IMG/VR virus record: IMGVR_UViG_2531839524_000004
From: a virus
Taxonomy: Duplodnaviria; Heunggongvirae; Uroviricota; Caudoviricetes
Direction: 5' to 3' (one strand)
DNA: 64,000 nucleotides
The notes beneath the pieces are model-generated. The model was not told the DNA's origin. It saw nothing but the letters and a program-made list of their open reading frames with translations, and did no database searches. Numbering within the stretch: position 1 is the first letter of the stretch; each line of letters opens with the position of its first letter. Positions 1-64,000 of this stretch are shown here, one piece after another. The translations under genes were made by a program, and so were the position numbers.

Positions 1-2368
1 TCGAGCGGAAAACCAGATTTTCGCGGCAACATTCGTGAAAGCCCGGCAAGAGGCTCTGGATAAGATCCAGAAAATCAATGATGACGGTTCACTTTCAGAT
101 GACGAAAAGAACAAGCTATTGGCACCGTTACGTGAAACGGTAAACAAAAGCTATCTGGAGCCTGCGCAAAAACTGGTTGATTCACTTTCTTCTCGTAAGA
201 ATGCGACCGAGAAGCAAATTGCGACTCTTAATGATCAGCTTGAAAAAGCCAAAAAGGATGGAAATACCGAGCAGATCCAGAAACTGCAAGGCAGTATTCG
301 TGGTTATCAGGAGCATTTGGAAGCCGTTGCTCAGGAGCTGACTCAGGCAGAGTTCGAGAGAGATAACGCGGCCAAAACTGGTAAGGGCGTAATGTCAAAC
401 CAGGGGACTGTTCTTGGGTTAGGTACAACTGATAAAGCTGCTCAGAAGGCGCTGGCGCAATATATGCGAAACCAGATGGATTCTGCGACTTATCAACGTA
501 CTTTGCCTGACGGCACTCCGATGATGGACTTCGAAGGTAAGCCGATTATTGGGCCTAAACAACTCAAGACGCAGCTTAATTTGCAGAAAGCATCCAGCGC
601 CAGCTCTCTGGAGAAAATGAGCGATGAAGAGCGTGCCGCAGCCATTGCTGCACTGACTAAAGCTCGTGAACAGGATGCCGCAGCCGCCGAGAAAGCAGCC
701 CAACGATCAGCTAACGCCTCGCAGCGTGCGGCCAAGAAGGAACAGGCAGCGCAACAGAAACTGGCAGCCGGATACCAGAAGGCTCTGGACAAAGCCGATC
801 AGCTTATGGGGCAAATGGGGGAAAGCTCTAAGGCTACGGTATCGTTTGATCAGTCTCTTCGCGATACAACGAAATCGCTGACAGATTTGGCTAATGCGGT
901 TCCTAACGAGTTCATCACTCAAGAGATGATCGACAAGGCGAAAAAACGTCTTGAAGACCTCAAAAATGCGACACCTGAATATCGCGAGATGTTTAATCGC
1001 CGCAATGTTGAGCAGATGATCTCCACCTGGGCGCCGGAGGCGGATTCCATTATTAGTGCTGGCTATACGCCGTCTCGCGAAGAGAAAGTTGCTGATTTCG
1101 AAGACACCTACAACCGCAATCTCAAAGCGTTGATAGAACTTCGTGATAAGGCGTCTGATCCTAAAGTTGTGGCGCTTTATACAAAGAAAATCAATCAACT
1201 GATTGCTGCTGGCAATACCGCGCTTATTAAAGAGACGGGGACTGCGACGCAGAAGTTGGCACTGGAATACGAAAACCTGGCAGAGCAGATCGAAAGCACC
1301 TGGACTGATTTGTTTAGTGGCTTAACTGATGTCCTGACTGATTTCGTTATTAACGGGAAGATGAGCTTCTCCAGCCTATCTCAGTCCATTTTGAAAGATA
1401 TCACCAATATGGTCGTGAAGTCGCAAATCACGCTGCCTCTAATGAACATGTTGGGGATGGGAACCACCGCAGCTGGTAGTTCACAGAGTGGCAATTTGCT
1501 CACTGGAGTTGCTTCTGCCGTTGCCAATCAAGGTGTACGAATGGGCAACACTGTTAATGGCGACAAGTCGGTAGGAGAAGCCACGAAGGAGACGTCCAGT
1601 TCGGGAACTGGATTGGGGCAAACAACACAGCAGACCACCAGCGCAATTGGCACAGCAACAAATGCGATTGGTAGCTGGGTATCGGGGCTATTTGATAGCA
1701 CCGAAGCCAAAGATGCTGAGACAAAAGCAGTGAAGGACTCCATCTTCTCGATGCAGAACCTCAGCTCTGTTACCGGCGCTCTGTCTGCCGCGTTTGCAAT
1801 GCTTGGAGCTAATGCTTCCGGCTCTGGTAATAAGTGGTTGAATTTCGGCGCGACAGTTGCATCTGGTTTGGTTTCAGTATGGGCTGGTGGTGGATTCGAT
1901 GGATTGATGTCCGGTTCTTCTGGCTCAACTTCCGGGTTCAACAATCTGACCAGTTCTGCTGCCGATGGCACGAATGGTATTCCTGCAATTCCGAAGTTTG
2001 CAAATGGTGGCATATTCGGAAAAGACGGCGTGATCCCGCTCCGGGCATACCAGAAAGGCGGTATCGCCAACTCACCTCAATTGGCGTTGTTTGGGGAAGG
2101 CGATATGAATGAGGCGTATGTTCCATTGCCTGATGGTCGAACAATCCCTGTAACGCTCAGTACCGATGGTATGAGTGGAGGAGGAAATGTTCTTTCTCCG
2201 GTATCAATTGAGATCAACGTCCATAGTGACGGTAGCACAACTGAATCCGGCGATACAGAAAGCATATGGAACAATGCCGCTCAACGGATGAAAGCAATCG
2301 CGCTTGAGACTATCGCTCAAGAGAAACGCCCTGGCGGATCACTCAACCCAAACACTCAACGTAACTAA
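1..2368 (+). CDS. Tail tape measure protein, 3' portion (gene starts upstream of the window)
   Basis: Reading frame is open from position 2 with no start; N-terminal part is charged and coiled-coil-like, C-terminal part Gly/Ser/Thr-rich; lies directly upstream of gpM/L/K/I/J-like genes. Confidence 0.75.
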   Translation, partial: RAENQIFAATFVKARQEALDKIQKINDDGSLSDDEKNKLLAPLRETVNKSYLEPAQKLVDSLSSRKNATEKQIATLNDQLEKAKKDGNTEQIQKLQGSIRGYQEHLEAVAQELTQAEFERDNAAKTGKGVMSNQGTVLGLGTTDKAAQKALAQYMRNQMDSATYQRTLPDGTPMMDFEGKPIIGPKQLKTQLNLQKASSASSLEKMSDEERAAAIAALTKAREQDAAAAEKAAQRSANASQRAAKKEQAAQQKLAAGYQKALDKADQLMGQMGESSKATVSFDQSLRDTTKSLTDLANAVPNEFITQEMIDKAKKRLEDLKNATPEYREMFNRRNVEQMISTWAPEADSIISAGYTPSREEKVADFEDTYNRNLKALIELRDKASDPKVVALYTKKINQLIAAGNTALIKETGTATQKLALEYENLAEQIESTWTDLFSGLTDVLTDFVINGKMSFSSLSQSILKDITNMVVKSQITLPLMNMLGMGTTAAGSSQSGNLLTGVASAVANQGVRMGNTVNGDKSVGEATKETSSSGTGLGQTTQQTTSAIGTATNAIGSWVSGLFDSTEAKDAETKAVKDSIFSMQNLSSVTGALSAAFAMLGANASGSGNKWLNFGATVASGLVSVWAGGGFDGLMSGSSGSTSGFNNLTSSAADGTNGIPAIPKFANGGIFGKDGVIPLRAYQKGGIANSPQLALFGEGDMNEAYVPLPDGRTIPVTLSTDGMSGGGNVLSPVSIEINVHSDGSTTESGDTESIWNNAAQRMKAIALETIAQEKRPGGSLNPNTQRN

Positions 2369-2410
2369 CTATCGACTGCCCCGGTCGGGGCAGTCTCACA
2401 AGGATGTGAG

Positions 2411-2746
2411 ATGGAAAGACAAACGTTTAATTGGTATCCAGATTACGAATCTGAAAAAAGCGTAAAACCGAATGTAACGGTACTTAATTTTGGTGATGAC
2501 TACGAGCAGCGACAGGCTCAAGGTCTTAATCGTATTAAAGAAGAATGGTCGTTAACCTTTACCAGATCATACAACGAAATTAATGCAATCGATGACTTCC
2601 TGACTGAGCGATCAGGCGTTGAATCGTTCTATTGGGTTAATCCAAGAGGCAAGCAGATTGTAGTTGTATGTGACAGTCATACGGTCAAGCGATATCAGGG
2701 GTACTGTGTCTTAACTGCTACATTCAGACAAGTATTTGAGGCTTAA
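2411..2746 (+). CDS. Minor tail protein (lambda gpM-like)
   Basis: 111-aa ORF in the canonical position between tape measure and gpL-like gene; call is by synteny and size. Confidence 0.55.
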   Translation: MERQTFNWYPDYESEKSVKPNVTVLNFGDDYEQRQAQGLNRIKEEWSLTFTRSYNEINAIDDFLTERSGVESFYWVNPRGKQIVVVCDSHTVKRYQGYCVLTATFRQVFEA

Positions 2747-2795
2747 GTATCTGGATAAGTAAGTACTAATTTACTATCATTGTGGCGCTGACAGG

Positions 2796-3527
2796 ATGTT
2801 AGCGCCTACTTATTTCAAGGATGAAACAATGGGAATTAAAGCTGATATTCAGAGCTTATCTCCCTCTGCACTCATTGAGTTGTTCGTACTGGATATGTCG
2901 AACACAACTTCAGGGGGGAAGCTATTCTTCCACGCCGGAACAAACGAACTGATGCAACCGGTCGTCTGGCAAGGAGTGACATACGAGCCGTGGCCAATAA
3001 AAGCATCAGGCTTTGACAAAACGGGCCAGGGAACGTTGCCACGTCCAAAAATTCAGGTATCGAACTTTGCCGGAACCGTCTCTGCGGAAGTTCAGGCAAA
3101 CGACGATCTTGTTGGCTGCCGCATTATTCGCAAGATGACGCTGGCTCGCTTCCTCGATGCCGTTAATTTTAAAGACGGTAATCCAACAGCAGATCCAAAC
3201 CAACATTTCCCGGATGAAATGTGGTTTATCGAACAGAAAACGCTCGAAACTCATCAGGTTGTCGAGTTTGAGTTGTCCAGTGTGTTCGATTTGATGGGGG
3301 TGCAACTGCCGTATCGTCAGATCATTAAAAACACCTGCCCGTGGAAATACCGAGGGCCAGAATGCGGCTATACCGGTCCATATTTCGACAAAAATAACCA
3401 GCAGACGTCTATGTCTGGTGCTGATTACTGCACAAAACGTTATGACGCCTGTAATGCGCGTCGGAATTATTTTGCCAACGGAGTGATCCATTTTGGCGGG
3501 TTTATTGGAGCTACGCGATATGGGTAA
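2796..3527 (+). CDS. Minor tail protein (lambda gpL-like)
   Basis: 243 aa; C-terminal Cys cluster 'CPWKYRGPECGY...C...C' as in gpL Fe-S proteins; a likelier start is the internal ATG at 2829 preceded by AAGGA. Confidence 0.7.
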   Translation: MLAPTYFKDETMGIKADIQSLSPSALIELFVLDMSNTTSGGKLFFHAGTNELMQPVVWQGVTYEPWPIKASGFDKTGQGTLPRPKIQVSNFAGTVSAEVQANDDLVGCRIIRKMTLARFLDAVNFKDGNPTADPNQHFPDEMWFIEQKTLETHQVVEFELSSVFDLMGVQLPYRQIIKNTCPWKYRGPECGYTGPYFDKNNQQTSMSGADYCTKRYDACNARRNYFANGVIHFGGFIGATRYG

Positions 3528-4317
3528 TAAAGCAATCCCTGAGCTTGGCTCTGATGTTATGCAGCAAATCTATCTCTGCGCCATAAATCGCTACCCTAAT
3601 GAAGCGTGTGGCTTTCTGGTGAGAACTAATGGCGACAAATATCGCTTTATGGAAGCGCGAAATGTTTCGGAGAACCCGCAGAACACTTTTGTAATGCACG
3701 TTGACGACATTATAGCGGCAGAGGATGCAGGTGACGTAATCGCAATCTGGCATTCACATACTGATGAATCAGCAGAAGCATCTGATGCCGATCGTGCAGG
3801 CTGTGAAGCGACGGAAGTTCCGTGGATGATTCTGGCTATTCGCAAGAATGTTGAGGGAGATGCCCCTTTCCATTTTAGCGAGATGAATGTGATCACACCT
3901 GATGGTTTCGAAATGCCATACCTGGGTAGACCGTATGTATTTGGCGTATTCGATTGCTGGATGTTGTGTCGGGACTATTTGAAGCGTGAGTTTAACGTCG
4001 AGCTTAACCCGAACGCACACCTGCATATTCCATCGTGGTACACCGGCGATAACGACATTCTCGACCAGAACTACCGAAACGAAGGGTTGGTACGGCTTGC
4101 GCCTGGAACAGAGCCTCAACGTGGGGACGTCTTCTTTATTCAATACGGGAAAATGCCAGATCACTGCGCGGTTTATATCGGCGATGGAATGATTCTTCAT
4201 CACCAGATCGACCGTCTTAGTTGTCGTGCTTATTACGGCGGAATGTATCAGAAACATACGACGCATCACTTGCGTCACAGAGACTTGCTCAAGGGAGATG
4301 AGACGTGTCTGAGTTAG
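3520..4317 (+). CDS. Tail tip assembly protein (lambda gpK-like; JAMM/MPN plus NlpC/P60 domains)
   Basis: 'AIWHSHTDESAEASDADR' is an HxH...D JAMM-like motif; C-terminal 'FDCWMLCRDY' and 'DHCAVYIGDGMILHH' fit an NlpC/P60 Cys/His pair. ORF track starts at 3493; start trimmed to the ATG at 3520. Confidence 0.7.
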   Translation: MGNKAIPELGSDVMQQIYLCAINRYPNEACGFLVRTNGDKYRFMEARNVSENPQNTFVMHVDDIIAAEDAGDVIAIWHSHTDESAEASDADRAGCEATEVPWMILAIRKNVEGDAPFHFSEMNVITPDGFEMPYLGRPYVFGVFDCWMLCRDYLKREFNVELNPNAHLHIPSWYTGDNDILDQNYRNEGLVRLAPGTEPQRGDVFFIQYGKMPDHCAVYIGDGMILHHQIDRLSCRAYYGGMYQKHTTHHLRHRDLLKGDETCLS

Positions 4318-4898
4318 TTCATGTGCAGCTTGGCGGACCTATGGCTAAACATTTTGGTCGCCACTGGCATCTAAAGGTGCGCAATACAAAACAGGCTCTG
4401 GATTTAATTGAAGCCAACAAGCCTGGGTTTAAAGCATGGATGAAGCGCAATATCAAAACCTATGACAGTTACCACATCCAGATCACCAATAAACAGGGCC
4501 ACAAGTGGTCTGTTGACGAAAGTGAATATCAGATGATGGGGCAGTCTGACAACATTGCCAAAATCCGCATTACACCTGTTCCGCGAGGAAGCGGTGGATC
4601 TGCTTTTGGGTGGTTTCAGACGGTAGTAGGGGCCGCTTTGTTGGTTGTATCGGCGGTAGTGATGCCTGCTTTAGCACCTCTCGGTTTGTCACTGATGATG
4701 GGCGGCATATCACAAATCATATCGCCGCAAGCCACTAACGAAAGTGTGAGACAGGCAGATAACTCGAACTCTTATTATTTCGACGGCCCTCAAAATACAG
4801 AAAACCAGGGCAACCCAGTACAACTTATCTATGGCGAGGAAATTCTGGTTGGCTCACAGGTTGTGAGTTCTTCAATCACGATTGACCAGCTAATGTAA
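4305..4898 (+). CDS. Tail assembly protein (lambda gpI-like)
   Basis: 197 aa with a hydrophobic C-terminal segment, between gpK-like and gpJ-like genes; GTG start overlapping the upstream gene. Confidence 0.55.
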   Translation: MSELVHVQLGGPMAKHFGRHWHLKVRNTKQALDLIEANKPGFKAWMKRNIKTYDSYHIQITNKQGHKWSVDESEYQMMGQSDNIAKIRITPVPRGSGGSAFGWFQTVVGAALLVVSAVVMPALAPLGLSLMMGGISQIISPQATNESVRQADNSNSYYFDGPQNTENQGNPVQLIYGEEILVGSQVVSSSITIDQLM

Positions 4899-4909
4899 AC
4901 AAGGATTTT

Positions 4910-7900
4910 TTGAACATGGAACAGTTCAAGAAGAAAAAGCTACCGCTGTTTATTGCCGGTGCGGGTGGTAAAAAAAGCAGCAAAAGCTCCAGTCGTACAC
5001 CGGTTGAAGCCGACGATACCGTAAATTCTCGTGCAATGGCCGCTATCCTCGATCTTCTTGGGGAAGGGGTAATTGGCGGCTTAGTAAATGGCGCAAGATC
5101 TATTTTTATCGACGATCTGCCGATTGTAAATGAAGACGGTTCCTCCAACTTCAGCGGAATCACATGGGATTTTCGCGACGGTTCACAAGACCAGACTCCA
5201 ATGTCTGGCTTTGATTTCGTTGAAACGCCTAAATCCGTCAATATCCAGTTAAAAAAAACACATTATGTAACGGTTTCAATCGATAACGATGAAGCTGATC
5301 GGGTTCGTGTCATCATGAAGTTTCCTTCTTTGCGAAGCATAGATAAAAAAACTGGTGACACGAACGGTACGACTGTTGAGTACAAGTTCCAGATAGCAAA
5401 TGGCGACTCAACATTTGTAGATGTGGTCGCGGAAGGGGAAAAAAGCGTTGGCATTAAGCTAACAGCAAAGAAGACCGGCGTTTATTACCGTAGCTATGAG
5501 CTGAAGCTGCCTAAGCCTGGACGCGCATACAAGGTTCGTGTAGTCCGTATTACCGATGATAACAGTAGCCAGTATCTCTATAACGATACATGGGTGGATT
5601 CAATCGGGGAAATTGTCGATACACCGATGAACTATCCAAACTCTGTTTTGGTTGGATTGAAGGTAAACTCTGAGCAATTCGGCAGCACCATGCCATCTCG
5701 CTCTTATCTGGTGCGTGGCCTAAAAATTCGAGTACCTTCAAACTATAACGAGTCCAGTAACACTTACGCTGGGGTATGGGATGGCACTTTTAAGCTGTTG
5801 TCTTCTTCGAACCCCGCGTGGATTCTCTTTGATTTGCTGACCAATGCTCGATATGGCCTTGGTCAGTATGTGTCGGAATCTATGATTGACCTTGGCCAGT
5901 TGTACCAGATTGGTCGATATTGTGACGAAGAGGTCGATGATGGCTTTGGTGGCAAAGAGAAACGCTTTGCAATCAATACGCAGATCACCAGTCGACAGGA
6001 CGCATACCGGCTAATTCAGGATATTGCTGGAGCATTCCGCGGCATGGTGTTTTGGGCTGGTGGGATGGTTAACATCATGCAGGATAGCCCATCAGATCCG
6101 GTAATGATGTTTACCAACTCTAACGTCAAAGATGGATTGTTTACCTATAAAGGTTCTGCGCGTAAAGATCGCCCATCCGTTGCGCTCGTAACCTACAACA
6201 ACAAGGAGGACGGTTATAAGCAAAACATCGAGTACGTTGAAGATCAGGACGCAATGCGCCGTTATGGTGAGCGTAAGACAGAAGTCGTAGCATTTGGCTG
6301 TACAAGCCGAGGGCAGGCTCACCGAGTTGGTTTATGGCTTTTATATACCGCCAGAATGGAGTCGGATGTAATTACATTTACTGCCGGCTTAGACGCGTCA
6401 TTTCTGATGCCTGGTGAAACCGTTCTGATTCAGAACAAATATCGCGCAGGCAAACGTAACTCAGGTCGAATTGTGGCGTTTACCAAAAACAGCGTCACAC
6501 TCGATGCGCCTGTGTCGTTAGCCAAAGGCGGCTGCTTTATTCGAATACTGAATCAGGAAGGCAAAATCGTTGAACGCGATGTTCTTGAAACTGGCGAAAA
6601 TATAACAAAAGTTACGTTTTCAAAAGCCCTGTCTTCGGCTGAAACGCCTGTTTTGAACGGCGTCTGGACTATTACAGAACCAGACCTCGAACCTATGCGC
6701 GTTCGCATCGTTAACATCGCGCAGGGGGAAACGCCGGGTAGCTTTGACATCACCGCTGTTGAGAACAATCCGTCTAAATATGAGGCGATCGACAATGGTG
6801 CAACGCTTATCCCGCAAAATACGACGGTATTGGACCCGACTTACTCCAAGCCGTCTAATTTGCAAATCACCGAAGGGACTTATCTCTCAAGCCCTGGCAA
6901 CCTGTCAGTAAAACTGACTGCAACATGGGAAGGGAAATCTCCAGAGTATTGGATCAGTTGGCGACGTTCTGATGAAAACAATGTATCGAACTGGCAATCG
7001 GCGCGTGTAACCGAAGAGCAATACGAAATCGTTAATGTTGCGGAGAATGGACGCTACGACTTCCAGCTGTATGCGGTTTCATTCAACGGTAAAAAAACAG
7101 AGATTATCAGTACCGTTTATCAGGTGCTGGGCACAATGACACCGCCAGATGCCCCAACGTCATTAACGGCCGTTGGAGACTATCGTAATGTGATACTGAA
7201 TTGGGTTAATCCAGATTCGGTAGACCTTGATCACATTAATGTTTACGCGTCCCAGACCAATAATCTGGATACGGCGAAACTGATCGCAGAGTCTGCAAGC
7301 ACCACCTTTACACATGCTGGTCTTGGGGATAGCGAAACGTGGTATTACTGGGTTCGAGCATCGAACAAGCGAGGTATGTTAAGTCCTCCGAACTCAAACT
7401 TGGGTACAGAGGCGACAACTCGCGATGTACTGTCGTTCCTGACTGGCAAAATTACATCTTCCGAGCTTGGTCAGGCTCTGCTTGAGGACATCAACAGCAA
7501 AGCCTCTCAAGAAGCCGTTGACGAGTTAAATGAGCATATCAACCAGAGCGTCGAATCTTTGGAGGGGGCGGTAAACGACGTTAAGGAAGATATAGCTGAA
7601 TTAGATAAGCAGTTCAGCGATAACCTCGCGGATTTTGAAATAAAATTCAACGAGCGTAGCGATGCTTTGGAGAACGCACAAACCGAGCTTAAAGGGGAGG
7701 TTTCGGCAACGATCGACAAGGTCAATGAAGCGTTTGAAAAAATTGATGCTACTGATGCTGCAATTGTTGAAATCGAAAATACAGTATCTGAACACGATAA
7801 AGCTCTCGCTAATACAGTCGAGGCAATAAAGGCTGCAAGAGATGAAGCGGCGGCTCTTATTGCTAAGGAAAGCGAGGCTCGTGTTGAAGGCGATGCTGCA

Positions 7901-9643
7901 AACGCTAAACAACTGGAAGTGTTGCAGTCAACGGTAGAGGAAAGCTCCGCTGCCGTTGAAGAAATGAAAAAGACGGTTGCAGAGGTCGATCGTGCAAGTG
8001 CAGAACTGACTACGAACATTGAGGCGTTAGCCAAAACAAATATTGACCTGGCTCTTCGTCAAGATGAAGACCAGCACAAGCAGATGGTCAATAACGCGAA
8101 GATCGCAACAACACAGAAAACCTTTGCTGATGATATGTCTGCAATGGCTACGAAGGTTGAAGAAATTCGCGTAGAAATTGGCGAAGACATTAAGGCCAGT
8201 ATTCTGGAAGAGTCCACCGCGCGTGCCGATGGCGATGAAGCGTTAGCAAAGCGTGTCACTCAGCTGCAATCTAAGTTTGAAGGAGATATCAGCGCGGCGA
8301 TTAGTACAGAACAGGAGGCTCGTACATCTGCCGATGAAGCTTTGACGAAACAAATAACTCAGCTTGAGTCGAAAGTAAGCAACGATATTGTCGCAGCCAT
8401 TAAGGAAGAGCAAGAAGCCCGAGCAACGGAAGATTCGGCTCTGGCAAGCCAGATCACCCAACTTCAGGCAAAAGTTGATGATGATATTTCTGCTGCAATA
8501 CGCAGTGAGCAGGAGGCTCGTGCGAGCGGAGACTCTGCGTTAGCTAAACAAATAAACCAGCTTCAAGCAAAGGTTGACGGTGATATATCCGCCGCCATCA
8601 CTCAGGAGCAGGAGGCCAGAGCAAGTGCTGACGAGGCGCTCTCACGAGAAATTAACAGCCTGCGGGCGCAGACCGGAACTGACATTGCCGCAGCCGTTGC
8701 TGTAGAGACAAAGGCAAGGACTGACGCTGATAGTGCATTGTCCAGCCAGATTACATCTCTTACAGCAAAAGCTAATGATCTCGAGGCGTCTCTTGCCAAA
8801 GAAACAACGGCTCGTGCAGATGGGGATACCGCTTTAACAAAAGAGGTTTCAAGTTTAAAAGCACAGACTGCGAAAGATATTAGTGCGGCCGTTGCAGTGG
8901 AAACGCAGGCTCGAACTGATGCTGACTCGGCGTTGTCATCTCAGATCACCAAGCTGACCTCTCAATACAAAGAGGATATTAAAGCGGCTGTGGCAACCGA
9001 AACGAAAACGCGTACAGAGCAAGATGCGGCATTGGCGACCCAAATCACAAACTTAGAGTCTCAAACAGCAGCCAACATTTCTGCGGCGGTCACAACTGAA
9101 ACGACAGCGAGAACGCAGGCAGATAATGCTCTAAGTGGGCGAATCGATACTCTGAAAGCAGAGGTGGATGGAAATACCGCGACAATTCAACAGCAGGCAA
9201 CAGCTATTGCTGATACCAACAAAAAAGTGTCAACCGCGTGGACGTTGAAAATGGAGACTTCAACGAGCGGAGGGCAGAAGTATGTTGCCGGTATTGCGCT
9301 TGGTATTGACACCACTGGGCTATCTCAGTTTTTGGTTCAGGCGGACAGGTTTGGTTTGGTCAACTCTGTCAACGGGAAGATCACCACGCCATTTGTTATC
9401 GAAAACAGTATTGCCTATATGAATGGTGCTTATATCAAGGATGGCACAATCACCAATGCAAAGGTAGGCGATCTGCAATCTACCAATTTTGTTAGCGGTA
9501 GATCTGGATGGCGATTCGGTAAAAATGGAACGCTTGAAATAAACGGTAATAGCGGCGGCAATGGGCGATTGGTCATTAATGGTCAGCGGATTGACGTTTA
9601 TGACGATAACAACGTCCTACGAGTAAGAATTGGCCGTCTGTGA
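4910..9643 (+). CDS. Tail tip / central fibre host-specificity protein (lambda gpJ-like) with an inserted coiled-coil repeat array
   Basis: 1577 aa following the K/I-like genes; large N-terminal region typical of gpJ-like proteins; C-terminal half holds tandem 33-aa repeats. Confidence 0.8.
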   Translation: MNMEQFKKKKLPLFIAGAGGKKSSKSSSRTPVEADDTVNSRAMAAILDLLGEGVIGGLVNGARSIFIDDLPIVNEDGSSNFSGITWDFRDGSQDQTPMSGFDFVETPKSVNIQLKKTHYVTVSIDNDEADRVRVIMKFPSLRSIDKKTGDTNGTTVEYKFQIANGDSTFVDVVAEGEKSVGIKLTAKKTGVYYRSYELKLPKPGRAYKVRVVRITDDNSSQYLYNDTWVDSIGEIVDTPMNYPNSVLVGLKVNSEQFGSTMPSRSYLVRGLKIRVPSNYNESSNTYAGVWDGTFKLLSSSNPAWILFDLLTNARYGLGQYVSESMIDLGQLYQIGRYCDEEVDDGFGGKEKRFAINTQITSRQDAYRLIQDIAGAFRGMVFWAGGMVNIMQDSPSDPVMMFTNSNVKDGLFTYKGSARKDRPSVALVTYNNKEDGYKQNIEYVEDQDAMRRYGERKTEVVAFGCTSRGQAHRVGLWLLYTARMESDVITFTAGLDASFLMPGETVLIQNKYRAGKRNSGRIVAFTKNSVTLDAPVSLAKGGCFIRILNQEGKIVERDVLETGENITKVTFSKALSSAETPVLNGVWTITEPDLEPMRVRIVNIAQGETPGSFDITAVENNPSKYEAIDNGATLIPQNTTVLDPTYSKPSNLQITEGTYLSSPGNLSVKLTATWEGKSPEYWISWRRSDENNVSNWQSARVTEEQYEIVNVAENGRYDFQLYAVSFNGKKTEIISTVYQVLGTMTPPDAPTSLTAVGDYRNVILNWVNPDSVDLDHINVYASQTNNLDTAKLIAESASTTFTHAGLGDSETWYYWVRASNKRGMLSPPNSNLGTEATTRDVLSFLTGKITSSELGQALLEDINSKASQEAVDELNEHINQSVESLEGAVNDVKEDIAELDKQFSDNLADFEIKFNERSDALENAQTELKGEVSATIDKVNEAFEKIDATDAAIVEIENTVSEHDKALANTVEAIKAARDEAAALIAKESEARVEGDAANAKQLEVLQSTVEESSAAVEEMKKTVAEVDRASAELTTNIEALAKTNIDLALRQDEDQHKQMVNNAKIATTQKTFADDMSAMATKVEEIRVEIGEDIKASILEESTARADGDEALAKRVTQLQSKFEGDISAAISTEQEARTSADEALTKQITQLESKVSNDIVAAIKEEQEARATEDSALASQITQLQAKVDDDISAAIRSEQEARASGDSALAKQINQLQAKVDGDISAAITQEQEARASADEALSREINSLRAQTGTDIAAAVAVETKARTDADSALSSQITSLTAKANDLEASLAKETTARADGDTALTKEVSSLKAQTAKDISAAVAVETQARTDADSALSSQITKLTSQYKEDIKAAVATETKTRTEQDAALATQITNLESQTAANISAAVTTETTARTQADNALSGRIDTLKAEVDGNTATIQQQATAIADTNKKVSTAWTLKMETSTSGGQKYVAGIALGIDTTGLSQFLVQADRFGLVNSVNGKITTPFVIENSIAYMNGAYIKDGTITNAKVGDLQSTNFVSGRSGWRFGKNGTLEINGNSGGNGRLVINGQRIDVYDDNNVLRVRIGRL
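8186..9174 (+). repeat. Ten tandem 99-bp (33-aa) repeats inside the gpJ-like gene
   Basis: Repeat units such as 'DISAAISTEQEARTSADEALTKQITQLESKVSN' and 'DIVAAIKEEQEARATEDSALASQITQLQAKVDD' recur in-frame. Confidence 0.75.
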
Positions 9644-9736
9644 TGGTGGAAAAAAAATTTTATATCGGTAAGAATAGGTAAGTACTTACTTAATGGCGGG
9701 CAAGGATAGCCCGCCAAATCAAGGAGCATATTCAAC

Positions 9737-12700
9737 ATGTGGTACAGGGAAGGTACTATCACATTTACACAGGGTAGCAATACTCTGGTTGGGGCAGGGA
9801 CAGCCTGGAACGTAACAGCTAATGGGGTGTTGCCTGGGATGATCGTCATTGGCCCCGACAACAAGCTGTATGAGATCAAGCGCGTAACCAGTGATACGAA
9901 CATTGTTCTCTCAGAACCTTATACCGGCGAAACTCAGTCTGAAGTTCCGTGCCGAATCATTACGACCTATGAAGGCGACTTAACACAGTTTAGCGCGCGC
10001 TTTACTGCACTAATGTCGCGTATGTCGGCTGATTCCAAGTCCATGCGCAGTTGGTTGACTGCTCTGGATGAGGTGACAATCGAGCGTGAAGACGGTACAG
10101 AAGTGACCGTTAAGCCGCTAATGCAGATCGTCAACGAGCACAACGAAAACGTTGAGTGGTATAAAAATAACACTGACGCGATTGATGCTGCTGGCGACAA
10201 AGCTCGTGAGGCGGCGGCCAGTGCTGCCGCAGCAGCAGAAAGCGCCAATACCGCTGGAGAAAAAGCCTCTCAAGCGTCTCAAAGTGCATCCGCTGCGGCA
10301 TCCTCACAAAGTGCTGCAAGTGCGAGCGCAACTGCTGCGAAAAAATCTGAAACGAACGCACAAGCCGCAAAAGAAGCGGCAGCAGAATCAGCATCTTTAG
10401 CGTCGGCCAAAGCATCGGAGGCAGCAACATCTGCGTCCAGTGCCTCTGCATCTAAGGATGCAGCCAAAGCATCAGAGACTAACGCTTCATCGAGCGCAAA
10501 CGCGGCAGCATCATCGGCAACAGAAGCTGCAAATTCGTCTAAGGCAGCAAAAACGTCAGAGGCAAACGCAAAAGCATCTGAAACGGCAGCCGAACAGAGT
10601 GCATCGTCTGCAAACAGTTCGAAATCTGCGGCAGAAGCGTCAGCAAGCGCAGCCTCAGCAAGTGCGGATAGTGCTTCATCAAGTGCAACAGCGGCAGGAA
10701 AATCTGCGGATAGCGCATTGTCATCAGCGACAACAGCTACCACAAAAGCGACAGAGGCGACGAGTCAGGCTACAGCTGCTAAAAATTCAGCATCTGCAGC
10801 AAAAACCTCTGAAACAAATGCAAAGACTTCAGAAGACAATGCTGCTTCCTCTAAGGCGGCAGCTGCTGAATCTGCAAGTTCTGCGTCTGCATCAGCCTCC
10901 TCAGCATCCGCTTCAAAAGATGAGGCGACCAAGCAGGCATCAGAAGCGAAGGGCAGTGCTTCAACGGCATCCACGAAAGCAACAGAGGCGGCAGGCAGTG
11001 CGACGGCTGCATCTCAGAGCAAAACTGCTGCTGAATCCGCTGCGACCCGTGCGGAAGCTGCTGCTGATCGTGCTGAAGAGATTGCCGGTGCAGTTGCGAT
11101 GGAAGACGCAAGCCTTACAACTAAAGGTGTTGTGAAACTTAGCAGTGCTGTCGATAGCACCAGTGAATCGCTGGCCGCAACGCCAAAAGCAGTTAAAGCA
11201 GCCAATGACAATGCGAATAGCAGGGTGCCATCTAACCGAAAAATTAACGGAAAAGCACTGACTGCGGATATAACATTAACGCCGAAAGATATTGGTACTT
11301 TAAATTCAGTAACGATGTCTTTCTCTGGCGGGGCTGGGTGGTTCAAACTGGCTACGGTTACCATGCCACAAGCGAGTTCCATCGTTTACATCACATTGAT
11401 TGGTGGTGCTGGATATAATGTTAACTCCCCTATGCAGGCTGGTATATCTGAACTTGTTCTTCGTGCGGGAAATGGAAATCCAAAAGGTCTTACTGGTGCG
11501 TTATGGCGAAGGACATCGGTTGGATTTACTAATTTTGCATGGGTGAATACATCCGGCGATACATATGATATTTATGTTGAGATTGGCAATTATGCGACGA
11601 GTGTAAATGTCCACTGGGATTGTACTGCAAATGCGTCAGTTTCTATTTATACATCGCCAACATATTCAGCGAGTAAGCCTGCCAGCGTTACCGATGGTGT
11701 TGTTTATACGATGTATAGCTCACATCAGAAACCTACGCCATCAGATATTGGAGCACTGCCAACAACCGGAGGAACAGTTTCTGGTCCGTTGTCTGTTACA
11801 GGCGGATTAACTGGTTCATTGAATGGTAATGCAAGTACAGCAACGAAATTACAGACGACAAGAACTATCGGCGGCGGGAGCTTTGATGGTACTGCAAATA
11901 TTAATTTGCCAGGTGTTAATACGACTGGTAATCAGAATACAACAGGTAATGCGGCTACTGCTACGAAGTTGCAGACTGCGCGTACTATTAATGGGGTGTC
12001 GTTTGACGGTTCGGCAAATATTTCCTTGTCACCAGCAAATATAGGTTGCCCGGCATCTCCTACTGGTTGGTTAACTACAGGAAGTAATGGCGGAGCAATA
12101 ACAACAGCCCAGTTAGTGACGTTATTGCAAAATAATGGAGCCTTTAACACAAAGGCATGGATTGCTCGATGTGCGTGGGCCTATGCCAATAGCGCAACCA
12201 TACCAAATAGTGAAACTGGTTGTGGCGTTATTCCATTGGCAGGAGCTGTTATAGAAGTATTTAATAACGGTAGTAGTTCAAATAATTATACGATCCGCAT
12301 AACAACGGCCACAACGACAAGTGTTTCCGGTGCTCTCACTAATGCGGAGTTTATCTATGTATTTAATGGCACAGATTATTCTCCAGGATGGCGAAGAGTA
12401 TATAACACGAAAAACAAACCAACTGCATCTGACGTTGGTGCATTACCTCTTACCGGTGGTACATTATCTGGAGGTTTGACATCTTCTGGTGAGATCGTTT
12501 CAAAATATGCAAATGGTTTCCGCATTGCTTACGGTAGCTTTGGGTTCTTTATCCGTAATGACGGCGGCAGCACATATTTCATGCTAACAGCATCAGGAGA
12601 TACGTTAGGTTCATGGAACGGCTTGCGACCGATTACAATTAATAATACTAGCGGGGTTGTGTCTATTGGTAATGGACTAAATGTTACTGGTGGCGTAAAT

Positions 12701-13645
12701 GGTAGTTTGAACGGTAATGCTTCAACAGCTACGAAGTTGCAAACAGCGAGAAACATCAATGGTGTTAAGTTTGATGGCTCAGGCGATATCAACATTAATA
12801 CATTGGTATCTCGTGGCCGAGTTACGGCGTTAAGCGGCTCTACTCAAGGCACTGCTGGCATTCAAATGTACGAGGCGTACAACAATAGCTATCCGACCAC
12901 GTATGGCAACGTATTGCACATGAAAGGTGCGAGTGCTGCTGGCGAGGGTGAGTTGCTTATTGGCTGGAGTGGTACGAGCGGTGCACATGCGCCGGTTTTC
13001 ATTCGCTCCCGAAGAGATACCACTGATGCAGCATGGTCAGCGTGGGCACAGGTATATACCGCTAAGGATTCAATCCCTGGTGTGAATACAACCGGTAATC
13101 AGAACACTACTGGTAATGCTGCCACCGCCACAAAATTGCAGACAGCAAGGAAAATTGCTGGTGTGGCGTTTGATGGCTCTGCCGATATTACTTTGACTGC
13201 GGCTAACCTTAATGCCTATACGAAAACAGAGGTAACAAACCTTCTAAGTTCCTATGTGAAGAGCAGTTCTCTTCCAAGCATGACTGTGCGAACTTCCTCT
13301 GTTTCAGGTGGGGATATGGGCATGAGTTTGTCCGCATTCATTAGCCACCTTAAATCAAATGGGGCGTTTAGCAAAAGTTATTGGATTGGCTTTGGCGATG
13401 CTATGGGATTCAATGCTGGCAGTATCAACAATATAACGGGATTTGGTGCTGTAGAATTAGCAGAATCCATAATCGAAGTTTTTAATCTACCTAATGGTGA
13501 TTATACAATTCGTTTAACGACGTCACACAAAGCTGACTACGGTGGGATTACAAACGCAATCCTCGTTTATCACTACCGCAGTAATAGAAACCCGGCAGGT
13601 CAATGGCTTAAATTTGCCGGTACTCTTGGGGCTACAAACAACTGA
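9737..13645 (+). CDS. Tail fibre protein
   Basis: 1302 aa; Ala/Ser-rich low-complexity segment, then four copies of 'GNA(S/A)TATKLQT(A/T)R.I.G..FDGS' and two copies of 'GVNTTGNQNTTGNA', motifs typical of phage fibre repeats; more AT-rich distal part. Confidence 0.75.
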   Translation: MWYREGTITFTQGSNTLVGAGTAWNVTANGVLPGMIVIGPDNKLYEIKRVTSDTNIVLSEPYTGETQSEVPCRIITTYEGDLTQFSARFTALMSRMSADSKSMRSWLTALDEVTIEREDGTEVTVKPLMQIVNEHNENVEWYKNNTDAIDAAGDKAREAAASAAAAAESANTAGEKASQASQSASAAASSQSAASASATAAKKSETNAQAAKEAAAESASLASAKASEAATSASSASASKDAAKASETNASSSANAAASSATEAANSSKAAKTSEANAKASETAAEQSASSANSSKSAAEASASAASASADSASSSATAAGKSADSALSSATTATTKATEATSQATAAKNSASAAKTSETNAKTSEDNAASSKAAAAESASSASASASSASASKDEATKQASEAKGSASTASTKATEAAGSATAASQSKTAAESAATRAEAAADRAEEIAGAVAMEDASLTTKGVVKLSSAVDSTSESLAATPKAVKAANDNANSRVPSNRKINGKALTADITLTPKDIGTLNSVTMSFSGGAGWFKLATVTMPQASSIVYITLIGGAGYNVNSPMQAGISELVLRAGNGNPKGLTGALWRRTSVGFTNFAWVNTSGDTYDIYVEIGNYATSVNVHWDCTANASVSIYTSPTYSASKPASVTDGVVYTMYSSHQKPTPSDIGALPTTGGTVSGPLSVTGGLTGSLNGNASTATKLQTTRTIGGGSFDGTANINLPGVNTTGNQNTTGNAATATKLQTARTINGVSFDGSANISLSPANIGCPASPTGWLTTGSNGGAITTAQLVTLLQNNGAFNTKAWIARCAWAYANSATIPNSETGCGVIPLAGAVIEVFNNGSSSNNYTIRITTATTTSVSGALTNAEFIYVFNGTDYSPGWRRVYNTKNKPTASDVGALPLTGGTLSGGLTSSGEIVSKYANGFRIAYGSFGFFIRNDGGSTYFMLTASGDTLGSWNGLRPITINNTSGVVSIGNGLNVTGGVNGSLNGNASTATKLQTARNINGVKFDGSGDININTLVSRGRVTALSGSTQGTAGIQMYEAYNNSYPTTYGNVLHMKGASAAGEGELLIGWSGTSGAHAPVFIRSRRDTTDAAWSAWAQVYTAKDSIPGVNTTGNQNTTGNAATATKLQTARKIAGVAFDGSADITLTAANLNAYTKTEVTNLLSSYVKSSSLPSMTVRTSSVSGGDMGMSLSAFISHLKSNGAFSKSYWIGFGDAMGFNAGSINNITGFGAVELAESIIEVFNLPNGDYTIRLTTSHKADYGGITNAILVYHYRSNRNPAGQWLKFAGTLGATNN

Positions 13646-13848
13646 TTTAGGGATTATTTATATGGCTGTGTGGTTTAAAAATGCGATTTCACAGCCGCAA
13701 TCATAGGGATATATTAGTGAGTTACTAGATGCGAATATGAACAACCGTTAAACGGTATATGTATAGGTAGGTAAGTATATACCTACAATTAAAAGGAGAA
13801 GTGTGATATAAATCCGCCATCCCGATTTGACTTTTCACGGAGGAAAAC

Positions 13849-14172
13849 ATGTCGAACGAGATGGCGGGCGTTACAACAGAGCAAGTTGAGCGTATTGCCG
13901 CGATCGTTGCTCGGGAGGTTGTTGGCAAATTAGGCAAAGAGCTACGTGAAGAAATTGGCCAGGAGGTCAATGATCAGCTGAAAACCTACTTTGGTGATAT
14001 GACCCCGGCGCAACATAGTATTCAACACTCCAACCTGGACAAGCTCCTTAACCGGTTAGATTCCATCTCCAGTGGGTTCTTTGGCGGCATTGTTTCTAAA
14101 ATAACGTCGTTCATTATTACTGCACTGCTTTTGGGGTTAGCCGCGTATGGCGTAAAAAATGGACTGCAATAA
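13849..14172 (+). CDS. Holin-like small membrane protein (putative)
   Basis: 107 aa with a single C-terminal TM segment 'ITSFIITALLLGLAAYGV'; immediately precedes the putative endolysin with overlapping ends. Topology is atypical for a holin. Confidence 0.35.
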   Translation: MSNEMAGVTTEQVERIAAIVAREVVGKLGKELREEIGQEVNDQLKTYFGDMTPAQHSIQHSNLDKLLNRLDSISSGFFGGIVSKITSFIITALLLGLAAYGVKNGLQ

Positions 14173-14185
14173 CAGGAGATCAAGG

Positions 14186-14878
14186 ATGAAGACTCCGAGA
14201 GGCATTCGTAATAATAACCCCGGTAATCTTGATAAAGGATCACCGTGGCAAGGTCTGGTTGCGAATCCAGATGAACCGCGCTTTTGCACGTTTAAAGACC
14301 CTGTTTGGGGGATTCGTGCGTTGGCGGTGACTCTAATTACCTACCACGACAAACGTCGCGCAAAAGACGGCTCAAGTATCGATACCATTCGTGAAGTTAT
14401 TGAACGTTGGGCACCGCCGAATGAAAACAACACTGACGCCTACATTAATGAGGTGTCTAAAGCCGTTGGTGTAACCGCAGACATGATCATCGATCTGCAT
14501 GATTACGACATTCTTCGACCTTTGGTTGAGGCAATCATTCGCCATGAGAATGGGCGAGGTCCGCTAAAAACGCTGAACACCTGGTATGCGGCAGAAGTTA
14601 TTGAGGAAGGTCTGCGTCGAGCTGGCGTCGTTAAGCCGGTGAAAACCGTGAAGGCTGTTCCTGTAACTAAAGAAACAGCAGGCGCAACTGTCACAGCAGG
14701 TATTGGTCTGGCGCAGCTGGCCGATGTTATGCCGCAGGTTTCCGCTGCTATGGATAAAGCACAAGGTCATATCTCTAGCGGGGATACAGTACGCATCATC
14801 TTCGGTATTGCCACTATTGTTGTGGCTGGATTTATCGCCTGGTCGCAGGTAAGAAGACACCAGAAAGGGATGGTCTAA
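14186..14878 (+). CDS. Putative endolysin / peptidoglycan hydrolase with C-terminal membrane segment
   Basis: 'GIRNNNPGNL' N-terminal motif, which I associate with phage cell-wall hydrolases; located between holin-like and spanin genes; ATG at 14186 is preceded by AGGAG. Confidence 0.5.
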   Translation: MKTPRGIRNNNPGNLDKGSPWQGLVANPDEPRFCTFKDPVWGIRALAVTLITYHDKRRAKDGSSIDTIREVIERWAPPNENNTDAYINEVSKAVGVTADMIIDLHDYDILRPLVEAIIRHENGRGPLKTLNTWYAAEVIEEGLRRAGVVKPVKTVKAVPVTKETAGATVTAGIGLAQLADVMPQVSAAMDKAQGHISSGDTVRIIFGIATIVVAGFIAWSQVRRHQKGMV

Positions 14879-14879
14879 T

Positions 14880-15131
14880 ATGCTAGGCAGCCTGATGACA
14901 AAGCTCAAAGTTGCTTTGATTACGCTGGCTGCCGTTCTTTTCGTTCTGGTCGGCGCTTACACGATGGGCGGAAATGCGGCGCGACGAGCAATGGAAGAGA
15001 AGGCAAAACAGGAAGACAGGAAACGACTTCAAAGCACAGTGGACGTCAAAAATGAAACACTTGATGAGTTACGGCGCAAGGATGCTTCTACTGTTCATCA
15101 TGAGTTGCACAATAAGTGGTTGCGTGATTAA
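14880..15131 (+). CDS. i-spanin (Rz-like)
   Basis: 83 aa with N-terminal TM 'LKVALITLAAVLFVLVGAYTMG' then charged coiled-coil-like region; directly after the endolysin. Confidence 0.5.
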   Translation: MLGSLMTKLKVALITLAAVLFVLVGAYTMGGNAARRAMEEKAKQEDRKRLQSTVDVKNETLDELRRKDASTVHHELHNKWLRD

Positions 15132-15282
15132 GCCTCAATCCTCTGGTGTGCTTTTCTGCGATGCGGCTACACCGCTATACATCAGCCGTGATGATCTCAT
15201 GACCGAAGAGACTGAAAGGGAAGTACTTTTTCACAATATGATAGGGGAGCGATTGTGTGGATGGGGCAGAAAAGTGCCATAA
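15052..15282 (+). CDS. o-spanin lipoprotein (Rz1-like), out-of-frame overlap with the i-spanin gene
   Basis: 'MKHLMSYGARMLLLFIMSCTISGCV' has a signal peptide and lipobox-like 'ISGC'; start lies inside the i-spanin gene in another frame, the classic Rz/Rz1 arrangement. Confidence 0.5.
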   Translation: MKHLMSYGARMLLLFIMSCTISGCVIKPQSSGVLFCDAATPLYISRDDLMTEETEREVLFHNMIGERLCGWGRKVP

Positions 15283-15456
15283 TAAAAGCGGAATTTTCTA
15301 ACATAAAATTTGCATATTATTAGAGCACAAGGTAGATTTGAAGCATGGATGTCAAGTAAATCATACCTTGTTTTAATAAATCGACGCATACTCGTAGCCT
15401 CTAAACCGACAAGGTCGCCGCTATGACATAAAGTTATTACCGGCTAAGGTGGAAAC

Positions 15457-15855
15457 ATGCATACTGCACTTAACGCATCTCGTTCTATTCAGACGATAAG
15501 AGACTGTACCAAGATGATCGCATCGGTTCCGTTGCGACATTGGAATGACTCGCTCCAAATTCGTGAAATGAACAAACCGGGTATGCTTAAGGATCAGCGT
15601 TTCATCGTTAACCTTAAAAGTGACGTTGAAGAAGGCAAGTTTACCATCAAATTGTTTGCAGAAATGATGGTGCTCAACAATCGGTTACGTTTTCTTGTTA
15701 AGCCAGAAAAACAGTTTCCCGATGTTGTGCGTTGTGAACAGGATGCTTTCTATGAGATTGAAAGCAAAATAGCTAAATTTATCAAAGATAAATACCGCGT
15801 AGATGTTAAAATAGCGAAACTGGATTCATCTACGGATATGCGGCTTGCTAACTAA
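15457..15855 (+). CDS. Hypothetical protein (first gene of a two-gene cargo operon)
   Basis: 132-aa ORF with its own upstream intergenic region; no motif recognised. Confidence 0.5.
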   Translation: MHTALNASRSIQTIRDCTKMIASVPLRHWNDSLQIREMNKPGMLKDQRFIVNLKSDVEEGKFTIKLFAEMMVLNNRLRFLVKPEKQFPDVVRCEQDAFYEIESKIAKFIKDKYRVDVKIAKLDSSTDMRLAN

Positions 15856-16632
15856 ATGTCACCATCATTCATAGCAGAGTATTCAAAAGTACTGTCTGGT
15901 TTCCCTGAATGTGAAGCAAGAGAGAAAATCAGAGTTGGCTACATGGTTAACTCTGATTTTTCTGTTTTACGGCTCACAGAGTGGTCCTTGATCGGGTCTA
16001 ATTATGATTACTGTTTGACAGTGTCATTTGTAGGCGACCCTGATGCAGATTGGCTTCAAGAACATGCAATGGATCTTGACGAGCAGGGGTATTCAGAAGC
16101 AGAGATAGTTCATAGTGTTCGTGAATTAGTTGGTGATGAGCAAGAAGATGATGACGGCATTCAGATCGCCAGGTTCGTCTACAAACGATTCCAGTTTCGC
16201 TCACAAAAAGGCTCTCATCTTGGGGTCCAGATTAAAGGGGCATTTGTAACCCCTTCAAAGGAACAAAAGGGACTTGCTAGAAGAGTTTACAATTTCCTTC
16301 TCAATTGGCATGACCATGTGGTATGTGATGACCATCAGACGGTTTACGGTGCCAGAATTTGGGCGGTCGGTATGCTTCTGGTCGGGCGTGTCCAAATCTA
16401 TGACAATTTAAACAAAGAATTTATAGATGTCCTTGTTGAAGGTGGTATTGGGCAGAATGGCGTCAAACCGTGGGACGCGCTGCTATTGAGCAGCGAGGCC
16501 CAGTTACGTCACTGGAACCCTATGGCCGTCAGCATAGACCCATCTAGTCAGATTCTCGCCATCATCTCCAAAGAAGACCGTCACATTGAAGTGGGCGTTA
16601 CAACTTTTGACGCCAGGTCTACCAACCATTAA
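15856..16632 (+). CDS. Hypothetical protein (second gene of the cargo operon)
   Basis: 258-aa ORF abutting the previous gene; followed by a rho-independent terminator; acidic stretch 'GDEQEDDDG'. Confidence 0.5.
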   Translation: MSPSFIAEYSKVLSGFPECEAREKIRVGYMVNSDFSVLRLTEWSLIGSNYDYCLTVSFVGDPDADWLQEHAMDLDEQGYSEAEIVHSVRELVGDEQEDDDGIQIARFVYKRFQFRSQKGSHLGVQIKGAFVTPSKEQKGLARRVYNFLLNWHDHVVCDDHQTVYGARIWAVGMLLVGRVQIYDNLNKEFIDVLVEGGIGQNGVKPWDALLLSSEAQLRHWNPMAVSIDPSSQILAIISKEDRHIEVGVTTFDARSTNH

Positions 16633-16640
16633 TTCCTAAA

Positions 16641-16661
16641 CCCGCTTCGGCGGGTTTTTGA
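16641..16661 (+). terminator. Rho-independent terminator
   Basis: 'CCCGCTTCGGCGGG' hairpin followed by TTTTT. Confidence 0.65.
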
Positions 16662-16787
16662 TGTTTCAGTTTCTTTATCAACCTACTAATTAACCTTTAC
16701 ACCGCAGCCGTAGGCATTTAGGCTATATCACATATAAGAAAACAAGTTGTTTCAGACGATAATTATATACGCAAAGGGAACTCTCCA

Positions 16788-17456
16788 ATGACCAAGATCT
16801 TTGTGGTTGGCGGCACAAAGGGCGGGCCTGGCAAATCCACCGTTGCCCAGCAAATTGCCGTTTGCCTGAAAGTCAAAAAGAAGAAGAAGGTTTATATCAC
16901 TGATATAGATATTCAGCGCACGACAACAAGCTGGTGTGAAGACCGTCGACAGAACGAAGACCTTGAGCTGATTCCTTTTGCATACGTTCAGGATGACATC
17001 ATTAAGCACCTAAAATCGCTTCAGGGTAGAGCTGAGTTTGTAGTGGTAGATGCTGGTGGCTTTGACTCCGAAATTCAGCGACAAGCGATGCTGATGGCCG
17101 ACGTTATCATTATCCCGCTGCGTCCTAAGCGTCGTGATTTGAAATCTTTACGTGACATCGATCCTATTATCGACAATGTTCGTAATGTAAACGATAAAGT
17201 GAAGGTCCGCGCGGTCATGAACCAGTGCCCGGCTTTGCCATCACAAGTGTCTCGCATTTTGGCGGCTAAAGAGATTGTCGAGACGTTTGGCATCGAGTCT
17301 GCGCCAGTCAATTTATATAACCGCAACGTCTATGATGATGCGGAAGAGTCTGGTCGTTCTATCTTTGAAATGACCGGTAGCGAGCGCGACAAAAAGGCGG
17401 AAGCCGAGTTTGAAGAATTTGTAGATTATCTGTTGAGTCTGGAGGAAGAAGAATAA
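16788..17456 (+). CDS. parA: ParA-family partition ATPase
   Basis: Deviant Walker A 'GGTKGGPGKST' near the N-terminus; 222 aa; followed by a small DNA-binding partner gene. Confidence 0.8.
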   Translation: MTKIFVVGGTKGGPGKSTVAQQIAVCLKVKKKKKVYITDIDIQRTTTSWCEDRRQNEDLELIPFAYVQDDIIKHLKSLQGRAEFVVVDAGGFDSEIQRQAMLMADVIIIPLRPKRRDLKSLRDIDPIIDNVRNVNDKVKVRAVMNQCPALPSQVSRILAAKEIVETFGIESAPVNLYNRNVYDDAEESGRSIFEMTGSERDKKAEAEFEEFVDYLLSLEEEE

Positions 17457-17815
17457 TGTCCATGAAAATGGGTGACCTAGCAAAGCGCAAAGAGCCTGAT
17501 GCACCGGCTAAGAACACAACTCCTTTGCGCCAACCAGTCAGACCACAGGGACGCCCGACTCGTGGCAAAGAGAAAATTAAAAGCCGCACAATGTCACTGG
17601 AGGACGAATACTTCGAACTGCTGGAGATGATGAAGTTCATCCCTCGCTTCGAGAAGTTCACTCGTTCTGACGTGATTCGAGCAGCCATTTTCCATCTGGC
17701 AGAGAAGTCACCGCAGGAAATCGAGGACATCGTGAAATTGAATGAGGCGATCACCGCTGCCGATGTCACGATGCGTACCGATGAAATCAAACGAGAGTTG
17801 ATGAAGAAAGGTTAA
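17456..17815 (+). CDS. Partition DNA-binding protein (ParG/ParB-like, putative)
   Basis: 119 aa with a basic, Pro-rich N-terminal tail and a compact C-terminal domain; start overlaps the parA stop. Confidence 0.5.
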   Translation: MSMKMGDLAKRKEPDAPAKNTTPLRQPVRPQGRPTRGKEKIKSRTMSLEDEYFELLEMMKFIPRFEKFTRSDVIRAAIFHLAEKSPQEIEDIVKLNEAITAADVTMRTDEIKRELMKKG

Positions 17816-17820
17816 AAATC

Positions 17821-17851
17821 ATGCATTGGCGCGTACATTGCGCCAATGCAT
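17821..17851. other. Perfect 12-bp inverted repeat with 7-bp spacer (candidate centromere-like site or bidirectional terminator)
   Basis: 'ATGCATTGGCGC-GTACATT-GCGCCAATGCAT' between the convergent partition gene and the GIY-YIG gene. Confidence 0.4.
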
Positions 17852-17867
17852 AACTACAGTGTCAGCT

Positions 17868-18635
17868 TTATGCCGCGCTAACACTATGTTCAGTCCTAAC
17901 CACCCCAACCTTCACAAAAGGGCTACCGTAGCTTGGTGGCTTCTTGATTAATTTGCCTACATACAGTTTTCTAATATGCTCATCGGCTATTCTGCCAACA
18001 AATTCATAACGTTTTGTGTCGGGGCCAAGAGCTATATCCCTTGTAAAGTACTGCTGAGAACCGGCTTTGACCCAGCATTCAATCTGATAAACTTCCATTA
18101 TCAGCCCACCATATGTAGCGTAGGCATATTTGAGATTCTCGTCTCTTGGAACCTTTGCCCATACGCCACGCGTAGCTTCATATAATGCCAGAGCGGACAT
18201 TCCTGACTTGTAGGTGCTGTTTAGCAGGAAGGCAAGACCGGCGTGCTCAGGAGCAATTTCAGTTTCCTCTTGCAGCACTAAGTGATGGTAGGCGTCCAGT
18301 GATATTCTGCCCATCATGGAACCACTTCCTCGTACCTTATTCGTAAGCTCTCCGACCCCCATAAGGTCGATGCATGTCGCCTCAACAAGTTTGGCTGTGG
18401 TTTCATCCATACCATGACGAAGTATATCTATGCCTAATTTTTTATTAGCCAAAAGTTCTTTGATCCGCATGGATTTGGGAGAGTCATCGGGATACTTGAT
18501 GTGATCGAGACAACGAGTCGATTTGCCTTTTCCTATGTAAAACGGTCTTTTCATCTTGTCTTCTGTATCATAGAGACAGTAAACATAGTATTTAGCCTTA
18601 TCCAATGATCTCGCGTATACCGATAAATCGTCCAT
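17868..18635 (-). CDS. GIY-YIG nuclease-domain protein
   Basis: N-terminal 'YYVYCLYD...RPFYIGKGKSTRCLDHIK' matches the GIY...YIG motif; about 200 aa of uncharacterised C-terminal sequence. Confidence 0.6.
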   Translation of the reverse strand: MDDLSVYARSLDKAKYYVYCLYDTEDKMKRPFYIGKGKSTRCLDHIKYPDDSPKSMRIKELLANKKLGIDILRHGMDETTAKLVEATCIDLMGVGELTNKVRGSGSMMGRISLDAYHHLVLQEETEIAPEHAGLAFLLNSTYKSGMSALALYEATRGVWAKVPRDENLKYAYATYGGLIMEVYQIECWVKAGSQQYFTRDIALGPDTKRYEFVGRIADEHIRKLYVGKLIKKPPSYGSPFVKVGVVRTEHSVSAA

Positions 18636-18909
18636 TATTGCATCTCTTTGCTACTGACTAATGCGTTCTATTTTACACATAAGTTTTTAATCAATTTAAC
18701 AGGCTCAAAGTGTAGAGCTTCTGGGCGTCTAAGACGACAAGTTAGCCTGCTTCTGTATATATAAATAATAAGTAACTTATTAAATATATATACGGAAGCA
18801 GGTCTTTTAAAAGACACCACCAGAACAACTCCCTTCCGTTTCCACTTCCAAAAACTGCCACCAGTCGCTATCATCCGCTCATTGTGATAAGTAAGTAACT
18901 ACCTACCAG

Positions 18910-19659
18910 GTGAGCCACATGAGCCAAATCTTTTTCGATACCATCGACAACGACCAGTACGACTTCATGACAGAGTGGAATACCGCTGTTATGGACAAGT
19001 GGGTCGCTGAAAACATTGGTTTGTCGCGCTGTAAAGACGAGGCTGAACTCTTCGAGACGAAGTGGTTTGATTACCGCGACATGCATCCTCTCATGGCCAC
19101 CTGTCTTTTTACGGAGGCATACAAACGTCAGTACTCAAATATCATGCTGACGCACGGTCGCGAACACTTTGAAACAGCTCCGTTCACCACCGGGTTAAAA
19201 CGCCTGCCTTATCAGGAGTTGTCGACTGCCAATAAAACGTCGCTATGGAAAGCACGCCAGTTTGCGGATCGCTATTGCTGCTCATACGACTACTTTATCT
19301 CCACCGTTCTTTCCGCAGCTGCACGACGGCTGTGGGACAAGCTGCCGCGCCCACAGCATTTGTGGCAGCCAGAACTGATTGAGATATTTGAAGAGAAATT
19401 AGCCAGACGCGCAACAACCCGTCTGGATGACTCTCTGGTTAGCTTTAAGCATATGGGAGACATGCAGTTCAACCCGATTCAGGAAAGCTATTTTGAGTGG
19501 ATTCTGGAGCGTTTGCGCACCATCCCTCGCAGCAAGCGCATACGCGCAATTTTCTCCGCTATCTGGCTAATGGAAATCGTTCCAGAGCGCCTTATTTCCG
19601 CCCACTTTCCAGAAGAACTGGAAGAAGCACGGCGGTTTATTGATCCCCTATCTAATTAA
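18910..19659 (+). CDS. Hypothetical protein (upstream of the helicase; possible replication accessory)
   Basis: 249-aa ORF preceded by the palindromic motif near 18885; no motif recognised. Confidence 0.5.
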   Translation: MSHMSQIFFDTIDNDQYDFMTEWNTAVMDKWVAENIGLSRCKDEAELFETKWFDYRDMHPLMATCLFTEAYKRQYSNIMLTHGREHFETAPFTTGLKRLPYQELSTANKTSLWKARQFADRYCCSYDYFISTVLSAAARRLWDKLPRPQHLWQPELIEIFEEKLARRATTRLDDSLVSFKHMGDMQFNPIQESYFEWILERLRTIPRSKRIRAIFSAIWLMEIVPERLISAHFPEELEEARRFIDPLSN

Positions 19660-19702
19660 CTAATACTAGAAAACAATTTGTTTAAAAAACAAAGGAAAGC
19701 AC

Positions 19703-21043
19703 ATGACCGAACTTTGCCATACAGGACGCGGGCTGTCCGAAGAGTTTGATGAAGATTTCCAGAACAGACTGACGGCATATTTTTGTCGTGATCACGAGTT
19801 TCTTACTCGTGCGGGAGATCTGGTTGTGCCTAGCCAATTTGCCAATGCGGCCAATGCCATATTGGTTAATATGGTTTCGGGCTATTACCGTATGTACAAG
19901 AGCGCGCCCTCTTCATCTGCAATTCTGGATATGCTTAAGCGTGCGAAACGCGATAAGACTATCCGTGAGGAACTATTCGCCGATGTTGTTGCTGCGTTTA
20001 AGCGCATTCTTGCAGAAAAATTGTCCGATACCTCGTACATGGTTGACCAGGTATCAACCTTCGCAAAAAGTGTAGCGTTTGATGATGCTCTGATTAAGGC
20101 TGCTGAACTGAAAGAGAAAGGCGACTTTCACGGGGCGATGGCAATCATGGCCAAGGTTCAGCAGATTGGATCGAACGAAGCGACCGGAATCTATGACTAC
20201 TACACCTCCGCAAGTGAGCGATTGAAAGCGCGTGAATATGAGGCTTCAGAGGAGTATGTACCAAACAGTATTACAACTGGACTCCCTCTTCTCGATAGGT
20301 TGCTGTACCAAAAAGGCTGGGCAAAGCGCGAAATGGTGCTCTTCATGGGGTTCGCTAAATCCGGTAAATCGACCGCAATGGGTGAGTTTTCCATAAACGC
20401 AACACTTGCTGGCTACAATGTTCTGTATCTCTCGCTGGAGGTTCACACCACCATTTTATCCGACCGTTTTGATGCAAGATTGTCGGAGACGGAAATGTCC
20501 AAGTTGGTGGAACGGCGCGATGAAGTTCATCGCAAGTTGGCAGAGTTGGGAGCTACGAAGGGTATTGGTAGTTTGTGGGTTGTTGAGCGTCCGTCAGGAA
20601 GTATGTCACCGGCAGATCTGGACCGTATGCTTAACAGCATGAAAGCCAACGGCATGGTGCCTGACATGGTTGTTGTCGACTACGCAGATTTGATGCGTGC
20701 CAGTTATGACCTTCGTGATGATCGCGCCAACATTCGTAGTATCTACACCGATTTACGTGCTCTTTATGACAAGCATAACGTTGCTGGGATCACGGCATCG
20801 CAGACAAACCGTGAAGGTGGCGCGTCAGAAGTTGCCACAATGATGCACGCTGCCGACAACATCGAAAAAGTACGTATTGCTGACCTGGTAATAACGATCA
20901 ACAAAACCGAAGAAGAAGAAGCGAAAGGAGAGGCTCGTCTCTACTTTGCTGGTTCACGTAACCAGCAGGGAGGGATCAGCATTCGCGTTAAACAAAACCT
21001 CGAACAAATGCGCTTCATTGAGCGAATCTTAGACGTTACCTAA
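19703..21043 (+). CDS. DnaB-like replicative helicase
   Basis: Walker A 'GFAKSGKST', Walker B-like 'VVVDYADLM', and 'SQTNREG' motif. Confidence 0.8.
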   Translation: MTELCHTGRGLSEEFDEDFQNRLTAYFCRDHEFLTRAGDLVVPSQFANAANAILVNMVSGYYRMYKSAPSSSAILDMLKRAKRDKTIREELFADVVAAFKRILAEKLSDTSYMVDQVSTFAKSVAFDDALIKAAELKEKGDFHGAMAIMAKVQQIGSNEATGIYDYYTSASERLKAREYEASEEYVPNSITTGLPLLDRLLYQKGWAKREMVLFMGFAKSGKSTAMGEFSINATLAGYNVLYLSLEVHTTILSDRFDARLSETEMSKLVERRDEVHRKLAELGATKGIGSLWVVERPSGSMSPADLDRMLNSMKANGMVPDMVVVDYADLMRASYDLRDDRANIRSIYTDLRALYDKHNVAGITASQTNREGGASEVATMMHAADNIEKVRIADLVITINKTEEEEAKGEARLYFAGSRNQQGGISIRVKQNLEQMRFIERILDVT

Positions 21044-21052
21044 AAAATAAGC

Positions 21053-22306
21053 GTGGAGAACACCTCCACGCTTGATTCATTGGTGAAACAACTTTTCTTT
21101 TGCCAAACCACAAAAGAAAAACACATGAGCCTTTATGTTATATCAACATTTAGGTTGGTCACAATATTGCCTGTTAAAAGTGGAATTATCGTGAGCGAGC
21201 TGAAAGAGCTAATTACCGAATTAGATTTTGAACAATGGTTGGATACTGAAGGTATCGTTTATCGACGTGGAGGCGTGAGTACTCGCGGTCGTGAAGTGAA
21301 TATCAAGGAGTGTCCGGTATGTGGCAGCTCCAACTGGAAGGTATATTTCAATCTGACCAGTGGCGTCGGTAAATGCTTCGCTGGTGATCATCCCGAAGAG
21401 ATTCAGTTCAATAAGCTGGTCTTCCTCAAGCACTACAGCGGCAAATCACGACGACAGTTCGAGGAATATGTGCAGAACGCCCTTCTTTCCCAGGGGTGGG
21501 CACCAAAGAAAGAAGAGCTAGTGCTTGCAAGCACAGTCGAGTTAGAGGGGCCAGTTGCACTCCCTCGTCATTACGAGCTTCCTATAGATGGTCGTCTTCC
21601 AGACTATCTGGTTGAACGAAACATATCGCCTGAAATGGCAAAGTATTTTGACCTACGATACTGCGTCGAAGGCAAGCACGCCTATGTAGATCCGTATACA
21701 GATCAGGTTAAAGGACAGATATTCGATATGCGAATACTGATACCGGTTTACGATCTGGATGGGGTAATGAAGACATTTCAGGGACGAGACATTACCGGTA
21801 CAGCAGAACGTCGCTACCTCTTTCCTATGCAGCTTCCAGCTTCAGGTAAGTTTCTCTACAACGGCCATAATGCAGTCGGCAAACAGACGGTAGTTGTCTG
21901 TGAGGGGGCGTTCGATGTTATGGGGGTCAAACGAGCTATTTTTGACGAAGAAACATTACGTGATTACGTGGAACCAATAGGAACGTTCGGGATGCATCTA
22001 TCTGGCAACACCACTCAGGATGCAGAAGATCAGCTGGGCGCGTTCCTGACGCTCAAGGCGCGTGGATTACGTAATGTGATCATGATGTGGGATAGTGAAA
22101 AGCAAGCTATACGCAACACTATGGCCGCAGCTAGGCGACTCACAAGTATTGGCCTTAATGTCAAAGTTGCGTGTTTGGGCGAGGAAGGACTCGACCCCGG
22201 CGATGCGACACCGGGGCAGATTATCAAAGCCTACTATTGCGCAAAACCTTATTCACGACAGCTTGAACTCTTAAGCAAGGTGAAAGGCATTGCAGCACTA
22301 GTTTGA
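21053..22306 (+). CDS. DNA primase (zinc-binding plus TOPRIM)
   Basis: 'CPVCGSSNWKVYFNLTSGVGKCFAGDH' zinc-ribbon-like element and 'VVVCEGAFDVMG' TOPRIM acidic motif; true start may be downstream of 21053. Confidence 0.7.
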   Translation: MENTSTLDSLVKQLFFCQTTKEKHMSLYVISTFRLVTILPVKSGIIVSELKELITELDFEQWLDTEGIVYRRGGVSTRGREVNIKECPVCGSSNWKVYFNLTSGVGKCFAGDHPEEIQFNKLVFLKHYSGKSRRQFEEYVQNALLSQGWAPKKEELVLASTVELEGPVALPRHYELPIDGRLPDYLVERNISPEMAKYFDLRYCVEGKHAYVDPYTDQVKGQIFDMRILIPVYDLDGVMKTFQGRDITGTAERRYLFPMQLPASGKFLYNGHNAVGKQTVVVCEGAFDVMGVKRAIFDEETLRDYVEPIGTFGMHLSGNTTQDAEDQLGAFLTLKARGLRNVIMMWDSEKQAIRNTMAAARRLTSIGLNVKVACLGEEGLDPGDATPGQIIKAYYCAKPYSRQLELLSKVKGIAALV

Positions 22307-23335
22307 ACCAGTATTAGTCACGTAAACATTGACCGAAAATGATTTAACTTCTGTGTTGAAGTTGTCAGTCATTACCGCGAGGTAGGCATTCTTGGTATCT
22401 CTGAATTGCTTCAGGATGATTTGAACGTTATCGGTGCAAACAAACGAGGTAGCCAGATTGCCTCCTTTCTCTGAAAAATCCTTTAGGAAAGTGCAGTCAA
22501 TTTTGCCATCATTAGCGGTGAAGGTGGCATCATCACCCTGCCAGGTAAATGTTGCGTTAACGCCTTTATCAATGGATTTAGCAATAAGTCGCTGAGTGGA
22601 GGATTTTGCTTTAGATCTTGCTGCTGATGGTTGGTATTTACCGCTTTCTTTTAGTTCTGCAATGTAATCACAGCCATTTTTATCTTCTTTATCGCAAGCT
22701 GCCTGATAAAGCTCAGCTGCTTTTTTATAATCTTTTTTAACCCCTTCACCATACTCATACATAATGCCAAGATTCGCCAATGCAGATGCACTGCCTAGTT
22801 CGATTCCTTTTTTATAATACTCTATTGCCTTTTTGTAGCTTTTTGGCACGCCTGCGCCAACATAATATAACTGTCCTAGATATGACGCAGATTCAGGGTC
22901 GCCAGCCTCTACTGCAAGTTTGTGATATTTCAGGGAAAGTTTTTGGTCTTTCTTACCCGCAAGTCCTTTATGATAAATAACACCCAGATTGTGATAAGAG
23001 TTGCCTCCAGCTGCATCACCAGCTTTCTTAAAGAGTTCCTCTGCCTTTTTGAAATTTTTATCAACCCCATACCCAAGGGCATACATTATACCTAGAGCAT
23101 TAAACGCTTCTTTGTTCCCCTTAGAAGTCGCCAGTTCAAGCCATTTTCTGGCTTCATCGTAGTTTTTTTCGACACCATGAATACCTTTCATATAGTCGAT
23201 ACCTAAAGCACTCTGTGACTCAACGTCGCCTGCTTTTGCCGCATCGATCAGCTTTTGTATTTCATAGGCATGTGCACTCCCCGAAACAAGTAATAGCGAC
23301 AACATAAAGAAAGATATTGGTTTGAAATGTTTCAT
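22298..23335 (-). CDS. Secreted Sel1-repeat (SLR) protein
   Basis: Signal peptide 'MKHFKPISFFMLSLLLVSGSAHA'; multiple ~36-aa repeats of the form 'A...LG.MY..G.GV.KNY.KA..' typical of Sel1; opposite strand to the flanking replication genes. Confidence 0.75.
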   Translation of the reverse strand: MKHFKPISFFMLSLLLVSGSAHAYEIQKLIDAAKAGDVESQSALGIDYMKGIHGVEKNYDEARKWLELATSKGNKEAFNALGIMYALGYGVDKNFKKAEELFKKAGDAAGGNSYHNLGVIYHKGLAGKKDQKLSLKYHKLAVEAGDPESASYLGQLYYVGAGVPKSYKKAIEYYKKGIELGSASALANLGIMYEYGEGVKKDYKKAAELYQAACDKEDKNGCDYIAELKESGKYQPSAARSKAKSSTQRLIAKSIDKGVNATFTWQGDDATFTANDGKIDCTFLKDFSEKGGNLATSFVCTDNVQIILKQFRDTKNAYLAVMTDNFNTEVKSFSVNVYVTNTGSN

Positions 23336-23516
23336 TTTTGGATTTTCACAAGATGGTTAGGTGGTTGTGGCTACTCGGTGTAAGGCTTTGTAATCACCGA
23401 TTGGTAAGGTTACTTCAATTTAGCTTAACTGTCAGCATACCCAATCGCCGAAAAGATAAGTAGATGATTACTTATTAGTGTGTAAGAATACTGCCATCTG
23501 TTAGCTAGGAGTTGGT

Positions 23517-24299
23517 ATGAAAGAAGAAATTAAGAGATTAGCCTGCAACATCATTGATAAAACTGGTTTAGAAATCAGCGAGAGCAATCGGCTAGACATC
23601 ATTGAAAAAGCCGTCAATACGGCAATGGATCATATCGCCACTCGTTTGGTCGAGATCCCGCTACCGGGGCTACCTTATCTGAAGGTTAAGTTGCGCGTAT
23701 GGGGCGAACCTGCACATGCACGACGTTCTGCATTAGTTGTTTTTGTACGCAAAGAAAACTTACGAACTCTAAAAGTGCAGGTTGGGGCGTGGTTTGATGG
23801 CAGAGTCATCTATACAGATACCATTATCTGTCCTCCAGGTGACGAACATATTGAAGCCGTCATTCGAGAATCAATTCGAGCTATGCGCAGTTTAGCTTTG
23901 CTGGAAGACAAGCAAAACTTTGAAGATTACTTGCTGTCGGTAAAAGCTGAACCAACATTGTCTCTGAAAGCCGATTTCGTCACCCCGACAAATCTGTTGG
24001 AGGTTTTGATTAATAAAGGGGCTAATGATGCTGTAAACCTAATCAGGGAAAGCGAATATTCGACTCTTTGCGACATGTGCAAAAGCCAGTTGGATCTGGT
24101 GCATATCGTTATTGATGCTGGGAAGGCATGTGATGGCGTAATGGCTGAATTTGCTGGGAAGATGGTCAGGATTGCTAACGAATTACCGATGATAGAGCAA
24201 GAGGCCAAATCATACGCCACCAATCATGTCACAGAGCTTCTTGCCCCCTATCGCTTAGAAAGCGATCAGCGCAAGATGATTAGCTGGGGAAGTTGGTAA
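23517..24299 (+). CDS. Hypothetical protein
   Basis: 260-aa ORF; no motif recognised. Confidence 0.5.
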   Translation: MKEEIKRLACNIIDKTGLEISESNRLDIIEKAVNTAMDHIATRLVEIPLPGLPYLKVKLRVWGEPAHARRSALVVFVRKENLRTLKVQVGAWFDGRVIYTDTIICPPGDEHIEAVIRESIRAMRSLALLEDKQNFEDYLLSVKAEPTLSLKADFVTPTNLLEVLINKGANDAVNLIRESEYSTLCDMCKSQLDLVHIVIDAGKACDGVMAEFAGKMVRIANELPMIEQEAKSYATNHVTELLAPYRLESDQRKMISWGSW

Positions 24300-24366
24300 G
24301 CTCTCTGTGTGTCGTTTTTTACGCAAATAATGATAGGTAAGCACAAGATTATTTCTGGCGGTAATT

Positions 24367-24837
24367 GTGAAAGCTGATTTGTCAAAAATCCCTTCTATTT
24401 CAGGAAATAACGGTTATTCACTTCGTTGTGAGGAAGTAAAGATAAACGGTGAGTCGGCATATTGCAGCTATTCCGTTTGCCAGCACACCATTCTTGCCTT
24501 CAAAGAAAACCGTCTTCCTCGAACTTCTTTCCAGTCGTGCGCAACCGCTATCAAAGCAGGCAAATGCAAGGCGTTAAAAATGATGGTTGAAGAGATTCGT
24601 AAAGGAGAATCTCTGTATTTCGAAGATATGACCGCGCTCATTAAGGAGGTTGAAGAACGGAATAAACAAGCCAGAACTATAAAACGAAAACGTGACAGTG
24701 TAACGATTAATAGCATGGTTAAGAAGAGCACCACATCACAAACAGCGATCACTGACGTGTATGCGGCGTTGCTTGAAGAAACAACAAAAGAAACACATGA
24801 GCAAATCGATCAACATATGGAGGCAAAACAACAATGA
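24367..24837 (+). CDS. Hypothetical protein
   Basis: 156-aa ORF with several Cys near the N-terminus; stop overlaps the ligase start. Confidence 0.45.
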   Translation: MKADLSKIPSISGNNGYSLRCEEVKINGESAYCSYSVCQHTILAFKENRLPRTSFQSCATAIKAGKCKALKMMVEEIRKGESLYFEDMTALIKEVEERNKQARTIKRKRDSVTINSMVKKSTTSQTAITDVYAALLEETTKETHEQIDQHMEAKQQ

Positions 24838-26156
24838 AAAAGTTGATCGCACTTAAGCATAAGCTGGACGAAATGAAAGCTATGGGAACCAATGCAAAAA
24901 AAGAGGCATTGGCCAACATGGATGACTTCGAGCAAAGCATGGTTTCATTGATGCTCAACCCTTTCATCCGTTTTGGGGTAAAGAAATACAAAGTGGCAGA
25001 GCCGCTTAGTGAGTCCGTCCCAAGTGACGAAAAAGCCATTGATATACTGAATAAGCTGGCCTCTCGCGAGCTGACGGGGAACGCAGCAATAGCTGCTGTT
25101 GAGTCTATCGTGGCGTCAATGTGCGCCGATGGGCAGGACGTGTTCCGTCGTTTCCTCTTAAAAGATCCGAAAGCTGGCGTTGGGATTAGCCTATGTAACA
25201 AGGTTTTTGAAAATCCCATTCCGAAATTCGAGGTGCAGCTGGCGTCACCGTATAAAGAAAAAGGCGACAAATACCCCTTCAAGCCAAATCCTAAAGCCAA
25301 ATGGCCGATGATTGGCAGTCTTAAGCTCGATGGTTTGCGAGTAATTTGCGAGGTTATTGTTGACGAGGAAGAGGTTAACTTCCTTTCTCGTACTGGTAAT
25401 CCAATCACGTCTCTCGATCACCTAAAGCCAGCCATGCTCGAATTAGGCAAACTTTCAGGCCACAAACACATCTTCTTCGATGGTGAAGGAACTGCCGGTT
25501 CATTTAACCAGTCCGTATCTGCATTGCGCAAAAAGAACGTGCAGGCAATTGGCGCTATTTATCATGTTTTCGACTTCTTCCTACCGGAATGGCGAGCACA
25601 GGCTAAATCCAAAGAGTATGCAAAGACAGGTATGAAGCTGAAAGAGCGCCTGGCTATGCTGGTGGCGTTGTTCAAAAACGATCGCAGTGAAGGCTACACA
25701 CAAGACATTCACCTGCATCCGTTCTATATCATCCATAGCCACGAAGACTTCATCGAACGCTTCATGAAACGCCTGGACGATAACGAAGAAGGGGAGATGG
25801 GCAAAGATCCGAACTCTGTTTACGAGTTTAAACGTACCCGCAGCTGGTGGAAGTTAAAAGACGAAGATTCAGAAGATGGTGAAATTATCGACTTTGAGCC
25901 GGGCGACCCGGACTCTGGTTTTGCCAACACACTTGGAAAAATTGTTATTCGTCTTGAAAACGGCGTCATCGTTCGTGCGAGCGGTATTAAGCATAAATAT
26001 CTGGACGAGATCTGGAACAACAAAGAGAAGTACCGTGGTCGTATTGTTGAGGTTCATTGTCACGAGAAAACACCGGATGGCAGCTTACGCCACCCCCGAC
26101 TGAAATGGCCGCGTTGCTTACGCGATACAGAAGATCGAATCGGAGATAAAGAATGA
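24834..26156 (+). CDS. ATP-dependent DNA ligase
   Basis: Adenylation motif KxDG in 'MIGSLKLDGLRV'; 440 aa. Confidence 0.7.
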   Translation: MKKLIALKHKLDEMKAMGTNAKKEALANMDDFEQSMVSLMLNPFIRFGVKKYKVAEPLSESVPSDEKAIDILNKLASRELTGNAAIAAVESIVASMCADGQDVFRRFLLKDPKAGVGISLCNKVFENPIPKFEVQLASPYKEKGDKYPFKPNPKAKWPMIGSLKLDGLRVICEVIVDEEEVNFLSRTGNPITSLDHLKPAMLELGKLSGHKHIFFDGEGTAGSFNQSVSALRKKNVQAIGAIYHVFDFFLPEWRAQAKSKEYAKTGMKLKERLAMLVALFKNDRSEGYTQDIHLHPFYIIHSHEDFIERFMKRLDDNEEGEMGKDPNSVYEFKRTRSWWKLKDEDSEDGEIIDFEPGDPDSGFANTLGKIVIRLENGVIVRASGIKHKYLDEIWNNKEKYRGRIVEVHCHEKTPDGSLRHPRLKWPRCLRDTEDRIGDKE

Positions 26157-26332
26157 TGCTCGGCTGGATGATTGCATTTTTAGCAGTTGGGTTTTTCATA
26201 GGTATTGTGGTGATGTCCAGTTGCATCAATGACTACATTAAAAGCGGTGTTATAGAAAGACGCGGTCGTATTTATCGCATTGTAGAAATAACCAACACCC
26301 TGAAGGAGATTAAGGATGATCGTATTAAGTAA
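26153..26332 (+). CDS. Small membrane protein (59 aa; below the ORF-track length cut-off)
   Basis: ATGA overlap with the ligase stop; 'MMLGWMIAFLAVGFFIGIVVMSS' TM segment then 'RRGRIYRIVEITNT'; paralogous to the ORF at 26528. Confidence 0.4.
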   Translation: MMLGWMIAFLAVGFFIGIVVMSSCINDYIKSGVIERRGRIYRIVEITNTLKEIKDDRIK

Positions 26333-26531
26333 ACGGGAGAAGGAAACGCTTCATGAAATCAGTAAGTGGCCGGAGTTCCCTGAGTACTGGAAGCCTAAAA
26401 CGCGAGCTAAGTTAGAGCGTTTAGGGTTGGTTGCAAACGTTTCTGAAACGTGGTGTTCGGCCAACTACCAGTTAACTGATAAAGGGAAAGTATTGCTACA
26501 GCAATTAGTAGAATCAGGAGTGTTAAAATGA
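26316..26531 (+). CDS. Hypothetical small protein
   Basis: 71-aa ORF overlapping its neighbours in a tightly packed string of small genes. Confidence 0.4.
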   Translation: MIVLSKREKETLHEISKWPEFPEYWKPKTRAKLERLGLVANVSETWCSANYQLTDKGKVLLQQLVESGVLK

Positions 26532-26680
26532 TTCCATACATCTCATTAGCTTTTATGGGTGGCTTCCTTATCGGCTTCGGCATCTGTCGTGATTTAATTA
26601 AGCAGGAACTTAAAACCAAAACACTGTGCATCGGAAAGCGTGTGTATCGGGTAGTTCATGAAACAAAGGTGAAAAAATGA
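26528..26680 (+). CDS. Small membrane protein (50 aa), paralog of 26153-26332
   Basis: 'MIPYISLAFMGGFLIGFGIC' TM segment then 'GKRVYRVVHETKV', same architecture as the 59-aa protein; ATGA overlaps at both ends. Confidence 0.4.
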   Translation: MIPYISLAFMGGFLIGFGICRDLIKQELKTKTLCIGKRVYRVVHETKVKK

Positions 26681-26967
26681 GCAATTTAACTTCTTGGGAA
26701 TGGTGGTTGGCCACCTATTTCTTAGCGGCCGGAGTCGCATTCGCCTTTTACGTAGGTCAGTTAGTCGTAAAACTGTTGCTGATTAAATTTGCTAGTCATA
26801 AACGTATCGATGATGGTCTGTGGCGTCTTGGCACCCTGGTGGAAACTCGCTACGGGCAACTTAAGGAGAACGAAACCATTACTATCCAAGCGAAACGATT
26901 CACTGCCACCATTACAAGAACACCTAGTCGTAGAGTGGCCTTGATCAAAAAAGTCACAACCGAATAA
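26677..26967 (+). CDS. Small membrane protein
   Basis: 96 aa with N-terminal TM 'WWLATYFLAAGVAFAFYVGQLVV'. Confidence 0.45.
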   Translation: MSNLTSWEWWLATYFLAAGVAFAFYVGQLVVKLLLIKFASHKRIDDGLWRLGTLVETRYGQLKENETITIQAKRFTATITRTPSRRVALIKKVTTE

Positions 26968-27202
26968 AAACATATTGATAAGTATTTACTTACTTATCTT
27001 TTGTGTATAAGATGACTTTGTTTTCGTTGAGACGCGACTGTTTGAACTTAAATACAAGTGCAAACGAAGAAGTCTATCTGGCAGTAGCCTAATAAGCCAA
27101 ACACCAGCGAGGTCAGTTTCCAGCCTCGTTACCGAAATGGGACACACTGAGCGAGTGGGATTGCAGAACGCAGGAGGGAACATTCATGTTCCCTCCGATG
27201 AA

Positions 27203-27281
27203 GTAACAGAATGGGCGGTTGGTATATTTTCAACTCCATATGACTCCCGGATTCTTAGCCACTGACCGCCCATTCTGTTAC
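27203..27281 (+). ncRNA. Hairpin element A (17-bp perfect stem, 45-nt loop), member of a three-copy family
   Basis: 'GTAACAGAATGGGCGGT' pairs with 'ACCGCCCATTCTGTTAC'; loop contains 'TTTTCAACTC' and 'GACTCC' shared with element C. Confidence 0.45.
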
Positions 27282-27356
27282 GTCATTTTGTTCAATTATG
27301 TCGTTTATACTGGGTTAAAAAGCGGCGACGTAGCCCGGCTGGTATGGTTAGCCAGC

Positions 27357-27479
27357 ACACAACGTTGAGGCCATTACATTTTTATCAATTCTAAGGTTCT
27401 ATTCACAGAGATACCGGCGAGCGTTGATATGTAACATGTTGGGCAAACATTCAATCGGAGTAGTGGCCTCAACGTTGTG
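27357..27479 (+). ncRNA. Hairpin element B (16-bp perfect stem, ~90-nt loop)
   Basis: 'CACAACGTTGAGGCCA' pairs with 'TGGCCTCAACGTTGTG'; stem closely resembles element C; loop begins 'TTTTTATCAATTC'. Confidence 0.45.
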
Positions 27480-27745
27480 AAGACGGGATTGTTGTGTAGG
27501 TTTAACCACTGTTGCCATTGGTGCCTGTTTTCACAACAAATGATTCCATACATCACATTGTATAAATTACAAAGTAGGTGCTGTCCTCAGAAACATCATC
27601 TACTTAAAGATTTTGCCTTCTACTATTGAGCGAAGTCGAAAGCGTCTGGCACTAACGAAAAGTGCAAGTAGCGGTGCGTTTCCTGGCAGAAACTAAACCG
27701 TCGCGATTGGCACTGTTGAGTAATAAATACTGGCAGTGCTGAATT

Positions 27746-27820
27746 GATGGTGTAGCTCAGCGGTAGAGCAGTTGGCTGTTAACCAACTGGTCGGTGGTTC
27801 GAATCCACCCACCATCGCCA
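27746..27820 (+). tRNA. tRNA-Asn (anticodon GTT)
   Basis: Acceptor stem GATGGTG/CACCATC, anticodon loop CTGTTAA, T-loop GGTTCGAATCC, 3' CCA encoded. Confidence 0.8.
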
Positions 27821-27825
27821 ATTTA

Positions 27826-27912
27826 GGGGAGTTAGTCCGTAGAGGTAGCGGTGTAGACTGTAAATCTACTGTCATGGCGACTCGGGTGGTTCGACTCCAT
27901 CACTCCCCACCA
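27826..27912 (+). tRNA. tRNA-Tyr (anticodon GTA), long variable arm
   Basis: Acceptor GGGGAGT/ACTCCCC, anticodon loop CTGTAAA, T-loop GGTTCGACTCC, encoded CCA; 87 nt. Confidence 0.7.
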
Positions 27913-27916
27913 AATT

Positions 27917-27992
27917 GCCGGTTTAGCTCAGTTGGTAGAGCGCCTGCCTTGTAAGCAGGATGTCAGCGGTTCGAGTCCGTTAACCGGCACCA
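27917..27992 (+). tRNA. tRNA-Thr (anticodon TGT)
   Basis: Acceptor GCCGGTT/AACCGGC, D-arm TAGCTCAGTTGGTAGAGC, anticodon loop CTTGTAA, T-loop GGTTCGAGTCC, encoded CCA. Confidence 0.8.
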
Positions 27993-28209
27993 ACACAACA
28001 GGAAAGAGCATTGAAACCCGCCGAGACTGCCCTGTTTTAAGCGTAAGTCCGTGCAAACGTCATACAGTGCTCTTTTCGTTGTGGTTGATGCGCAGACTGA
28101 TGCGCGGAAAGAAATGCCCCAGCGACACACGAGGCGAGTTCACACACTGCAATGCAGTCAGTAGCCGGGGTCGCTAAGCCGGAGATCAGTACCGGTAACC
28201 ACAACAATT

Positions 28210-28296
28210 GGAGAGTAGGGAGCATGGTGCTCAAGCGGTCTTGAAAACCGTCCCATTGTGCAAACGATGATGGTTCGATTCCATTACTCTCCGCCA
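28210..28296 (+). tRNA. tRNA-Ser (anticodon TGA), long variable arm (tentative)
   Basis: Acceptor GGAGAGT/ACTCTCC, anticodon loop CTTGAAA, T-loop GGTTCGATTCC, encoded CCA; D-arm is unusual. Confidence 0.55.
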
Positions 28297-28297
28297 G

Positions 28298-28376
28298 ACA
28301 CAGCGTTGAGCGGTTTGGCCTTTTAATCAACTCGATTAAGACTCCGCTAACATAAACCAGACCGCTCAACGCTGTG
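28298..28376 (+). ncRNA. Hairpin element C (16-bp perfect stem, 46-nt loop) abutting the 3' end of tRNA-Ser
   Basis: 'CACAGCGTTGAGCGGT' pairs with 'ACCGCTCAACGCTGTG'; loop contains 'TTTTAATCAACTC' and 'GACTCC'. Confidence 0.45.
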
Positions 28377-28450
28377 ATAGATAATTACGGCAGACGTTCT
28401 TAACCATAGCTTGCTAACATCCTAGCAACACTTTTTTCAGCGCAAAATTC

Positions 28451-28473
28451 AAAGGGGCTTCGGCCCCTTTTTT
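28451..28473. terminator. Bidirectional rho-independent terminator
   Basis: 'AAAGGGGC-TTCG-GCCCCTTTTTT' with an A-tract on the other side; between the tRNA cluster and the convergent minus-strand gene. Confidence 0.65.
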
Positions 28474-28488
28474 GTTGAACAGTGCAAT

Positions 28489-29751
28489 TTACTTTGCATA
28501 GTCGCCCAATTTTAATATTTCGCGCTTATATTCATTAACCATGCTACTGGATTCAGTATAAATTCGATTTAAAAGATTATCGTTATCTTTATTTTCATTT
28601 ATCTTAATTAGTGCTAATTTATATTCATAGTCATCAAATGCCACAATTAAATGGTGGCCTGGGATTATATCTTCGTCACTCTTAAAGTATATATCTTCAA
28701 GTATGTAATCTAGTTGATTAGATTTTCTTTTCTCGATGTAATCTTCAGCCATAGCTATTACATCATTCCTGTCATTTAACCTGTTTTTTTCGGAAGGCAC
28801 ATCTTCGTAATGTTGCACGATTGAACAACCAATAAGGCGTGGGATGTAAACGTCAAAATGAGTAACTCTATCATTCGCGGTTTTAAGTAGTTCCTCAAAG
28901 TAGTTTCTTACATGTAAAGGCAACTTCTCAAAGTAATCATTAATTATAGGAGAACAAGGAGTTTTATAATTCATAAGAACCGACGGTACGAGCTTTGGGT
29001 GTCGAAACATCCAGTCCCTTTTAACGTCCGATGGAACATAATAACTTTTAATGATATTATCAAAATAATTTATCATTCGAGATTTGAATATTTTGTTGAA
29101 TCTAAGGTTTATGAATGTATCCAGATAAGGCATATTTGAATAAGCATCATCAAAAAATATTTCATCATTGAAAAAATCATATTTATTCAATAAACAACAC
29201 AGTTTTTCCGAATTAATATGTTCACAATAATCGATTTTTAATCCAAAGATAGCAATGATCAACTTCATCTGAGGTGGGATTTTAAAAATTAATTGTGACA
29301 CATACGCTCTTTTTTCCTTGAGACATTCCCCATCAATATAAAATGAACCATCCACATACTCAAATATATTAATAATATGCTTCACATACTGTATTACCTC
29401 ATGCTGTCTTACCAATGGATAATATAGTCTATGTAACTCATCGCTGTTTAAATTAATTTTGTGTTTATCGATAATTTGTTTTGCAAGAAGACATAACTCA
29501 TCATGTTGATTTAATAAGGAATCAAACCATTGTTTAAATGCACTCTTTCGCATTTCGAACAATGATTCAGTTGTTAATTGAAGGGCTGAAAAAGCTGCTT
29601 TTGCACTTTTTCTCGCTTCGTAGGCATTCCATGCTGTTGCTATAAAAGCAAATGCTGTAGCCAATGTTCCAACAGTTTGACCATTTAAAACAACCCAATC
29701 CCAAAAAATGACGGTGAGCAGTAGTATAATAATGAAAATTAAAAAAGGCAT
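28489..29751 (-). CDS. Membrane-anchored hypothetical protein encoded in an AT-rich island
   Basis: 420 aa; two N-terminal TM segments then a large soluble domain with no motif I recognise; locus is visibly much more AT-rich than surrounding phage genes. Confidence 0.6.
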   Translation of the reverse strand: MPFLIFIIILLLTVIFWDWVVLNGQTVGTLATAFAFIATAWNAYEARKSAKAAFSALQLTTESLFEMRKSAFKQWFDSLLNQHDELCLLAKQIIDKHKINLNSDELHRLYYPLVRQHEVIQYVKHIINIFEYVDGSFYIDGECLKEKRAYVSQLIFKIPPQMKLIIAIFGLKIDYCEHINSEKLCCLLNKYDFFNDEIFFDDAYSNMPYLDTFINLRFNKIFKSRMINYFDNIIKSYYVPSDVKRDWMFRHPKLVPSVLMNYKTPCSPIINDYFEKLPLHVRNYFEELLKTANDRVTHFDVYIPRLIGCSIVQHYEDVPSEKNRLNDRNDVIAMAEDYIEKRKSNQLDYILEDIYFKSDEDIIPGHHLIVAFDDYEYKLALIKINENKDNDNLLNRIYTESSSMVNEYKREILKLGDYAK

Positions 29752-29925
29752 GTATGTATTTCACTCTACTAACTATAAAATATTAGGCTAATGTTAACCA
29801 AACAATGCCTTAATTAATAGATTGATCGAGGCTTTAATAGCTTTATAATGCAGACTGTAAAGATAAGTATGCACATACCTATCTTCTTTGTAAGTAAAGT
29901 TGCATATCAATTCTATGAGGTAACA

Positions 29926-30171
29926 ATGACGATCACTATCTACGGACGAGATAACTGCTCATACTGCAAACGTGCGGTCGAGCTGGCGAAGCAACTAAAG
30001 GGACATGGCTACGGTGATTATGAGTACATCGACATCACCACTGCCGGTATCGACAAGGAAAAACTAAGTGAAATTGTTGGTAAACCGGTAGAGACTATCC
30101 CCCAAGTGCTGATCGATGGCCAACCGATTGGCGGATACACAGAACTGGCTGCATACGTCAGCACCCTCTGA
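29926..30171 (+). CDS. Glutaredoxin / NrdH-like redoxin
   Basis: 'MTITIYGRDNCSYCKRAVELA' carries the CxxC active-site motif at the expected position; about 80 aa from the internal ATG of the 29848 ORF. Confidence 0.7.
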   Translation: MTITIYGRDNCSYCKRAVELAKQLKGHGYGDYEYIDITTAGIDKEKLSEIVGKPVETIPQVLIDGQPIGGYTELAAYVSTL

Positions 30172-30176
30172 TTTTA

Positions 30177-30198
30177 ACGGCTCACAGGAGCCGTTTTT
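30177..30198 (+). terminator. Rho-independent terminator
   Basis: 'ACGGCTC-ACAG-GAGCCGT' followed by TTTTT, immediately after the redoxin gene. Confidence 0.6.
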
Positions 30199-30250
30199 AT
30201 TCCCACCAAACTCACTCCCGTTTCCCTTAAAATTCAAAAAACAACGTCAA

Positions 30251-30283
30251 AATGATTCCATACCTACTATGTATGGAATCATT
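30251..30283. other. Candidate site-specific recombination site: perfect 13-bp inverted repeats around a 7-bp spacer
   Basis: 'AATGATTCCATAC-CTACTAT-GTATGGAATCATT', about 100 bp upstream of the tyrosine recombinase gene. Confidence 0.45.
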
Positions 30284-30381
30284 ACTGAAAATGAGTTACT
30301 TTGACTCTTGATCCTATAAGAATCTATGCCTAATATACTGTTTACTTATACAGTGAATCGGCGTAACTCGGTGATTGTCAT

Positions 30382-31485
30382 ATGAAAAATAGCTTTGACA
30401 GAGCACGCGCTGCGGAGAACACCTCAAAAGAGGCGATTGAGTATCTCGAAAGAGCATCTCAAATGCAGGCCGTTATGATCTCGCAGGTTAGCAATGATAT
30501 GAGATTCTCGGACGCATTCATGTTATTTACTCGCTTATCTCTGCTGATAACAAGACGTCGGCCGGAGATCGCTGTTCATTGTATTTTGATACATGTTTTG
30601 CCGCACATTGCTGATGTAAAAGTAAGTGACATTAATAGGTTCATGGTGAACCAACTGGTCAACCCCCTAATACTGGATGGCAAAATTGTTATGGGCCGCC
30701 GCGTTTTCTCTCTGATGAAGCAGTTCCTTAGCTGGTGTGCCTTCCAGGGGATGATCGACGTGTCACCGTTAAACGATATGTCACTAAACAAAGTTGCCGG
30801 TGGCGCAAAGCCCACGCCTCGCGAGCGGAAGCTAACCGACGCAGAGGTATGGGTGTTCTGGAATATATGGGACTACTTCAATGTGTGCGCTGGTACAAAA
30901 TGGGCGGCCAGGCTATGTCTTGTATCCGCAAGACGACCTGACGAAGTACTGCGGGCTAAAAAAAGTGAGTTCAACCTCCAGCGTGGGGTTTGGAATCAAG
31001 GCAAGAGAAACAAATCAGCCCGTGAGCATTCTCTGCCTTTAAGCACATTAATGCGCACATGCATTGAAGAGTTATTCGAATATGGTAAAGGCAGCCAGTG
31101 GCTTGTGCCTTCGAATAAAAAAATCGGGAAAGATCTTCCGATGTCTAAAGTGGCAATAGCCCAGGCATTACGCCGTATCCTGGAACGACCAGAACTGATG
31201 GAGCTTGAGCCATTTACACCACGAGATTTGCGTCGTACTGCGCGTAGTTACTTCCCAGCATTAGGCATAAGCCAGGAGGTATCACGTAAAATCATGAACC
31301 ACAGTCTTGAGGGGATAGATCGGGTCTACGACCGGCACGATTATATGGACGAGATGCGAGACGCCTTAGAAAGTTTCTCGACGTACATCGCATCAATCGT
31401 AGAGCAACCGGATTTAGACGAAATTGACCACAAATTCAAGGGAGATCGTCTATCGACAGAGCTTATTCGTGTAAATTTTTCATAG
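30382..31485 (+). CDS. Tyrosine recombinase / integrase-family protein
   Basis: C-terminal 'TPRDLRRTARSYF...IMNHSLEGIDRVYDRHDY' resembles the HxxR...H...Y catalytic region of tyrosine recombinases, with Arg where the first His is usual; 'SARRPDEVL' is a box I-like Arg. Confidence 0.65.
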   Translation: MKNSFDRARAAENTSKEAIEYLERASQMQAVMISQVSNDMRFSDAFMLFTRLSLLITRRRPEIAVHCILIHVLPHIADVKVSDINRFMVNQLVNPLILDGKIVMGRRVFSLMKQFLSWCAFQGMIDVSPLNDMSLNKVAGGAKPTPRERKLTDAEVWVFWNIWDYFNVCAGTKWAARLCLVSARRPDEVLRAKKSEFNLQRGVWNQGKRNKSAREHSLPLSTLMRTCIEELFEYGKGSQWLVPSNKKIGKDLPMSKVAIAQALRRILERPELMELEPFTPRDLRRTARSYFPALGISQEVSRKIMNHSLEGIDRVYDRHDYMDEMRDALESFSTYIASIVEQPDLDEIDHKFKGDRLSTELIRVNFS

Positions 31486-31866
31486 AGACTTTATGGCCTC
31501 AACAACCTTTTGTGATGCGCCTTTCTCTTTACCGAATCGCTCGTTATATGCAGCAAGAACCTGTTTTTCGTCCTCGTTAAGAGGAGCAGTGCCTTCTTTG
31601 TATAAAAATGCTGCGAGTTCGGGTTGGCGTTCTTCCAGCACCATCATCATAAGACGACTTGGCTCAATACCCAGTGCCAGCGCCAGCGGACGAACCTTAT
31701 CGATAGGCAAAGGAATTTTGCCGCTTTTAATTAAAGAAAGGTTGTTGGCGTTTTTATACCCAATTGTTTTGGCTATCTGGGCCTGGCTCATAGGTGAGGA
31801 TTCAATCAACCCTGCGATAAAAGCAGCGTAGCGACTTTCTATAAATTCAATCTTGTTGTCAGACAT
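31480..31866 (-). CDS. XRE-family helix-turn-helix transcriptional regulator
   Basis: 'SQAQIAKTIGYKNANNLSLIKSGK' HTH-like segment; 128 aa; convergent with the recombinase and divergent from the vWA/AAA+ operon across a 560-bp AT-rich region. Confidence 0.6.
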   Translation of the reverse strand: MSDNKIEFIESRYAAFIAGLIESSPMSQAQIAKTIGYKNANNLSLIKSGKIPLPIDKVRPLALALGIEPSRLMMMVLEERQPELAAFLYKEGTAPLNEDEKQVLAAYNERFGKEKGASQKVVEAIKSL

Positions 31867-32118
31867 TGTTACAACCTTTGCGCGTTCAATTCTCTCTGGT
31901 AAGTGCTTACCGATATTACATCAAAGGTTAGGGTTGTAAAGCTATTATCATTTTTTTCGATAGGCACTTAAAAGACCGGTTAAAGGCCATTGCACGGAGA
32001 AAAAATTAGCCCAAAACAGGTAAGAAAATTAACTTGCATCTAATATGGATGTATTCAGTATTGATATAAATTTTAGTAGTATTCCTTACAATAGTATAAG
32101 TAAGAATGGATTGATTGA

Positions 32119-32331
32119 ATGAACACCACTATTTCCAGCCTAATAGCTCTTGAGATCGGACACGTACAAAAATTAGCTGATGAGTGTGTAGCTGACATCC
32201 TCACCGAGCTACCGAATGAGCAGATTGAGGTTGGTGTGAATGACACAACTGGCTTTATATTCGAACTTAACAACAAACGCTTCACGCTTATCAATACCGG
32301 CTCCGGGTCTTTAGCCGTCAGAACCTGTTAA
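32119..32331 (+). CDS. Hypothetical small protein
   Basis: 70-aa ORF in the AT-rich intergenic region; coding status uncertain. Confidence 0.3.
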   Translation: MNTTISSLIALEIGHVQKLADECVADILTELPNEQIEVGVNDTTGFIFELNNKRFTLINTGSGSLAVRTC

Positions 32332-32429
32332 TCCCTCTTCTACCTGCGCGAATGGCTTAGTTCCCTGTTCGCGCAGTGCTACATTAAACACACTAGTAAA
32401 TAATTTGTTTTCATAACAAAGGATTAGCC

Positions 32430-34538
32430 ATGTCTAAAAAACGTTCCATCAAAGAGGTTCAGGACTTCCGTGACAGTGTAAAACGAGTAGTCGCTCTCCT
32501 TTCAGGTAAAAACATCCCTGTTGCAGAACGAGGGGACGACGCTTATGTACGCTATAACGATGATGGAGAGCCAATTCTCGTAAACATCCCATCAATCCCG
32601 GATAACGCAACACCGGCATTGATGAATGCTGTGCGCGGATTTCTCGATCATGAGGTTGCTCACATTTTGTTTACCGATATTCGTGTGTCCAACAAAATGA
32701 GAGAAAAAGGACGCGTTCCTTCCTGGTCGCTATGGAATGCCTTAGAAGACGTGTTCATCGAGCGAAAAATGGGTCAGGTCTTTAACGGAACAAGACGTAA
32801 TCTGATGGCAACTCAGCGCCTTATAATCGAAAAAGTCTTTAAACCAAAGGCTTCAGAGGCTATTGCTTATTGTGGCAAAGATCAGCGCGCGCTTTTTCTA
32901 AACTTCTTTCTCTGTCCGGTTGTAAGAGCCTGGGATGGCCAAGCACCGTTCGTAGATTTCATGGATGAATATTGGCCTGTCATTGAGAAACCAATTTCAT
33001 TATTAAAAGAACATGGTATCGATGTGGCCGTGCGTAACATGTCTTGCACCGAGGATTGTGTAAAGGTGGCTGCGACCATAGCTAAGATCCTCAAAGACAC
33101 TGAAAGTGAAAGCAAAGGTAAGGAGTCAGCTCCGGGAAAAACTTCCGATCCTTCAGACGCTGACCAGACGGATGCCTCTGGAGAAAACAATGAAGACAAC
33201 GAAGATCATGAGACACTCTCAGTGTTAGATAATCACAAATCTATCAAATCAGAATCACATAGTAAGTACAAACATGATAATAACGACAGTGATGATTCAG
33301 ATAATTCTGAATCATCAGAAACAATATTCGATGATACAGAAAATGATAAAGAGGTATCAGATTCTGATGCTTCTGATAACGCGGCGTCAGAATCATTAAC
33401 CGCTGACCACGAAAAAAGAAAAACGACAGAAGACGGCTCTTCAGATATCCCAACTCCGTCAAAAATGAGTCTGGAAGAGGCTTTAGAGGAGCTGGATAGC
33501 ATAGAAGATGAAGTCGGAGGCATGACAGAAGATGCTCTATCCGAAACGATTAAAAGCGAGTTAACAGAAAGCTCGAAAAGCGAATACAGGCCATACAATC
33601 GCTCATACGACTTCATCGGCTCGATTGATCAGGCAGAAGCCCATATCAAACGGCTTATTAAAACATTCTCCGATATTGATTTAGGTGGATATCCAATCAG
33701 CCGTTATCGCATCGTTCCTGAAGGCAACCAACTCTTCGACAAATATATTGAAAAGCACCTTTCGTCAGGTGTTTCGTCGACGCTGGCAAAAGACCTGGAA
33801 CGTGCAATAGCAAGCAGAAACAGAGTTCAGTTTATACCTGGCCAGCGTCGGGGGCGCATTCATGGTTCAAGTATCTACAGATTAACAATGAATGATGATC
33901 GCGTGTTTCGTAAAAAAGAAGAATCTAAAGCCGTTAACGCCTGTGTTCAACAAGTGATTGATTTATCAGGTTCAATGAGTGGTATAACGATACAATTGGC
34001 TCTTGCAAGTGCATATACCATCGCCGATGCCCTTGATCGAATAAATGTTCCCAACATTATCACCGGCTTCACTACATTTGGTAGTCATATGGCGGCAGGA
34101 GAACTTAAGGCTGTCAAGTATGAGTTCTCTCGCTTTGAATCTTTAATGCTACCTATCATCAAAAATTGGAATGAAAAGGTAAATTCTCGCGAAGTTCGCT
34201 CACGTATGGGGTGCGTAGGCTACACATTCCCACTTCTTAATAACGTGGATGGTGAAAGCATAGCCAGCCTTGCATCGTTATTTTCCGGTCGCATGGAGGA
34301 CAGGAAGATCATGCTTGTTCTGAGTGATGGCGCGCCGTGGGCTGTTGGGAGAGGTTTTGACGCTCATTTGCGTTCAGTTGCGAAGCAAATTGAAACGCAG
34401 ACTGATATTGATTTGATGGCAATTGGCATCATGACTGACGCACCGGAGAGATTTTACGCAAATCATGCCCTGGTAACGAGCGTTGATAGTCTTGGTGCAT
34501 CTGTAGTTACTGAACTATCTCGTATCATTTTGAAGTGA
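32430..34538 (+). CDS. vWA-domain protein (CobT-like) with N-terminal HExxH motif and acidic linker
   Basis: 'FLDHEVAHILF' (HExxH) at residues 74-78; long acidic Ser/Asp/Glu-rich central region; C-terminal 'VIDLSGSMSG' MIDAS-type vWA motif. Confidence 0.7.
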   Translation: MSKKRSIKEVQDFRDSVKRVVALLSGKNIPVAERGDDAYVRYNDDGEPILVNIPSIPDNATPALMNAVRGFLDHEVAHILFTDIRVSNKMREKGRVPSWSLWNALEDVFIERKMGQVFNGTRRNLMATQRLIIEKVFKPKASEAIAYCGKDQRALFLNFFLCPVVRAWDGQAPFVDFMDEYWPVIEKPISLLKEHGIDVAVRNMSCTEDCVKVAATIAKILKDTESESKGKESAPGKTSDPSDADQTDASGENNEDNEDHETLSVLDNHKSIKSESHSKYKHDNNDSDDSDNSESSETIFDDTENDKEVSDSDASDNAASESLTADHEKRKTTEDGSSDIPTPSKMSLEEALEELDSIEDEVGGMTEDALSETIKSELTESSKSEYRPYNRSYDFIGSIDQAEAHIKRLIKTFSDIDLGGYPISRYRIVPEGNQLFDKYIEKHLSSGVSSTLAKDLERAIASRNRVQFIPGQRRGRIHGSSIYRLTMNDDRVFRKKEESKAVNACVQQVIDLSGSMSGITIQLALASAYTIADALDRINVPNIITGFTTFGSHMAAGELKAVKYEFSRFESLMLPIIKNWNEKVNSREVRSRMGCVGYTFPLLNNVDGESIASLASLFSGRMEDRKIMLVLSDGAPWAVGRGFDAHLRSVAKQIETQTDIDLMAIGIMTDAPERFYANHALVTSVDSLGASVVTELSRIILK

Positions 34539-34633
34539 TTAAAACAGCCTTAATGATAAGTAACTACTTATCATAGTTAATGGTATATTTATATAAGAAA
34601 TTAAACGCTCATTAGAGAACAAAGGAAAAGCGC

Positions 34634-35869
34634 ATGACTACGACTGCACTGCAAAATGATAAAAATCCTTCTGATTACCTTGTTTGCAAGTGGTGCGGCA
34701 AATCATTTCATTATTTTAAGTCCCATGTAGCCAATGGTAATTGCGAGGGCATTCCTGAGTCAGTAAAAGATGCCGATCCTGACACTGTACTGAAAATGTA
34801 CACAACGCAGTTTCCAGACGAGCCGACGCTATCAAAAAAGGCACTTGATGCAATTCAAGCCAAACGTGCCGAGCAAAAAAGCGAAATAGCCAAATCTTCT
34901 GGCGTAACCAGTAACCCAGGCTACACAGGCACAGTTGAGTACAAGACAGATCTGGTCGCAGCTCACGAACTGCTAGGTGTAACGGTGAAAGAACTCGGGA
35001 CAAAACGTGGGGCGCCGCTCATGGTTAGCGTCAACGTCAATACGCCGTTTCCAGAGTTCGTTCCAGAAGTGAAGCAGGGCTACGTATATGGCGACTTTGA
35101 ACTGATCAAAGACATTTTCATGATGCTTGAACTTGGCATACCAGGCTATTTGTGGGGTCATGCGGGAACAGGCAAATCATCATTACCTACACAGCTATGT
35201 GCTTTGCTCAATCGTCCGTTAATCCGTGCCCAACATACAGCATCAATGGAAGAGGCTCATGTTACTGGTCAAATTCTGGCGCGTGATGGCTCTACGTATT
35301 TCGAACCTGGCTTACTTGCGCTTGCCATGAAGCATGGCTGGGTTTACCTCGCGGATGAATACGACTTTGCGTTTCCACAAATTCTTGGCGTGTACCAGCC
35401 AGTGCTGGAAGGTGAGGCGTTGGTTATCAAAGAGGCGACTCCAGAATGGCGTCGCATTACTCCGCATGAACGATTTGCTTTCATTGGTACTGGCAACACA
35501 AACGGTTCTGGTGATGAAACCGGCTTGTACCAGGGTACAAATATCCAGAACGCCGCAAACTTTTCGCGTTTTGGCATCGTTTCGAACGTGAAATACATGA
35601 GCAAAGAGGCAGAGATCAACATGTTGATAAATGCCGGCATCGTGGATGAATACGCTGAGAAGATGGTTAAGTTTGCCGGTATCGTTCGCGATGGATACGA
35701 AGAACACAATATCAGCCAACCAATTGGGCCTCGTGAGCTTTTGTTGTCGGCCAAGATTGGAATGATGCGAGGCGACTTTGTGACAGGCATTGAGCGTTCT
35801 TTCATTAACAAACTCCCTTCAGCTTCTGCGCAAGCGGCTCGTGAAATTGTTCAGAAAATATTTGGTTAA
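34634..35869 (+). CDS. AAA+ ATPase (MoxR / CobS-like)
   Basis: Walker A 'GHAGTGKSS' and Walker B 'VYLADEYDFAFPQ'; immediately downstream of the vWA protein gene. Confidence 0.75.
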   Translation: MTTTALQNDKNPSDYLVCKWCGKSFHYFKSHVANGNCEGIPESVKDADPDTVLKMYTTQFPDEPTLSKKALDAIQAKRAEQKSEIAKSSGVTSNPGYTGTVEYKTDLVAAHELLGVTVKELGTKRGAPLMVSVNVNTPFPEFVPEVKQGYVYGDFELIKDIFMMLELGIPGYLWGHAGTGKSSLPTQLCALLNRPLIRAQHTASMEEAHVTGQILARDGSTYFEPGLLALAMKHGWVYLADEYDFAFPQILGVYQPVLEGEALVIKEATPEWRRITPHERFAFIGTGNTNGSGDETGLYQGTNIQNAANFSRFGIVSNVKYMSKEAEINMLINAGIVDEYAEKMVKFAGIVRDGYEEHNISQPIGPRELLLSAKIGMMRGDFVTGIERSFINKLPSASAQAAREIVQKIFG

Positions 35870-35871
35870 TC

Positions 35872-36075
35872 GTGCGTAAAGGATGTTTCGGCTCTCTTAT
35901 CGCTGCTTCTGAAACTGGTAAGGCTTGTCTGGTATGTCCAGACAAGCCCGATTGTCACCAATCAGCAAAAGAAGTTGCGATTTCGATGTATGGGAAGTTC
36001 GTAGGCTTCCCCAATGACAAAATCAAAAAAACCAGAAAGGTAAAAACACATGAAGGCTCTAATGGTTCGAACTGA
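35872..36075 (+). CDS. Small Cys-rich protein (putative zinc ribbon)
   Basis: 'CFGS...CLVCPDKPDC'; 67 aa; overlaps the polymerase start. Confidence 0.35.
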   Translation: MRKGCFGSLIAASETGKACLVCPDKPDCHQSAKEVAISMYGKFVGFPNDKIKKTRKVKTHEGSNGSN

Positions 36076-39000
36076 CTTCTCTCTTGGGGAGTCGGCTCTA
36101 AAAGCAGAAAACGCGGGGAAGATTGCCAGAGAAGCTGGCTACACCGCTGTAATTTCGGCAGATAGCATGAATATTGCGAGTGTTATTCCACTACAACGTG
36201 CCGCTGGTGACGACATGGCGGTTATTTGTGGTGTGAAACTAAACATCGTTGATGATCCCACATACGAGCACCGGGCTAAACTTGCTAAAGAGTCTATGAG
36301 ATGTATGGAATCATTAGAGCGTGGGCGGAACTACTCGTTTACCGCTCTAATTAAAAATGAGCAAGGATATCGCGACATCTGCGAACTAATGACGGTGGCC
36401 AACACACGAGAACAATTCTACTTTGTACCGCGTCTCTCGCTCGATCAGCTGGTTTCTACATATGCCAAAGGCAACATCATCCTGCTTACTTCCGACATCG
36501 GTAGCGTGTTCCAACGCAACGATTTTGCAAAAATCATAAGCTCACTGATTACAGCGGGTGGAAAAGACAACTTCTATAGCGTGGTTTATCCGCACCCTAC
36601 CCCATTCTACGACCAGATTAACGTCCGAGCGATGAAAGTAGCTAGCGCACTGAAAATAGAGCCAGTGGCGTTCTATCCCGCTTATTACGAATCGATCGAC
36701 GATGCAGACATTAAAGACATTGCGCACATGGTTACGAACAACATCAAAATAGCCCAGCCGCATCGTCTGCGTATCCCCCACCAGCGAGATAACGCCGTCA
36801 ATGGTCGCCGCCATCTCCTTGAGGCGCTTAAAGCCTTCTCCGTTCGCATGGATGTGCCGGTAACAGCTGCAATGGCCTCAACAACGCAGGACACCATTAT
36901 CGAAGCCTGCACATGGCGCTGGCATGAATTGCCACCAGCACTTCCTAAGATGGCAGACGACGAACCTGCAACACTGATGAAACTTGCTGTTGCAGGGCTG
37001 CGTAAGCGTCTTACCACAAAAGAGTTTGGCTATATACCACCGGCTTCTGAGAACAGGGTTTATGTTGAACGACTTAAGTACGAAATGGACACGCTGACTC
37101 GCCTGGGATTCTGTGGTTACTTCCTGATGGTGCGCGATCTGATGAATCATAGTCGTGAAACTGGCATTCCCGTTGGGCCTGGTCGTGGTTCCTCTGCCGG
37201 TTCTCTGGTGGCGTGGTGCATAGGCATAACCAACGTCGACCCAATCCGTCACGGTCTTCTGTTTGAACGTTTCATCAACCCTGAGCGTCTCGACTTGCCG
37301 GATGCGGATTTGGACTTCAGCCAGGCACGTCGCCATGAGGTGATCGAGTATCTGAATGAACGCTACGGCGAAGATTACGTTGCAGGCATTCCGAACTTCA
37401 CCTACCTGGGCGCCGCCTCTGCACTACGTGACACTGCTCGTATTTATGGTGTGGAGTCCGCAGATATGGCGGTATCAAAAGAGCTGAAGAACGTCGAGGA
37501 TGATAGCCTTCCATTGGAGGAGCTGCGCGAACAACTGGCAAGTCTCGACAAATACGCGACAAAATACCCTGATGCATTCAATGCAGCCTGCAAGTTACAA
37601 AGCCTTATGCGTGGCTTTGGTAGGCATGCGGCTGGGATGATCGTAGCAGGTGTTCCTCTGACTGAACGTACACCGGTTGAACGTCGTGGTGACGCGCGTT
37701 GTATCGCATTTGACAAGCGTTACTGCGAGGCTATGGGCCTAATTAAGCTGGACGTACTTGGCCTAGCAACTCTCGATTTGCTCGATAGTGCAAAACGCTA
37801 TATCAAAGAGAACACGGGTGAAGATATCAACCTTGATGCCATTTCTCTTGAAGATCGCAAGGTGCTGGATGGTTTTGCTGCTGGGTACACTCAAGGTGTT
37901 TTCCAGCTTGAATCAGGCCCAATGCGCAAGCTGCTTAAGGACTTAGGTAGTGGCATTGAGCCAATGAGCTTTAAAACGGTCGTTGCTACGACTGCGCTCT
38001 TCCGACCGGGGCCAATTCAGTCAGGCATGTTGGATGACTATGTTTCTGTCGCCAAAGGTTTTATGACGCCAGAGTCACTACACCCCGTTCTTGATGAGCT
38101 TACCGCAGAAACCAACGGTGTGATTCTCTATCAGGAGCAGACGATGAACGCGACCCGATTGCTTGCCGGCTTCACAATGGCTGAAGCTGACGGCGTTCGT
38201 AAAGCGATCGGCAAAAAAGATATGGAAAAAATGAAGAGCATGGGCGAGAAGTTCATCGTTCAGGCTCAAGCTGGCTGGATAGACGTTGAGCTGGAAGATG
38301 GCACTACACAGCGCATTCACCGTGCGGAACATTTTAAATGCGAAGACGGAACTCTGAAAACTGTCGAAGAGGCACTTGAGCACGGCGCAAAACTACCTAT
38401 AAACGCAGTACGCGTGACAGCGTCACACCCAGGGCTATCAGAGATGAAAGCGAAGGAGATCTGGACCGCATTCGAAAAAAATGGTGCCTACCAGTTCAAC
38501 AAATCACACTCTGTTGCTTACTCCTTAATCAGTTATCAATCTATGTGGTTGAAAACTCATTATCCCGCAGAGTTTTTCGCTGCTGCTCTTACTATTCTTG
38601 GTGAAGATAAACACCAGGGGCTGGTTAAAGATGCGCTGACCTATGGCATTCGCGTATTGCCACCAGACGTTAATGTGTCATCTAACCGAATAGAGATCCG
38701 CACGCTTGAAGATGGCAGCCAGGTGCTGTTCGCGCCTTTCTCTGCTGTGAAGGGGTGTTCAGAGAATGGCTGCCAAGCCATCATGAGAGCGCGTGAAAAA
38801 GTTGGAGGTAAATTCGAGTCACTGGCGCAATTCGAAGAAGCTGTCGAGAAACGTGCCTGTAATAGTCGAGTACGCGAATCACTGCAAAAAGTAGGGGCGT
38901 TTGCATCCATTGAGCCTGGTAGTCTGCCAGCAACTGATCCAGAGCGTCTCCGCGACCAAGCAGAATTGATGGGAAACCTTGTCATAGACGCAGTTAAAGC

Positions 39001-39568
39001 CTCACGTCCGTTTGAAATGAACCCCAAACGATCGGCTGAAATTAACGTGCTCATGACACGGATGGCGGCTGAAATGGGTTTAGGTGATGAACTAATCCGC
39101 CCCAGCATTGGTATTAAGCCGAAAATCATGATCATTCTGGACAATGCGAACGGCAATGATGCTCGAACCGGTTACTTTATGGAGAACGGATACGACGATT
39201 TTAAGGCCAAGTTGCTGACGGCCGGAGATTTGCGTATGGGCGATCTCTATGTCACAGGCGTTTGCAAGAAGGTTAAAGACAAAGAAAAAGACTACACCAA
39301 AGACGAGATCGGCCAGTTCACCGACTTTATGCGTGAAGAGATCAATCTGGTGCGTCCGACCTATGTTCTGACGTGTGGTAGTCGGGCGACGTCGCTCTTC
39401 AACAACAAGAGCAAACCATCCGACCTGGTTGGACGCAAAGAGTATCTGCCAGAGCTGGATGTGACCGTTTTCTACGGCTTTAACCCGAATATTTTGTACT
39501 TTCGTCCAGAGGAAGGCGAGAAGCTGGAAGCAATTCTGGCAGAGGTAGCGGAGACTATTAGCAAATGA
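36050..39568 (+). CDS. dnaE: DNA polymerase III alpha-like replicative polymerase (DnaE family)
   Basis: 'GPGRGSSAGSLVAWCIGITNVDP...FERFINPER...DLPDADLDF' and 'FNKSHSVAYSLISYQSMWLKTHYPAEF' are hallmark DnaE motifs; N-terminal PHP-like region lacks the usual His residues. Confidence 0.85.
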   Translation: MKALMVRTDFSLGESALKAENAGKIAREAGYTAVISADSMNIASVIPLQRAAGDDMAVICGVKLNIVDDPTYEHRAKLAKESMRCMESLERGRNYSFTALIKNEQGYRDICELMTVANTREQFYFVPRLSLDQLVSTYAKGNIILLTSDIGSVFQRNDFAKIISSLITAGGKDNFYSVVYPHPTPFYDQINVRAMKVASALKIEPVAFYPAYYESIDDADIKDIAHMVTNNIKIAQPHRLRIPHQRDNAVNGRRHLLEALKAFSVRMDVPVTAAMASTTQDTIIEACTWRWHELPPALPKMADDEPATLMKLAVAGLRKRLTTKEFGYIPPASENRVYVERLKYEMDTLTRLGFCGYFLMVRDLMNHSRETGIPVGPGRGSSAGSLVAWCIGITNVDPIRHGLLFERFINPERLDLPDADLDFSQARRHEVIEYLNERYGEDYVAGIPNFTYLGAASALRDTARIYGVESADMAVSKELKNVEDDSLPLEELREQLASLDKYATKYPDAFNAACKLQSLMRGFGRHAAGMIVAGVPLTERTPVERRGDARCIAFDKRYCEAMGLIKLDVLGLATLDLLDSAKRYIKENTGEDINLDAISLEDRKVLDGFAAGYTQGVFQLESGPMRKLLKDLGSGIEPMSFKTVVATTALFRPGPIQSGMLDDYVSVAKGFMTPESLHPVLDELTAETNGVILYQEQTMNATRLLAGFTMAEADGVRKAIGKKDMEKMKSMGEKFIVQAQAGWIDVELEDGTTQRIHRAEHFKCEDGTLKTVEEALEHGAKLPINAVRVTASHPGLSEMKAKEIWTAFEKNGAYQFNKSHSVAYSLISYQSMWLKTHYPAEFFAAALTILGEDKHQGLVKDALTYGIRVLPPDVNVSSNRIEIRTLEDGSQVLFAPFSAVKGCSENGCQAIMRAREKVGGKFESLAQFEEAVEKRACNSRVRESLQKVGAFASIEPGSLPATDPERLRDQAELMGNLVIDAVKASRPFEMNPKRSAEINVLMTRMAAEMGLGDELIRPSIGIKPKIMIILDNANGNDARTGYFMENGYDDFKAKLLTAGDLRMGDLYVTGVCKKVKDKEKDYTKDEIGQFTDFMREEINLVRPTYVLTCGSRATSLFNNKSKPSDLVGRKEYLPELDVTVFYGFNPNILYFRPEEGEKLEAILAEVAETISK

Positions 39569-39702
39569 ACAAAGAGAACACCATAAAGGTGGTCAAAGAA
39601 TTTATGGAAGTGAACAGATTGGCGATGTGAGACAGTATCGGCTGAAGCGTCAAACCAGAGTAACGCGATCCAACATTTTTAGTAAGAAAGTCGCTTAATT
39701 GT

Positions 39703-39726
39703 AAGGCTCGCTAAGTAGCGAGCCTT
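39703..39726. terminator. Stable hairpin (terminator-like) downstream of the polymerase gene
   Basis: 'AAGGCTCGCT-AAGT-AGCGAGCCTT', 10-bp perfect stem, no strong T-run. Confidence 0.45.
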
Positions 39727-39746
39727 AATAGCAACAATAAGAGGAC

Positions 39747-40595
39747 TCAATATTTAACAAATATTTCATTAAGCCTAGGGTTAACTTGGTCATATTTATC
39801 TATGTCGTCTTTTAAAACTGAATGACATTTGACACCAATTTCAAATGCTATCAATATCGAATTTATATATTGATTATAGCATTCAATCAAAGATTTAATA
39901 TCAGATGATAGTTGTATCAACCGTGGATTGACTCTAAGAGCACTAATAACCTTATCATACTTGTTAAGCAACCCATTCAATTCATTAGCAAAATTATATG
40001 GATAACCATTTTGGTATGTATTTTCATCATCAGCAGGACCTAAATAATCACCAATGCACTTAAGTTTATTCTTAATGAATACAGCATCTTCAGTGGCATC
40101 TATATCATTTTTCGTTAAGAAAAGTTCTATCCACTTGTTCTTGTCCGACTCTTTCAAAAGGTTATTTTCTTTATCAAAAGTAATACAATAGCTATCACTT
40201 TTTTTCTCGTTGGAAATACTAATCATTTCCGCCAACTCGTCTTTACCTAAATGTTTCCAAAATATTACAGGGAGACCGTTGTCGTTTAGAAAAACGCGAA
40301 CAATGACAATCGGATCATTAATACTTTGCCAATAAATTAAATTTTTAATAGGTACAGAAACTCTTAGTGAATCATCGATTTTTTTACTTGTTGTTTTAAC
40401 TTGAACTCCAATAAACATACCTGTTGAATGACAGTTGTCATCATAAATCTCAACCTGAGCATCCAACCCCATGTCAATATCAAGAATTCGGCAAGGCCAT
40501 ACAAATTTATTTGAAATCCAATATGCGAAATAAAACTCACCAGCATTTCCGTTAGCAACTCTTTCGATATATCTCATGCCCTGATCGTTTGCCAC
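39747..40595 (-). CDS. Hypothetical protein with possible PD-(D/E)xK nuclease-like N-terminal domain, in an AT-rich island
   Basis: 282 aa; N-terminal 'GNAGEFYFAYWIS...ILDIDMGLDAQVEIYDD...FIGVQVKTT' gives a G-x-D...Q-x-K pattern reminiscent of restriction-endonuclease-like folds (inference); strongly AT-rich. Confidence 0.5.
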   Translation of the reverse strand: MANDQGMRYIERVANGNAGEFYFAYWISNKFVWPCRILDIDMGLDAQVEIYDDNCHSTGMFIGVQVKTTSKKIDDSLRVSVPIKNLIYWQSINDPIVIVRVFLNDNGLPVIFWKHLGKDELAEMISISNEKKSDSYCITFDKENNLLKESDKNKWIELFLTKNDIDATEDAVFIKNKLKCIGDYLGPADDENTYQNGYPYNFANELNGLLNKYDKVISALRVNPRLIQLSSDIKSLIECYNQYINSILIAFEIGVKCHSVLKDDIDKYDQVNPRLNEIFVKY

Positions 40596-40749
40596 TTCCG
40601 TATCCCTTGTTAAGTTATCACTGGAGCACTTTAGAGAACACTTTGATAATTAACAAGTTGCAGCCTAGTGGACAGACAAAGGCTATTGTTTGATGTAACA
40701 CCAGATAGTCATATAATTGATATATAGAAATAAGTAACAGGATACATTT

Positions 40750-41181
40750 ATGAACGCCGATATTTACGAGAAAATAATGTCTGATCTCGAGTTTGACCGA
40801 GACAATCTGGAAGACGTCTGGCGTAGACAACCTCGCCTGTTGATGGAGTATGGTTCAAAGCTCGCCCATGCAGAAAGAAGTGTCGCAGAGGCAAAACTTA
40901 ACCTTGAAGCTGTTGAAGCAAAGCTATACGACACAGAGCGTAAGAACTTGAGTATGAACGGCATTAAGTTCAACGAATCTGTACTAGACGCTAAGGTTAA
41001 AACAAACCCACAGTATCTATCTAAACGGCAGAAGTTGGATGAAGCACGGCACATCGCAGACATATACAAACATGCTGTCGCCGCCTTTTCGCATCGCCGA
41101 GACATGATCGTTCAGGCGTCGAAGATGGCCATTGTTGAATTAGAGCGATTAGGCTCTGAACGCTTTATCACTCCCCGTTGA
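40750..41181 (+). CDS. Hypothetical protein (predicted coiled coil)
   Basis: 143-aa ORF divergent from the AT-rich minus-strand gene. Confidence 0.45.
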   Translation: MNADIYEKIMSDLEFDRDNLEDVWRRQPRLLMEYGSKLAHAERSVAEAKLNLEAVEAKLYDTERKNLSMNGIKFNESVLDAKVKTNPQYLSKRQKLDEARHIADIYKHAVAAFSHRRDMIVQASKMAIVELERLGSERFITPR

Positions 41182-41298
41182 TTTTTGATAGATAATAAGT
41201 AAGTACTGATCTATCATTTAGCAGCTCGAAAGAGTCACGAATGAACGAAAGCCCAACGCGCATAGCGCCATCGGCCAAATCACAACAAGGAGAAACAC

Positions 41299-42327
41299 AT
41301 GTCTAAGACATTACTTGATTTGCTTAACAAAACTCGTGAAGACATTGCCGCCAAACGTGGTAACAACGTTGATCTGACTCGCTTAAAAGACGGCGTCAAC
41401 TATATCCGCATCTTCCCGAATAAAGACGACCCAAACGGTAAGTTCTTCCAGACTTTCGGTATGCACTACGTTAAGTATCAGAACGAGGAAGGTAAAGAAG
41501 CAACCAACGCTTATATTTGTGAGCAACATACTCACGGTCGCGCTTGTCAGCTATGCGAAATGGTGATGGAAGGTCGCGCTCGTCACAAGGGTAACAAAGC
41601 AATGGAAGAACGCATCGGTCAAATGCGTGCCACTCCTCGCTACCTGGTCAACGGCATTCTTTCTGCTCGTGAGGATTTCGCAGATGCTGAGAAATGCCAG
41701 TTAATCGAGCTGCCGTCTACTGTATTCGATGATATCTGCAAAGCAATCACCGAAGACATCGCTGATGATATCGGCAATCCACTGAGCAAAGAGGAAGGCT
41801 ACGCATTCCTGATTAAACGTACTGGCTCTGGTCGCGATACCAAATATGACGTCTCGCCTAAGCGTAAAGTCTACAAAGGCGATATCGAAGATAAATTCTG
41901 GAACACCCAGCATGATCTGATCGCATACGCAAATCAGGCTGATGAAACTCGTCTTCTGTCGACAGTTCGCACTATGGGTCGTCTGATTGGCATCGCTGCA
42001 CCAACTGCCGCAGCATCTGCACCAGCAATTTCCTCAACCGCGAAAACATCGGCTGCGGCACTACCTGGATTTGGCTCTGTCACTGGTCATACAGAAGGAG
42101 CGACGGCTGTAGCTACCGCTCATACCCCAGCTTCTGAACCAACCAGTCTGGTTGATGAAGAAATCCTCCGTGCCGTTGAAACTGAATTTAAACCAGAAGC
42201 AAGTTCCGCTGCCGTTGCCGTATCAGTCAAAGAGTCTGAAGCAGTCGCAGCGACATCTGTAGCAGCCGCATCTGCGACGGAAGATGAAGGTCTGGATGAC
42301 CTACTGAGAGAGCTGGACTCTCTGTAA
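41299..42327 (+). CDS. Single-stranded DNA-binding protein (T4 gp32-like, putative)
   Basis: His/Cys cluster 'HTHGRACQLCE' resembling a gp32-type zinc site; Ala-rich linker; acidic C-terminal tail 'EDEGLDDLLRELDSL'. Confidence 0.5.
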   Translation: MSKTLLDLLNKTREDIAAKRGNNVDLTRLKDGVNYIRIFPNKDDPNGKFFQTFGMHYVKYQNEEGKEATNAYICEQHTHGRACQLCEMVMEGRARHKGNKAMEERIGQMRATPRYLVNGILSAREDFADAEKCQLIELPSTVFDDICKAITEDIADDIGNPLSKEEGYAFLIKRTGSGRDTKYDVSPKRKVYKGDIEDKFWNTQHDLIAYANQADETRLLSTVRTMGRLIGIAAPTAAASAPAISSTAKTSAAALPGFGSVTGHTEGATAVATAHTPASEPTSLVDEEILRAVETEFKPEASSAAVAVSVKESEAVAATSVAAASATEDEGLDDLLRELDSL

Positions 42328-42336
42328 TCCCATTAC

Positions 42337-43332
42337 GTGACCAGTAAGGCGTCTACGGACGCCTTACTTTTTGGAAGGAATGTACCGGTGAATTATCTCT
42401 TCGTAGATGGCAATAGCCTGGGTTATTACCACCAACAATCTGACAAATTGCACAACGGCGAAATGGAAGTACAGGCTGCTTTCGGCTTTGTTAAGAACGT
42501 CCGTCGTTATGCCTCCATCCTCCATGCCCGACCTATGATTCTTTGGGATGGATTTAGTGACAAGCGTCGCGACTTTTACCCGGACTACAAAGCAAATCGC
42601 GACGACGATCCTGATATGAAAAAGATGAAGGAAGGCTTTGCTATCCAGAAGCCATACATCCTCAAAATGATGACCGCGCTTGGTGTTAACCAAATCATTG
42701 CAAAAGATGCAGAAGCGGATGATCTGGCCGGGCTGCTGGTATCCCGCATGGCACCGCAGCCAACCGTTGAACACATCTATCTGTTAACAGGCGATAGCGA
42801 CTGGCTTCAGTTAGTTCGCGAAAACGTAAGCTGGGTAAGCCTGCGTGAAGACGCCAAAAACAAGCAGGTTAATTTTGAGCAATTTGCGGAGCTGACAGGA
42901 TTCGCCACGCCTCGCGCATTTTTGGAAGCAAAAGCATTACAAGGCGATAACTCGGACAACATTAGCGGTGTTGGTGGCATTGGTGCTGGCGGTGCGAAAG
43001 AGCTGCTGCATGAATGGGGAAGTGTCGCAACGATGGTACGCGGCATCAACGACGGCTCAATCGTGGTTAATAAAGGGCGTCATAAGACCGCCTTCAACAA
43101 ACTAGCGAAGAATGCCTTCAACGAGAAAACAGGCTGTCGAATGCTCGAAGCGTTCAAGAGAAACATCACGCTAATGAACCTGATTGAGACGAAGTTTCCG
43201 CCTACCGAAATCGAAACAATCAAAGGCAATCGTGACGTGAAAGCATTCGAGCAACTGTGCTACGAGCTGAATTTCCGTTCGTTCCTTGAAGACCTTGAAG
43301 TGTTTGTTCTTCCATTCGAAAGGTATTGCTAA
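42337..43332 (+). CDS. 5'-3' exonuclease / flap endonuclease
   Basis: N-terminal 'VNYLFVDGNSLGYY' and helix-hairpin-helix 'GDNSDNISGVGGIGAGGAKELL' are characteristic of FEN-family nucleases. Confidence 0.75.
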   Translation: MTSKASTDALLFGRNVPVNYLFVDGNSLGYYHQQSDKLHNGEMEVQAAFGFVKNVRRYASILHARPMILWDGFSDKRRDFYPDYKANRDDDPDMKKMKEGFAIQKPYILKMMTALGVNQIIAKDAEADDLAGLLVSRMAPQPTVEHIYLLTGDSDWLQLVRENVSWVSLREDAKNKQVNFEQFAELTGFATPRAFLEAKALQGDNSDNISGVGGIGAGGAKELLHEWGSVATMVRGINDGSIVVNKGRHKTAFNKLAKNAFNEKTGCRMLEAFKRNITLMNLIETKFPPTEIETIKGNRDVKAFEQLCYELNFRSFLEDLEVFVLPFERYC

Positions 43333-43598
43333 TGCTTAAATCGATTATCAATGGCGCTACAACCACCCCTGCCCAACTGGCAAAAGAGATTGTCTTTTAT
43401 CACGGTGAGTACGCTGTCATCGCACTGCCGTCAATTCTAGGCGCTGCCGGAATGAAAGCGACAGATCGCGAGTTTGGATTAGTCAGCGAGCAGGTCGTAA
43501 AAATCCTCGCTCGTGTATCCAGACTCCTTAACCACGATGCGATTGTATTCGACGAATCCGCCGCTTTAAAACGAATCAACGAAACAAAAGGAGCCTGA
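43326..43598 (+). CDS. Hypothetical protein
   Basis: 90-aa ORF between the FEN and recombinase genes. Confidence 0.4.
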   Translation: MLMLKSIINGATTTPAQLAKEIVFYHGEYAVIALPSILGAAGMKATDREFGLVSEQVVKILARVSRLLNHDAIVFDESAALKRINETKGA

Positions 43599-43600
43599 TC

Positions 43601-44674
43601 ATGGCAAAAGGAAAATCCGCACTGGCACTTGCTCTGAAAAAGAAAATCGGTAGCAACGACGAAATTCAGAAAGTAACTCATTGGATTGATACAGGCTTTC
43701 CACCGTTAAACAAAGCTATTTCTGGTCGTTACGATGGCGGCTTCCCATGTGGTCGTATCGTCGAAGGATTCGGTCCTCCAAGTGCAGGGAAAACGTTCCT
43801 TGCAACAGCAGCGATGATCTCCGCTCAAAAACAAGATGGTCTGGCGGTATTCCTCGATCATGAAAACAGTTTTGACGTTGGCCTGGCTGTAGCCAATGGC
43901 CTGAACGCAGATGAGGATGACGGTCAGTGGGTATACAAGCAGCCTGATACCTTCGAAGACTCTGTAGAGTTGATCGGCACAATTCTTAAATTGGTACGTG
44001 ATGAAGAGCTTATTCCTGAATCAGCACCTATCTGTATCGTGGCTGACTCACTTGCGTCTATGGTTCCGAACTCCAAAGCCGAGAAGTTCGAAAAGATGGC
44101 TGAAGGCACTGCCAAAGACAAAGATCAGCTAAACATGAACGACAATACGGCACTGGCTCGTGCGACAAGTGCGAACTTCCCTACTCTGGCTTTGTGGGCA
44201 CGCAAATACAACGCCTGCATCATCTTCTTGAATCAGGTTCGCACAAAAATCGGTGTAATGTTTGGCGACCCTACTACGTCGCCAGGTGGAGATTCACCGA
44301 AGTTCTACGCTTCTGTACGTATCCGTCTTGGTGCATCGGTGATGAAGGATGGTAAAGAGAAGATCGGCCAGGACGTAGGCGCAGAATGCATCAAAAACAA
44401 AGTTGCACCACCGTATGGCAAATGCACCTGGAAATTCTACTTCGATCCTACTCGTGGCCTCGACGTTATCGAATCGCTCGTCGAGTACATGCTGGAAGAA
44501 GGATACCTGCCAAAGAACGCCAGCGGGCGAGTTGAAATTGGTGACAAGAAATACACCAAATCGCAGATCGTCGAGATGTATCGGGAGAAGCCACTGGCTG
44601 AAATCATTGCGGCTTTGCAGGCAATCGACGACCGAAGAGCAAAAGACAACCCCACCGAGTCAGTAGAAGAGTAA
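43601..44674 (+). CDS. RecA/UvsX-family recombinase
   Basis: 'GRIVEGFGPPSAGKTFLA' closely parallels the RecA Walker A region; 'ICIVADSLASMVP' is Walker B-like. Confidence 0.75.
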   Translation: MAKGKSALALALKKKIGSNDEIQKVTHWIDTGFPPLNKAISGRYDGGFPCGRIVEGFGPPSAGKTFLATAAMISAQKQDGLAVFLDHENSFDVGLAVANGLNADEDDGQWVYKQPDTFEDSVELIGTILKLVRDEELIPESAPICIVADSLASMVPNSKAEKFEKMAEGTAKDKDQLNMNDNTALARATSANFPTLALWARKYNACIIFLNQVRTKIGVMFGDPTTSPGGDSPKFYASVRIRLGASVMKDGKEKIGQDVGAECIKNKVAPPYGKCTWKFYFDPTRGLDVIESLVEYMLEEGYLPKNASGRVEIGDKKYTKSQIVEMYREKPLAEIIAALQAIDDRRAKDNPTESVEE

Positions 44675-44766
44675 ACACAAGGCGTCCACAGGACGCCTTT
44701 TTTATCTCTTGAAAATATATAAGTACTTACTTATTATTTTCGCATAACAACCACATAGGAAAACAC

Positions 44767-44967
44767 ATGATCAAAATCTATCTATTGGCAGTAGCCACAG
44801 GCCTTTCAGTGGCTCTCATCTACGGTTTACTGGTTCCGTCGCTGATTTCTACCAAGAGTGATTTAGCCGTCATGTTTGGAGTTATCGTTGGTTTTGGTGC
44901 TCCTGTAATCGGTCTTATTGCTGGTCGTAAGTTTATCAACTCATTAATCAAAGCAAAGGGGAAATAA
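44767..44967 (+). CDS. Small two-TM membrane protein
   Basis: 66 aa, two hydrophobic segments; immediately upstream of the SPFH gene. Confidence 0.45.
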   Translation: MIKIYLLAVATGLSVALIYGLLVPSLISTKSDLAVMFGVIVGFGAPVIGLIAGRKFINSLIKAKGK

Positions 44968-44970
44968 GTA

Positions 44971-45801
44971 ATGAAGAAAGGTTTACTTGCAGTTGCTCTG
45001 GCGGCTATTTGCACAATGGGTCTTACTGGCTGTGATCGCGTGGAGCCTGGATACGTTGGCATCAAAGTAAACAAATTAGGTGAAGACAAAGGGATCGGTG
45101 AAGTGGTTGGCGTTGGTCGCCAATGGACAGGTCTTAACACCGAACTTTACGTATTCCCGACCTTCAAACAAATGAAGACCTACGACGAACCGTTCACATT
45201 CCAGATGAGTGACGGTACTGCTATTGGTCACAAAATTGGCGTTGCGTATCTGGTTAATCGTGACAAGGTAACGACGGTGTTCCAGACCTATCGCAAAGGC
45301 GTAGACGATATCACCGAATCAGATCTGCGTCAGAAAATTGCCGACTCTCTAAACCGTTTGGCCAGCCGTATGACCACTGACTCATTTATCGACGGTGGTA
45401 AGGCGCAATTGCTGGACAACGCACTGAAAGATATTCAGAAAGAGATGTCTCCGGTTGGTATTGAGGTACTGAGCCTGTCATGGGTTGGAAAGCCTGATTA
45501 CCCAAAAACCGTCATTGAATCTATCAACGCCAAAGTAACGGCTAACCAGCGTACTCTGCAACGTCAGCAGGAAGTTGAACAGCGTAAAGCTGAGGCGAAT
45601 ATGCTACGTGAACAGGCTAATGGTGAAGCTGATGCTATCCGTGCTCGTGCGCAAGCAGAAGCCGACGCCATTCGTCTGCGCGGTGAAGCTCTGCGTCAAA
45701 ACCCGAACGTTATGGAGCTGGAAGCCATCAATAAATGGAATGGCCAGTTACCGCAGTACATGACTCAAGGGGCTAACACTCCTTTCATTACAGTGAAATA
45801 A
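44971..45801 (+). CDS. SPFH/band-7 (stomatin/HflC-like) lipoprotein
   Basis: Signal peptide with lipobox 'LTGC'; SPFH-like core; C-terminal Ala/Glu/Arg/Gln-rich coiled coil 'EADAIRARAQAEADAIRLRGEA'. Confidence 0.7.
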   Translation: MKKGLLAVALAAICTMGLTGCDRVEPGYVGIKVNKLGEDKGIGEVVGVGRQWTGLNTELYVFPTFKQMKTYDEPFTFQMSDGTAIGHKIGVAYLVNRDKVTTVFQTYRKGVDDITESDLRQKIADSLNRLASRMTTDSFIDGGKAQLLDNALKDIQKEMSPVGIEVLSLSWVGKPDYPKTVIESINAKVTANQRTLQRQQEVEQRKAEANMLREQANGEADAIRARAQAEADAIRLRGEALRQNPNVMELEAINKWNGQLPQYMTQGANTPFITVK

Positions 45802-45896
45802 CTCTCATTAAGAAGATCAGGCGTCCAGTTGGACGCCGTTTTATTCTCGTTATTATCACACACAAGAAAACAATTTGTTAAAAGGTTAAGTTAATT

Positions 45897-46721
45897 ATGC
45901 CCAACCACATTACAAACGAAATCCGAGTCATAGGTGGTACAAATAAACAACGCTTAGATTTCATACGTGCCATAACTAACAAAAAAGGTCTAATTGACTT
46001 TAATACCATTTGCAGACGTCCGAAAAGTATAGAAATGGAAGAAAACAATCATATCAGGCGCATGGCCTCTGCAATGGCGGGCGAAACAGTTTACGACCAC
46101 ATGTTCGGTGAATTAAAGACTCCAGAACAGGTCGAATTAGCTATGCGTGAATCAGGAATGACACGCAAGGAAATTCGCAAAATCAAAGAGCAGGCTCTTA
46201 TGCGGCTTGAGAATTATCGTCGCTATGGCTATTACTCATGGTTTGACTGGTCGCGAGCTAATTGGGGAACAAAATGGAATGCCTACAACATCGAAATGCC
46301 CGTAAAACGTATCCCTACACGTATTAAGTACGGCCATAATTTCCGCCATACACACGTTCGAGCATATGCAAAACGAATCTATAAAAAACGTCTTGCAAGA
46401 CATGCCGCAACTGGTAGTGAGTTGGTGATTCGCTTTGAAACAGCCTGGTCTATGCCAAAACCAATTTATCAAGAGATGGCTAGAAAGTTCCCGCACCTTG
46501 AGTTTGTAATACGTTATGCAGACGAAGACTTCGGCAATAACTGCGGATTCATTTTACTTCGCAACGGCAAATGGGAATATGACTACATTGCACCGGCGAA
46601 TAACAAACAATCGTCAGAAGAAAAAATCAAATGGCGCAAGTTCGCCTTTGAGTTATGTTGTCCTGGTATCACTCCACAAGAATACGGTCTAAATGAAGAA
46701 TACGAATACGCCGGATATTAA
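45897..46721 (+). CDS. Hypothetical protein
   Basis: 274-aa ORF; Trp/Tyr-rich segment 'YSWFDWSRANWGTKWNAYN'; preceded by the AACAATTTGTT motif. Confidence 0.5.
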   Translation: MPNHITNEIRVIGGTNKQRLDFIRAITNKKGLIDFNTICRRPKSIEMEENNHIRRMASAMAGETVYDHMFGELKTPEQVELAMRESGMTRKEIRKIKEQALMRLENYRRYGYYSWFDWSRANWGTKWNAYNIEMPVKRIPTRIKYGHNFRHTHVRAYAKRIYKKRLARHAATGSELVIRFETAWSMPKPIYQEMARKFPHLEFVIRYADEDFGNNCGFILLRNGKWEYDYIAPANNKQSSEEKIKWRKFAFELCCPGITPQEYGLNEEYEYAGY

Positions 46722-46768
46722 AAAAAATTGTCATTTAGCTTTACGCATGAAGCATAGAGGTTAATAAG

Positions 46769-47509
46769 ATGAAAAGAAAAATTGAAGAACCAAAAACGAC
46801 CCTTAATAAACATGGGGAAAAAATTCAAACACATCCAGCGTTCGGTCTTGTGAAAACAAGCCGTGTTAGCACAACTGGCATTCGCCTATTTGATTCAGAA
46901 CTGGAACATAGAGACTATATTGAAATAGGCGTTTACGAGGCGGAACTGTCCTTAGACAATGAACGAACCCGCCCACAAAGAAGTTGCAATAGACGGCCTT
47001 TAGTTGAAATTAGACTTAGCCAGGCACAATGGGCTGCTATGGTTAGCAGTTTTGGAGTGGGCGAAGGTGTGCCATGCACTATTTCATATAAAACCATTGG
47101 AGACTCAATTAGAGTTCATGATATTGCCGAGCAAAAAAGTATTCGGCAAAAATTCAACGATCAAATAAAGGCCGCTACGAATAGTGAGATTGATCGACTT
47201 AATCAGCAAGTTTCAGAGCTAGGTGAACTTGTGAAAAAAGGAAGAGCTGGAAAACGTGACCTTGAAGAACTATATAGAAAACTAGCATCTGCTGTAGCTA
47301 ACCTTCCTGAAAATCTGTGCTTTGCTACCGAATTAATGCAGGAACAAATGGATGAAATTGTCTCATCTGGAAAGGCGGAGATTGAGGCGTATGTTGCGGG
47401 CACGGTTATGCGTAAAGGGTTAGCAGCATTAGGCACAGAATCATGCATTAACGATGATCCTACTGTCTCTATCACCAAAATGGAAAGCGGTAAAGAATTA
47501 CTGCCATAA
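46769..47509 (+). CDS. Hypothetical protein
   Basis: 246-aa ORF; no motif recognised. Confidence 0.5.
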   Translation: MKRKIEEPKTTLNKHGEKIQTHPAFGLVKTSRVSTTGIRLFDSELEHRDYIEIGVYEAELSLDNERTRPQRSCNRRPLVEIRLSQAQWAAMVSSFGVGEGVPCTISYKTIGDSIRVHDIAEQKSIRQKFNDQIKAATNSEIDRLNQQVSELGELVKKGRAGKRDLEELYRKLASAVANLPENLCFATELMQEQMDEIVSSGKAEIEAYVAGTVMRKGLAALGTESCINDDPTVSITKMESGKELLP

Positions 47510-47529
47510 ATGCATCTGAGGTACTGACA

Positions 47530-47919
47530 ATGTTTTTAATTCAACCTGGGTTCGGTTTAAAGATAAAAAAAGGGCATATGTTTGGTGAGCGAGATTCCAA
47601 ACGAAAAATTCTGTCTATTCGATTACCATTTATCACCATTCATTGGTTAAACAGAGAGTCAACCGATTATTGGTATAAATGCGCAAGAGCAGCATTTAAC
47701 GACCCTGACTGGTTTGTAGAAAATCACCACGCGGTTCGTCAGGCAAAAAGAAAGGCTAATACGACATATATGAAGGCATATCAGGATGCCTGGGAAGAAC
47801 ATCGTGGCCGATACCAAAAAAACATTGAAAAACTTGAATCAGAAAATATGGACCTAAGAAGAAAACTCGGTGAAGCACGTCGAGACATCGAAGCATATAA
47901 ACGTCTTGTATCGGAGTGA
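47530..47919 (+). CDS. Hypothetical protein
   Basis: 129-aa ORF with basic/coiled-coil C-terminus. Confidence 0.4.
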   Translation: MFLIQPGFGLKIKKGHMFGERDSKRKILSIRLPFITIHWLNRESTDYWYKCARAAFNDPDWFVENHHAVRQAKRKANTTYMKAYQDAWEEHRGRYQKNIEKLESENMDLRRKLGEARRDIEAYKRLVSE

Positions 47920-47980
47920 ATATATCTTTGCTTTATTTTTTCAAAGGTGATTATTTTCCTATTTATAAGGAGAAGTAAAC

Positions 47981-48406
47981 ATGGCAGCAATTAAGAAACT
48001 CTACGATGCCGCAAACGCGGCTCTGGATGTTATTGATGATGAAGTATCAAAAGGCTTTCCTGAACCTGATTGGGCGCATCAGCTACGAAACGCTATCGCA
48101 GAAATGACCCCATCAGATCCAACCCCCGACGAGACAAACTGGCAGCGATTCATCCGTATGTACGCTCAGGAAATAGGTCCAACGCCAACGGCAGAGCAGG
48201 CAATGCTGCTGAAATACTTCAAAGAGGCGGGAGAGGATTTACCAATTGATGACTCAGCATATTGGTTCCACTGCGCATGGCGTAAGTATGACGTGATATT
48301 CACACAAGGCATGGGAAGCAAAGATATGGTTGTGTGGCATCTACTCCATATAGACACAGCCGTTGACAGAGTTATTGAACAGTTTTTCCCTAACCAAGAA
48401 GATTGA
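47981..48406 (+). CDS. Hypothetical protein
   Basis: 141-aa ORF. Confidence 0.45.
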   Translation: MAAIKKLYDAANAALDVIDDEVSKGFPEPDWAHQLRNAIAEMTPSDPTPDETNWQRFIRMYAQEIGPTPTAEQAMLLKYFKEAGEDLPIDDSAYWFHCAWRKYDVIFTQGMGSKDMVVWHLLHIDTAVDRVIEQFFPNQED

Positions 48407-48461
48407 TCGCCTATTCATAACTAACAAAATAAGTAAACACTAACCACAAAAGGAAAAACAC

Positions 48462-48737
48462 ATGAGAGTTTTAGTTCGAATCGTTACCAGCACTGTCTAT
48501 GACGTGTTTCCGCTTTTTATGGTCAAAGTCGATGGCCTTAACGATGAAGAAACTGACGCGCTGATCCAGCGTATTCTCGTTGAATATACAGGTCATGACG
48601 CTGATTCAGTGATGGTTGATGATGATGGTGTTTGTTGGCATAACGGCAACTGTTGGTACGTAGAAGAGACTCAACAAATCAGTGATGAAGATGCCGCACA
48701 TCTTGAGCGTATTTTAAGCATCAGCACTTTTGAGTGA
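48462..48737 (+). CDS. Hypothetical protein
   Basis: 91-aa acidic ORF preceded by the AAAGGAAAAACACATG initiation context. Confidence 0.4.
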   Translation: MRVLVRIVTSTVYDVFPLFMVKVDGLNDEETDALIQRILVEYTGHDADSVMVDDDGVCWHNGNCWYVEETQQISDEDAAHLERILSISTFE

Positions 48738-48777
48738 GTTTACAGTAAAATTTATATAAGTTAGTATCTACCTATCA

Positions 48778-48957
48778 TGAAGATTTTTATTGAATACTTG
48801 TTACTCATCGTTTCAATAGCTTTTGTCATCGACTGCATTTTCACCGGTGTCATTCGTAAAGTCTTTTCCCCGGTGAACGACGTAGTCATAAACGCTTTGG
48901 CTATCGTGCTCGTATTTAATTCAGCATTTGATCTAATCAAAGAGGTGGCAGCATGAA
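48778..48957 (+). CDS. Small membrane protein (59 aa; below the ORF-track cut-off)
   Basis: 'MKIFIEYLLLIVSIAFVIDCIFTGVI...' read directly from the sequence; overlaps the start of the next ORF. Confidence 0.3.
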
Positions 48958-49288
48958 GGCCATCCCATTCGCGCTGTTGTTCCTTTCTTCGATCGTTGTG
49001 GCCGACACCACTGTTTATCAGTGTGAAATGTCTGTAGCCGACGTTAAGAATGGCGCTCTTACCGACGTCATAAAAGCACCATATGGAGCGATGGTCGTAG
49101 ACAGCGGCGACCAGTTCTATGTTGTGCGTGACGATCGAGTGTTGTCATCCCCATATCTCACAAATCGTAATGGCAAATTAACCGGCGTCGGAGAAGACCA
49201 CTTCGTATACAACAAATACAAGGGCTTCTATGGCGTTCACGCTTCTCAGCAAAGCTACCTTTTCGATGACTGCAAGGAGGTTGGGTAA
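48953..49288 (+). CDS. Small secreted protein
   Basis: Signal peptide 'MKAIPFALLFLSSIVVA'; 111 aa. Confidence 0.45.
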   Translation: MKAIPFALLFLSSIVVADTTVYQCEMSVADVKNGALTDVIKAPYGAMVVDSGDQFYVVRDDRVLSSPYLTNRNGKLTGVGEDHFVYNKYKGFYGVHASQQSYLFDDCKEVG

Positions 49289-49500
49289 TGGCATTAACAC
49301 TGGCAGGTCTGGAAATCGAGAAAACAAGCGGCTACTGGCGTGCTAAGGGTTTCAAGCAGCCTGGCATTCTTGAGCGTCTGGAACGTGAAGATGGGTATAT
49401 CGTCCACCAGCGGCGTGAATGGCGTATGTACGATCCAGAAACAGGAAAACTGACTACAAAAGCCGGAACACTTTGGGGTCTGTTGAAGAAAATACACTAA
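49288..49500 (+). CDS. Hypothetical small protein
   Basis: 70-aa ORF overlapping the previous stop. Confidence 0.35.
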   Translation: MALTLAGLEIEKTSGYWRAKGFKQPGILERLEREDGYIVHQRREWRMYDPETGKLTTKAGTLWGLLKKIH

Positions 49501-49546
49501 ATGCAAACTGACTGCGGCTCGTTCCGCAGTCATATTTCATAGTCGT

Positions 49547-50081
49547 CACCGCTGACAGCATACACAATCAACTACCGCTGATAGCATATCGAGAGTCTAT
49601 CTCACCGCTCACAGCATACTTTACTCGATTTTTTACCGCTGACAGCATACTTAAGAAATTGCATGAATAATGTGTCCCAGTATGGGTATAACCAGAACAA
49701 AATTACCGCTGGCAGCATACGAATGTCTGACATATACCATTAATTACCGCTGATAGCATATCCAAACAAAAATTCCTCAATAAAACACCGCTGACAGCAT
49801 ACGTTCTATCAGGGAGTAGCAGGCAATAAATGCCTTTCACTACAAGCAATCAGCGCAATAGCAATAGAATGTTAGTGAGCGCAAACCTATATGGAATGCA
49901 CTCTTCGAGGTTAGTAACCACTGGGGAGGTATGACAGAGCATTGAGTGGTGATAGATGATTTACCGCTCACAGCATACGTTCATCTCACTATACCGCTGG
50001 TAGCATATCTTTAACCGTTCACAGCATACTTTTCAGAAAAATAGCCGCTGATAGCATACATTTCACCGCTGACAGCATATC
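49547..50081. repeat. Array of 12 iterons (17-19 bp, consensus (T/C)ACCGCTGACAGCATAC) downstream of repA
   Basis: Copies start near 49547, 49573, 49603, 49634, 49704, 49745, 49786, 49961, 49992, 50013, 50043, 50064; spacing is irregular and copies carry point variants. Confidence 0.85.
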
Positions 50082-51294
50082 AAAGCAGTTTGAGACTATT
50101 GGAAAGGATCTCAATCATCTTGATATTTTCAGGCGTCAAATTCTGCGAAAGTTCGGTTATCTTGTTGATAATGTTCTGTTTGGCATCAATTTCCCCAGCT
50201 TTCTCATCTGGTTTTTTGGGTTCGATGTCTTCAGGTTTTGGCGGTGCGACTTTGAGTTTTGGATTGCGGCTGTGAATCTGGATATAGATCGACCGCCCAC
50301 GCTTAATCTCGCTGTATTCGAGATAGCCCAAATCTTGGAGAGCTTTTAAGCCGTTACGTATAGTCTGATTCTGCGAGCTGACATTCCTGCTACTCAAATT
50401 GAGTCGCGCACGCAATCGAGCAAGCGATACCGGCGCAGGCTTGGTTGGAAGACTTTCGATGAAGGTGTACAGAGCCTGTGCTGTTTCTTTGCGTGGTAGC
50501 TTATTGATAACCTTTAACTGCAAAAGAACCTTATGGTCAAAGCGATATAGTTCGGCCAGCTTCGGTTCTGCATAGAACACCACCGTATCTTTCTGCTCGT
50601 TGTAGTCCACGCTATTGATGAGGTGCACCATCAGAAGCGAGATCTTGTTAGAGCCGTCGACGTTCTTTTCTTCATACGTTCTCTGGAAAGACAGAGTTGT
50701 ACGCATGATCTTCAAAAGACTGTTTGTAAGCCGGTCGCGGAGTGTTTTGCGGATCTGTGACGATGGATAGCCACAAAACTTAGCAAATTTCGTGATGCTT
50801 AACTCGACACGACCGTTAGGTTCGCCGTATTCTGCCAGCGAACGCACAACGCCCACCCACGTTTTGAAATCATGATCCATGTCGAGACGAGGACCGGTTA
50901 TCTTGATATCGGAATAGCCTTCAGAACGGGCTACTTCGAGCTGGACAAGCTCCTTTGAAGCATCGATCTCATTTGGCTTGTTACGTTTACTGTATTTTGT
51001 TCCCTTAAGCGTGGGGACGAACAACCCCAGTCGCATCAACGCAATTGGTTGGACTGTATTGTTGCTATTAGGGACAAGTTCCCCTGTGTACAATTCAAGG
51101 GAACCTTCTTCAAAGTTGTCGATGTTATCTTCTACTTCTTTGTTATTTTTACCTTTTTTATTTTTTGTGGACATGTGGACACCTTTGTCATTCAACCGCT
51201 GACAGCATACTTGATTTGCCGCTGACAGAATACCAAAAACAGTTGGCAGCATACGGTGAACCGCTGACAGACTATCAATTACCGCTGACAGCAT
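50080..51294 (-). CDS. repA: Replication initiator protein (iteron-binding RepA-type)
   Basis: 404-aa protein whose gene is bracketed by iterons on both sides, overlapping its start and stop; a P1 RepA-like arrangement. Confidence 0.7.
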   Translation of the reverse strand: MLSAVIDSLSAVHRMLPTVFGILSAANQVCCQRLNDKGVHMSTKNKKGKNNKEVEDNIDNFEEGSLELYTGELVPNSNNTVQPIALMRLGLFVPTLKGTKYSKRNKPNEIDASKELVQLEVARSEGYSDIKITGPRLDMDHDFKTWVGVVRSLAEYGEPNGRVELSITKFAKFCGYPSSQIRKTLRDRLTNSLLKIMRTTLSFQRTYEEKNVDGSNKISLLMVHLINSVDYNEQKDTVVFYAEPKLAELYRFDHKVLLQLKVINKLPRKETAQALYTFIESLPTKPAPVSLARLRARLNLSSRNVSSQNQTIRNGLKALQDLGYLEYSEIKRGRSIYIQIHSRNPKLKVAPPKPEDIEPKKPDEKAGEIDAKQNIINKITELSQNLTPENIKMIEILSNSLKLL

Positions 51295-51296
51295 AC
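51194..51296. repeat. Four to five iterons upstream of and overlapping the repA start
   Basis: 'AACCGCTGACAGCATAC' (51194), 'GCCGCTGACAGAATACC' (51218), partial 'TTGGCAGCATAC' (51243), 'AACCGCTGACAGACTATC' (51259), 'TACCGCTGACAGCATAC' (51280). Confidence 0.8.
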
Positions 51297-51299
51297 ATG

Positions 51300-51420
51300 A
51301 ACATGACTTCAGACCAGGCGTGGCGCGGCTTACAGCGATCGGGGATCTTATTTGATCTATATAAGGATCTATCTATGGATCTCTTTATTAGGATCTATCC
51401 TGTGGATATGTGAATAATTA
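51300..51420. promoter_or_regulatory. Putative replication origin core: GATC-rich AT-rich segment with a DnaA-box-like sequence
   Basis: Six GATC sites within ~60 bp (five as (A/G)GGATCT) and 'TGTGGATAT' at 51401-51409 (8/9 match to the DnaA-box complement), adjacent to the upstream iterons. Confidence 0.5.
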
Positions 51421-51495
51421 AAACAGGCATTTACTACCTTCGGCGCACCTGGTGGGTTATCGTTGCCTCGGCTAACAATCACAGAAAAATGACAT

Positions 51496-52140
51496 ATGGA
51501 TCTAAAACGCACGCGCTGGGTTCGTCGTCTTGAAGACGGCTCCTACACTATCGAATCAAATTCCAACCTGAATAAGCAGAAGTTGCTTTGTGACATCTGC
51601 GGTATAGCGGCGAAGTGCCCGATCTACGAAACCAGAATTAAACTTGATAAGGCTGGTGTGAATTTTCATTTAAACAGTTGCATCAGGTACGTTCCATTAC
51701 TCGCATTTCGTAAACCGATCATCGGATTGGATGCTCCCTACTTCAACACACTCCGTTCAGGTGTGACGTGGCGAGATCGTTTATCACCAGACAAGCTGAT
51801 TTGCCTCGTATCCGCAGACACAGGGAAAATCATCCGTTTTGGGAAAGTAGACAAGGTTTACTCAGGCCCAGTAGACGAAATGTTGCGGAAACACAGCCGG
51901 TTTAATCATCTCTGTATGGGTGGTGAGAAAATCGAGAAGGTAGAAGAAGTGATCCGCAAATCCTACGGACACTTTCTGACCAAAGATAGCCTGCTCACCG
52001 CAATCTACATCAGACATGTAAAACGTGAGTTCGACCTCGAATACCACAGCGAAGAAGAGCTTAACCTTGTTGACCCACGTCCAAAAGCTGGCGTCATAAG
52101 CATAAACGCAGCGCGTAAAAAGCCCACTGACGCGCTGTAA
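51496..52140 (+). CDS. Hypothetical protein
   Basis: 214-aa ORF adjacent to the replicon; no motif recognised. Confidence 0.5.
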   Translation: MDLKRTRWVRRLEDGSYTIESNSNLNKQKLLCDICGIAAKCPIYETRIKLDKAGVNFHLNSCIRYVPLLAFRKPIIGLDAPYFNTLRSGVTWRDRLSPDKLICLVSADTGKIIRFGKVDKVYSGPVDEMLRKHSRFNHLCMGGEKIEKVEEVIRKSYGHFLTKDSLLTAIYIRHVKREFDLEYHSEEELNLVDPRPKAGVISINAARKKPTDAL

Positions 52141-52394
52141 CCCTCCAGATCGTATATTGGCGTAGATAGAATCTACGCCTCCTCAAAATAGCTCTCATAG
52201 CGTTCTACAGTGATTCTGTCTTATTTTTAGTCATATAGACAAGCAAACTTGCGCCACAATAAATAGGTATATACTTACTTATAAATTTTGTATATTAAGG
52301 CGCTCGTTTCATTCCTAACATACCGTTATGCATAGTTGTTTACCTCATCATTGCTCTTAGAATTTGTATCAAAATAACCACAAAGGAAAAATAC

Positions 52395-53480
52395 ATGACT
52401 TTGCCATACGGCGTCATTTCTGACTGCCACTACCACAAATGGGATGCGTTCTCCACGACGAACGCTGAGGGGCTTAACTCCAGACTTGAAATACAGTTGG
52501 AAGCAACGAAAGAAGCAGCCATCGCCATGAAGAAGGCCGGTTGTAAGTACATGTTGGTTGCCGGTGATACATTTCACGTCCGAGGAACTGTGTCCCCTTC
52601 TGTTTTGCATTACGTAACTGAAACGTACAAGTGGATTATCAACGAGCTTGATCTGATAGTAGTAATGCTGGCCGGTAATCACGATCTTGAAACCAACGAT
52701 TCAGTATATAGCGCCAACGCAGCAGCATCGCTGAGTTCTATCGGCGTGGTAATCGTATGTGGCAAGCGCCCACACTCAATAAAAATTGGTGATGTGACTG
52801 TCCACCTGATTAGCTGGCGTAACAATCATGCGGAGCTTATCAGCGATCTGAAAGCATTACGTAAGAGCGTAGAAGGTGATAATCATGACGTTGTTATCCA
52901 TACATCCATTAACAAAGCCATTCCAACAATGCCTGACGTCGGTATCGATGCGCAGGAGTTAAAGGATATCGGCTTTCGTCTCGTGCTTAGTGGGCATTAC
53001 CACAACCACAAAGAGGTCATTCCTGGAGTTATCAGTGTCGGTGCGCTGACCCATCAAAATTGGGGAGATGTTGGATCTCTGGCTGGTTACATGATCGTAA
53101 ACCCGGACGGCAGTTTCAGTCACTACGAAACCAGTGCGCCTAAATTCATTAACCTGGAAGATTATGTTGCCGATGACCAAATTCGCGGCAACTACGTGCG
53201 TTTCCGCGCCGTAATCGAGAACGATGAAGAAGGCATTAAGTACCAGAACATCCTTAAAACAATGGGTGCAAAAGGTGTTGTGTGCAACTTCATCCGTAAG
53301 TCATCAATGATGGAAGGGACAGCAAGCACAACGGAAACCAGCAAAATCGATAGCCTGGGAGAGTCGGTATCTGCTTATTGCAAGATTGTCCACGATACTG
53401 ACGGCGGATTTGATCTGAGCAAGTTGGATATTTTGTGTCAGGAAATCCTCACCGAAGCGGAGAGTTCGGAGGCTGTGTGA
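52395..53480 (+). CDS. sbcD: SbcD/Mre11-family nuclease
   Basis: Calcineurin-like phosphoesterase motifs 'VAGDTFH', 'LAGNHDLE', 'LSGHYHNH'. Confidence 0.8.
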   Translation: MTLPYGVISDCHYHKWDAFSTTNAEGLNSRLEIQLEATKEAAIAMKKAGCKYMLVAGDTFHVRGTVSPSVLHYVTETYKWIINELDLIVVMLAGNHDLETNDSVYSANAAASLSSIGVVIVCGKRPHSIKIGDVTVHLISWRNNHAELISDLKALRKSVEGDNHDVVIHTSINKAIPTMPDVGIDAQELKDIGFRLVLSGHYHNHKEVIPGVISVGALTHQNWGDVGSLAGYMIVNPDGSFSHYETSAPKFINLEDYVADDQIRGNYVRFRAVIENDEEGIKYQNILKTMGAKGVVCNFIRKSSMMEGTASTTETSKIDSLGESVSAYCKIVHDTDGGFDLSKLDILCQEILTEAESSEAV

Positions 53481-53518
53481 GGCAAAGTCGTTATGGGAGC
53501 TTTCGAGACTTTGCCATC

Positions 53519-53713
53519 ACGATGAAAAGACTTGAACGAGGCCAGACGGTGATGTTTCACAAGCCCTACCCGCCACAAGGAAATCCCGTAGCGTTTTATC
53601 TTGGAAGGTTAACCAGAAAAGGCGTATTGAGGCGCAGATCCTTCCCGGCGCATACGGAGTTCAGATTGAAAGAAGGTCAAAAGCTAACACACGGTATCAA
53701 AGGTGTTATATGA
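53519..53713 (+). CDS. Hypothetical small protein between sbcD and sbcC
   Basis: ORF track gives 53435-53713; the in-frame ATG at 53519 clear of sbcD is a likelier start; basic 64-aa product. Confidence 0.3.
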   Translation, partial: TMKRLERGQTVMFHKPYPPQGNPVAFYLGRLTRKGVLRRRSFPAHTEFRLKEGQKLTHGIKGVI

Positions 53714-55626
53714 AGTTTTTAAAGCTCCAGGTTGAGAATTTTATGGCTATCGCCAGCGCGGAGGTCGAGTTAGATCAGCGTGGTTTAGTGCTCATTCAGG
53801 GTGTTAATAGTGATGATAGTTCCGCATCAAGTAATGGCTCTGGAAAGTCAACTCTAATGAATAGCCTGATGTGGTGTCTTTATGGCGAAACAGCTCATGG
53901 TGTGAAGGGGGACGATGTGTTGTCTACCGACCATGAAAAGAACTGTCGTGTTGCAGTAACCATCGAGGATGAAGGCAAGAGATATGCGATCATTCGTCAC
54001 CGTAAACACAAAGAGTTCAAAAATCGTCTTATCGTTCGTGGTGAAGACGGCGATATGACGAAAGGCAAAGATGCGCTGACGCAAGAGTTCGTCGAGCGTC
54101 TGATCGGTGCATCTAAAGAGGTTTTCATGGCTTCCATCTATGCGAGCCAAGAAGCTATGCCAGATTTACCTGGAATGTCCGACAAAAACCTCAAAACCAT
54201 CGTAGAAGAAGCCGCTGGCGTTGACAGACTGACACGCGCCTACGCTATTGCTCGTGAGCGAGCTAATGCAGCTGCCGCACGTATGGATGTGGTTAAAACC
54301 AAATTGGAGTCGACAATCTCGACCATTGAGGCAACACAGTCAGAAATTGAGTCAGCGAAAGCCTCCTCTGAATCATGGGAGCAAGAGCGTTCTAAACGTT
54401 ATGACGATGCCCTGGCTGGGCTGGCCAGTGCCGAAGTTGAGTTAACGGAAGTTGAACTTGAGATCCGCACTCTTCCCGAACAGATCCGTGATACCGAGAA
54501 GGCAATCGAAAGTGAGCGCAAAAAGTTAGCCTCAAAAGAAGAACATGACGCCAAGTTGCTCAAAGTTCGTGGTGCGATAACTGATATTCGGGCAAGCATC
54601 AAAGCTACAGAAAATAGTCAGGCTGATGCAATGAACCGCGCGCGTAATTTTAAGACCAAAGCAGAAGAGGTTGGTACTAAAGTGGGATCACCATGCCCTA
54701 CTTGTGGCAAAGCCTACTGCGAAGAAGATCTATCAACGGTGAAGGAGAATTTCATTGAACAAGCACGTCAGGAAATTGGTCAGGCGAAGACACTTGCAGA
54801 GGCAATGGCTAAACACAAAACGAATCTTGAGAAAGCGTTAAGCATTGAGTCTGCCCTTGTTAAAACGACACCTGATGTAACGGCTATCATTGCCCGGATT
54901 GAAGAGCTTACGAAACAACTCTCATCTTTGCGTCATCGTGAGAAGGAGGTTGTTGCTATTGAGTCTCTTGTGACTCGTGCTCGTACTGAGGTCGATCGTA
55001 TATCAAAAGAGATTAATCCGTTTATTGCTCTTATCGCCAGACACGAAGATAACCTGGTATCCAGTAAGTCTACCTTCAAGTCCTTAAAAGATGAGTTGAA
55101 GGCTATTCAGGAACAAACGTTGCTATTGGAAAAAGCTCGTCAGGTCTACTCTCCTGCCGGGGTGCGTTCTCATATTTTGACGTCTGTTACGCCTTTCCTG
55201 AATACACGCACTGCCGAGTATCTCAATACGTTGTCTGACGGGAATATTACTGCTGAGTGGTCGACGATGGATGTCACTAAAAAAGGTGAGTATCGCGACA
55301 AATTCAACATTAGTGTGCAGAAGAAAGGTTCAAGTAAGTCGTTCCAGACCCTCTCTGGTGGTGAGAAGCGGAAGGTTCGCATTGCGTGTTCTTTGGCATT
55401 GCAGGATCTGGTTAGTAACCGGGCGAGTAAAAACATCGATTTGTTTATCGGCGACGAAATTGACGATGCACTCGATACAGCCGGTCTTGAACGCCTCATG
55501 GGTATTCTGGAGTCCAAAGCTCGCGAGCGAGGTACTGTGCTGATTATCTCCCATAAAGAGATGAAGTCATGGTTCCGGGAAACTATTACGCTGGAAGTTA
55601 AAGAGGGGCGCAGCTATGTCGTTTAA
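53710..55626 (+). CDS. sbcC: SbcC/Rad50-family ATPase
   Basis: Walker A 'SSNGSGKST', central zinc-hook-like 'CPTCG' within a coiled coil, signature 'LSGGEKRK', Walker B 'LFIGDEIDDALD'. Confidence 0.85.
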   Translation: MKFLKLQVENFMAIASAEVELDQRGLVLIQGVNSDDSSASSNGSGKSTLMNSLMWCLYGETAHGVKGDDVLSTDHEKNCRVAVTIEDEGKRYAIIRHRKHKEFKNRLIVRGEDGDMTKGKDALTQEFVERLIGASKEVFMASIYASQEAMPDLPGMSDKNLKTIVEEAAGVDRLTRAYAIARERANAAAARMDVVKTKLESTISTIEATQSEIESAKASSESWEQERSKRYDDALAGLASAEVELTEVELEIRTLPEQIRDTEKAIESERKKLASKEEHDAKLLKVRGAITDIRASIKATENSQADAMNRARNFKTKAEEVGTKVGSPCPTCGKAYCEEDLSTVKENFIEQARQEIGQAKTLAEAMAKHKTNLEKALSIESALVKTTPDVTAIIARIEELTKQLSSLRHREKEVVAIESLVTRARTEVDRISKEINPFIALIARHEDNLVSSKSTFKSLKDELKAIQEQTLLLEKARQVYSPAGVRSHILTSVTPFLNTRTAEYLNTLSDGNITAEWSTMDVTKKGEYRDKFNISVQKKGSSKSFQTLSGGEKRKVRIACSLALQDLVSNRASKNIDLFIGDEIDDALDTAGLERLMGILESKARERGTVLIISHKEMKSWFRETITLEVKEGRSYVV

Positions 55627-56359
55627 ATTAAGCCGCTCGCAGTTTTTGCAGGTATTTGCAGTGATGCAGTCGATAAAACTGATCAATGGGCATACTTCCA
55701 ATGGTGCGGCTCCACGTATTCTGTGGGGCAGCAACAATATTGACGGAGTACAATTCGCCGCGTTGCTTGGTCTAATATCCGAGACGCCATTGATGCAAAG
55801 TTTGAAATCACTACCACCTGGATGTATTGCGCCGATCCTGATTAATCCTTTTGTTGAGGGGGGATATCTTCCCAACGTCGGGCCTGGGTTTATTGCATCC
55901 CATGAAACTGAAGATCTTAACATTAATAGCGAAGGGTTCTTTGGGGGAATGGGTGCGCATCACTGTATGGCTTTCACGAACCTTATTCGACTTGCCAATA
56001 AGCGGGTGGATAGTTTGGCATCGCCAGGTGATGCTTTTACTGGTTTCCTTATCCAAAGGAGGGATAAAAAGTACAGTGCGGACAAACTACAGTTTGTTGG
56101 TAAGTATGGAGAAATGGTAGAAATCGAACTTCAGCTCCCTCATGTTTTAGCAAACGATAGTGCAGACAGTCGGAGGCTGTTGGGCATCATGCGTCATTTC
56201 ATAGCAAGTGGTGTTAAACATGCCGCAGATAAACGTGTCACGCAGGAAAATGAGTATTCAGACTTTGCAAACTATCCCCAACCAACGTTGCAAACGGCAA
56301 TAGTAGCCAATTCGTTGGAGGCGAGATTATTGGAAAACCCTATATGGGGAACATGGTAA
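55616..56359 (+). CDS. Hypothetical protein
   Basis: 247-aa ORF between sbcC and the RuvC-like gene. Confidence 0.5.
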   Translation: MSFKLSRSQFLQVFAVMQSIKLINGHTSNGAAPRILWGSNNIDGVQFAALLGLISETPLMQSLKSLPPGCIAPILINPFVEGGYLPNVGPGFIASHETEDLNINSEGFFGGMGAHHCMAFTNLIRLANKRVDSLASPGDAFTGFLIQRRDKKYSADKLQFVGKYGEMVEIELQLPHVLANDSADSRRLLGIMRHFIASGVKHAADKRVTQENEYSDFANYPQPTLQTAIVANSLEARLLENPIWGTW

Positions 56360-56368
56360 GGAGACTAT

Positions 56369-56938
56369 ATGAGTAAAAAAATCAGCGTAGTTGGTGTTGA
56401 TCCCTCAATGAGCAACTTTGGGCTTGCTGTGGGCACTTTAGACCTTGAGACGGACGAACTTGAGATTCACGGCCTTACTCTTGTTGAGACTAAAGCGGGG
56501 AGTAACAAAAAGACCGTTCGTGTGAACAGTGACGATCTGCGCCGAGCCAGTGAAATATGGCGTGTTGCGAAGCCAATCATTGATAAGGCAAATATGGTTT
56601 TTTGTGAGCTACCGGTTGGGAGCCAAAACTCTCGTTCGCAGACGTCTTACGGTATTTGTATCGGTGTACTTGCGTGTGTGGATAAGCCATTGATCCAGGT
56701 TACTCCAAACGAAATCAAGCATTTTGTCGGCAATAAACTTACTACATCGAAAGAAGAGATTATCCAGTGGGCTACGAAAAAACACCCTAAAGCACCGTGG
56801 CTGCGTCGTAAGCAATCTGGACAGGATGTTCTCGTGAACAAAAACGAACATTTGGCTGATGCGGTGGCTGCCATCCATACCGGTATGCAAACAGATCAGT
56901 TCCGCCAGGTGCGCGATGTTCTTAAGTCTCTCATTTGA
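56369..56938 (+). CDS. RuvC-like Holliday junction resolvase (putative)
   Basis: N-terminal 'ISVVGVDPSMSNFGLAV' matches the first RuvC catalytic Asp motif. Confidence 0.6.
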   Translation: MSKKISVVGVDPSMSNFGLAVGTLDLETDELEIHGLTLVETKAGSNKKTVRVNSDDLRRASEIWRVAKPIIDKANMVFCELPVGSQNSRSQTSYGICIGVLACVDKPLIQVTPNEIKHFVGNKLTTSKEEIIQWATKKHPKAPWLRRKQSGQDVLVNKNEHLADAVAAIHTGMQTDQFRQVRDVLKSLI

Positions 56939-57011
56939 TTTCATTGATAGGTAAGTGCTTATCTATTAACATGGGCCACTATATTTAGTGGCCCTCTTTA
57001 TTTGGTGATAC

Positions 57012-59327
57012 ATGATAAGCATCGTAAAACGTAACGGCCAAACAGAGCCGTTATCCGAAGAAAAATACAACCGCGTCGTAATGTATGGCGTAGAAGGCAT
57101 TCGTGGTGTAAGCGCATCCGCTGTAGCAATGGGAGCTGCGGCCAGCATTTTTGATGGGATGACCACCAGCCAGTTGCATGAGGCTTTGGTTAAATCTGCC
57201 GCTGATTTGATCTCACCAGAAGCACCAAATTACTCACAGGTGGCTGCCCGCCTGAACATTTTTAAAATCCGCAAAGATGCCTTCGGTCGTTACGACTATC
57301 CGAACTTCTACCAACACATTGTCAAGAACGTTAACAAGGGCGTTTATGACAAGGATTTGCTGACACATTATTCGTTTGAAGAGATCGAAGAACTCGGCAA
57401 TTACATTAAGCCGAAACGTGACGATCTTTTTGGCTATGCAGCTACGGTGCAGTTGCAAAGCAAATACCTCGTTCAAAACCGTGTTACTGGTGAGATTCAT
57501 GAGGGGCCGCAACATATCTATATGCTGGTAGGCATGTGTCTGTTCCAGAATTGGGAAGACGACTGCGCTGGCAAAACACGTATGGAGATGGTCAAAGGTT
57601 TCTATGACGTTACAAGTACGTTCAAACTGTCTCTGCCCACACCAATCATGGCCGGCGTCCGTACTCCAACCCGTCAGTTCTCCAGTTGTGTGCTGATTGA
57701 GTCTGGCGATAGTCTGAAAGGGATTAGTGCAGCTTCAGCCGCAATTATCGACTACGTTTCACGTCGTGCTGGAATTGGTATTGGTTTTGGCCGTATCCGT
57801 GCGCTGGGCAGCGAGATCCGCAATGGTGAAGCCACCCATACCGGAGTTATTCCATTCCTGAAGCATTTCCAGACGGCTGTTAAATCTTGTTCGCAAGGTG
57901 GTGTTCGTGGTGGCGCAGCAACAGCGTTTTACCCGATCTGGCATCTTGAAGTTGAAAGTCTGCTGGTGGTGAAAAATAACCGTGGTATTGATGAAAACCG
58001 CGTTCGCCATCTTGATTACGGCGTCATGAGTAACCGTCTAATGTACCGTCGACTCGTCAGAAGCGAGAACATCACTCTGTTCAGCCCGCATGATGTGCCT
58101 GATATGTACGAAGCCTTCTTCACAGACCAGGAGCTGTTTGAAAAGCTGTACCATAAATACGAAGCCGATGATTCAATTCGCAAGAAGTCAGTACCTGCCA
58201 TTGAGCTGTTCTCATCTCTGATGCAGGAACGAGCGTCCACGGGCCGAATTTATATTGCGAACGTCGATCATATTAATGAGCATGGCGCTTTCATTCCTGC
58301 TCTTGCACCTGTCCGCCAGTCAAACCTGTGCATGGAGATCACTCTACCCACTCGTCCACTGGCATTTACCGACGACCCGAACGGTGAGATCGCGCTATGC
58401 ACTTTATCCGCTTTTAACCTCGGAGCCATCCGTTCACTGGAGTCTCTTAAAGAGGTGGCGTTCTATGCCGTTGCTGCACTGGATTCGTTACTGGATTATC
58501 AAGACTATCCGATGGAGGCAGCCGAAGTGCCTGCCAAAGCTCGTCGTAGCTTGGGAATTGGTGTAACCAACTTTGCTTATTACCTGGCAAAGAATGGCGT
58601 TCGTTATTCTGATACCGCTGGCAATAAACTGGTGCATGAAACGTTCGAAGCTATCCAGTATTACCTTCTTGATGCCAGCTGCCGACTTGCTGAAGCAAAA
58701 GGTGAGTGTGACTGGTTTGAGCAGACCAAATACGCAATTGGTCAGTTGCCGATCGACCATTACCGTTCTTCATTAGACGAAAGTGGCGAAACCAACTTTG
58801 AGTTAAAGATGCCGTGGGAAGAACTGCGTGAACGTATTGCAAAATACGGCCTTCGCAACTCCACACTGACGGCACAAATGCCATGCGAGACTTCCAGCCA
58901 GATCACTAATTCCACCAACGGCATCGAACCGCCTCGTGGCCCGGTGTCAGTGAAATCTTCTAAGGACGGCATCGTCAAGATGGTCGTGCCTGAGTTTGAA
59001 AAACTGAAGGAACAGTATGAATACCTGTGGGATATGCCGGACAACCGCGGCTATCTGACAAAGGTGGCGATCATCCAGAAGTTCTTTGACCAGGCTATTT
59101 CGGCCAATACCAACTATGACCCTTCTCGCTTTGAAGGCGATAAAGTCCCAATGATGACGCTACTGTCAGATTTGCTTCTCGCCTACAAGATGGGAGTTAA
59201 AACGCTTTACTACCACAACACCAGAGATGGTGCAGGAAAGCGTGATGACGACGAACCGCAGAATCCACTGGCGCAAGCTGTAGCCGTCGAGCCAGAAGAT
59301 GAGTGCGACGGAGCCTGCAAAATCTGA
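57012..59327 (+). CDS. nrdA: Ribonucleoside-diphosphate reductase alpha subunit (class Ia)
   Basis: 771 aa; N-terminal ATP-cone-like 'MISIVKRNGQTEPLSEEK'; 'SNLCMEI' active-site region; C-terminal Cys pair 'CDGAC'. Confidence 0.9.
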   Translation: MISIVKRNGQTEPLSEEKYNRVVMYGVEGIRGVSASAVAMGAAASIFDGMTTSQLHEALVKSAADLISPEAPNYSQVAARLNIFKIRKDAFGRYDYPNFYQHIVKNVNKGVYDKDLLTHYSFEEIEELGNYIKPKRDDLFGYAATVQLQSKYLVQNRVTGEIHEGPQHIYMLVGMCLFQNWEDDCAGKTRMEMVKGFYDVTSTFKLSLPTPIMAGVRTPTRQFSSCVLIESGDSLKGISAASAAIIDYVSRRAGIGIGFGRIRALGSEIRNGEATHTGVIPFLKHFQTAVKSCSQGGVRGGAATAFYPIWHLEVESLLVVKNNRGIDENRVRHLDYGVMSNRLMYRRLVRSENITLFSPHDVPDMYEAFFTDQELFEKLYHKYEADDSIRKKSVPAIELFSSLMQERASTGRIYIANVDHINEHGAFIPALAPVRQSNLCMEITLPTRPLAFTDDPNGEIALCTLSAFNLGAIRSLESLKEVAFYAVAALDSLLDYQDYPMEAAEVPAKARRSLGIGVTNFAYYLAKNGVRYSDTAGNKLVHETFEAIQYYLLDASCRLAEAKGECDWFEQTKYAIGQLPIDHYRSSLDESGETNFELKMPWEELRERIAKYGLRNSTLTAQMPCETSSQITNSTNGIEPPRGPVSVKSSKDGIVKMVVPEFEKLKEQYEYLWDMPDNRGYLTKVAIIQKFFDQAISANTNYDPSRFEGDKVPMMTLLSDLLLAYKMGVKTLYYHNTRDGAGKRDDDEPQNPLAQAVAVEPEDECDGACKI

Positions 59328-59433
59328 CATATGGTGGGGGATATCCCCACCTTCTCTTTGATTTGTAAGCCTTGTTTAAACACATAAGATAACAACTTGT
59401 TTAAACGCACCAAAAAAGAAAAAGGAAAAACAC

Positions 59434-60576
59434 ATGTCATATTCAACGTTCCGTTTGGGTGCTAATGATGCAACCAAAGAGCCTATGTTCCTCGGACAAT
59501 CTGTCAACGTGGCACGTTACGATCAGCAAAAATACCGTGATTTTGAAAAGTTGATTGAACGTCAATTGTCTTTCTTCTGGCGGCCGGAAGAAGTTGATAT
59601 TTCGAGCGATCGTATCGACTTCAACACGAAGCTGCGGGACCACGAACGTCACATTTTTCTGAGCAATCTCCGTTATCAAACGTTACTCGATTCAGTTCAG
59701 GGACGTAGTCCAAATGCAACGCTGCTGCCGCTTATCTCTATTCCTGAACTGGAAACGTGGGTTGAAACGTGGTCTTTCTCTGAGACTATCCATAGCCGCA
59801 GCTACACCCACATTATTCGTGGCATGGTGGACGATCCGAGCATTGTTTTTGACGGTATTGTTACGGATGAAGAAATCATCAACCGAGCGATCAGTATCTC
59901 TGCTGAATATGACAGGCTTTATGGGATGACCTGCGAGCGCCAGTCGTTAGGTGAGAAGGAATTTGAGCGTCTGTACGTAAATGAATATGGCTGGGAGCCA
60001 TACCCTTTGCATCGTCAGCTTTTCCGCACGTTGGTGTCCATTAATGCGCTTGAGGCGATCCGTTTCTACGTAAGTTTTGCATGTACGTTTGCCTTTGGTG
60101 AACGGAAGTTGCTTGAGGGTAACACCAAAATTATGCGCTTTATTGCCCGTGATGAAGCTCTGCATTGCGAAGGAACTGAACGCATGATCCGCTTCATGCG
60201 TACCGGTCGCGAAGGTTTATTGTGGAAAGAGATTGCTGCTGATGAAGAAAACGTCATTTACGACACCATGAAATCAGTCGCCGAACAAGAAATGAACTGG
60301 GCAGACTATCTCTTCAAAGACGGTTCGATGATTGGTTTAAACGCGGATATTCTCAAAACCTATGTAAAATACCGCACCAATCTGGCTATGAATCGTCTTG
60401 GCCTGAAGGCTTTATTTCCAGAAGTTACCACAGATCCGCTGGTCTGGATGAACAAGTGGTTGTTAACCGACACACTGCAAATTGCACCACAAGAGGCAGA
60501 GCAAAGCACATATCTGGTAGGTCAGATCGATTCTACCGTGGATAAGGCTTCTCTAAGCCAGTTTGCAGACCTGTAA
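59434..60576 (+). CDS. nrdB: Ribonucleoside-diphosphate reductase beta subunit
   Basis: 380 aa immediately downstream of nrdA; ExxH iron-ligand motif 'DEALHCEG'. Confidence 0.85.
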
Positions 60577-60653
60577 ACCGATACAAAGCATTATGTGGCC
60601 TGGCAACGCTGGGCCACAATGGATCACAAGAATTAAGAAGGAACAAAACTAGC

Positions 60654-61523
60654 ATGAACTTTACCAAACTGACTGACCCCCTGAAACTTGCCACCGATCG
60701 TCTCATTGGATTTAAGCCAGAACCATATGAGTTGCATGAAGGTCATGGTGTAGCTACTGAAAGTATTTACAAGATGGTCGATCAGTTTCATGAACTCTTC
60801 CAGCATCCGAGACGCGTTATGCCGACACCAGAGCTGCTTCGTCTCCGTGCAAGCCTGATTCATGAAGAAGCTGTAGTGGAAGGTATTCCAGCCGCAATGA
60901 ATGGGGATATTGAGCAACTGCTGGATGCAATGGCCGACTTTTTATACGTTGGTGTTGGTACGATGGTCGCCATCAAAGGTGGTATTTCTACCGGCATGAC
61001 CTATTACACGCAGGAACAGAGCATTGATCGCTTTATGCAGACAATTTTTGTGCCCGGTAACACTGTTTTCGATGATATGGCAATGCCATTTCAGGAAGCT
61101 CGTGAGGCGTCATATATGCTCGAAGAGCTGGCAGATAAACTTGAGAACAAGACTGTTAAGGATTCTGAGCTGATTCAGGAACTGCGCCGTGTCATGAACA
61201 AAATCTATGTGGCGTGCATGATGACCTATCGACTGGCTGATTTCCTCGGTATCAATGTAGTCGAGCTGGTTGGCGAAATTCATCGGTCTAACATGACAAA
61301 ATTATGGCCTGCTGATGTCGAGGAACGTCGCCAGGCTGTGGCCAACTGCAAATACGACTCTTCAGACCTGGGATTTCGCCATGCTGATGGTACCGATAAG
61401 ATGATCGGTTTTCGAATTTCCGATGGAAAGATTCTGAAGTCTCCAACCTATAGTGATGTCGATTTATCCTCCTTTGTTGAGCAAGCTAAAGCCTCAGCAA
61501 TGTACGGAATGATCAAAAAATAA
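60654..61523 (+). CDS. Putative MazG-like / all-alpha nucleoside triphosphate pyrophosphohydrolase (tandem domains)
   Basis: Two segments with the 'EE..E...D' pattern ('LIHEEAVVEG...EQLLDAMADFLY' and 'LEELADKLE...RLADFLG'); located in the nucleotide-metabolism block. Inference only. Confidence 0.4.
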   Translation: MNFTKLTDPLKLATDRLIGFKPEPYELHEGHGVATESIYKMVDQFHELFQHPRRVMPTPELLRLRASLIHEEAVVEGIPAAMNGDIEQLLDAMADFLYVGVGTMVAIKGGISTGMTYYTQEQSIDRFMQTIFVPGNTVFDDMAMPFQEAREASYMLEELADKLENKTVKDSELIQELRRVMNKIYVACMMTYRLADFLGINVVELVGEIHRSNMTKLWPADVEERRQAVANCKYDSSDLGFRHADGTDKMIGFRISDGKILKSPTYSDVDLSSFVEQAKASAMYGMIKK

Positions 61524-61666
61524 TTGTAGGTAGTTATCTATCTATGTATATTGTGTTAGCGCGTTAAATTCCTGAAACAACTATTCGTTTTGGTGGCCTA
61601 TGGCCACCATTTTTTTATCTATCTGGCCTTGTTCCCTCAATAAATGTAAACTCACGCAATGAATAA

Positions 61667-62797
61667 GTGATTACTTATCTTTGTGAGGTTTTTGTGTCAC
61701 TCCTTTTGAATCGTGAGCATACGAACGGTCAGGTAACAAACGCATCGTATGCAAAAGTTATTGAGACGGTGCTTAAAAGCGGCGTGCAGGCTGATGATCG
61801 CACAGGCACTGGTACTTTAAGCACCTGCTACGTTCCCTCTTACTACATGCTTACTGGTGGGACTGTGCCGCTTATTTCTGGAAAGGCGGTAAATCTTAAG
61901 CCACTGCTTGTCGAACTTGAGTGGTATCTGAAAGGCACGGGCAACATCCAATTTCTCAAGGATAACGGCGTTAAGATTTGGGATGCATGGGCCGATGAGA
62001 ATGGCGATTTGGGGCCAGTTTACGGTAAGCAGTGGCGTCGATGGGAAGATACCCGCATCGTGAGCCATAGTGAATATCTGAGCAAGATCGCTACTTTCCG
62101 TGAACGCGGGTACAAAGTCGAGGGATACCTAGGTATCAGTGAAGATCGCGTAGTGCTGTCCCGTGAAATCGATCAGCTACAGCGTATTGTCGATACACTG
62201 CGCACGAACCCTACCGATCGTCGCATCATGCTTAACGCATGGAACGTAGGCGAGCTTGAGGATATGAAACTGCCACCTTGCCACTTTGTCTTCTCTTTGT
62301 GGAGTCGTGAGCTTGATTTTGAAACCCGTTTAACGATGGCAACTGACATTGGTCTTCAACACAGTCGCCTCGGTTACGAGTCTATCTACACCAAGATGCT
62401 ATACGATCTGGAGATGGACGGCAGTGTTACTGAAGCTGAACTGGATGAACTTGGAATCCCCAAACGCATCCTCAACTCCTGCCTCGTACAGCGTAGCGTA
62501 GACACTTTTGTTGGTATGCCATTCAATATTGCTGGCTATGGCATTCTCACTCATTTTCTCGCGAAGATTACGGGTCACATGGCCGGTGCATTTGTGCATT
62601 TTGGCTTTGACGTGCATTTGTACAATAACCACATGGAAAGTGTGCGTGAGCTAATGCAACGACAGGCTCCAGAGCATTCAGATCCGGTCGTTATATTCCC
62701 TAATGAATGGTCTGAGCTGGATGATTTCAAATGGGACGAGATTCTTATTCTTGGCTATGCCCCTCTACCGTGGATCAAGGTTCCAGTGGCGGTGTGA
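61667..62797 (+). CDS. thyA: Thymidylate synthase (ThyA family) with two insertions
   Basis: 'DDRTGTGTLS', 'IWDAWADENGDLGPVYGKQWRRW', 'LPPCH', 'QRSVDTFVGMPFNIAGY', 'HLYNNHM' match ThyA almost residue for residue; true start is probably downstream of 61667. Confidence 0.9.
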   Translation: MITYLCEVFVSLLLNREHTNGQVTNASYAKVIETVLKSGVQADDRTGTGTLSTCYVPSYYMLTGGTVPLISGKAVNLKPLLVELEWYLKGTGNIQFLKDNGVKIWDAWADENGDLGPVYGKQWRRWEDTRIVSHSEYLSKIATFRERGYKVEGYLGISEDRVVLSREIDQLQRIVDTLRTNPTDRRIMLNAWNVGELEDMKLPPCHFVFSLWSRELDFETRLTMATDIGLQHSRLGYESIYTKMLYDLEMDGSVTEAELDELGIPKRILNSCLVQRSVDTFVGMPFNIAGYGILTHFLAKITGHMAGAFVHFGFDVHLYNNHMESVRELMQRQAPEHSDPVVIFPNEWSELDDFKWDEILILGYAPLPWIKVPVAV

Positions 62798-62798
62798 T

Positions 62799-63212
62799 AT
62801 GGCAAGAGGTATGTATGTCTTATGCGAAATTGAAGGTGTGCTGGCAAATACCAGCCATCGTAAATCTGTATCTGACTCGGATGCAGGCCAATTCATTGCC
62901 GGTGATGAACTCATTTTCCCCACCAGCCGTATGTTGCGTGGTTTTGCTCGCTCAGGGGCTGAAGTGGTGCTTATCAGTAGCCGCTCTGAAACTCTTGAAG
63001 CGCCCACTAAACGATGGCTGAAAGATTTTGGTGTTGATTACGACTGGCTTCATCTCGTACCGAATAGCACTAGTTATGAGAAGCATATTAAGCGCACATT
63101 AGCGGAGCATAAAGGCGATCTGCTTATCGCTGCGCTGGTGCACGATCCTCGACTCCGTGCCGCTTTAGCTGACTCTCATCATAGACCGGTCATCTATGAG
63201 GTGAGCAAATGA
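62799..63212 (+). CDS. Hypothetical protein (possibly HAD-like phosphatase fold)
   Basis: 'MARGMYVLCEIEGVLANT' resembles HAD motif I but with E-x-E in place of D-x-D; ORF track gives 62703-63212 overlapping thyA, start trimmed to the ATG at 62799. Confidence 0.35.
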   Translation: MARGMYVLCEIEGVLANTSHRKSVSDSDAGQFIAGDELIFPTSRMLRGFARSGAEVVLISSRSETLEAPTKRWLKDFGVDYDWLHLVPNSTSYEKHIKRTLAEHKGDLLIAALVHDPRLRAALADSHHRPVIYEVSK

Positions 63213-63685
63213 AGATGATAGCTGCTGTTGGCCGTAACTATGAGATCGGCATAGCGAACGAACTGCCCTGGCGTTGTTCTACCGATCTGAAGCTATTTAA
63301 GAGACTCACCAAAAACGCCACTGTCGTTATGGGGCGTAAAACGATGGAAAGTCTCAAACGCCCTCTTCCAGAGAGTCATAACCTCGTTTTGACGCGCTCT
63401 CATGGCTTTGTACCAAATGGATTCTACCCTGCTGGTGTGGATGATGTGTTGCGATTACCAGAGCCTGTGTGGGTGATTGGCGGGGAACAAATTTACTCGC
63501 TATTCATGCCGCATGTTGAAGAGATTTGGCTCTCCCACATCGGCGTTGATGTGCCAAACGCCGATGCATTCTTCCCGGCAAGCATGATGCGTAATTTAGG
63601 CTTTGTGCCTGTTGAAACAGCTTATACCCAACGAGCCAGCGAGGAAGAGCCTGGCTTTTCGCAGATCGTATACAGAAGGTCGTAA
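63209..63685 (+). CDS. folA: Dihydrofolate reductase
   Basis: 'MKMIAAVGRNYEIGIANELPWR...VVMGRKTMESL' matches the DHFR N-terminal fold signature; 158 aa. Confidence 0.85.
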   Translation: MKMIAAVGRNYEIGIANELPWRCSTDLKLFKRLTKNATVVMGRKTMESLKRPLPESHNLVLTRSHGFVPNGFYPAGVDDVLRLPEPVWVIGGEQIYSLFMPHVEEIWLSHIGVDVPNADAFFPASMMRNLGFVPVETAYTQRASEEEPGFSQIVYRRS

Positions 63686-64000
63686 TGGATTACCGGATTG
63701 GGATCACTGGTGCTCAGGGCAGTGGGAAAACAACCCTGGCTAAATATATCGACAAACATTACGGAATCCCTTACGTGGATGCTGGTGTCGGAAGTTTGAT
63801 GAGCCGCCTCGGTGTTCGAGTAGGTGATTCTATGCCTCTATATGAGCGGCTTCAGATTCAAATGGAAATAGCAAAGCATATAGAGCTACTTACGCGTGGT
63901 GTTGAAGGCTTTGTTATCGATCGCACACCTGCTGATGTTATGGCCTACACGTTGGATTTGGTCGGCCATACAAATGAAGATCGGTGTATTGAGTTAGCCC
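63685..64000 (+). CDS. P-loop NTPase, putative (deoxy)nucleotide kinase (5' part; continues past window end)
   Basis: ATG overlaps the DHFR stop by 1 nt; 'MDYRIGITGAQGSGKTTLAKYI' Walker A near the N-terminus. Confidence 0.5.
   Translation, partial: MDYRIGITGAQGSGKTTLAKYIDKHYGIPYVDAGVGSLMSRLGVRVGDSMPLYERLQIQMEIAKHIELLTRGVEGFVIDRTPADVMAYTLDLVGHTNEDRCIELA

Follow-up and report, generated by a model that had tools for sequence, protein, structure and literature searches.

The window analysed here is a stretch of 64,000 nucleotides of DNA from a virus of the class Caudoviricetes (IMG/VR record IMGVR_UViG_2531839524_000004). It holds a series of non-coding features on the + strand (Table 1), which are best explained as one unannotated RNA operon that extends between an inferred promoter (~26985-27013) and an intrinsic terminator (28451-28476), the first on this strand past that promoter, and that encodes four tRNAs and an RNA of ~340 nt (27020 to ~27358). 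As originally predicted, the stretch from 26968 to 27745 contains no convincing open reading frame, those present on either strand being at most 65 aa long. For tRNA-Ser, the best Rfam model is that of tRNA-Sec (44.8 bits), under that model's threshold of 47.

Table 1. Coordinates of the features in the RNA operon
Feature	Position	Strand	Details or evidence
Sigma-70 promoter (inferred)	26985-27013	+	-35 TTTACT (26985-26990), 17-nt spacer, -10 TAAGAT (27008-27013)
5' arm, predicted antisense to host tmRNA	27020-27044	+	RNAduplex and alignment
A/U-rich linker ahead of resume codon	27045-27059	+	A at -4, C/U at -5
tmRNA-type tag reading frame	27060-27095	+	Codons 27060-27089, then TAA TAA
H-type pseudoknot	27107-27142	+	Stem 1 27107-27112/27124-27129 (GCGAGG/CCUCGU), stem 2 27118-27122/27138-27142 (UUCCA/UGGGA)
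Short hairpin	27143-27160	+	CACACU-GAGCG-AGUGGG; covariation
Small hairpin	27173-27196	+	Arms 27173-27183/27186-27196, 11 bp, perfect
Element A	27197-27287	+	Arms 27198-27219/27265-27286, 22 nt, 95% complementary, 45 nt between
Conserved 3' segment	27288-27358	+	UUAUGUCGUUUA ... GACGUAGCCCGG; terminal hairpin 27338-27343/27351-27356
Element B	27358-27479	+	Arms 27358-27377/27460-27479, 20 nt, 95% complementary, 82 nt between
Hairpin D (fifth)	27474-27537	+	GUUGUGAAGACGGG / CCUGUUUUCACAAC; arms 27474-27487/27524-27537
tRNA-Asn	27746-27820	+	ARAGORN, Rfam
tRNA-Tyr	27826-27912	+	ARAGORN, Rfam
tRNA-Thr	27917-27992	+	ARAGORN, Rfam
Fourth long hairpin	27994-28083	+	CACAACAGGAAAGAGCAUUG ... CAGUGCUCUUUUCGUUGUG; begins 2 nt past the CCA of tRNA-Thr
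Leader hairpin	28179-28209	+	CCGGAGAUCAGUACCGG then ACCACAACAAUUG; upstream of tRNA-Ser
tRNA-Ser (UGA)	28210-28296	+	ARAGORN
Element C	28299-28376	+	Arms 28299-28318/28357-28376, 20 nt, 95% complementary, 38 nt between
Intrinsic terminator	28451-28476	+	AAAGGGGCUUCGGCCCCUUU + U run

The original prediction treated the hairpins as the main feature of the region and described three related elements, A, B and C, with perfect stems of 16-17 bp, and a separate perfect 10-bp hairpin at 27174-27197. An inverted-repeat scan found all four at or next to these coordinates, but with other dimensions: the stems are 22 nt (A) and 20 nt (B and C) long and 95% complementary rather than perfect, and the small hairpin is indeed perfect but comprises 11 bp. 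Among inverted repeats of ≥17 nt within 200 nt, only A, B and C reach this complementarity in the whole 64-kb window, the remaining four pairs being 76-82% complementary. Their folding z-scores are -8.7 (A), -6.7 (B) and -9.9 (C), and -5.2 for the small hairpin, with none of 200 dinucleotide shuffles folding as well. Element A has a stem of 22-26 bp around a variable 45-nt region, with an invariant CCCGG inside; the 20-bp stem of B opens with CACAACGUUGAG and encloses a three-way junction; and the 20-bp stem of C opens with CACAGCGUUGAGC, with a conserved AAGACUCCGC in the loop. Two hairpins had not been listed, namely a fourth long one of the same general kind (folding z -4.9) and a fifth, hairpin D, whose 5' arm overlaps the 3' arm of B, so that the B and D pairings are alternatives.

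The proposed homology of the elements is borne out by alignment for A and C (score 33; shuffles 14.9 +/- 2.5; reached by 0 of 400) and for B and C (28; 15.6 +/- 2.7; 1 of 400), while A and B alone align without significance in the shuffle test. The loop motifs thought to be common, UUUUxAUCAAyUC and GACUCC, are found among the matched positions, and C does abut tRNA-Ser, beginning 3 nt past its CCA. The suggestion of degenerate tRNA-derived elements fared less well: its sole basis is a T-loop-like 9-mer in the loop of A, which is absent from A in the SSU5, Klebsiella and Enterobacter relatives. Nor do A, B and C match any Rfam family. A likeness to the attC sites of integrons, prompted by the motifs GTTGAGC and GCTCAAC, was rejected as well. 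An attC site carries the inverse core RYYYAAC at its 5' end and the core GTTRRRY at its 3' end; in C this order is reversed, with GTTGAGC in the 5' arm. No integron integrase adjoins the elements.

In related phage-plasmids, the stems are conserved through compensatory changes, 15 of the 91 predicted pairs being altered on both sides. The original prediction, against which a lack of stem conservation in relatives would have counted, withstands this check. Over the predicted pairs, G·U occurs in 130 alignment cells and A·C in 4, which points to selection on + strand RNA and not on DNA cruciforms. Six pairs of the small hairpin show double-sided compensatory changes, and element A has compensatory pairs in alignment columns 204-206/271-273 and 215-218/259-262. 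The stem of B reads GAGGCC/GGCCUC here, GAGACC/GGUCUC in Klebsiella and GAGAAC/GUUCUC in P7; that of C reads GCGUUGAGC/GCUCAACGC here and GCGCUGAAC/GUUCAGCGC in Enterobacter; and compensatory versions of hairpin D are found in SSU5 (GUGAAAGCAGG/CCUGGUUUCAC) and in Klebsiella. The loops of the family drift while the stems covary.

Elements B and C, like the hairpin at 27994-28083, begin 0-3 nt past the mature 3' end of an RNA, be it a CCA or the 3' hairpin of the ~340-nt RNA, whose conserved end B adjoins. With their homologues, they share stems of 18-25 bp, or about two uninterrupted helical turns, as RNase III substrates need. Judging by position and pairing, they are probably spacers cut by a double-strand-specific endonuclease of the RNase III type. 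Homologues of the fourth hairpin follow tRNA-Asn in Klebsiella and Cronobacter plasmids, and the core of tag, pseudoknot and hairpin in HK620, VLCpiS13b and P7. The leader hairpin, likewise, is found ahead of tRNA-Ser in P7, ahead of tRNA-Arg in VLCpiS13b and without a tRNA in HK620. Two roles envisaged in the original prediction, stable small RNAs and tRNA processing signals, are both reasonable, since the hairpins sit in a non-coding RNA region beside tRNAs.

The larger conserved RNA of ~340 nt includes element A and the small hairpin as internal helices, A constituting a domain within it that is homologous to C. The defining parts of this RNA, a tag reading frame, a pseudoknot and an antisense arm, lie upstream of the hairpins first described. 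The main product of the operon looks like the message half of a tmRNA, to which an arm presumably antisense to the host tmRNA has been added. Its transcription would start near G27020. The promoter at 26985-27013 is putative, since a consensus promoter scan did not call this site; its -35 is overlapped by a palindrome (ATAAGTA-N6-TACTTAT). According to the alignment, candidate promoters in other lineages retain the 17-nt spacing, with TATGAT or TATAGT as -10, and Sf19 has a strong promoter (TTGACA-17-TATAGT) between the RNA and the preceding tRNA, equally far from GTTTTCG.

Several helices of this RNA are supported by covariation. Across phage families, stem 1 of the pseudoknot occurs in five sequence versions and stem 2 in six, every one of them paired, and there are further compensatory pairs among SSU5-like sequences. 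In the pCP102 lineage, a C-G to G-C swap preserves a pair of the short hairpin at 27143-27160 (columns 128/140), and in lineage L018 a double change (GCUGA/UCAGC) preserves the 3' hairpin at 27338-27356. Conservation ends at ~27358 in the most distant lineage, and the pCP102 lineage has an ORF of ~66 aa in place of element B.

The tag codons GCA AAC GAA GAA GTC TAT CTG GCA GTA GCC encode ANEEVYLAVA; they are followed by two stops and have no start codon. Among 58 unique homologues, codons 6-10 vary at third positions only and always synonymously, whereas codons 3-5 are variable in sequence but fixed in length; in Cba120, codons 1-2 also carry synonymous changes. The frame is retained across phage families (ANDNVFLAVA, ANDNTFLAVA, ANEEMYLAVA, ANDDLMMAAA), with the stop codons kept in all of them, and frame, length and the YLAVA/FLAVA ending persist in SSU5-like, P22-like, Felix O1-like, Vi01-like and Klebsiella phages. 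The resume context is equally constant, with A at -4 in all 58 homologues and U (38) or C (20) at -5, and the same holds for other phage families. The substitutions show a template that is selected at the peptide level. The linker ahead of it is not coding, as its in-frame triplets differ in their second positions and are put out of frame by insertions and deletions. An ordinary small ORF was ruled out, there being no conserved start codon and the upstream indels shifting the frame, and the +1 frame (xUG CAA ACG ... UGG CAG UAG) was rejected, as it accumulates non-synonymous changes and is destroyed in Cba120. Weak, sub-threshold matches to Rfam tmRNA families land on the tag segment in all lineages searched, five independent ones among them. 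In a global comparison with E. coli ssrA, 7-10-mers shared outside the tag are at chance level.

A tRNA-like domain was not found with ARAGORN and Rfam, either in the window or in the whole of the 99.9%-identical plasmid NZ_CP103659.1 (109.6 kb); Rfam covered the locus at E values of up to 10 and, at the gathering threshold, the window and the whole plasmid. The best Rfam scores are 22.7 bits for tmRNA_permuted (threshold 47) and 17.3 bits for beta_tmRNA (threshold 84). ARAGORN in default and relaxed mode, Rfam and a manual search gave no 7-bp acceptor stem with G3·U70, T-arm or 3' (A)CCA, and 3' of the tag region the manual search gave neither a conserved CCA nor an acceptor pairing for the 5' end. 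SmpB, too, is missing from annotated products and from neighbouring ORFs. In comparison with the PK1-PK4 ring, there is one H-type pseudoknot 3' of the tag, with hairpins at the other positions.

Several conventional tmRNA arrangements were considered and rejected. For a canonical or permuted tmRNA, relaxed ARAGORN finds the resume signal and the tag and joins them to spurious tRNA domains inside protein genes. A two-piece or permuted form would need an acceptor piece upstream, where there are a protein gene and a promoter-like site and no such piece; the RNA itself starts with GUUUUCG. Acceptor-like pairings via GCCAAAC-A-CCA (27096-27106), the hairpin at 27338-27356 or the B stem each either fail in one or more lineages or have no conserved CCA. 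A tRNA-like gene of Felix O1, considered as the missing partner, is conserved and has G3·U70, yet it is unlinked in four other phages and absent from the window. Among phage tRNA clusters, ARAGORN also reports 'tmRNAp' genes that are false and unrelated, so that no connection can be drawn between this element and the 'tmRNA' that genome announcements list for Moogle and Felix O1 (PMC4319497, PMC4392139).

Over its first ~25 nt, the RNA can be aligned with nucleotides ~81-104 of E. coli tmRNA in reverse complement, a stretch that spans the resume signal and codons 1-5. Within this arm, GUUUUCGUUG would pair with tmRNA 95-104 (codons 2-5) and GCGACUGUUU with 82-91 (U85, A86 and the resume codon at G90). 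RNAduplex gives -26.3 kcal/mol against E. coli tmRNA 61-130 and -12.9 against the RNA's own downstream tag region; over the lineages, the ranges are -20 to -29.5 and -11 to -17, respectively. In 10 lineages, collinear alignments to the reverse complement of tmRNA 60-108 score 22-38, compared with 13-18 for shuffles, 0-6 of 500 of which reach the score of the arm. The same host segment is matched by arm sequences that differ between lineages (GCGACUGUUU, GCGAUUAUUUUU, GCGUCUAUUUU, GCGACUUUGCGG), and the invariant GUUUUCG matches host codons that are absent from the phage tags themselves. The predicted complementarity is extended, conserved and beyond what chance would produce. For Sf19, pCP102 and Cba120, the arm does poorly in shuffle tests based on energy (p 0.17-0.39), and although no window scanned along the RNA does better than the arm, its z is only -1.9; owing to the shared ancestry of the family, the GUUUUCG and GCGAC matches amount to few independent observations. 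All these comparisons used the tmRNA of E. coli alone. That of Salmonella presumably has one mismatch to the arm, and in the phages of Salmonella no adaptation to it is apparent.

The combination of arm, tag and pseudoknot is seen again in unrelated phage families of enterobacteria, among them P7, HK620 and Felix O1-like, Vi01-like and Klebsiella phages. At least 646 phage records and at least 773 plasmid records contain the conserved region, the phage copies lying nearly always beside tRNA genes. Y. pestis pMT1 carries a homologous segment, and there, as in the pCP102 lineage, the RNA core is found without a downstream tRNA. An RNA-seq catalogue of Y. pestis contains no sRNA at this pMT1 locus; the intergenic pMT1 sRNAs sR082 and sR083 sit at other coordinates. 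Across 5,426 E. coli genomes, element B has 211 locations, every one of them on a plasmid rather than a chromosome. A 14-nt pattern scan of genome contigs returned random matches only, and in the literature on phage and plasmid tmRNA-like RNAs we found no description of the element.

The best explanation for these observations, partly inferred and about as apt to prove right as wrong, is an RNA that would anneal to the host tmRNA and offer a substitute tag template, together with hairpin spacers. It is rather unlikely that the arm acts as pure antisense, blocking or destabilizing tmRNA (for example, as an RNase III substrate), with the tag as an untranslated relic or decoy and the hairpins serving only stability or processing. 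Complementarity to tmRNA 81-104 would suffice for this, no tRNA-like domain is present, and there is a precedent of sorts in the mycobacteriophage DS6A, whose tmRNA consists of a tRNA-like domain (TLD) only and resembles a molecule that inhibits tmRNA (PMC4131195). However, the coding signature of the tag, with synonymous-only changes in codons 6-10, a fixed length of codons 3-5 and stops in all families, argues against this reading, and a relic would not retain that signature in elements as different as Ackermannviridae, Ounavirinae and P22-like, P1-like and SSU5-like ones. Quite unlikely, too, is a complete non-canonical tmRNA, self-sufficient with SmpB, whose chargeable domain would be hidden in cis (for example, in the A loop or a processed 3' hairpin) or supplied in trans by a second RNA of phage or host. 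In the E. coli lineage, the A loop does contain UUCAACUCC and ACUCCCG, identical to the T-arm of E. coli tmRNA, the stem GCUGG/CCAGC of the 3' hairpin resembles the tmRNA T-stem GCGGG/CCCGC, and Felix O1 has a D-armless tRNA-like gene (G3·U70, A73, CCA) just past the element. Yet A lacks the T-loop-like 9-mer in the lineages of SSU5, Klebsiella and pCP102, no conserved CCA is present 3' of the tag (a candidate, GCCA at 27351-27354, reads GUCA in one lineage), and the 5' end has no acceptor pairing. Moreover, relaxed ARAGORN yields only the resume signal and tag, HK620 is devoid of any tRNA-like gene, and linkage between the Felix-type gene and the element is lacking in the four other phages.

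We consider it very unlikely that the hairpins have no role as RNA and are palindromic DNA that moves or recombines, either MITE-like or as cassette junctions through which tRNA modules pass between phages. Homology breakpoints among SSU5-like, P1-like and other phages coincide with the hairpins, Cyrano lacks 28007-28197 in a deletion flanked by CACAAC repeats, the same hairpin types are seen in unrelated phage genomes, and A, B and C are paralogous copies; but the copies are confined to these RNA operons, B is on no E. coli chromosome, the flanks show no evident target-site duplications, and the 130:4 ratio of G·U to A·C in stems that covary while their loops diverge speaks for RNA. MITE or REP repeats in the strict sense were rejected because the window holds only local copies, B is off all E. 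coli chromosomes and flank duplications are missing. The least probable reading is that of a cis-acting leader or attenuator, in which B and D, sharing GUUGUG, would switch read-through into the tRNAs, the upstream RNA being a long 5' leader. While the overlapping B and D helices both covary and the region sits between the inferred promoter and the tRNAs, neither B nor D is followed by a U-tract, the RNA core exists without a downstream tRNA in the pCP102 lineage and pMT1, and the tag frame and the arm would be left unexplained.

Compared with standard tmRNA (SsrA, RF00023), the phage RNA shares a template without a start codon that opens with GCA AAC GA., the bases A at -4 and U/C at -5 (A86/U85), a 10-codon tag of the form AN(D/E)..(Y/F)...A, stops in a helix-5-like hairpin and an H-type pseudoknot beside the template; the phages infect Enterobacterales, in which the native tag is ANDENYALAA. 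Unlike tmRNA, it has no acceptor stem, T-arm, 3' CCA or G3·U70 and only a single pseudoknot, its 5' end (GUUUUCG...) would be antisense to tmRNA, its tag ends in LAVA instead of ALAA, its gene is set within tRNA operons, and it scores 11-28 bits in Rfam against a threshold of 47. In the two-piece (circularly permuted) tmRNAs known from Alphaproteobacteria, Betaproteobacteria and cyanobacteria (RF01849-51, RF04321), the families to which the weak Rfam matches point, message and tRNA-like parts can be separate molecules that base pairing alone holds together, which is the principle that the proposed host-phage hybrid needs. However, both of their pieces derive from one precursor, with a 5' acceptor strand on the coding piece and P1/P2 pairing, whereas the proposed partner of the phage RNA is an intact host tmRNA, paired at its template region.

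Phage-borne partial tmRNAs have been described before: DS6A encodes a TLD-only tmRNA, and a similar TLD-only molecule inhibits the host tmRNA (PMC4131195; PMC11915505). The RNA described here is its mirror image, a template without the domain. Like trans-acting sRNAs with 5'-end seeds, it has a conserved, probably single-stranded 5' terminus complementary to a specific cellular RNA, but the target would be non-coding, the pairing long (two ~10-bp blocks), and the RNA carries a tag template of its own; neither an Hfq site nor a terminator of its own was identified in it. The hairpins recall the long double-stranded stems between the RNAs of polycistronic transcripts that RNase III cuts, as in the rRNA operon and at the T7 early mRNA sites, and the extra RNAs recall the stable RNAs beside the tRNAs of T4, the analogy drawn in the original prediction. 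In contrast to these systems, their termini, CACA(A/G)CG...CG(U/C)UGUG, are without a known counterpart or Rfam match, and cleavage is predicted.

In the proposed mechanism, the 5' arm would anneal to the single-stranded resume region of the host tmRNA, just 3' of pseudoknot 1, and thereby occlude the host tag template, while the phage resume codon would come to lie ~16 nt from the arm-tmRNA duplex. During rescue by host Ala-tmRNA-SmpB, ribosomes would then append AN(D/E)xx(Y/F)LAVA, not ANDENYALAA. As tags are recognized by ClpX and SspB, an altered one would change the fate of the tagged proteins. Cleavage of the spacers would separate the RNA units and permit 3' trimming, and element A may be a copy of the spacer module that was recruited into the RNA. 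We tentatively propose a new class of phage RNAs that would reprogram ribosome rescue by docking on host alanyl-tmRNA-SmpB and masking its template, a surrogate ...(Y/F)LAVA replacing the ClpXP degron ...YALAA; this is possible but somewhat short of probable. With the same reserve, we would count among its carriers P1/P7, SSU5-like phage-plasmids (including pMT1), HK620, and Felix O1-like, Vi01-like and other enterobacterial phages. Its members may, with no greater assurance, usually be co-transcribed with phage tRNAs and freed by the long hairpin spacers.

A tmRNA-type tag frame on an RNA without a tRNA-like domain falls outside current tmRNA definitions, which matters for annotation, and the hairpins represent a probable spacer module that recurs from one phage tRNA operon to another. 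The carriers include such model or medically relevant elements as P7 (P1-like), HK620, Felix O1, Vi01, SSU5 and Y. pestis pMT1. If the proposal is true, it would assign a function to a conserved, unannotated region of ~170-340 nt and would offer a simple design for redirecting tmRNA tagging by a small RNA. It would also be the first case in nature of a host tmRNA receiving a tag template in trans, and the first means by which a phage counters trans-translation at its template. Moreover, it would point to a reason for the association of this RNA with the tRNA clusters of phages, namely that it belongs to a broader take-over of translation.

The window belongs to the SSU5-like phage-plasmids of E. 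coli. In sequence searches, 26900-28500 is 97-98% identical to the Escherichia phages CMS-2020a and Cyrano, and 26968-27745 is up to 99.9% identical to E. coli plasmids of ~110 kb. Plasmid records with recognisable homologues of the latter stretch number 773 and cover Klebsiella, Enterobacter, Salmonella, Citrobacter, Cronobacter and Yersinia pestis (pMT1). The locus lies downstream of a replication module, in which a DNA ligase gene is accompanied by several small ORFs, and is followed on the opposite strand by a 420-aa ORF and by glutaredoxin and integrase genes. A closely related plasmid, NZ_CP103659.1, has at 77755-81046 metG (methionyl-tRNA synthetase) and apbC, apparently a captured chromosomal segment, as well as cspG with a thermoregulator leader of the cspA type.

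The original prediction had described three homologous long hairpins, A, B and C, and a smaller one near the tRNA genes, and all were located, as were two further hairpins (see table). Apart from A, B and C, no local inverted repeat of 17 nt or longer in the whole 64-kb window reaches 95% complementarity; in folding, the three surpass dinucleotide shuffles by 6.7-9.9 standard deviations. Their kinship is borne out by alignment: the inner stem and loop of A score 33 against C (shuffles, 14.9 +/- 2.5; reached by 0/400), and the score of B against C over the first ~40 nt was reached by 1/400 shuffles. The observation is confirmed, and its interpretation is supported in part; A, a paralogue of C, sits inside a larger tmRNA-derived RNA.

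Features of the locus (window positions) and copies of the RNA in other phages
Feature	Position	Structure or setting	Tag
Palindrome	26978-26997	ATAAGTA-TTTACT-TACTTAT	
tmRNA-derived RNA	27020 to ~27358		ANEEVYLAVA
Pseudoknot (H-type)	27107-27112/27124-27129 with 27118-27122/27138-27142	3' of the stop codons	
Small hairpin	27173-27183/27186-27196		
Hairpin A	27198-27219/27265-27286	arms 20-22 nt, 95% complementary	
Hairpin B	27358-27377/27460-27479	arms 20-22 nt, 95% complementary	
Fifth hairpin	27474-27537	overlaps 3' arm of B	
tRNA-Asn		confirmed	
tRNA-Tyr		confirmed	
tRNA-Thr		confirmed	
Fourth hairpin	27994-28083	directly 3' of tRNA-Thr	
tRNA-Ser(UGA)	28210-28296	confirmed	
Hairpin C	28299-28318/28357-28376	arms 20-22 nt, 95% complementary	
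Terminator	28451-28476	end of proposed ~1.45-kb precursor	
HK620 (P22-like) copy		between qut and late terminator	ANEEMYLAVA
Sf19, Michonne, Felix O1 copies		inside tRNA cluster	ANDNVFLAVA
Klebsiella phage VLCpiS13b copy		upstream of tRNA-Arg	ANEEVYLAVA
Cba120 (Vi01-like) copy		GCT AAT GAT AAC ..., codons 1 and 2 synonymously changed	ANDNTFLAVA
P7 (P1-like) copy		upstream of tRNA-Asn	ANDDLMMAAA

The compensatory stem changes that had been proposed as a check are seen in relatives: in an alignment of ten SSU5-like lineages, 15 of the 91 consensus pairs have changed on both sides with pairing kept, namely in A's stem, the small hairpin, a hairpin at 27143-27160 and the helix 27107-27129. Among the predicted pairs, G.U occurs in 130 cells versus A.C in 4, an asymmetry expected only if the + strand RNA is the folding molecule. 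Covariation between lineages extends to B, C and the fourth hairpin; the B stem occurs as GAGGCC/GGCCUC, GAGACC/GGUCUC and GAGAAC/GUUCUC, that of C as GCGUUGAGC/GCUCAACGC and GCGCUGAAC/GUUCAGCGC.

These last three hairpins start 0-3 nt past a mature 3' end (of the RNA's terminal hairpin for B, of tRNA-Ser for C and of tRNA-Thr for the fourth) and have perfect stems of 18-25 bp with conserved termini, CACA(A/G)C...G(U/C)UGUG, while their loops diverge freely. In plasmids of Klebsiella and Cronobacter, their homologues come after tRNA-Asn; in P7 they come after tRNA-Thr, tRNA-Ser and the tag-pseudoknot-hairpin core, and in HK620 and VLCpiS13b after this core. B itself was found on plasmids only, on no E. 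coli chromosome. The most economical reading is that they would serve as spacers cut by a double-strand-specific RNase, which would free the units of a precursor reaching to the terminator. A role in recombination is also possible, since the borders between modules of different phage families, and a deletion in Cyrano, fall at the hairpin repeats. Cyrano is without tRNA-Tyr and without the entire tRNA-Thr/tRNA-Ser spacer (window 28007-28197), and the spacer deletion is flanked by CACAAC repeats (27994-27999, 28199-28204); this motif is found ahead of tRNAs (leader CCACCACAAC) and at the start of hairpins 3' of tRNAs.

No other non-coding stretch of the locus is as conserved as the RNA, which shows 68-80% identity between genera. 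Conservation starts exactly at GUUUUCG, 7 nt past a promoter-like TTTACT-17 nt-TAAGAT whose spacing is kept in other lineages; a consensus promoter scan did not call this element, which we infer to be the promoter of the RNA. The palindrome overlaps its putative -35 and may be a repressor site controlling the RNA; in the lineage of the plasmid pCP102 (NZ_CP104015.1), both halves are altered together (ATAGGTA ... TACCTAC), as for an operator or an RNA hairpin.

From 27060 on, the RNA reads GCA AAC GAA GAA GTC TAT CTG GCA GTA GCC TAA TAA (ANEEVYLAVA), to be compared with GCA AAC GAC GAA AAC TAC GCT TTA GCA GCT TAA TAA (ANDENYALAA) in E. coli tmRNA; relatives have ANEDTYLAVA, ANDNQYLAVA, ANDTQYLAVA, ANEDAYLAVA and ANEDSYLAVA. 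Across 58 unique sequences, codons 6-10 vary only at the third positions 27077, 27080, 27083 and 27089, always synonymously, and codons 3-5 are variable at constant length; the triplets 5' of the tag differ at second positions and are shifted by indels. To judge from this comparison, the tag frame is evidently translated, now or until very recently. An A invariably occupies -4, and -5 holds U or C, matching A86 and U85, the resume-codon determinants in tmRNA. ARAGORN at relaxed thresholds recognised the 'resume consensus' and the tag, and the covariance-model search that had been suggested gave Rfam matches always at the tag segment, all of them sub-threshold (tmRNA_permuted, 22.7 bits; beta_tmRNA, 17.3 bits). 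Two short matches, GUCGUUU (27298-27304; within 27296-27305), complementary to E. coli tmRNA 92-98, and GGGCGGUUGG in A's 5' arm (27213-27222), identical to E. coli tmRNA 53-62 (pseudoknot 1), are each at chance level singly (E 0.09-5.6) and may be remnants of a tmRNA origin.

The RNA is also widespread in unrelated phages. In a sensitive search with 27020-27360, the first ~95 nt of the query were matched in 405 phage records; with the Cba120 copy as query, there were at least 646, each belonging to a phage that takes its name from, or was isolated on, Enterobacterales. Every copy examined has the GUUUUCG start, a tag frame with stop codons and the pseudoknot, whose stem 1 occurs in five sequence versions and stem 2 in six, all paired; an own tRNA-like domain was detected in none of them. 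The Sf19 copy is preceded by a TTGACA-17-TATAGT promoter. In HK620, a further long hairpin of the ...GGUAAGAGCAU / AUGUGUUCUUUCC... type (1380-1460) lies directly upstream of GUUUUCG, and the 5' end there may come from processing of the late leader transcript rather than from an own promoter. The element is annotated in no record, is absent from the lists in tmRNA database papers, and our literature searches found no description of it.

A separate tRNA-like gene without a D-arm is present in Felix O1 (NC_005282.1, 25951-26030) and in four other phages (L235, 2001-2090; L236, 1501-1584; L237, 1501-1583; L238, 1501-1584). Altogether, 263 phage records have it, among them those of Felix O1-like, rV5-like and jumbo phages and of a 110-kb Klebsiella phage, and one record labels it 'tRNA-OTHER'. 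A conserved UAUCUCA replaces the D-arm, followed by an anticodon-like loop CUUCUAA (UCU), a long conserved variable region, a normal T-arm and CCA. Base pair 3:70, where G.U is the alanine identity element, is G.U in four of the five copies examined, with covariation at 1:72 and 2:71. Its anticodon arm resembles that of the window's tRNA-Ser(UGA) (GCGGUCUUGAAAACCGU), a tRNA to which the general tRNA model gives a lower score than does the tRNA-Sec model of Rfam (44.8 bits, against a threshold of 47).

In every lineage, the first 24-40 nt of the RNA align collinearly with the reverse complement of E. coli tmRNA nt ~66-104, with local scores of 22-38 versus 13-18 for shuffles (reached by 0-6 of 500), although, given shared ancestry, fewer of these observations are independent. 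In the window, GUUUUCGUUG pairs with tmRNA C95-C104 (codons 2-5) and GCGACUGUUU with A82-C91, a stretch that includes U85, A86 and the resume codon G90. For the duplex with host tmRNA the energy is -26.3 kcal/mol, versus -12.9 with the RNA's own tag region. Other arms reach the same target with other sequences, GCGAUUAUUUUU in pCP102 and GCGUCUAUUUU in Felix O1, and the GCGACUUUGCGG arm of HK620, VLCpiS13b, P7 and Cba120 lets the pairing run on into pseudoknot 1, in its 3' strand. The host codons matched by the invariant GUUUUCG (C GAA AAC) are not shared by the phage tags, and the -1 triplet is AGU, ACU or AAU in phages versus GUC in the host, which argues that the arm is kept complementary to the host RNA and not to its own template. 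Duplex-energy shuffle tests are weak for some lineages, and scanning along the RNA ranks the arm first, but at a z of only -1.9.

No acceptor stem, T-arm or conserved 3' CCA was found by ARAGORN in the window, even at relaxed thresholds, and no tRNA-like domain by Rfam at the locus (permissive thresholds) or in the window (gathering thresholds), or by either program on the complete 109.6-kb plasmid NZ_CP103659.1; SmpB was found neither among the annotated products of this plasmid nor in neighbouring ORFs. Candidate ends judged by eye each fail in at least one lineage. The RNA does not depend on the tRNAs; the pCP102 lineage has none nearby, and the caf1 operon follows B in pMT1. In pCP102, an unannotated ~66-aa ORF (MQDVDELKQAAATLL...; 1826-2026), preceded by a ribosome-binding-like GGGA, takes B's place straight after ...GCCAGCACA, and homology to the window resumes at AAATGATTCCATACATC (27540-27556). 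In pMT1 (NC_004835.1; locus at 1463-2007 and 2019-2924), which retains the RNA, homology ends with B (~27481) and the F1 capsule regulator caf1R begins 12 nt further on, so that the caf1 locus occupies the tRNA-cluster place of other phage-plasmids. Our verdict is a tmRNA-derived RNA without a tRNA-like domain and with an anti-tmRNA arm: it resembles tmRNA in part, with a template, a resume context and one pseudoknot, but not in the tRNA-like domain that defines tmRNAs, falls outside the permuted tmRNA genes as well, and is a mirror image of mycobacteriophage DS6A's TLD-only tmRNA.

At the level of sequence, then, an RNA without a tRNA-like domain bears an arm complementary to the template region of host tmRNA. 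It would dock on the single-stranded host segment between pseudoknot 1 and helix 5, masking the host resume signal and first codons. The phage resume codon would then sit at a distance of ~16 nt from the duplex, compared with 11 nt for the host linker, and ribosomes rescued by host Ala-tmRNA-SmpB would read the phage template. Pure antisense inhibition of host tmRNA would be a simpler version that accommodates the arm, but it does not fit the coding signature of the tag. With a template swap, the products would end in ...LAVA; ClpX reads the C-terminal LAA and SspB reads AANDENY, so this tag should be handled unlike ...ALAA. What makes the finding highly interesting is the RNA to which the hairpins belong. 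If the template swap were confirmed, this would be a new kind of system.

Follow-up and report, generated by a model that had tools for sequence, protein, structure and literature searches.

Background

Lactococcus lactis AbiC (Prf), described in 1992, is the founder of both the Pfam family PF16872 (putAbiC) and the PADLOC AbiC model, and low GC content is a classically noted property of the lactococcal Abi genes. A 2026 review places AbiC, with two transmembrane (TM) helices, and AbiP, with one, in a single structural 'AbiC/P' group of lactococcal abortive infection proteins (PMC13064643). AbiP is membrane-anchored, requires its TM segment, binds RNA and single-stranded DNA, and is non-toxic without phage; its reported trigger is a phage major tail protein, and it blocks phage DNA replication and the switch from early to late transcription (PMC13064643). 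AbiC leaves DNA replication unaffected and lowers the production of the major capsid protein (PMC13064643). PdpSau, an AbiP-like membrane protein of S. aureus prophages, aborts Kayvirus infection, in which adsorption and DNA entry are normal and are followed by early membrane depolarisation and permeabilisation (PMC10127798). Family membership is no guarantee of activity, since a lactococcal AbiC-like protein that shares 38% identity with AbiC did not protect against any of the phages tested (PMC11381338). One further candidate source on AbiC (PMC13590631) was set aside because its Abi_C/AbiJ HEPN domain is unrelated.

An effect on phage sensitivity has been recorded for an SSU5-like plasmid as well. 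When it was cured from Klebsiella, the plating of lytic phages increased 10-100 fold (PMC8969562). Below we compare a 420-aa gene from an element of this type with the AbiC/AbiP group.

Genomic context of the gene

The stretch of DNA analysed here (the window, 64 kb in full) is part of an Escherichia coli phage-plasmid of the SSU5/pHCM2 type, in agreement with the earlier note, which had assumed a phage-plasmid carrier. The 4.5 kb around the gene are 98-99% identical to non-mobilizable E. coli plasmids of about 110 kb, and the sequence matches phage Cyrano of E. coli LF82 piecewise, with a more remote likeness to Salmonella phage SSU5. The features of the locus are as follows.

27746..28296 (+): tRNA cluster (Asn, Tyr, Thr, Ser), backbone to the left of the variable slot
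28451..28473 (no strand): GC hairpin terminator, probably common to the tRNA cluster (+) and the gene (-), left edge of the variable slot
28475..29914 (no strand): exchangeable cassette, 1.44 kb (1,440 bp); homology to the Gp49-carrying relatives ends at 28474 and restarts at 29915
28489..29751 (-): CDS of the predicted divergent AbiC/AbiP-group (putAbiC superfamily) membrane-anchored protein, 420 aa
29752..29914 (no strand): divergent control region carried by the cassette, consensus matches only
29801-29772 (-): weak candidate promoter towards the 420-aa gene, TTGGTT-18-TATAGT, consensus match only
29822-29849 (+): sigma-70-like promoter towards grxA, 10/12 consensus matches
29926..30171 (+): grxA glutaredoxin, 81 aa in the RefSeq annotation of relatives, backbone to the right of the slot
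30382-31485 (+): integrase, backbone

The 420-aa reading frame starts with ATG, has no internal stops, and is real and intact; its RefSeq entry (WP_001718056.1) is labelled 'hypothetical protein'. It lies on the minus strand, while the DNA ligase operon, the four tRNAs, grxA and the integrase around it are all on the plus strand. Its GC content is 31.4%, compared to 45.6% for the whole window, and no other 1263-bp interval of the 64 kb has so low a value (z = -4.4). Thus the orientation against all neighbours, the adjoining tRNA cluster and the striking AT-richness that had been reported from the letters of the sequence were all borne out.

The limits of the cassette were obtained by BLAST against relatives: the left limit lies directly past the hairpin, and the right limit is 11 bp ahead of the grxA start. 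Its content is the gene as the single ORF, the 163-bp region upstream of it, and the sigma-70-like promoter facing grxA. A 376-bp segment with a Gp49-family (PF13876) gene that overlaps grxA takes the place of this interval in LF82, p4_0.2 and an E. albertii plasmid. For these three elements, read-through from gp49 is the apparent source of grxA transcription, and in the window the cassette seems to give grxA a promoter of its own. Altogether, the other occupants of the slot in relatives are Gp49, phoH or AbiH. In relatives, YafO toxins and a colicin-E1-type immunity gene are found in the variable slot next to this one.

On the plus strand, a hairpin with an 8-bp stem and a T-run was called as a terminator at 28451-28470. 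On the minus strand the identical GGGGC/GCCCC hairpin is followed by UUUGAAUUUUG (z -3.0), and the strict terminator scan gave no call for it there; the hairpin probably serves both directions. Of the two terminator claims made earlier, the bidirectional label for 28451-28473 is therefore secure for the plus strand and plausible for the minus strand, and the description of the gene as terminator-flanked applies to this side only, since 29752-29925, on the opposite side of the gene, holds divergent promoters and no terminator. One full copy of the terminator core is present in L004-L006, and a BLAST comparison with L017 added a 29-nt partial match. The idea that the hairpin acts as an attC-like cassette delimiter was dropped, as its support was too thin.

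Distribution, alleles and selection

The cassette is present in 40 of 5,426 complete E. coli genomes, in all cases on plasmids and in no case on a chromosome, whereas the adjacent backbone integrase is found in 251 of them. The gene thus occupies the slot in about 16% of the related E. coli backbones and is missing from 84%, among them the inducible LF82 element known as phage Cyrano. All alleles examined have a GC content of 31-38%, compared to 43-48% for their backbones. The lack of universality and the abnormal local composition of every allele are both in keeping with the accessory cargo gene supposed by the earlier note. However, because all alleles are AT-rich, the low GC is a lasting trait of the family in its entirety and is neither a time-stamp of recent transfer nor evidence for it. 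An AT-rich gene of this kind may be subject to H-NS silencing in E. coli.

Very divergent alleles (30-55% identity) share the slot in phage-plasmids of Escherichia, Klebsiella, Enterobacter and Salmonella. Two of them, P0005 (54% identity) and P0007 (32%), lie between grxA and the tRNA cluster on other E. coli phage-plasmid contigs, whose flanks match the window at 91-99% identity. Four plasmids, namely Klebsiella pKP4823_2, E. coli pRM13322, Enterobacter p1_020038 and Salmonella AnCo3, hold homologues of 398-432 aa in the slot, again oriented against the backbone and in each case annotated as 'hypothetical'. A tblastn search of PLSDB identified 138 plasmids with a homologue, 119 of them non-mobilizable, distributed over Escherichia (71), Klebsiella (37), Enterobacter (18), Salmonella (6), Pantoea (3), Citrobacter (2) and 'uncultured' (1). 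With alignment A1 as the query, no relative was found among the GTDB species representatives.

Comparison with the E. albertii allele gave a dN/dS of 0.32, and comparison with the 54% allele gave 0.22. At these values the gene is under purifying selection, and so it is maintained by selection. The slot accepts defence cargo, as shown by the Klebsiella SSU5-like plasmid p2_020143, where an AbiH-family gene stands directly after the same terminator; this gene is likewise a single-gene Abi candidate, but it belongs to an unrelated family and is co-oriented with the backbone.

Members of the family outside phage-plasmids are also found in accessory DNA, near RES, HEPN, methyltransferase, toxin-antitoxin and IS genes. 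The loci include a Kosakonia island with RES, HEPN-Toprim and integrase genes, an integrative element with the homologue beside an N6-methyltransferase, a locus with patatin and Rhs genes, and an IS-rich region of an E. coli F-type plasmid. The F-type copy is a 1.65-kb piece that is 97.5% identical to pRM13322 and comprises the allele and the terminator together with some 260 bp of flank from the tRNA-Ser side, so it was captured from a phage-plasmid.

Membrane anchor and predicted structure

The coding regions of the protein were delimited as follows.

29686..29748 (-): TM helix 1, residues 2-22; Kyte-Doolittle up to 2.8, helix in the AF2 model
29614..29673 (-): TM helix 2, residues ~27-46; Kyte-Doolittle 1.45, small-residue (A/T/G) stripe
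29464..29613 (-): basic juxtamembrane 'stalk' helix, residues 47-96, pI 9.4; near-invariant YEARKSAKAA
29152..29403 (-): equivalent of the PF16872 putAbiC core, residues 117-200
28492..29151 (-): C-terminal half, hypervariable, residues 201-420; mainly helices plus a small 3-stranded sheet, acidic end

The two N-terminal TM helices that had been noticed earlier were recovered, the first strongly and the second moderately hydrophobic, and the AlphaFold helices agree with both. The protein thus has an N-terminal membrane anchor as in the AbiC/AbiP group. Basic residues R47, K48 and K51 stand immediately past TM2, and by the positive-inside rule they would place the remaining ~370 residues in the cytoplasm. 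The soluble part is slightly acidic overall (pI 6.1).

Conservation is distributed unevenly along the chain. The mean pairwise identity is 63% for TM2, the best-conserved part of the family, 61% for stalk residues 47-83, 41% for the putAbiC core (117-200) and only 19-20% for everything past residue 200. Stalk residues 47-83 hold the near-invariant motif ATAW.AYEAR.SAKAA, and in TM2 and the first turns of the stalk small residues (A/T/S/G) are striped every three to four positions. As this is the pattern of tightly packed helix-helix interfaces, oligomerisation via TM2 and the stalk is plausible.

An AlphaFold model built with 7 sequences (pLDDT 61.6) was set aside in favour of one built with 39 homologues, which reached a mean pLDDT of 84.8 and a pTM of 0.71. 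In the latter, TM1 is a helix (2-22), TM2 continues into the stalk as one 73-residue helix (24-96), the body is all-helical, and the C-terminal region contains the small three-stranded sheet. No fold relative of known function was found: Foldseek gave no structural match at E<=0.001 in the PDB, where AbiC and AbiP have no entry, and the viral predicted structures of BFVD gave none. A sequence profile search of the PDB returned chance matches alone (E>=0.13).

Homology to the putAbiC family

Searched directly, the window protein has no match at E<=1 in Pfam, PADLOC or NCBIfam; it matches neither the AbiC nor the AbiP model of PADLOC and does not reach the gathering score of PF16872 (22 bits). 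Its sole match in PHROGs is PHROG 18168, of unknown function, and tblastn against 50,697 phage records found nothing. The relationship emerges through homologues. An exhaustive phmmer search collected 42 cluster representatives, mostly of 415-465 aa. When 29 homologues were scanned individually, PF16872 was matched by 17 (best E 1.4e-11), the PADLOC AbiC model by four and the AbiP model by two. Other alleles in the slot score 22.1, 18.4 and 17.9 bits on PF16872, and more distant homologues score 32-45 bits. We refer to the Pfam-negative or marginal proteins, including the window protein, as the near clade, and to the PF16872-positive proteins as the far clade.

Alignment of the two clades with hhalign gave a probability of 100% (E 5e-50, 374 aligned columns). 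By BLASTP, window residues 28-331 match a Pantoea agglomerans plasmid protein at E 6e-18; PGAP names this protein 'putative phage abortive infection protein', and its PF16872 score is 45.4 bits. The phmmer links to PF16872-positive proteins range from E 1e-16 to 1e-10. Together, BLASTP, hhalign and phmmer demonstrate homology to PF16872-positive proteins across the domain, and we are highly confident that the window protein belongs by descent with the putAbiC / AbiC-AbiP family. Judged by the BLASTP and hhalign links, it is a divergent, full-length and previously unrecognised member of the putAbiC superfamily. The earlier remark that the large domain shows no recognisable motif is accordingly correct for direct searches of Pfam, PADLOC and NCBIfam, but it fails once the homologues are followed to PF16872. 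The remote homology leads to an abortive-infection family and to no structural or housekeeping protein, the kind of relative that the earlier note had named as speaking against a defence cargo.

Polar residues at a number of sites are invariant in the far clade (LLLEQHN, GH..SPYMR..H, YSS.RS.I.ND, N, YQ, FFEH). The near clade keeps the hydrophobic core (Y122, F193, F194, Y262 and several Leu) and, in part, Q82/H83; Y122, F193 and F194 are invariant across the 39 homologues. From the canonical putAbiC signature, the window protein retains only Q82, H83, Y122, Y150, F193 and F194, and H116, S120, P121, R124, H128, R155, S156, N160, N169, Q185 and H196 are replaced in its clade. This loss of the polar signature in the near clade explains why the PF16872 model fails, and it could mean that the biochemical activity differs from that of canonical putAbiC proteins or is lost. 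The N-terminal module is conserved better in the near clade than in the far clade.

Comparison with known systems

Among described proteins, the window protein resembles lactococcal AbiC in being encoded by a single low-GC gene on a mobile element (here the single ORF of a phage-plasmid cassette) and in having two N-terminal TM helices and a helical domain. The link between them runs through PF16872-positive intermediates over the putAbiC core and beyond. The window protein differs from AbiC in failing the PF16872 and PADLOC models, in lacking most of the canonical polar residues, in its length (420 aa compared to 306 positions in the PADLOC AbiC profile) and in its Gram-negative phage-plasmid carrier.

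With AbiP and PdpSau it shares the membrane anchor, the single-gene organisation and a cytoplasmic domain (predicted in the window protein), and two of its homologues match the PADLOC AbiP model; PdpSau is, in addition, prophage-borne, as is the window gene. However, AbiP and PdpSau combine one TM helix with a basic OB-like nucleic-acid-binding domain, whereas the window protein has two TM helices, a soluble part of pI 6.1 and no OB fold in its AlphaFold model.

The window protein also resembles the gammaproteobacterial PF16872-positive proteins (for example Pantoea WP_161569778.1 and Kosakonia P0052), which have the same length, align end to end and likewise lie in accessory regions of mobile elements. 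In the architecture shared with the PF16872-positive proteins, the two TM helices at the N-terminus lead into a long, basic stalk helix, and an all-helical domain of ~320 aa follows. Their identity to the window protein is just 15-25%, and the signature QHN...SPYMR...H...RS...ND...N...YQ...FFEH is preserved in them but mostly lost in the phage-plasmid clade.

Two other types of system were compared with the locus. A type III toxin-antitoxin arrangement (ToxIN/AbiQ-like) was ruled out, because the locus has no tandem array and no Rfam ncRNA, and its repeats are at chance level. Holins and small superinfection-exclusion (Sie) proteins are typically below 150-200 aa and mostly membrane-embedded, unlike this protein of 420 aa with ~370 soluble residues.

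Functional interpretation

We favour, with moderate confidence, the interpretation of the gene as accessory cargo that serves as a single-gene defence against phages, belongs to the AbiC/AbiP (putAbiC) group and is carried by an exchangeable cassette in a fixed hotspot between the terminator of the tRNA cluster and grxA. On the basis of homology and genomic context, a defence function for the 420-aa protein itself is somewhat better than an even proposition. The proposal of the earlier note, a moron serving in superinfection exclusion, abortive infection or another defence, gains support from the putAbiC homology and the accessory setting.

By analogy with AbiP, AbiC and PdpSau, the protein would stand idle in the inner membrane of the lysogen until a component of a superinfecting phage is sensed by its hypervariable cytoplasmic C-terminal half. 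Infection would then be halted after DNA entry by the conserved module of TM2 and stalk, which is probably oligomeric. The block might be exerted by depolarisation or permeabilisation of the membrane, by nucleic-acid binding at the membrane that prevents the switch to late gene expression and capsid production, or by both; this effector step is speculative. The infected cell would release no phage, and the clonal hosts of the phage-plasmid would survive.

Superinfection exclusion, in which the protein would act at the inner membrane to prevent DNA entry of phages or related phage-plasmids, would suit a membrane-anchored, prophage-type moron that is transcribed against the backbone and whose conserved part is the membrane and juxtamembrane module. 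We regard it as unlikely, because the homology is to AbiC/AbiP, in whose characterised members, as with PdpSau, phage DNA enters and is transcribed (PMC13064643, PMC10127798), because ~370 residues are predicted to be cytoplasmic, unlike in typical small Sie proteins, and because no Sie family was matched in Pfam or PHROGs. It is similarly improbable that the gene is an inert or silenced passenger, an AT-rich hitch-hiker that has lost the activity of its family. The protein has indeed lost most of the polar residues that are invariant in canonical putAbiC, the promoter match is weak, and the inactive AbiC-like protein of Lactococcus provides a precedent (PMC11381338). However, the ORFs are intact with dN/dS of 0.22-0.32 across alleles, the near-invariant TM2/stalk motif is kept between alleles at 30% identity, the AbiC-like family fills the slot in four genera, and one allele was captured by an F-type plasmid.

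We give still less credit to an addiction, toxin or competition module, in which a membrane toxin would serve to maintain the phage-plasmid or to kill competitors without sensing phage. The small-residue stripes of the TM helices and the toxin and immunity genes in the neighbouring slot of relatives would fit such a role, but the cassette has a single ORF with no partner antitoxin, ncRNA or repeat array, 84% of the backbones do without the gene, and AbiP is reported to be non-toxic without phage (PMC13064643). The least credible alternative is that the protein takes part in the lytic cycle of the element itself, in lysis timing or like a holin, or acts in anti-defence, to which we assign a very slim chance. 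Here the gene would be a membrane protein working for its own phage genome, and anti-defence genes are indeed found on phage-plasmids (10.1101/2025.09.12.675607). Nevertheless, most near-identical backbones, including the inducible Cyrano of LF82, lack the gene; the structural and lysis genes are far away; 420 aa is far above holin size; and tblastn gave no match among the 50,697 phage records.

Within the preferred reading as an AbiC/AbiP-group defence gene, a more specific possibility can be put forward tentatively, and we think it rather doubtful in its full form: the tRNA-grxA slot of the SSU5-supergroup would be a dedicated polymorphic immune locus, filled by a hitherto unrecognised AbiC-like clade that combines a near-invariant TM2/stalk module as membrane-acting effector with a hypervariable C-terminal half as exchangeable phage sensor and works by a distinct mechanism. 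Under this possibility, the loss of the putAbiC polar signature would reflect a mechanism other than that of AbiC/AbiP, for example triggered pore formation.

Conclusions

A single-gene membrane Abi protein in a typical prophage hotspot is an expected category of cargo; what is new is the divergent member and its missed annotation. In the part of the DefenseFinder survey of phage-plasmids considered here, the systems given for SSU5-type elements are AbiH, PrrC, PD-T4-3, PD-T7-5, RM and others, and AbiC is not mentioned for these elements in that part (10.1101/2025.09.12.675607), which would be consistent with a clade invisible to current models. As the family is invisible to Pfam, PADLOC and NCBIfam, surveys of defence systems in SSU5-type phage-plasmids, which are common in clinical Enterobacteriaceae, probably miss it.

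The association with one slot across four genera, combined with extreme allelic divergence, deserves attention. Alleles at 30-55% identity in a fixed slot with conserved flanks would represent ready sensor variants for mapping the phage components that are recognised, and AbiC homologues in E. coli phage-plasmids would bring the long-unsolved mechanism of AbiC into the most tractable host, with its large phage collections. If the slot is indeed a polymorphic immune locus, the swapping of alleles by recombination in the conserved flanks would determine which phages are resisted by clinical lineages of Escherichia, Klebsiella, Enterobacter and Salmonella.

Cargo of the two variable slots

The slot between the tRNA-cluster terminator and grxA is not reserved for AbiC-like genes. 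In the Klebsiella pneumoniae plasmid p2_020143 (L013), an AbiH-family abortive-infection gene (L013 3587-4459) lies immediately 3' of the same terminator and is followed in order by phoH, gp49, and grxA; the slot is therefore used by unrelated defence genes. A second variable slot was located on the other side of grxA:

30172-30381, grxA-integrase interval, the second variable slot (compare L001 4855-5409, L002 4450-5478, and L021 470-1931)

This slot is empty in the window. In LF82 it carries a gene on the opposite strand for a 184-aa protein of unknown function, and a gene of the same size adjoins the 54%-identical AbiC-like allele in three compared loci (L004-L006). Other elements from E. 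coli, Klebsiella, and Enterobacter have a YafO-family toxin with a 175-205-aa partner in this position, and one Klebsiella plasmid has a colicin-E1-type immunity gene as well.

Boundaries of the AbiC-like cassette

On the tRNA side, ARAGORN assigned 28209-28296 to tRNA-Ser(tga). The best Rfam score for this interval was to tRNA-Sec, just below the family threshold (44.8 versus 47 bits), presumably due to the long variable arm. Beginning 4 nt past this tRNA, and upstream of the terminator hairpin, is a 19-nt inverted repeat (28300-28318 / 28357-28375; 95% complementary, 38-nt loop), a possible processing signal or recombination site. On the opposite side, the longest grxA ORF in the window spans 29848-30171 (107 aa), but in the RefSeq relatives the annotated product has 81 aa and starts at 29926 (29926-30171). 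Translation of the 26 extra codons, which overlap the cassette-borne promoter, is unlikely.

A second AT-rich gene in the window

Besides the AbiC-like gene, the window contains another candidate defence moron:

36050-39568, + strand, DNA polymerase III alpha gene
39747-40595, - strand, candidate defence moron, 282 aa (Pfam DUF4365 and PADLOC pAgo-associated REase-domain matches)

The 282-aa product matched DUF4365 (E 1e-13), and its N-terminal 130 aa matched the PADLOC model (E 1.5e-13). The gene has a GC content of ~36% and lies directly downstream of the polymerase gene.

The cassette in possibly reduced elements and in another replicon

Several E. albertii plasmids with an allele of 86% identity measure just 62-64 kb (e.g. 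NZ_CP034165.1; L025), as compared with ~110 kb for typical SSU5-type elements, which suggests that they are reduced, possibly defective phage-plasmid derivatives retaining this region. Hundreds of NCBI entries for the AbiC-like gene are labelled 'partial' (198-235 aa; P0049, P0059, P0006, P0010); these may reflect draft assemblies that often break within the AT-rich gene, or IS-interrupted copies.

An E. coli contig (GCA_000355275.2; L017 7929-9580) carries a 1.65-kb fragment with 97.5% identity to pRM13322, an SSU5-like plasmid (L022 3240-4892). The fragment, also observed in L018 and L019, includes the AbiC-like allele P0014, the GGGGCCGAAGCCCC terminator, and ~260 bp of the adjoining tRNA-Ser-side flank. 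Its setting is the psiA/psiB/ssb region of an F-type plasmid, amid TA genes and insertion sequences (IS1, IS91, and IS110). This indicates that another replicon, here an F-type plasmid, has captured the phage-plasmid cassette.

Follow-up and report, generated by a model that had tools for sequence, protein, structure and literature searches.

A tyrosine recombinase and its palindromic core-type site in SSU5-like phage-plasmids and other plasmids, a probable Cre/lox-style resolution pair accompanied by conserved lone arm copies

The window, a 64,000-nucleotide stretch of an SSU5-like phage-plasmid of E. coli that is closely related to phage Cyrano/pLF82, carries a tyrosine recombinase gene (int) beside a perfect 13-7-13 palindrome. 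By analogy with known systems, this simple and previously undescribed pair most likely serves Cre/lox-style plasmid multimer resolution. The palindrome recurs with the same geometry, 40-150 bp from an Int homolog, in ~170 related loci. None of the records inspected annotates the site, the gene being called merely "integrase", and a literature search with the motif strings returned no relevant paper containing them. Tyrosine recombinases are among the persistent genes of the SSU5 supergroup (PMC7969092). The core of the module consists of four features:

30251-30283, no strand assigned: full site, composed of the 13-bp arm AATGATTCCATAC, a 7-bp AT-rich spacer and the 13-bp inverted arm GTATGGAATCATT (sequence, conservation)
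30264-30270, plus strand: spacer CTACTAT, the presumed overlap or crossover region (sequence)
30308-30336, plus strand: candidate int promoter TTGATC-17-TAATAT, inferred from sequence and under the threshold of the promoter scan
30382-31485, plus strand: int, encoding a 367-aa tyrosine recombinase with core-binding and catalytic domains (Pfam, alignments, AF2)

Read directly from the sequence, the left arm spans 30251-30263 and the right arm 30271-30283, and the ATG of int follows 98 bp further downstream. The original prediction had described exactly this geometry, with the recombinase gene about 100 bp downstream, and both points hold. It had also taken the palindrome for the core-type site of the recombinase, a view that is now strongly supported: site and gene co-occur with position and orientation kept from 100% down to 40% Int identity, an int homolog adjoining the palindrome in the same orientation at 105 of 108 loci (101 from IMG/VR and seven from phage records) and in 57 of 58 species genomes. 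Under a search pattern that permitted 16 combinations, the arms exist in two versions only, both dyad-symmetric: ATGATTCCATAC, found with Int proteins of at least 57% identity, and TGACTCCAGAC, found with those of 40-52%. The changes between them are paired (T5 to C and T10 to G in both arms), and the arm type follows the Int clade with one mixed exception. The spacer comes in 11 variants in the ATGATTCCATAC clade, each tied to an int lineage; spacers that vary between lineages while the arms stay invariant are the pattern expected if a spacer must match only its partner. Exact reverse-complement flips of the spacer separate near-identical genomes (ATAGTAG in L004 versus CTACTAT in L050, with identical flanks), and CTATTAA and TTAATAG also alternate. 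The spacer is nearly symmetric (TTAATAG versus CTATTAA), and with respect to int it occurs either way round. This tells against resolution, as neither property would be required of a strictly directional resolution site.

Could the palindrome be a product of chance, an intrinsic terminator or a structural hairpin unrelated to the recombinase? It does lie just downstream of the glutaredoxin gene, and its 13-bp stem would fold. However, it has no adjoining T-run on either strand, and the terminator scan makes no call there, placing the grx terminator at 30176-30195 instead. Its arms are invariant where the flanks have diverged, they co-vary with Int, and copies of the arm that stand alone elsewhere are conserved where no hairpin can form, leaving this explanation with next to no probability. 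The possibility, raised in the original prediction, of a common terminator-like palindrome does not hold up either: in the 108,379 bp of Cyrano the ATGATTCCATAC 12-mer occurs in five exact copies against 0.017 expected from base composition, all five within 9.2 kb around int, and the whole genome holds no copy with one mismatch. These counts mean that the copies are neither chance nor a common terminator-like palindrome. A replication origin or terminus at the palindrome was also considered and rejected, as the GC skew does not switch at the site.

What kind of recombinase accompanies the site? Int matches PF00589 over residues 172-320 (39.5 bits, gathering cut-off 27.1) and phrog_1 integrase at 1e-46, and a Pfam profile search finds in it no match to the PF13356 arm-binding domain that its nearest P4-type relatives carry. 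The match to PRK09692 reaches 33.6 bits, far under the cut-off of 434, and a sequence search of the PDB returned no match at E 0.01 or better. The AF2 model (pLDDT 86.2, pTM 0.78) comprises core-binding and catalytic domains and a helical N-terminus. Its best Foldseek match is lambda Int residues 75-356 (1z1b/1z19/5j0n; E 5.6e-7 to 3e-6; target-normalised TM reaching 0.75), followed by Tn1549 Int and XerH/XerA, with Cre structures ranking 41st and lower (E 0.035-0.14). By sequence and by fold, the P4/lambda-type integrases (PF13356 + PF22022 + PF00589; PRK09692) are the nearest relatives. Int descends from this type and is not Cre-like (Foldseek E ~0.04 for Cre versus 5.6e-7 for lambda Int).

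The active-site positions are R185, K211, R281 (the His-II position), R284, H307 and Y316. Across 52 aligned homologs, R185, R284 and Y316 never vary; K211 is kept in 51 and H307, at the His-III position, in 49, where the other three have Gln. R281 falls in the alignment column occupied by the His of HDLRRT in integrases of the P4-type outgroup; Arg occupies this position in 47 of the 52, and the remaining five, with His, are P4-type outgroup sequences, a group in which five of six keep the His. Five of the six positions are thus canonical in Int, and the sixth is a conserved basic substitution. The Arg that had been pointed out in place of the first His of HxxR is accordingly real, and the alignment identifies it as a fixed trait of the whole Int family, no lesion. 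Because of this family-wide Arg, and of the Gln at His-III in 3 of 52, activity of Int cannot be assumed from a canonical pentad.

The distribution of the module ties it to plasmids. The palindrome and int are also found together on non-phage plasmids and megaplasmids of Pantoea, Rahnella and Erwinia, int being the sole neighbour of the palindrome common to phage-plasmid and non-phage contexts. In 5426 complete E. coli genomes, all 254 places lie on plasmids and none on a chromosome; in 206 E. coli genomes the 35-bp site is present once, each time on a plasmid. The Int family occupies 938 places in 932 PLSDB plasmids, 899 of which are typed as non-mobilizable. Such a distribution bears on whether the palindrome might be an attP core, with Int inserting the phage-plasmid, in some hosts, at an attB of the chromosome and switching it between plasmid and integrated states. 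The descent of Int from P4/lambda-type integrases favours this, as does the spacer, since att cores of the lambda type typically have a 7-bp overlap. However, none of the 254 E. coli occurrences is chromosomal, and the 5426 genomes contain no exact chromosomal copy of the 35-bp site. Int also lacks an arm-binding domain, no excisionase-like gene is adjacent, and the same module is stable on Pantoea and Rahnella megaplasmids, making integration a highly improbable function. Multimer resolution, which the original prediction had proposed, is a probable role that fits a plasmid-only single-copy site, a recombinase that has no arm-binding domain and a module shared with ordinary plasmids and megaplasmids.

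The left edge of the palindrome is where related replicons diverge. In four independent lineages homology breaks at 30233-30252, and the genes on the left differ: the window has an AT-rich ORF of 420 aa there, Cyrano has CYRAN_43, and PhiR41_1 and pJN2-26 have other genes. One reading is that accessory genes enter or are exchanged at this site, as at an integron attI or in cassette exchange, with Int capturing or swapping the cargo just left of the palindrome. The strong expression of CYRAN_43 in lysogens, 723-fold above local background (PMC9928086), would suit such cargo; PADLOC gave no defence-system match for either CYRAN_43 or the 420-aa ORF. Yet the cargo is not bounded by another full site or by a hybrid one; its left boundary is the tRNA-Ser/terminator region near 28376-28476 rather than a half-site. 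Moreover, loose conservation extends ~25 bp beyond the left end of the palindrome, in an AT-rich sequence (CAGAATTTAAA or TTCAAAAAA), so that the homology junction does not fall exactly at the arm. Ordinary moron turnover beside a conserved element explains the pattern, and we regard cargo exchange as improbable.

What, then, of the arm copies that stand alone? The window contains three exact ones and a degenerate one:

26527-26542, plus strand: half-site 1, AATGATTCCATAC followed by ATC, overlapping the stop of a 71-aa ORF and the start of a 50-aa ORF
27539-27554, plus strand: half-site 2, AATGATTCCATAC followed by ATC, intergenic, ~190 bp upstream of the tRNA-Asn/Tyr/Thr/Ser array
36300-36315, minus strand: half-site 3, AATGATTCCATAC followed by ATC (13-mer at 36303-36315), inside dnaE at about codons 84-89, encoding CMESL
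30988-31000, minus strand: degenerate arm copy CTTGATTCCAAAC inside int, three mismatches (sequence, comparison)

Together with the two arms of the full site, the exact 13-mer thus occurs at 26527(+), 27539(+), 30251(+), 30271(-) and 36303-36315(-). Direct copies had been predicted at ~26525 and ~27539; both exist, the first starting at 26527, and the copy in dnaE had been missed. The three further bases said to recur with the arm are the ATC that trails each of the three lone copies. Half-site 1 joins the 71-aa ORF (26316-26531) to the 50-aa membrane-protein ORF (26528-26680, phrog_6302), its internal ATG being the start codon of the latter. The copy inside int reads TTGATTCCATACAT in lineages with Int of 82-86%.

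The lone copies are conserved in their own right. Half-site 1 is an invariant island with divergent flanks among 24 distinct sequences, half-site 2 is also a conservation island, and half-site 3 presents 14-15 consecutive invariant columns amid variation at third codon positions. Across ~60 loci, all copies of the 12-mer plus ATC point toward the palindrome, without exception. They are confined to the ATGATTCCATAC clade, number three or four in the lineage of the window, and are missing from the TGACTCCAGAC clade, which has the bare palindrome. The half-sites are conserved, polar, single-arm motifs of a binding type. Their use as recombination partners, which had been foreseen, is unlikely: they have no second arm, their ATC-led "spacers" are unlike the palindrome spacer in every lineage, and no rearrangement junction was found at any half-site in ~60 related loci. 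As recombination junctions they were rejected because no homology breakpoint falls at any of them. As deletion products they were rejected because, in genomes that have only one left half-site, its flanks are those of one of the two normal sites or are unrelated, and in none are they the flanks expected from a deletion between half-sites 1 and 2.

Several other origins of the motif were discarded. Coding constraint fails because, although the copies open a possible MIPYI... frame, synonymous positions are invariant, and the CMESL segment of DnaE is not kept in the TGACTCCAGAC clade. A known RNA family or sRNA does not apply, since Rfam finds tRNAs only and the copies lie in both senses relative to the mRNAs. 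A set of master-repressor operators, like the dispersed asymmetric P1 C1 operators, is at odds with only five motif copies, all at most 9.2 kb from int, and the arm motif is absent from the promoter region of the HTH "repressor" gene (31867-32120). Another palindromic repeat, GATAAGTA..TACTTATC, looks more operator-like than the arm motif.

Alternatively, Int might act chiefly by binding DNA as a regulator, in the manner of YopR (SPbeta) or SroF (phi3T), and recombine little or not at all. The palindrome would then be a dimer operator for autoregulation and the half-sites monomer operators or roadblocks on the small-gene cluster, the tRNA array and dnaE. YopR and SroF, both recombinase-fold repressors, appear weakly among the Foldseek matches (E 3e-3 to 2e-2), and the Arg at His-II, the occasional Gln at His-III and the conservation of single-arm sites at gene starts and inside dnaE also speak for this reading. 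Furthermore, the palindrome adjoins or overlaps the int promoter region: the full site is at about -60 to -90 relative to the presumed int promoter, whose TTGAT motif is kept in the right flank of most lineages, and overlaps the promoter in the 60% clade. Nevertheless, invariant R185, R284 and Y316 and a nearly invariant K211 over 40-100% identity are hard to explain without catalysis, and the best fold matches of Int are active integrases. The module persists without half-sites in the TGACTCCAGAC clade and on megaplasmids, and the promoter scan finds no recognisable promoter overlapping a half-site. A mainly regulatory Int is unlikely.

From the observed sequence, conservation, co-variation and distribution, we infer how Int binding, catalysis and resolution could proceed and what part the half-sites may take. 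By analogy with Cre/loxP and other simple tyrosine recombinases, one Int monomer would bind each 12-13-bp arm, two sites on a plasmid dimer would synapse as an Int tetramer, and strands would be exchanged at the edges of the 7-bp AT-rich spacer, with no need for arm-type sites. Dimers of the ~108-kb low-copy phage-plasmid would arise by homologous recombination or replication, and the resolved monomers would then be segregated by the partition system. With the site near or over the presumed int promoter, binding of Int probably also tunes int expression. The lone arm copies are most simply viewed as binding sites for single Int monomers that arose only in the ATGATTCCATAC clade and are probably accessory or regulatory sites rather than crossover sites. 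No natural recombination junction was found at the full site in the related loci compared.

Placed beside known systems, the pair resembles Cre/loxP of P1, Dre/rox, Vika/vox and Panto/pox in having one recombinase gene beside two 13-bp inverted arms with a short asymmetric spacer, arm-type sites not being involved. The element is likewise a plasmid prophage in need of multimer resolution, the roles being those summarised in PMC7969092 and PMC10250229; a large screen for Cre-type pairs took in 8-bp spacers only (PMC10250229). Here, in contrast, the spacer has 7 bp rather than 8 bp, Arg stands at His-II, extra polar half-sites lie kilobases away and activity of Int is predicted. With the P4/lambda-type integrases the pair shares the overlap-sized 7-bp spacer; it differs from them in having no N-terminal arm-binding domain, in an element never integrated in E. 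coli and in the Arg at His-II. In TnpI/IRS of Tn4430 and Tn5401, a ~12-bp recombinase motif forms an inverted core pair and occurs in extra single copies, as direct repeats beside the core and, in Tn5401, also at the transposon ends, with regulatory or directional roles. The likeness is one of arrangement, the same motif serving as core pair and as lone copies. However, the TnpI accessory copies lie within ~100 bp of the core or in terminal repeats, whereas those described here are 2.7-6 kb away, one of them inside dnaE. XerCD/dif with its Ter sites and KOPS is likewise a resolution site flanked on both sides by oriented motifs that point at it. Unlike Ter and KOPS, the motif here is the recombinase arm itself, in only 3-4 copies; unlike at dif, whose geometry is 11-6-11, no GC-skew switch marks the palindrome, and sequence and geometry differ.

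We know of no precedent in Cre/lox-type resolution for conserved half-sites kilobases away, and since they are also missing from the TGACTCCAGAC clade, multimer resolution leaves a part of the biology unexplained. Since every one of them faces the full site, pairing one from the left with one from the right would imitate a full site split in two. It is conceivable, though on present evidence doubtful, that the polar half-sites are Int-monomer sites that form an intramolecular "split-site" synapse with the full site, a left (+) and a right (-) copy acting as the mimic of a second full site. If so, a looped Int tetramer on monomeric plasmids would control the timing of resolution; alternatively, Int occupancy would be linked to how the tRNA/small-gene cluster and dnaE are expressed or replicated. 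Either would be a new use of distant single arms by a simple tyrosine recombinase, and the two natural specificities, ATGATTCCATAC and TGACTCCAGAC, would be orthogonal for genome engineering.

Finally, the pair concerns a wide range of replicons: SSU5-like phage-plasmids and their relatives, among them Y. pestis pMT1, Salmonella plasmids near pHCM2, Klebsiella and E. coli phage-plasmids and Pantoea and Rahnella megaplasmids, with the Int family reaching at least 932 PLSDB plasmids. To our knowledge, conserved oriented half-sites, one of them in the dnaE reading frame, are not explained by known simple tyrosine recombinases. The family-wide Arg at His-II is an active-site variant worth biochemical study, and a non-Cre simple recombinase/site pair with a 7-bp spacer is a potential tool. 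A concrete 33-bp site with a probable role in plasmid maintenance provides an experimental entry point to how these widespread replicons, often of clinical relevance, are kept stable.

The gene int (30382-31485), encoding the 367-aa tyrosine recombinase Int, starts 98 bp past the end of a perfect 13-7-13 palindrome at 30251-30283, and exact copies of the palindrome's arm stand alone elsewhere in the window. The original prediction had noticed both the site and the extra arm copies, and sequence reading and a motif search bear it out: the two plus-strand copies are present, while a minus-strand copy had been overlooked.

30251-30263: left arm of the palindrome, AATGATTCCATAC
30264-30270: spacer, CTACTAT
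30271-30283: right arm of the palindrome, GTATGGAATCATT
26527 (+), 27539 (+), 36303-36315 (-): exact lone copies of the 13-mer arm (window motif search)
29848-30171: glutaredoxin gene (grx), upstream neighbour of the palindrome
31480-31866 (-): HTH_19 "putative repressor" gene, convergent with int, 6-bp overlap

Each of the three lone copies is directly followed by ATC. In the complete 108,379-bp genome of phage Cyrano, the 12-mer ATGATTCCATAC has five exact copies against 0.017 expected, all confined to 9.2 kb around int, and no one-mismatch copy; judged from these sequences, the arm copies are not due to chance. The palindrome lies ~55 bp past the grx terminator (30176-30195), has no adjoining T-run and was not called by the terminator scan. 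The refutation foreseen in the original prediction, a terminator-like palindrome that is common and has many copies unrelated to each other, therefore does not apply.

The window region is 96-98% identical to the E. coli SSU5-like phage-plasmids Cyrano (pLF82), CMS-2020a and PhiR41_1, versus about 73% for Klebsiella phage-plasmids such as pJN2-26. Its gene order runs helicase, primase, ligase, small genes, tRNAs, variable cargo, grx, int, the convergent HTH gene, cobT/cobS-like genes and dnaE. The region upstream of the HTH_19 gene (31867-32120) holds a promoter-like TTTACA-16-TAATAT at 31940-31913 and no copy of the Int motif. In the Xenorhabdus phage-plasmid L113, the cobS-like AAA_5 gene (14481-16802) encodes 773 aa with a LAGLIDADG_3 domain, probably an intein or homing endonuclease missing from the window's 411-aa homolog.

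Is the palindrome the core site of the recombinase, as originally proposed? A scan of IMG/VR for ATGATTCCATAC-N7-GTATGGAATCAT gave 101 loci, analysed together with seven loci from phage records. In 105/108 an Int homolog (59-100% amino-acid identity to the window's Int) keeps its side and orientation relative to the palindrome; the gap is 97-101 bp, shortened to 45 bp in the group with 60% Int identity, and the remaining three loci end before the int position could show. Four distant homologs (44-50% identity), from a Xenorhabdus phage-plasmid, a Providencia phage-plasmid, a 106-kb Erwinia plasmid and a 722-kb Rahnella megaplasmid, have int genes preceded at 70-130 bp by a palindrome of identical geometry, with arms (A/G)TGACTCCAGAC in all four; no phage genes are found on the Erwinia plasmid or the Rahnella megaplasmid. 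A degenerate scan of species genomes, allowing either base at two variable positions per arm (16 combinations), found 58 species, 57 of them with an Int homolog 40-150 bp away. Arm ATGATTCCATAC is paired with Int of at least 57% identity and arm TGACTCCAGAC with Int of 40-52%; no other arms occur than these two symmetric types, bar one mixed exception. The two arms have thus changed in concert, arm type tracks the recombinase clade, and Int is the sole gene common to all palindrome contexts compared. Palindrome and int form a conserved two-part module, and arm recognition by Int, and with it the proposed core site, is strongly supported: the co-change of the arms, the clade match and the sole common gene, alongside the co-occurrence, are the strongest evidence short of experiment. 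The exception, L135 (Biostraticola tofi, a 904-kb contig that could be chromosomal), has left arm GTGACTCCATAC and right arm GTCTGGAGTCAC and may be an evolutionary intermediate or hybrid site.

Against Pfam Phage_integrase (PF00589), Int scores 39.5 bits (cut-off 27.1), and its match to the central domain PF22022 is weak; it is 100% identical to Cyrano Int. Its family is a tight clade of ~365-aa proteins, and identity falls sharply from 43% within it to 25-34% with P4-type integrases, which carry the arm-binding domain PF13356 that is absent from the Int family. Active-site residues were counted in a 52-sequence alignment including six P4-type outgroup sequences.

R185: Arg-I, invariant
K211: Lys, 51/52
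R281: His-II position, Arg in 47/52; His in 5/52, all P4-type outgroup
R284: Arg-II, invariant
H307: His-III position, His in 49, Gln in 3
Y316: Tyr nucleophile, invariant

R281 aligns to the His of HDLRRT in five of the six outgroup sequences; the earlier observation of Arg in place of the HxxR His is therefore correct, and describes a fixed trait of the whole family. The equivalent residue of type IB topoisomerases is Lys; catalysis is thus compatible with a basic side chain at this site, and we regard Int as a putative enzyme. No PDB chain matched Int in sequence. Its AlphaFold model (pLDDT 86.2) comprises a helical N-terminal half and the catalytic domain, with lambda Int residues 75-356, Tn1549 Int and Xer proteins as best Foldseek matches; the recombinase-fold repressors YopR and SroF are listed at E 3e-3 to 2e-2 and Cre only at E ~0.04. 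Int is thus a P4/lambda-derived integrase with Arg at His-II and without the arm-binding domain, not a Cre-family protein.

The lone arm copies, or half-sites, follow a pattern of their own. Around 60 related loci with enough flank have two (+) copies, spaced by about 1 kb, at 1.3-7.4 kb to the left of int and one (-) copy ~5.9-6.2 kb to its right, in dnaE; lineages with 82-86% Int identity also have a near-copy, TTGATTCCATACAT, on the (-) strand within int. Copies of the 12-mer plus ATC are always (+) left of the palindrome and (-) right of it, each with the polarity of the same-side palindrome arm, a pattern with a chance probability of ~6% given just four homologous positions. The confirmed observation is thereby extended by the dnaE copy (a fourth), the int-internal relic and a polarity rule.

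36294-36320: dnaE codons about 82-90, the segment with the minus-strand half-site, which dictates the DnaE peptide CMESL

Conservation runs unbroken through the 12-mer plus AT(C), an invariant block between flanks that are poorly conserved or, within dnaE, differ at the third base of codons, a sign that selection acts on the half-site DNA itself. The CMESL segment is not conserved in the TGACTCCAGAC clade, where it is very different (for example EPLLEF), so the motif seems to have been imposed, as DNA, on a loop of the DnaE PHP domain that tolerates change. The TGACTCCAGAC clade, including a complete 108-kb Moellerella phage-plasmid, has no half-sites. The suggestion that the arm copies are potential recombination half-sites found no support: they lack a second arm, their ATC-led "spacers" are unlike palindrome spacers, and in related loci neither breaks in homology nor deletion products coincide with them. 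They are probably not crossover partners; most economically, they would be putative binding sites for single Int monomers, accessory or regulatory. The nearest precedent is TnpI of Tn4430 and Tn5401, where the recombinase motif is reportedly reused as lone copies. These conserved polar half-sites are the module's one unusual feature.

Within a clade the arms are fixed and the 7-bp spacer varies by lineage (CTACTAT, CTATTAA, TTGGTAG, TTGTAAG, TCTTTAG, TTATATA and TATGTAA among others), moving together with the int side. Exact reverse-complement spacers occur between identical flanks, ATAGTAG in PhiR41_1 (L004, 8001-8033) versus CTACTAT in the related locus L050, and both CTATTAA and TTAATAG are found in either orientation to int in both clades; L052 and L131 are further loci of such flips. 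Now and then, therefore, the palindrome's loop is inverted between otherwise near-identical genomes, though rarely: E. coli lineage members show it at ~1 in 40. We infer that template switches between the two perfect inverted arms, or recombination of one with the other, produce the flips; for a resolution site, spacer orientation relative to int is irrelevant.

Left of the palindrome, relatives diverge.

28476-30250: variable-cargo hotspot, bounded by tRNA-Ser plus terminator on one side and by the palindrome on the other
28489-29751 (-): 420-aa ORF, 36% GC, phrog_18168, unknown function; cargo of the window
26977-27001, 29859-29883, 34551-34573: second palindromic repeat family, GATAAGTA(N4-6)TACTTATC, distinct from the Int motif
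27198-27286, 27358-27479, 28299-28376: three long hairpin elements, arms 20-22 nt, 95% complementary

The 420-aa ORF has no PADLOC or Pfam match. Cyrano carries CYRAN_43 at the same place, expressed in LF82 lysogens at 723-fold over local background (PMC9928086). Homology among Cyrano, PhiR41_1 and both CMS-2020a records resumes at 30233-30252, the palindrome's left edge, with differing genes beyond, which could suggest Int-mediated cargo capture. However, the cargo has no second bounding site, its other boundary is the tRNA-Ser/terminator region, and a loosely conserved AT-rich stretch continues ~25 bp left of the arm. Capture is thus a minor alternative, and we read this stretch as a moron hotspot of the ordinary kind beside a conserved element. 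In L109 (E. coli WEM25 plasmid p1), an ISL3-family ISKox3 is annotated between the glutaredoxin gene and int (2752-3972), and similarity to the window starts only at 30342, ~60 bp past the palindrome; this locus could be a natural test of the need of int expression for the grx-int interval. The second repeat family, with copies after the small-gene cluster, at the glutaredoxin gene start and in the gap separating the cobT-like gene from the cobS-like one, resembles a set of operators for a regulator. The hairpin elements occupy non-coding DNA surrounding the tRNA array, two of them sharing CACA(A/G)CGTTGAG, and match no Rfam family.

Finally, we consider the role of the module. Among 5426 complete E. 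coli genomes, int and site occur in 251, plasmid-borne at 254/254 places; the 35-bp site alone occurs once per genome in 206 genomes, every time on a plasmid, never chromosomal and never annotated. In PLSDB, 932 plasmids encode the Int family, 899 of them typed non-mobilizable, with Klebsiella, Escherichia, Enterobacter, Pantoea, Yersinia, Salmonella, Citrobacter and Rahnella as leading genera. The phage-plasmid literature counts tyrosine recombinases as persistent genes in the SSU5 supergroup and remarks that such elements may need recombinases for dimer resolution, with no site described (PMC7969092). A published screen identified active recombinase/site pairs via 13-15-bp inverted repeats near recombinase genes, limited to Cre-type proteins and 8-bp spacers (PMC10250229); the Int motif was not found in the literature searched. 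The plasmid-only single-copy site, the PLSDB spread and the literature on SSU5 recombinases favour multimer resolution over chromosomal integration. The original interpretation is partly supported: the module resembles Cre/loxP in its architecture and likely function, although Int itself lies outside the Cre family. We infer that plasmid maintenance by multimer resolution is the best-fitting role of this widespread, apparently undescribed module.
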